In this document: piece after piece, positions 1-20,981 of the stretch | Numbering within the stretch: the stretch's first letter is position 1 | How the letters are laid out: each line of letters starts with the position of its first letter | Virus record (IMG/VR): IMGVR_UViG_2529293049_000007 | DNA length: 20,981 nt | From: a virus | Taxonomy: Duplodnaviria; Heunggongvirae; Uroviricota; Caudoviricetes | Direction: 5' to 3' (one strand) | Made by a program: the position numbers and the translations under genes | The notes under the pieces: model-generated | Databases searched by the model: none | What the model was told of the DNA's origin: nothing | What the model saw: the letters and a program-made list of their open reading frames with translations, nothing else

Positions 1-9008: not shown

Positions 9009-9337
9009 CAGTTCACCACCTGTTTAAACTCTGCGCTGAACCCAACACGCAACATACTGACCTGCGACGACCATTTTGCGCAGGTCACCTTTATCTGCCT
9101 GTAACCATAAGGCGGCGTCCACAGAAAGGCCTTCCAGCCCCCGTGCTCAGCCAGAAACGACTCCAGCGCCATGGCCTCCTCACGGGAGACAGACAGCGTC
9201 ACGCTGTACGTTTTCAGGTCAGCGTTCAGCCCGGCAGGCGCACGCTGGGAATAGCCATCACCAAAGCGCACCTCCCTGACGGAAGGAGCCGATGTCACAT
9301 CCATCCCGGGTTTCACTTTCCAGCGGAAGGTTTTCAT
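9008..9337 (-). CDS. M: tail tip assembly protein M
   Basis: 109-aa ORF, same length as lambda gpM; ATGA overlap with the H stop. Confidence 0.9.
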   Translation of the reverse strand: MKTFRWKVKPGMDVTSAPSVREVRFGDGYSQRAPAGLNADLKTYSVTLSVSREEAMALESFLAEHGGWKAFLWTPPYGYRQIKVTCAKWSSQVSMLRVGFSAEFKQVVN

Positions 9338-11946
9338 CGTCCACCTCCGGAGAACAGTCCACCATCACGCATCTGTGTCTGAATTTCATCACGGGCACCC
9401 TTGCGGGCCATGTCATACACCGCCTTCAGAGCAGCCGGACCTATCTGCCCGTTCGTGCCGTCGTTGTTAATCACCACATGGTTATTCTGCTCAAACGTCC
9501 CGGACGCCTGCGACCGGCTGTCAGCCAGACTGCCCGGTGTACCGACATAACCACCGGTGGCATAGCCGCGCATCAGCCGGTAGAGATTCCCCACGCCAAT
9601 CCGGCTGGTTGCCTCCTTTGTGAAGACAAATTCACCACGGTGAACAATCCCCGCTGGCTCATATTTGCCGCCGGTTCCCGTAAATCCTCCGGTTGCAAAA
9701 TGGAATTTCGCCGCAGCGGCCTGAATGGCTGTACCGCCTGACGCGGATGCGCCGCCACCAACAGCCCCGCCAATGGCGCTGCCGATACTCCCGACAATCC
9801 CCACCATTGCCTGCTTAAGCAGAATTTCTGTCATCATGGACAGCACGGAACGGGTGAATCCCCGCCAGTTCTGTTCGCTGCCGGTCAGCATCGCCGCCAT
9901 ATTCTGTGCAATACCGTCAAAGGTCTGCGTGGCCACACTTTTAACCTGCGAAAAACTGTCCGTCGCACTTTCCGCCCACTCTCCCCAGCCGGACTTCATC
10001 CCGGCCATCCAGCTTCCACGAAGCTGCTCCTCCGCAGACCAGGTGTTCTTCAGTGCCGATGTGGCCTTCGCCAGCGCAGCCGGATTATCACCGTACACCT
10101 CACGAAGGCGCTGCTCTTCCGACTCCCGCTGCGCCTGACGGTCGGTGAGGCCGCGGGCTTTTGCGCTGATTGCCGCCTGCTTCGCGCTTTGCTGCTGTTC
10201 AAACCGCGCCGCCTGCTGTGCCAGCTCATTCAGCCGCTTCTGGTGTTCAATCTTGTCTCCCAGCTCAGCCAGCTGGCGTTTGTACTCCAGCGTCTCTTTC
10301 TCATGAGCCAGCAGGGATTTTTCCTGCTCAGATAACTGCCGTTTCGTGGCGGCCTCTTTCAGGACCACATACTGACTTTCCGCCTTCCATAAATCACGGC
10401 GCTGCCGGCTGATTTTCTCATTCGCACCGCTGTGTTTTTCCAGCGTCCTGAGCTCAGCTTCAAGGGCAAGCAGAGCCTCTCTTGCCTGCTCCTCTTCCCT
10501 CTCCCCGGCAGAGCGCGTTTTCGGTGATGTATGCTTTTTACCTGTCAGCTCTTCAGCCAGACGGCTGACGGCTTCCTGCTGCCCAGGACCTTTGCTGACG
10601 CCTGTTGCACGCGAGCGGTTGATGTACCCCATTTCCCCCTGGCGTATACGCGCATCCCGTTCCGCAATGGATTTTCTCAGCGCCAGTTCATCGCGTTTTG
10701 TTTTCTCAATAAATACGCGGTTCTCTTCTGCCAGTTCACCAAACAACGCACCAACGCCGGGCACATTCTTTGTCGTTTCCCAGGCTGACTGAATAAATTC
10801 AGCCAGCGCCAGATCCCCCTGCACAAGCAGCAGCTTCACCTGTTCAACGGTTCCGGCCACCACGTCAGTGATCAGACTGAGTGCCCCCAGTGTATGATCA
10901 CCTATCCATGCCCATGCGTCAGAAGTCCAAGTTTTAACATCGTCCCAGATTTTTTCCACCGGCGTGGCCGCTTTATCAAGTTGCTCCAGACGTGCATTCA
11001 TGACATCCGCAAACAGGGACATCGCCTCCGTCACCGCAGCCTGTTTACCTTTCGTGCGCTCAAGCTCATCAATATGGCGTAACTGGGAAACGCTCAGGAA
11101 GTTATACTGCTGATTCAGGGAGGCCAGCGCCTTCACCGGATCTGCTGCAATCCCTTCAAAGGCTTTTTCCACCTTCCCGGCATCGTCCCCCACCGTCTGC
11201 AGCCATCTCTGAGAGGTTTCCCCCATGATCCGTAGCTGCCCGGCGGTATATTTCCCGCTTTCTGCCTGACGGGCCAGATTTTCTGCCGCCTGTCTGATAC
11301 CACCACCGGCTTCATCGCTGATCACCCCGGCCATTTTCCACAATTCTGCCGTTGTGGTGGCAGCCGCCCCTCCGGTCAGGATCAGTGAACGCAATAAGGC
11401 CCGGTCAGCCTGCTCTGCCTGCCAGGCGGCGGCAGCAAGCGCGGCCAGTACGGCAACCCCGCCACCTGCCGCCACACGGGCCACCGACATAAATCGTCCC
11501 AGCTCACCGGCATTCCGGGCATTTTCAGCCAGTGCATTTGCCGTATCTGACAGCGACTCCTCTGATGATTCAGAGGCATCCCTGATCCCGAGAAGTTCCT
11601 CCTTCAGCAGGGTAAGCAGGCTGAGCGGTCCACCGAATGAATCGCTGATCTGCCCCCCCTGCTGCAGCATGATAAGGAAGGGATTCTGACCACCGGCAAG
11701 CTGAGTGACAATATCCGTGAACTGTGCGGGCAGTGTGCGCATGGCAGCCTTATACTGTCCGACTGATATCCCGGCTTTTTGTGCAGCCAGCGCCTGTCGG
11801 CTCAGCCCCTGTTCAACAGTACTGGCGGTTTTTCTGGCATCCGCCTCCAGACTGGAAAAATGACGGCGTACCCGGGCCATCTGTTCATCAAACCGGGCCG
11901 CATCCAGACTCAAATCAATAACCAGATCACCCGCTGGCTGGGACAT
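9334..11946 (-). CDS. H: tail tape measure protein H
   Basis: 870-aa ORF (lambda gpH is about 853 aa), largely alpha-helical and Ala/Gln/Glu-rich, with a Gly-rich C-terminal segment; start overlaps the end of the T frame. Confidence 0.95.
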   Translation of the reverse strand: MSQPAGDLVIDLSLDAARFDEQMARVRRHFSSLEADARKTASTVEQGLSRQALAAQKAGISVGQYKAAMRTLPAQFTDIVTQLAGGQNPFLIMLQQGGQISDSFGGPLSLLTLLKEELLGIRDASESSEESLSDTANALAENARNAGELGRFMSVARVAAGGGVAVLAALAAAAWQAEQADRALLRSLILTGGAAATTTAELWKMAGVISDEAGGGIRQAAENLARQAESGKYTAGQLRIMGETSQRWLQTVGDDAGKVEKAFEGIAADPVKALASLNQQYNFLSVSQLRHIDELERTKGKQAAVTEAMSLFADVMNARLEQLDKAATPVEKIWDDVKTWTSDAWAWIGDHTLGALSLITDVVAGTVEQVKLLLVQGDLALAEFIQSAWETTKNVPGVGALFGELAEENRVFIEKTKRDELALRKSIAERDARIRQGEMGYINRSRATGVSKGPGQQEAVSRLAEELTGKKHTSPKTRSAGEREEEQAREALLALEAELRTLEKHSGANEKISRQRRDLWKAESQYVVLKEAATKRQLSEQEKSLLAHEKETLEYKRQLAELGDKIEHQKRLNELAQQAARFEQQQSAKQAAISAKARGLTDRQAQRESEEQRLREVYGDNPAALAKATSALKNTWSAEEQLRGSWMAGMKSGWGEWAESATDSFSQVKSVATQTFDGIAQNMAAMLTGSEQNWRGFTRSVLSMMTEILLKQAMVGIVGSIGSAIGGAVGGGASASGGTAIQAAAAKFHFATGGFTGTGGKYEPAGIVHRGEFVFTKEATSRIGVGNLYRLMRGYATGGYVGTPGSLADSRSQASGTFEQNNHVVINNDGTNGQIGPAALKAVYDMARKGARDEIQTQMRDGGLFSGGGR

Positions 11947-12789
11947 ATCTCACACCTCCGGAAATCCCCGCTGAAGCCATCATTAATGCAACATCATCCT
12001 CGCTGACATCCACCACATCCGCAGAAGGTGAAATATCGCGCCCTCCGTCCCCTCTGAACCGGACGCCTCCGGCAACTCCTGTCGCTTTCTGCATCAGCAT
12101 TTCTTCCTCGTCCGGCATCTCCGTCTGCTCTTCCTCACACGCTGGAGCAAGCAGACTGAAATCCGCCGGATGCATATCCGGATCGCCAAAAAACAGGCTG
12201 AGTACGGCGTACATCAGCCCGGAAAAATGAGCGTCCAGTTGGGTATCCTGAAAATAATGCGTGCAGTAAAAACGTCGCCAGTCGGCATATTCGGTGGATG
12301 TCATCCCGGCAAGCATGGCGCGCCAGTCGGGTCTCCCCATCTCTCGCGCCAGTTTCAGGACAAAGTTCAGCTCGCCTTCGAATGCTTTTTTGATGTTACC
12401 GGCTCAGTCGCTTCTGCTTTCCCGGTTTGTTCAGGATCGGCATCGTGCCGGTTATCCAGCATACCTGAAAGATAAAGCACCCGGTTCGTTGCCTGATTCA
12501 GTGCATCAGCAGGCCATCCCAGCATCACTTCACGGCGGATCTGCTGCATCTCTGTCTCCGGAGAGGCCAGAGTGCCTTTGAGGGAATGGGTATGCCATAG
12601 CGACATCGCCACAAGCAGGGATGCCGTTTCCAGATATCGCTGGTTAATGTGCACGACATCATGCTTCGTTGTCTCCTGTTGTTCTGCGTCTGAAACAAAC
12701 TTTATATAATCAAACCGCTGCAGCGCAGACAATTCGGAAAGCGTGACGGACATACCGTTATATTCAAATTGTTCTGTTTTCAGAAACAT
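11927..12789 (-). CDS. T: tail assembly chaperone G-T fusion made by programmed -1 ribosomal frameshift
   Basis: T frame (stop at 11927) is -1 relative to G and open from the slippery site through to the H start; the T-specific part is 11927..12391. Confidence 0.8.
12367..12789 (-). CDS. G: tail assembly chaperone G
   Basis: 140-aa ORF, same length as lambda gpG, between V and the T frame; ends ..TSKKHSKAS. Confidence 0.9.
   Translation of the reverse strand: MFLKTEQFEYNGMSVTLSELSALQRFDYIKFVSDAEQQETTKHDVVHINQRYLETASLLVAMSLWHTHSLKGTLASPETEMQQIRREVMLGWPADALNQATNRVLYLSGMLDNRHDADPEQTGKAEATEPVTSKKHSKAS
12385..12391 (-). other. -1 frameshift slippery heptamer A AAA AAG for G-T
   Basis: Minus-strand AAAAAAG with zero-frame codons AAA-AAG, six codons before the G stop; in the correct X XXY YYZ register for the -1 T frame. 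Confidence 0.6.
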
Positions 12790-12802
12790 GTATTACCTCC
12801 GT

Positions 12803-13555
12803 TTACCCTGCAGCGCCCGCTTCAGTAACGGTGACTTCAGCCACTGCGGCGAACTGACCATTTCCGCTCACCACAGGGATCTGCACCTTACCTGTCGCCA
12901 CGCCGTTTACCGTAATTGTCATATCTTTCACACTAATGGTGGCTTTCGACGGATCGGCGGAAACCGCTCTGAACGTCTTGTCGGTTGCACTTTCCGGCTC
13001 AAAAGAAACCGTCAGGGTGGTTGTTTTCCCTTTTGCCACCGTACCGGATGCCGGCGTCACCTTAATCGCACTGACCGGCGTAATTTTGCTGCGTTCTTCC
13101 GCTACAGAAGGTTTACCCACGTTAGTGACTTTCACCGTGCGGGTGATCACTTCTTTCGCCGTCACGGCCTTACCGATACTGCTGACCCAGCCACGAAACA
13201 CATCCACCGTGCCATTCGGAAAACGGATTTTATAGGCCCGGACATCGCCGCTTTCAAACCAGCCTATAAGCCCTTTCTGGCCTTCCTCTCCCGGTTTCCA
13301 GGCCAGCGTAAAACTGGTATCACCTGCAGATTTCTGCCCCTGCCCGGTCGCGGTCCAGTCCGCGTCTTCATCATCCAGGTAGTTATCATCGTAGGATTCT
13401 GCCGTCATCTCGCCCGGCGTCAGATCCTTCACCTTAGCCAGTCGCTGCCAGTCATCGTCTGACAACGGGTTTGCATAAGCATCACCCTTGCCGTTGTAAA
13501 CCCACAGAGTGGTACCGGCACCTTTTACCGGCTCAAGGGGATTTGGTGTTGCCAT
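12803..13555 (-). CDS. V: major tail protein V with C-terminal Ig-like domain
   Basis: 250-aa ORF (lambda gpV is about 246 aa); C-terminal ~90 residues have a Big_2-like pattern ([28 protein letters not shown]...). Confidence 0.9.
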
Positions 13556-13562
13556 ATCGTCC

Positions 13563-13958
13563 TCACATCTCGTATGTAATGGAATAAGTCAGATCTGCAG
13601 AGCTCCATAACGCCATATCGTCATCACGACGATACTCATAGCCCTGCGTAACCATCGTGGTAATCAGTCCTGCCAGTGCAGGGATCGCAGTCATCGCCGG
13701 ATAAATCCGGCTTTCCATCCACTGATCGAGCTCCGAATCAGGTACCTGTGCCGGTAAAAACACCTCAATATGCAGTGTGGCCCGCCAGGTATCTGCATCC
13801 AGCTCTTCACCGGTATACTCTGCATCCGTCAGATAAACCGCGATCGCAGGAAAATCCTCTTCGTCAAAAACAACGGGGCGACCATCAAACAGCGTCGCCC
13901 CGTGTTCATGCTGCTCGAGTGCATCCAGCACTGCGGCACGAATGTCAGTGTGTTTCAT
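13563..13958 (-). CDS. U: tail terminator protein U
   Basis: 131-aa ORF, same length as lambda gpU, between Z and V; start overlaps the Z stop. Confidence 0.9.
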
Positions 13959-14530
13959 CGTTTTATCGCAATCCTCAGTTGTTGTTTCAGCGCGTATGCC
14001 AGTTCTTTAGGCAGGCGTTCACGCCGGATACGGTCAACATTCTCATCAAATGCCTGTTTCAGTGGGGCCGCCATCGGGATTTTCACCACCTGAATGGGAA
14101 GGCGATTACGCTTTTTCCTTCCCTTGTCGTCATTGCCCTCCTCATATCTGGCCTGGGGAAGACGTTGCATAACATGCCAGCGCCCATTATTTAATCGCTG
14201 GATAAATGCCCGCTGATAACGATGCTGACCGGCTTTGAGTATGCTGTTCGGACGACGCCCCAGCATTCTGATCCCCAGCTTAATCACAGGGAGATCACCG
14301 CGGTTAACGATAATTCTGGCATTCGGATTTCTGACCGTCGCCCGTTTCAGTCTGGACCGTTCCTTTACCAGTTTCCGTCTCACCCTGGTTTCCCGGGCAA
14401 CCTGTGACGAAGACTGATTAATCGCCGTTGTGGCCACGCGGTTAATGGTCATTGCAGAAGCAGCCGGAATGGCGTTTTTACGAACCCGGCTCAGATTGTC
14501 AATCGCCTGATCAAGCCCTTTTATCGCCAT
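13955..14530 (-). CDS. Z: tail completion protein Z
   Basis: 191-aa ORF (lambda gpZ is about 192 aa) in the lambda position between FII and U. Confidence 0.9.
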   Translation of the reverse strand: MAIKGLDQAIDNLSRVRKNAIPAASAMTINRVATTAINQSSSQVARETRVRRKLVKERSRLKRATVRNPNARIIVNRGDLPVIKLGIRMLGRRPNSILKAGQHRYQRAFIQRLNNGRWHVMQRLPQARYEEGNDDKGRKKRNRLPIQVVKIPMAAPLKQAFDENVDRIRRERLPKELAYALKQQLRIAIKR

Positions 14531-14544
14531 AATTCACCCTGCGT

Positions 14545-14898
14545 TTATCGTCGCCGGTTAACTGCGGGTGGTTGCCCACGGTTGAGCCAGAGATAACAGC
14601 TGCCCCCGTCATCCGGAGAAACACGATCCACCCAGAATGTCTCACCATTAATGGTCAGCGTGTCACCACGCCGCACGGCACGAACCGTATCCGTCCGCAC
14701 AAATAATGACGGGCTGCTTCCTTCAATACGGACCCCGCCACCGGCAAACCCCAGCGACTCCGGATCGTCAAAAACCCCCTGAACTTCGCTGCCACACTGT
14801 GCCCCCGAGGTGAACTGCGCACAGAGCCCCATCACTTCAACGATCGTACTGTCTACCCCGGCGAGGGCAGCATCAAAGGCATTCTGAAAATCACGCAT
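14545..14898 (-). CDS. FII: head-tail joining protein FII
   Basis: 117-aa ORF, same length as lambda gpFII; start overlaps the FI stop. Confidence 0.9.
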   Translation of the reverse strand: MRDFQNAFDAALAGVDSTIVEVMGLCAQFTSGAQCGSEVQGVFDDPESLGFAGGGVRIEGSSPSLFVRTDTVRAVRRGDTLTINGETFWVDRVSPDDGGSCYLWLNRGQPPAVNRRR

Positions 14899-15274
14899 AT
14901 TCAGCCGTTCCGTGCTGTATCATGGCCGTTGCCAGTGATGATGGCACCAGAACACGCATACCCCGTAACGCCAGCTCAACGGGACGACCTGTCTCCGGGC
15001 AATACCCCATTACTTGCAGGCACTTCCGTACCCGGACGGCTTTAACATCATCCGGAGCATCCGTGTTGTTCAACTGCTCACCATCGTCTGTGTGATTTTG
15101 ATCAGCCCCGCTCTCATCAGAGTGCATAATGCCCTCCGGGGAAACAGCAAGCTCCTCTTCCCACTCAGACACACGTTGCGCAATATCCGCAGCACTCCCC
15201 GACATATCCGCCTCGCGCCCCAGCAGGCCAGCAAGTTGACGAAGACGATTCAGATTTTCTTCTTTTGTTGCCAT
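14891..15274 (-). CDS. FI: DNA packaging protein FI
   Basis: ATG at 15274 preceded by AGGAGG, right after the terminator that follows E; 127 aa starting MATKEENLNRLRQL. The ORF-track start at 15322 lies inside the terminator hairpin and is unlikely. Confidence 0.85.
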   Translation of the reverse strand: MATKEENLNRLRQLAGLLGREADMSGSAADIAQRVSEWEEELAVSPEGIMHSDESGADQNHTDDGEQLNNTDAPDDVKAVRVRKCLQVMGYCPETGRPVELALRGMRVLVPSSLATAMIQHGTAEYA

Positions 15275-15287
15275 CTCAGCCTCCTGT

Positions 15288-15318
15288 GAAAAAAGACACG
15301 GGGGCATTTCGCCCCCGC
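15288..15318 (-). terminator. intrinsic terminator immediately after major capsid gene E
   Basis: Minus strand: CGGGGGC, 5-nt loop GAAAU, GCCCCCG (7-bp GC stem), then UGUC and UUUUUU; located between the E stop (15326) and the FI RBS. Confidence 0.6.
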
Positions 15319-15325
15319 TCACGGA

Positions 15326-16354
15326 TTATTTCACCTGCACCACCACAAACTCATCCGGATCCGGCAGCACCATCAGCGGTGCGGACTGCGTCATGGTGAA
15401 TTCACGGGCCGGATCGCCCACAGTCAGCCAGTGTTTCGGATAACGGGAAGAGGCCACCACACCTTCGGACAACGCCTGCGCATCCTGAATGGCACCATAG
15501 CAACGAATGCCCTCTGCTGCCGTATTCCCCAGGACCAGTGTGCCCACCGGCAGATAACGTTTTTCGGTACCGTCGTCTGCCACATAAGACGTTTTCGCCA
15601 CCACAATGGCCAGATCACCGTAATACCCTTTGAAAGACACCACCGCTCCCAGGTCTTTCACTGCCGTTTCGAGTTGTGAATTTGAGCCGCGACGGGTATC
15701 CAGTTTTTCGCGGAACAGCTTAAAGCCATTCAGCAGACGCCAGACCGTACCGTCCATAATGGCAATATTCACAAGACCGCTGGCCTGATCGCAGTAAAGG
15801 TCAATATCATGCGTCGGATCAAACGTATCACGGTCCTGCTCAGACCATTTTTTACCGTCGGCCTGCTCAATGTTATTTCCTTCAGAGCGTCCGAAATCCA
15901 CCTCGACCGTGTCAAACTGTTCCCCTTCCATGGTGTATTTGCCATACAGCACGGCATTCACCGCCTGCATTTCTTCCACCTGGACAATAGCGTGCTCTTC
16001 CTGTTTGAGGTTATCGGTAATGATACGCAGACGACGGTAGGCCGGGTCGTTCAGCTGAGCCGGATCTTCACCAGGAAGGCGCTCAACCGCCTGCTGGTAA
16101 TTAAATTCGTGTTTGGGCTTGACGTAGCCCGGACGTAACACGCGGGTTTCACCACCGCGATGGCGAAGCACTTTTCCTTCAACGATCGGGGAGACATAGG
16201 CCGCCACCGGCGTTTTTCCGGTAATTTTGTCCAGCATCACCTCTTCGGTGTGGAAATTCACCGTACGGCGGAAAAACAGCTCCAGAAATAGCGCACGGAA
16301 TTTAACTTTTTGTTCGGTATAACCGAGTAACTGGCGGGTCGTAAACAATCCCAT
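15326..16354 (-). CDS. E: major capsid protein E
   Basis: 342-aa ORF (lambda gpE is 341 aa) after D; AAGGAA RBS upstream of ATG 16354. Confidence 0.95.
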   Translation of the reverse strand: MGLFTTRQLLGYTEQKVKFRALFLELFFRRTVNFHTEEVMLDKITGKTPVAAYVSPIVEGKVLRHRGGETRVLRPGYVKPKHEFNYQQAVERLPGEDPAQLNDPAYRRLRIITDNLKQEEHAIVQVEEMQAVNAVLYGKYTMEGEQFDTVEVDFGRSEGNNIEQADGKKWSEQDRDTFDPTHDIDLYCDQASGLVNIAIMDGTVWRLLNGFKLFREKLDTRRGSNSQLETAVKDLGAVVSFKGYYGDLAIVVAKTSYVADDGTEKRYLPVGTLVLGNTAAEGIRCYGAIQDAQALSEGVVASSRYPKHWLTVGDPAREFTMTQSAPLMVLPDPDEFVVVQVK

Positions 16355-16383
16355 AAATCAGTTCCTTTCATTAAGAAATCAGT

Positions 16384-16403
16384 CAGGCCACCATGGTGGC
16401 CTG
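16384..16403 (-). other. perfect 20-bp palindromic hairpin between D and E
   Basis: CAGGCCAC-CATG-GTGGCCTG (8-bp stem, 4-nt loop) between the D stop (16412) and the E RBS; no U-tract follows, so probably not a terminator. Confidence 0.4.
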
Positions 16404-16411
16404 ATAACGTG

Positions 16412-16759
16412 TTACGGCAGAGCCGCGTGACTCAGGGCTGTGCCGGCAAAGGCATTTGCCTTTTTGTGTTCATCCACACTGTCAGGCCAGCGGATTGCCT
16501 CCGTCGCAAAGGTCCCCGACTTGTAATAGGTCAGCACCGTCTCTGTGCCTTCAAGCGGCAGTACCAGTATGCCAACCGCACTACCGGCTTTCTGTCCATC
16601 CCAGACCACCAGTTTCCCGGTGGCTTCATCCAGCATCAGGGGCGTCAGAGCCGGTGTTGCAGAAGAAATCCCGCTGCTGCCTGTGGCGGTATGAGCCGGA
16701 TCATTACCGGCAAAAATACGTACTTCCGCACGCTGTTCAGTGATGGTTTTCGTCACCAT
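16412..16759 (-). CDS. D: head decoration protein D
   Basis: 115-aa ORF (lambda gpD is 110 aa) with ..DPAHTATG...TPLMLD...AFAGTA.. recalling lambda gpD; lies between C and E. Confidence 0.9.
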   Translation of the reverse strand: MVTKTITEQRAEVRIFAGNDPAHTATGSSGISSATPALTPLMLDEATGKLVVWDGQKAGSAVGILVLPLEGTETVLTYYKSGTFATEAIRWPDSVDEHKKANAFAGTALSHAALP

Positions 16760-16795
16760 TTTGTTAAAACCTCATATTGATGGTCAGCACTGACT

Positions 16796-17398
16796 TCATG
16801 GCATGGCCATGAGCATTTTCACGTCCGCATCACCGTCTGCTGACGTCTGTGACACGCCACCCCGCACCGCTGCCGGTGAATGATTCGCCATGAAATGTTC
16901 AAACAGGGCGGTTGTGGATGCAGAGACCGGTTCGGCCTTACCTGATCCCGCAGCCAGCACAGCCCGGGCGTTCTCCACGGTCATTCCCGGGCAGGCCGCC
17001 AGTTTTTCAGCCTGCGCTTCTGCCCCTTTTGCCTCATCCAGGGCCATGATCTGATCACGAAGTGAGGGCCCGGCATCCGCCAGTGGTGCAGCCGCCAGGA
17101 TCGGGCGGGCTTTTTCCACCGTCATCTCCGGCATCGCCGCCAGCGTTGCCGCCAGTTGTTCACGACCGTTCGCTTCTTCACACGCCATAATGCGATCGGC
17201 TTCACTCTGCGCGGATGCCACCAGCTGCTGCGGTGCCGCCGCGGCCAGAATCGCCCGGGCCTGTTCAACGCTCATGCCCTGTTGCCCTGCCAGCATCGTG
17301 GCAAGCTGTTCACGTCCTTTCGCTTCCTGGCATGTCAGGATCCCCATCACTCGCTGGTTCTCCTGCACGGCGGCTTCCGTTGCAGTTAATTGCGGCAT
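16796..17398 (-). CDS. nu3: scaffolding protein Nu3, in-frame internal start within C
   Basis: ATG at 17398 (MPQLTATEAAV..) preceded by AGGAGG with a 5-nt spacer, in the C frame; yields 200 aa, close to the ~201 aa I recall for lambda Nu3. Confidence 0.6.
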   Translation of the reverse strand: MPQLTATEAAVQENQRVMGILTCQEAKGREQLATMLAGQQGMSVEQARAILAAAAPQQLVASAQSEADRIMACEEANGREQLAATLAAMPEMTVEKARPILAAAPLADAGPSLRDQIMALDEAKGAEAQAEKLAACPGMTVENARAVLAAGSGKAEPVSASTTALFEHFMANHSPAAVRGGVSQTSADGDADVKMLMAMP

Positions 17399-18301
17399 AG
17401 TGCCTCCTCTGACATTACTGTTCAGCGCCGTGGCCATCACACTGATGGCATCCGACGCATTGATTAATTCATCCGCCAGCCCGGCCTCAATGCCGGACTG
17501 ACCTTCAAAAACGGCGGCCTCTGTTCCCGTGACCGCATCCACAGACAACCCGGTATACATCGCCACTTTTTCGGCAAACATCCGGTGCGCCGCATCAACC
17601 CGCTGCTGCATGTCCTGACGCACCTCTGCCGGTAAGGCTTCAAACTGATTGCCATCCACCTTGTGCGCCCCGGCATAAATCAGCGTGATATCCACCCCGG
17701 CCTGCGCCAGATGACCGGCATAGCTGACATGGCTCATCATCACGCCAATGGAGCCGATACGGGATGTCTGGGTAACCAGTCGTCGGGAGCAGGCCGACGC
17801 CAGCAGCATGGCTGCAGAACAGGCCGTGTCATTGCACAGTGCCCAGACCGGCTTCTGCTGACGGAGGCGGTAAATCATGTCAGCACAGTCAAACGCACCG
17901 GCGGCCTGCCCGCCCGGACTGTCAATGTCCAGCAGTACGCCCCGCACCTGGCTATCCGCCATTGCCTGCTGAAGACAGGCGACAATGCCGTCATAGCCTG
18001 TCATTCCGGAAAATGGCCGCATACCCCCCAGCCGGTGCACCAGCGTGCCTGTCACCGGCAGTACAGCAATACCGTTCACCACCCGGTAAACACGGGCCGG
18101 TCGTTTACCTCCGGCCATGTACTCGTCCGTTTCAGCCAGCATTCCGGGTGCATCAAGCTGTACCTGCTGTTGTGGTACCGAAAGACTTGCTGCCCCCATC
18201 TCGCGCCCGAGCGCGCAAAAGAAAACCCGCGCATAGGCGGGCTCCAGAAGCAGCGGTTCATTGAATGCTGCTGCAATAATGTGTGAAAGATTACGTCTCA
18301 C
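16796..18301 (-). CDS. C: head maturation protease C (S49/ClpP-like) with C-terminal scaffold region
   Basis: 501-aa ORF starting at GTG 18301, overlapping the B stop; N-terminal AAFNEPLLLEPAYARVFFCAL and ..VLPVTGTL..MTGYDGI.. match my recollection of lambda gpC; C-terminal third is helical with internal repeats. Confidence 0.9.
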   Translation of the reverse strand: MRRNLSHIIAAAFNEPLLLEPAYARVFFCALGREMGAASLSVPQQQVQLDAPGMLAETDEYMAGGKRPARVYRVVNGIAVLPVTGTLVHRLGGMRPFSGMTGYDGIVACLQQAMADSQVRGVLLDIDSPGGQAAGAFDCADMIYRLRQQKPVWALCNDTACSAAMLLASACSRRLVTQTSRIGSIGVMMSHVSYAGHLAQAGVDITLIYAGAHKVDGNQFEALPAEVRQDMQQRVDAAHRMFAEKVAMYTGLSVDAVTGTEAAVFEGQSGIEAGLADELINASDAISVMATALNSNVRGGTMPQLTATEAAVQENQRVMGILTCQEAKGREQLATMLAGQQGMSVEQARAILAAAAPQQLVASAQSEADRIMACEEANGREQLAATLAAMPEMTVEKARPILAAAPLADAGPSLRDQIMALDEAKGAEAQAEKLAACPGMTVENARAVLAAGSGKAEPVSASTTALFEHFMANHSPAAVRGGVSQTSADGDADVKMLMAMP

Positions 18302-19883
18302 GTGGTGTTGTCTCCTCTTCCGGCCTGCGACTCTCCGCTATCTGCTGCTGATACGCCTGCGCTATCCACACCGGACGTGAGAGTCCGGCTTTTTCCCGCT
18401 CTGCAGATTCCCTGACCTGCTGGCGGAAAATGTCCTGATAATCCTCGCCCATCAGCGCCAGCTCTTTCTCATACGTGCTCAGTCCGGCCTCAATGCGCAT
18501 CACTGATTCCTGAACCTCCTTGAGCCCGTCAATGGCCATTCTTCCGGCTCCAATCCACTCAGCCCGTGACCAGGCTGATCGCGCCTGATAAAAATCAAAA
18601 CGTGCCCGTGGCGGACGAATAATCCCCCGAAGAAGTGCCTCTTCCAGCCAGCAGGAAAACATCTGCGTGGCCAGCCGGGACGCAATAAATTTTCGCCGCC
18701 CCATAAAATAGCGCCACGACTCATTGGCGGATGCGCGGGCACTTGAATAACTGACCTTCGAGTAATCACGGGACAACTGTTCGTAGGAAACGCCAAGACC
18801 GGCGGCGATATACCGCAGCAGCGCCTGTTCAAGCGCCGAAAATCCATTGTCTGAATCCTGCGCGGTCTGAAGTTTCAGATCATCACCGGGGAAAAGGTGC
18901 GGAATTTTGACACCGCCCAGCGTCACGCTATTCGTGTCATACCAGGTGGAGAACTTATCCAGAATATTAATAAGCGGATTATCCTTCTGCCCCTGCGGCG
19001 CACCGGCGATATATTCAAAGGCCTTTTCGGTATCAAGGTCACTTTCAATCGTCGCTGCATACATCGCCTTCACTATGGCCGACTGAAGCTGTGTTGCCTG
19101 CAGGGAATCCAGCATCTTCAGCCGTTCCATAACGCTGTAAAACTGATTGGCTCCACGGGTCTGCCCGTCCTCCACCGGCTCGAAAATATGCAGCATGGCC
19201 GGACGCCCGGTGGGAAGTTCACGCGGGATCCGTTCCCATCGTCCACTCCCGGAGCGAGGAAAATCATCCTCACAGATATGGTACGCAACGGCACGGCCAT
19301 ATCGATCAACCTCCACACCGGCCCGCAGAAAACGGTTCCCGATACCGTGTCCTGGCGTGTCCACCCGTTTCGGACTCACGGCTTTAAAACGCGTACGAAA
19401 CAGTTGCGTGCTCTCCGTATCCCAGACCGGCTGCACAAAGATTTCGCCGTTAAACGCATGAACGCCCACACCTTCACGGATAAATTCCGTAAACGTGCGT
19501 TTCCCTTCCACGTCGATCTCACCAAACATCCCTTCTGCGTATTCTGACCAGGCCGCCTCCACCTCATCGACAAAACTTTTTGCCGCGGTCTCCCGCATCC
19601 CCAGCCAGCGCCAGTTCGGACGGTAGCTAATCAGAAACATATGCCCGACAATGTGATCCTTATGCAGGGCCACCGCATTGGCCGCTATTCCGTTATTGCG
19701 CACCAGATCATCTGCCCGGGCATTCCCCAGACGCAACGCGGGCAGCAGGGCCGCATCGGCACTCTGCGCCGGTGGCAACCACTCAGCCATTTGCCCGCCA
19801 AATCCTGCACCGCCCCCGTTGTAGCTGAGACTATCACGAAGCGGAACGCCGTTCACATCAATCAGGACAGGCGTTCGTTTCAT
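18291..19883 (-). CDS. B: portal protein B
   Basis: 530-aa ORF (lambda gpB is 533 aa) after W; contains the conserved ..GNARADDLVRNNG..WRWLGMRET.. block. Confidence 0.95.
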   Translation of the reverse strand: MKRTPVLIDVNGVPLRDSLSYNGGGAGFGGQMAEWLPPAQSADAALLPALRLGNARADDLVRNNGIAANAVALHKDHIVGHMFLISYRPNWRWLGMRETAAKSFVDEVEAAWSEYAEGMFGEIDVEGKRTFTEFIREGVGVHAFNGEIFVQPVWDTESTQLFRTRFKAVSPKRVDTPGHGIGNRFLRAGVEVDRYGRAVAYHICEDDFPRSGSGRWERIPRELPTGRPAMLHIFEPVEDGQTRGANQFYSVMERLKMLDSLQATQLQSAIVKAMYAATIESDLDTEKAFEYIAGAPQGQKDNPLINILDKFSTWYDTNSVTLGGVKIPHLFPGDDLKLQTAQDSDNGFSALEQALLRYIAAGLGVSYEQLSRDYSKVSYSSARASANESWRYFMGRRKFIASRLATQMFSCWLEEALLRGIIRPPRARFDFYQARSAWSRAEWIGAGRMAIDGLKEVQESVMRIEAGLSTYEKELALMGEDYQDIFRQQVRESAEREKAGLSRPVWIAQAYQQQIAESRRPEEETTPRET

Positions 19884-20086
19884 AACCTCACTCCCAGCGG
19901 ACGACGGCGACGCCGGGTTGTCCCCAGTACCGACTCCGCATCATTGATCGCCCGGTTAAGCTCATCCAGAGAAGCCGCCGTATATTCAATTCTGCGACCA
20001 TCTTTCTGGACAGACACCACCCGTTTACCGGTTAATAAATCAAGGCGCGCCTGACGCAGCGCCTGTAGTTCAGCGACTGTAACCAT
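19880..20086 (-). CDS. W: head-tail joining protein W
   Basis: 68-aa ORF, same length as lambda gpW, with ..LTGKRVVSVQKDGRRIEYTA..; GGAGGAG RBS; overlaps the A stop and the B start. Confidence 0.9.
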   Translation of the reverse strand: MVTVAELQALRQARLDLLTGKRVVSVQKDGRRIEYTAASLDELNRAINDAESVLGTTRRRRRPLGVRL

Positions 20087-20981
20087 TCACTCCTCCGGAC
20101 AGCTTCGCTGCCAGTTCTTTAAGGGTTGGCCGGGTCGTCTCTTCTTCCCGGGATTTTGCCAGTACAGCCAGATCAAGCTGCCAGCGTTGCACGGACACAC
20201 GTAATGCCGCGTAGGCATACACCAGGCAGTCCAGCGCTTCGTTACGCCGCTTTTTGTTATCCCACAGCAGACGCATCTTTCCTTTTTCCCACTTCTCCAC
20301 AAGCTCTTCCGCGACCAGTTGCTGCGCCTCTGTCTGCGAAAAAATCTCCGGATCATCAGGAAAACGGATGGCATACGACGTGGCTTCATCCACAGGCGTG
20401 GGATCGGCTTTCATACGGGCATAGAGAATTTCTTTTGCGGTGTCCGTCCCCACTTCACACAGATACACGCCCCGCTGATTGCGGGTTTTTGGCATGGTGA
20501 TCACCGGCTTGCCATAGACAGATGCGCCTTTTACCGGCAGCACCCGGAAAACACCGTGTTTTTTTGACCTCTGATAAACGATTTCGCCATCGATCCCCCC
20601 GATGTCCCAGCAGACACGGGAAATAGTCATTTCGGTTCCGTCTGCATGGCGGTATTTTTTGTTGATCGCCGCATCCAAACGTAACAGCGTCTCTTCCTCA
20701 TCGGGACGCCCCATAATGATGATTTTATCCACCAGAAAGGCTTCCTCTCCCGGAGCCCATCCCCAGACATACATCTCGAAACGGTTTCGCTGCGAGTCAA
20801 TGCCCGCCGTCAGATAAACCACCCGGGCAGGCACCGCCGCCGTGTAACGCACAACCTTATCCATCAGTACCTGGTGATCGAGTTTTTCGCCCACGGCCTC
20901 TTCCCAGGTCTCGCCCAGCGTGGTGTTCACAAAGGTTTTCAGGCCGTTGGGATCTTTCAGTGCATCCAGCCAGTCATAGAC
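20070..20981 (-). CDS. A: terminase large subunit A, C-terminal ~300 codons (5' end lies beyond the window)
   Basis: Frame stays open up to the window edge at 20981 (the GTG at 20930 is internal); position immediately upstream of W as in lambda. Confidence 0.85.
   Translation of the reverse strand, partial: VYDWLDALKDPNGLKTFVNTTLGETWEEAVGEKLDHQVLMDKVVRYTAAVPARVVYLTAGIDSQRNRFEMYVWGWAPGEEAFLVDKIIIMGRPDEEETLLRLDAAINKKYRHADGTEMTISRVCWDIGGIDGEIVYQRSKKHGVFRVLPVKGASVYGKPVITMPKTRNQRGVYLCEVGTDTAKEILYARMKADPTPVDEATSYAIRFPDDPEIFSQTEAQQLVAEELVEKWEKGKMRLLWDNKKRRNEALDCLVYAYAALRVSVQRWQLDLAVLAKSREEETTRPTLKELAAKLSGGVNGYSR

What the first reader, a model, noticed from the sequence alone, without database searches (positions are those of the whole stretch)
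12367..12430. G-T frameshift appears to use A AAA AAG rather than the lambda heptamer
Lambda makes G-T by -1 frameshifting at G GGA AAG. Here GGGAAAG is present near the 3' end of G (plus 12417-12423) but its zero-frame codons are GGG-AAA, the wrong register, and the -1 frame hits a TGA at 12404-12406 just downstream. An in-register A AAA AAG lies six codons before the G stop at 12385-12391, and from there the -1 frame is open into T.
Basis: partly seen in the sequence, partly recalled or inferred. Interest (0 to 1): 0.5.

Follow-up and report, generated by a model that had tools for sequence, protein, structure and literature searches.

The report
Lambda-type G-T frameshift, A AAA AAG allele
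This E. coli prophage very probably makes its tail-assembly fusion protein G-T by ribosomal slippage at exactly the same codons as phage lambda, using the textbook E. coli slippery sequence A AAA AAG instead of lambda's G GGA AAG, which is an ordinary, unannotated variant of a well-known mechanism.

Summary
The genes lie on the minus strand. G runs 12789..12367. A AAA AAG lies at 12391..12385 in the X XXY YYZ register (TCA AAA AAG, S133-K134-K135). GGGAAAG at 12423..12417 is read GGG-AAA, the wrong register. The -1 frame has a TGA at 12406..12404 and is then open for 152 codons into T.

This is not a new site. The heptamer starts at nucleotide 399 of G in both this prophage and lambda, so only the P-site codon differs. 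T-frame similarity to lambda gpGT begins at the heptamer. The upstream GGGAAAG is a non-conserved coincidence, absent from 20 of 67 close relatives.

Across the gpG family the site carries three main alleles:
- G GGA AAG in lambda
- A AAA AAG here and in a second clade
- G GAA AAG in phi80, mEp237 and most other Enterobacterales

The A AAR core is invariant. Published reporter data give A AAA AAG and G GGA AAG equal efficiency. A AAA AAG is already accepted for another E. coli prophage tail chaperone family.

Public records annotate G and T here as separate genes. Interest is low. A candidate downstream helix with some covariation is the only mildly novel lead.

The parts
12367..12789 (-). Gene G, the tail assembly chaperone: 140 aa, zero frame, stop TGA at 12369..12367.
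   Evidence: ORF list and translation. Pfam PF06894 Phage_TAC_2, E=2e-34. 42% identical to lambda gpG without gaps.
12385..12391 (-). Slippery heptamer A AAA AAG. In the zero frame it reads (TC)A AAA AAG = S133 K134 K135, and after the -1 slip AAA AAA G.
   Evidence: Sequence. Same nucleotide offset (398) in G as lambda's G GGA AAG. It is the only dual re-pairing site in the overlap. Conserved in all close relatives. Heptamer positions 4-6 are invariant in 75 family sequences.
11927..12403 (-). The -1 frame ORF encoding the T domain. It is open from just after the -1 frame TGA to the stop at 11929..11927, and it is entered at 12385 after the shift.
   Evidence: Translation. Pfam PF06223 Phage_tail_T, E=1.3e-11. 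The predicted 287-aa G-T fusion is 56% identical to lambda gpGT, with a continuous alignment across the junction.
12404..12406 (-). TGA in the -1 frame. It is the upstream limit of the 34-nt window in which a productive shift can occur.
   Evidence: It is lost (ACT to ACA) in 5 of 67 relatives without loss of the heptamer.
12417..12423 (-). Out-of-register GGGAAAG (read GGG AAA G). It is a decoy and not part of the signal.
   Evidence: Register. The -1 frame stops four codons later. Occurs at chance frequency. Absent from 20 of 67 close relatives.
12370..12376 (-). 5' arm (GGCGAGC) of a candidate stimulatory helix. It starts 8 nt after the heptamer and ends at the G stop codon. This is inferred, not shown.
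   Evidence: Fold of the 80 nt downstream: -31 kcal/mol, z=-2.4. In the family alignment the helix is 81% paired, against 28-46% when slid, and pair 16:84 reads GC 31, AU 17, CG 10, UA 1.
12308..12314 (-). 3' arm (GCUUGCC) of the candidate helix. It lies inside T codons M-L-A.
12316..12351 (-). GC-rich inner hairpin enclosed by the candidate helix. It lies in T codons LAREMGRPDWRA.
   Evidence: It is 77% paired across 39 sequences, but both arms are constrained by conserved protein sequence.
9334..11946 (-). Tape measure gene H. Its start overlaps the end of T.
   Evidence: Pfam PF06791 and PF09718.
12803..13555 (-). Major tail tube gene V, immediately upstream of G.
   Evidence: Pfam PF16461, E=2.4e-69.

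Best explanation
Genes G and T of this lambdoid E. coli prophage are expressed as in phage lambda. Most ribosomes translate G to its stop and make the 140-aa chaperone gpG. A few per cent slip back one nucleotide while tRNA-Lys occupies AAA (P site) and AAG (A site) of A AAA AAG (12391..12385). They re-pair on AAA AAA and continue in the -1 frame, producing a 287-aa G-T fusion (...EPVTSKK|AFEGELNFVLKLAREMGRPDW...).

The site is orthologous to lambda's G GGA AAG. Only the P-site codon has changed (Gly GGA to Lys AAA), so both slipping tRNAs are now tRNA-Lys(mnm5s2UUU).

Shown here:
- the sequence anatomy and register
- orthology of the site with lambda's
- purifying selection on the -1 frame from the heptamer onward

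Inferred:
- that the fusion protein is actually made, and at what ratio
- that a helix starting 8 nt downstream stimulates the shift
For: 1. Context. G (PF06894) and T (PF06223) lie between V and H inside a complete lambda-type module of terminase, portal, protease, E, FI, FII, Z, U, V, G, T, H, M, L, K, I, J, Lom and tail fibre.
2. Orthology. The heptamer sits at the same nucleotide offset in G as lambda's experimentally mapped site.
3. Uniqueness. It is the only in-register dual re-pairing site in the 34-nt overlap, and the only one of 17 in-register heptamers in the window that leads to a long -1 ORF.
4. T-frame similarity. Similarity to lambda starts exactly at the heptamer (KKAFEGELNFVLKLAREM against GKVFDGELSFALKLAREM), and there is none upstream of it.
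5. Coding signature. Between the G stop and the annotated T start, variation across 39 relatives is concentrated at T-frame third positions (entropy 0.51, 0.49 and 1.18 for codon positions 1, 2 and 3). The annotated ATG is a Phe codon in most relatives, so T has no start of its own.
6. Conservation. Heptamer positions 4-6 (AAA) are invariant in 75 unique family sequences, and the A-site Lys is invariant in the protein alignment.
7. Efficiency. [quoted passage not shown]
8. Precedent. A AAA AAG is accepted as the site in another E. coli prophage tail chaperone, ECs1801. An HK97-like tail-chaperone cluster, reported among the predicted frameshift clusters tested experimentally (heptamer not stated in the passage read), gave 6-7% frameshifting (PMC3711429).
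Against: There is no protein-level evidence for this prophage. All public annotations seen list G and T as separate CDS with no slippage. The exact 287-aa fusion is absent from a collection of about 15 billion proteins, whereas lambda gpGT is present.

No SD-like motif of 4 nt or more lies within 20 nt upstream (read). The bare heptamer gives only about 0.3% in reporters, so a useful rate needs a stimulator that has not been demonstrated. RNAalifold found no family-wide consensus structure.
Confidence: 0.9

Rival explanations
1. T is translated independently from the ATG at 12340, as annotated in RefSeq and GenBank, and no frameshift occurs.
For: RefSeq PGAP and several GenBank records annotate T as its own CDS starting at this ATG. 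The Pfam T-domain match begins downstream of it.
Against: The 16 -1 frame codons upstream of the ATG are conserved with lambda and carry a coding signature of third-position variation. The ATG is TTY (Phe) in most relatives, so it cannot be the family's start. GAGAG abuts the ATG with no spacer, so there is no usable SD. In lambda the functional product is gpGT (PMC5009743).
Confidence: 0.04
2. RNA polymerase stutters on the A6 run and inserts an extra A into some transcripts. Standard translation of these gives the same G-T protein.
For: An inserted A would give an identical protein (...TSKKAFEG...). Homopolymer slippage is used in some bacterial genes (PMC3711429).
Against: Documented programmed transcriptional slippage uses runs of more than 7 A or more than 8 T (PMC3711429), and here the run is only 6 A. 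Orthologous sites G GGA AAG and G GAA AAG have runs of 3-4 A yet keep the same architecture. The invariant feature is A AAR in the ribosomal register.
Confidence: 0.03
3. The shift uses the upstream lambda-like GGGAAAG (12423..12417), or some other position in the 3' end of G.
For: The string is identical to lambda's heptamer and lies near the 3' end of G.
Against: It is read GGG AAA G, so neither tRNA can re-pair in -1. The -1 frame stops at 12406..12404. It is not at the position of lambda's site. It occurs at chance frequency and is absent from 20 of 67 close relatives.
Confidence: 0.01

Closest known systems
Phage lambda G / G-T programmed -1 frameshift at G GGA AAG (Levin, Hendrix & Casjens 1993; Xu, Hendrix & Duda 2004, 2013)
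   Same: The protein families are the same (PF06894 and PF06223) and so is the gene order V-G-T-H. The heptamer has the same nucleotide offset in G and lies six codons before the G stop. The A-site codon AAG and the shift direction are the same. The fusion proteins are 56% identical.
   Different: The P-site codon is AAA (Lys) instead of GGA (Gly). The heptamer is therefore A AAA AAG, the junction is Lys-Lys rather than Gly-Lys, and both slipping tRNAs are tRNA-Lys.
E. coli dnaX and IS911/IS3-type A AAA AAG frameshift signals
   Same: The heptamer and the tRNA-Lys chemistry are identical (PMC6924986; PMC4066793).
   Different: There is no upstream SD-like element. The candidate downstream structure is a 69-nt helix-closed domain rather than the dnaX hairpin, and it is unproven. 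The frameshift product here is longer than the zero-frame product, whereas in dnaX it is shorter.
A_AAA_AAG_25 cluster: ECs1801 tail assembly chaperone of E. coli O157 prophage Sp9 (Sharma et al. 2014, Table S4)
   Same: It is also an E. coli prophage tail chaperone gene between the tail tube and tape measure genes, with an in-register A AAA AAG at its 3' end. Its -1 PRF is listed as 'safely inferred'.
   Different: It belongs to an unrelated chaperone family. There is no detectable sequence similarity to this G (BLASTP E=1.2), and its heptamer abuts the stop codon.
phi80 / mEp237 / N15-type gpG genes
   Same: They belong to the same gpG-T family and have the same site position.
   Different: They carry G GAA AAG, a non-canonical heptamer in which the P-site GAA would re-pair on GGA. 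This is the commonest allele across Enterobacterales (44 of 75 unique sequences).

Membership tests
Lambda-type tail assembly chaperone G/G-T with programmed -1 frameshift | Two overlapping ORFs lie between the major tail protein gene and the tape measure gene, with the second in the -1 frame. | tested here: met
   V at 12803-13555, G at 12367-12789, -1 ORF at 11927-12403, H at 9334-11946.
Lambda-type tail assembly chaperone G/G-T with programmed -1 frameshift | The proteins are homologous to gpG and gpT. | tested here: met
   PF06894, E=2e-34, and PF06223, E=1.3e-11. G is 42% and G-T 56% identical to lambda.
Lambda-type tail assembly chaperone G/G-T with programmed -1 frameshift | An in-register slippery sequence lies inside the overlap, at the position of lambda's mapped site. 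| tested here: met
   A AAA AAG lies at nucleotide offset 398 of G, identical to lambda's G GGA AAG. It is the only dual re-pairing site in the overlap.
Lambda-type tail assembly chaperone G/G-T with programmed -1 frameshift | The downstream ORF has no start of its own, and its conservation extends up to the slip site. | tested here: met
   T-frame similarity starts at the heptamer. The coding signature holds between the G stop and the annotated ATG, and that ATG is Phe in most relatives.
Lambda-type tail assembly chaperone G/G-T with programmed -1 frameshift | The heptamer is identical to lambda's G GGA AAG. | tested here: not met
   Here it is A AAA AAG. This is not a defining feature of the wider family. 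Its heptamers include G GGA AAG, A AAA AAG, G GAA AAG and G GCA AAA.
Lambda-type tail assembly chaperone G/G-T with programmed -1 frameshift | A G-T fusion protein is made at a few per cent of G and is needed for tail assembly. | not testable with these tools
   No proteomic or genetic data are available. The exact fusion sequence is absent from the protein collection.
dnaX-type A AAA AAG signal (heptamer + upstream SD + downstream stem-loop) | An A AAA AAG heptamer in register. | tested here: met
dnaX-type A AAA AAG signal (heptamer + upstream SD + downstream stem-loop) | An SD-like sequence lies 6-17 nt upstream. | tested here: not met
   The upstream 20 nt, GCGACTGAGCCGGTAACATC, contain no 4-mer of TAAGGAGGTGA (read).
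dnaX-type A AAA AAG signal (heptamer + upstream SD + downstream stem-loop) | A stable structure starts 5-9 nt downstream. | tested here: inconclusive
   A candidate helix starts 8 nt downstream and shows some covariation. RNAalifold gives no consensus, there is no Rfam match, and the arms lie in conserved coding sequence.

The most novel reading that the evidence does not exclude
The lambda-family G-T site may be an allelic series on a fixed scaffold. The invariant A AAR (tRNA-Lys in the A site) and a conserved helix starting about 8 nt downstream would do the work. In the window the arms are 12376..12370 and 12314..12308, and pair 16:84 covaries as GC, AU and CG. On this reading the P-site codon (GGA, AAA, GAA or GCA) is freely exchangeable, perhaps tuning the G:GT ratio or its dependence on host tRNA-Lys thiolation. 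If so, lambda's classic frameshift has a hitherto undescribed RNA stimulator. That would explain why lambda reaches about 4% when the bare heptamer gives about 0.3%.
Probability: 0.3. Interest if true: 0.4.

Novelty: new member of a known kind. Interest (0 to 1): 0.15.

Why it matters
The main value is practical. The G-T fusion of a very common E. coli prophage tail module is not annotated. Matches covering at least 80% of this G-T stretch occur in 642 of 5,426 complete genomes, including the O104:H4 outbreak strain and Stx1a phages. T is given a start codon that most relatives lack.

Correct annotation would be join(12789..12385, 12385..11927) on the minus strand, with ribosomal slippage.

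Biologically, the three natural alleles at one orthologous site (G GGA AAG, A AAA AAG, G GAA AAG) form a ready-made series. They could be used to test how P-site codon identity and tRNA-Lys modification set the G:GT ratio.

Tried and rejected
1. Upstream GGGAAAG as the functional site. Rejected on wrong register, the -1 stop, chance frequency and lack of conservation.
2. Upstream SD-like stimulator. None was found.
3. Family-wide consensus structure by RNAalifold. Essentially nothing: -1.3 kcal/mol and no compensatory pairs.
4. Rfam scan of 12200-12480. Only a sub-threshold chance hit.
5. Prior annotation of the fusion.
   - The exact look-up was negative for this prophage and positive for lambda.
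   - The homology search with the 287-aa fusion returned no hit covering more than 53% of the query, not even lambda gpGT, so it is uninformative.
   - None of the six GenBank or RefSeq records inspected shows a joined CDS.
6. Sharma et al.'s published A_AAA_AAG tail-chaperone cluster (ECs1801). I expected it to be this gene family, but it is an unrelated chaperone family in prophage Sp9.
7. Xu et al. 2013 (PMC3762263) could not be read because it is not held. I therefore could not check what Levin 1993, Xu 2004 or Xu 2013 say about downstream elements or about this allele.
8. Over-representation of the bare heptamer in the window. Not significant.

Full report
**What is in the sequence.** The genes around the finding are on the minus strand.
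- ORF 12789..12367 encodes a 140-aa protein ending ...EPVTSKKHSKAS*.
- The string AAAAAAG occupies 12391..12385. The zero-frame codons are TCA AAA AAG (S133 K134 K135), so it has the X XXY YYZ register needed for tandem -1 slippage. AAG lies six codons before the stop at 12369..12367.
- GGGAAAG occupies 12423..12417 but is read ACC GGG AAA GCA, the wrong register.
- The -1 frame has a TGA at 12406..12404 and is then open to 11929..11927.

**Context.** Pfam assigns the ORF to PF06894 (lambda tail assembly chaperone G, E=2e-34) and the -1 ORF to PF06223 (minor tail protein T). The flanking genes are V (tail tube) and H (tape measure). The whole window is a lambda-type morphogenesis module running from terminase, portal and protease through E, FI, FII, Z, U, V, G, T, H, M, L, K, I and J to Lom and the tail fibre gene.

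The 931-nt G-T stretch is 100% identical to a prophage of E. coli O104:H4 (2011C-3493 and related outbreak strains) and 99.4-99.6% identical to Stx1a-converting phages. Matches covering at least 80% of it occur in 642 of 5,426 complete E. coli genomes.

**Comparison with lambda.**
- Lambda G (J02459 9711..10133) ends GCG GGA AAG TGT TCG ACG GTG AGC TGA.
- The two G proteins align without a gap over all 140 residues (42% identity). The heptamer begins at nucleotide index 398 in both genes. The two heptamers are therefore the same site, and only the P-site codon differs (AAA here, GGA in lambda).
- Simulating the shift gives a 287-aa fusion that is 56% identical to lambda gpGT (279 aa), with a continuous alignment across the junction: KKAFEGELNFVLKLAREMGRPDW against GKVFDGELSFALKLAREMGRPDW. 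Upstream of the heptamer the two -1 frames show no similarity.

**Is it more than chance?**
- The bare strings are not enriched. AAAAAAG occurs 5 times against 2.45 expected, and GGGAAAG 3 times against 3.08.
- The position is what is special. Of 17 in-register X XXY YYZ heptamers in the long minus-strand ORFs, this is the only one followed by a long -1 frame (152 codons, against 34 or fewer for the rest).
- Within the 34-nt overlap it is the only place where both P- and A-site tRNAs can re-pair.
- All 67 close relatives examined keep ACATCAAAAAAGC, while the upstream GGGAAAG is GGGAAAA or GGTAAAG in 20 of them. The upstream copy is a coincidence.

**Evidence that the -1 frame is read from the heptamer.**
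- In a gapless alignment of 39 diverse family members, the region between the G stop and the ATG that RefSeq uses as the T start varies mainly at T-frame third positions. The entropies are 0.51, 0.49 and 1.18 for codon positions 1, 2 and 3.
- That 'start' codon is Phe (LAREF) in most relatives.
- T therefore has no initiation codon of its own across the family and must be reached from G.

**Family survey.** Loci were taken from one genome per species, from IMG/VR and from named phages. Among 75 unique sequences the orthologous site carries the following alleles.

| Heptamer | Unique sequences | Where |
|---|---|---|
| G GAA AAG | 44 | phi80, mEp237, Enterobacter, Kluyvera, Proteus, Providencia and others |
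| G GGA AAG | 17 | lambda-like |
| A AAA AAG | 7 | this clade with TCA; a second clade at 47-49% identity with GCA or GTA |
| G GCA AAA | 3 | rare |
| A GAA AAG | 2 | rare |
| G GGA AAA | 1 | rare |
| A GGA AAG | 1 | rare |

Heptamer positions 4-6 are invariant, and the A-site Lys is invariant in the protein alignment. The conserved core is thus A AAR read by tRNA-Lys in the A site, and the P-site codon is exchangeable. A AAA AAG is one ordinary allele.

**Literature.**
- Sharma et al. 2014 (PMC4066793, Table S3) measured -1 frameshifting for all heptamers in E. coli, as below.

| Heptamer | No stimulator | IS911 stimulators | IS3 pseudoknot |
|---|---|---|---|
| AAAAAAG | 0.29% | 4.3% | 39% |
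| GGGAAAG | 0.28% | 3.8% | 43% |

  The two are equivalent.
- Their Table S4 lists 'G_GGA_AAG_4 gpG [true]' and 'A_AAA_AAG_25 ECs1801 tail assembly chaperone [true]', the latter 'safely inferred'. I checked ECs1801. It lies in O157 Sakai prophage Sp9 and ends AGA AAA AAG TAG, but it is an unrelated chaperone family.
- Antonov et al. 2013 measured 6-7% frameshifting for an HK97-like tail-chaperone cluster.
- A AAA AAG in E. coli prophage tail chaperones is therefore established, but I found no record of it for the lambda gpG family.

**Annotation status.** RefSeq and GenBank annotate G and T here as separate CDS. The exact fusion sequence is absent from a collection of about 15 billion proteins that does contain lambda gpGT.

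**Mechanism and stimulators.**
- No SD-like motif precedes the heptamer.
- Lambda shifts about 4% of the time in vivo (PMC3296357), roughly ten times the bare-heptamer value, so some stimulator is expected. This is an inference.
- The 80 nt downstream fold more stably than shuffles in the window (-31 kcal/mol, z=-2.4), in lambda (-36.4, z=-3.7) and in an Enterobacter G GAA AAG relative (-41.2, z=-4.2).
- The common feature is a helix whose 5' arm (GGCGAGC, 12376..12370) starts 8 nt after the heptamer and abuts the G stop. It pairs with GCUUGCC (12314..12308) and encloses a GC-rich hairpin.
- On 75 unique sequences this helix is 81% paired, against 28-46% when the partner is slid. Pair 16:84 shows GC 31, AU 17, CG 10 and UA 1.
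- On a rough NJ tree the A:U state appears in at least three places.
- Caveats:
  - Both arms lie in conserved coding sequence.
  - The structure was derived from one of the aligned sequences.
  - The covarying columns are only 68 nt apart, so a shared local haplotype is possible.
  - RNAalifold gives no consensus.
  - Sharma et al. found only a weak, non-significant hairpin for the lambda cluster.
- I treat the helix as a candidate, not a finding.

**Rivals.**
- Independent initiation of T at 12340 is contradicted by the coding signature upstream of that codon and by its absence in relatives.
- Transcriptional slippage on six A's would give the same protein. However, it is below the run length used in known cases (more than 7 A), and it cannot explain the orthologous G GGA AAG and G GAA AAG sites.
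- Use of the upstream GGGAAAG is excluded by register and by the -1 stop.
- A junction peptide (TSKKAF...) would confirm the site but could not separate these sub-mechanisms, because the A-run makes all the products identical.

**Verdict.** This is a new, unannotated member of a well-known kind: a lambda-type G-T -1 frameshift carrying the classic E. coli heptamer at the orthologous site. Interest is low (0.15). The allelic series and the candidate downstream helix are the only leads with some novelty.

Noticed in passing
window 12308-12376 (minus strand): A candidate frameshift-stimulating helix, GGCGAGC (12376..12370) pairing with GCUUGCC (12314..12308), starts 8 nt after the heptamer and encloses a GC-rich hairpin. 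On 75 family sequences it is 81% paired, and pair 16:84 reads GC, AU, CG and UA. To my knowledge this has not been described for lambda G-T.
   Followed up: partly
L224 (phi80), L223 (mEp237), L094-L136, L225-L301: The commonest heptamer at the orthologous G-T site across Enterobacterales is the non-canonical G GAA AAG (P-site GAA would re-pair on GGA), found in 44 of 75 unique sequences. Rare variants A GAA AAG (L112, L301) and A GGA AAG (L303) show that heptamer position 1 is not strictly conserved.
   Followed up: partly
window 2113-2119 (minus strand), in ORF 1405-2718: A second in-register A AAA AAG lies at codon 201 of the 437-aa tail fibre gene (PF08400 plus collagen repeats). The -1 frame stops after 7 codons, so slippage there would give a truncated fibre of about 208 aa.
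   Followed up: no
window 20559-20565 (minus strand), in ORF 20070-20930: An in-register A AAA AAA lies in the terminase large-subunit gene (PF20454). The -1 frame runs 34 codons, the second longest after the G-T site.
   Followed up: no
window 12338-12340 (minus strand): The ATG that RefSeq and GenBank use as the start of T is the Met of the LAREM motif. It is a Phe codon (LAREF) in most family members, so the public annotation of T as a stand-alone CDS is probably wrong for this whole prophage clade.
   Followed up: yes
L079-L091, L117, L120 (genome contigs): Lambda-type G genes, with a 3' end identical to lambda's over the 39 nt compared, turn up in assemblies of unrelated organisms (Neobacillus, Kitasatospora, Shewanella, Paenibacillus, Leeuwenhoekiella and others). 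Most of these contigs are short or of very low coverage (about 1x where the title states it). This is most likely lambda control-DNA contamination.
   Followed up: no
L060-L062, L065, L066 (close relatives): In 5 of 67 close relatives ACT GAG is ACA GAG. This removes the -1 frame TGA and extends the open -1 frame to 13 codons upstream of the heptamer. The heptamer itself is unchanged.
   Followed up: yes
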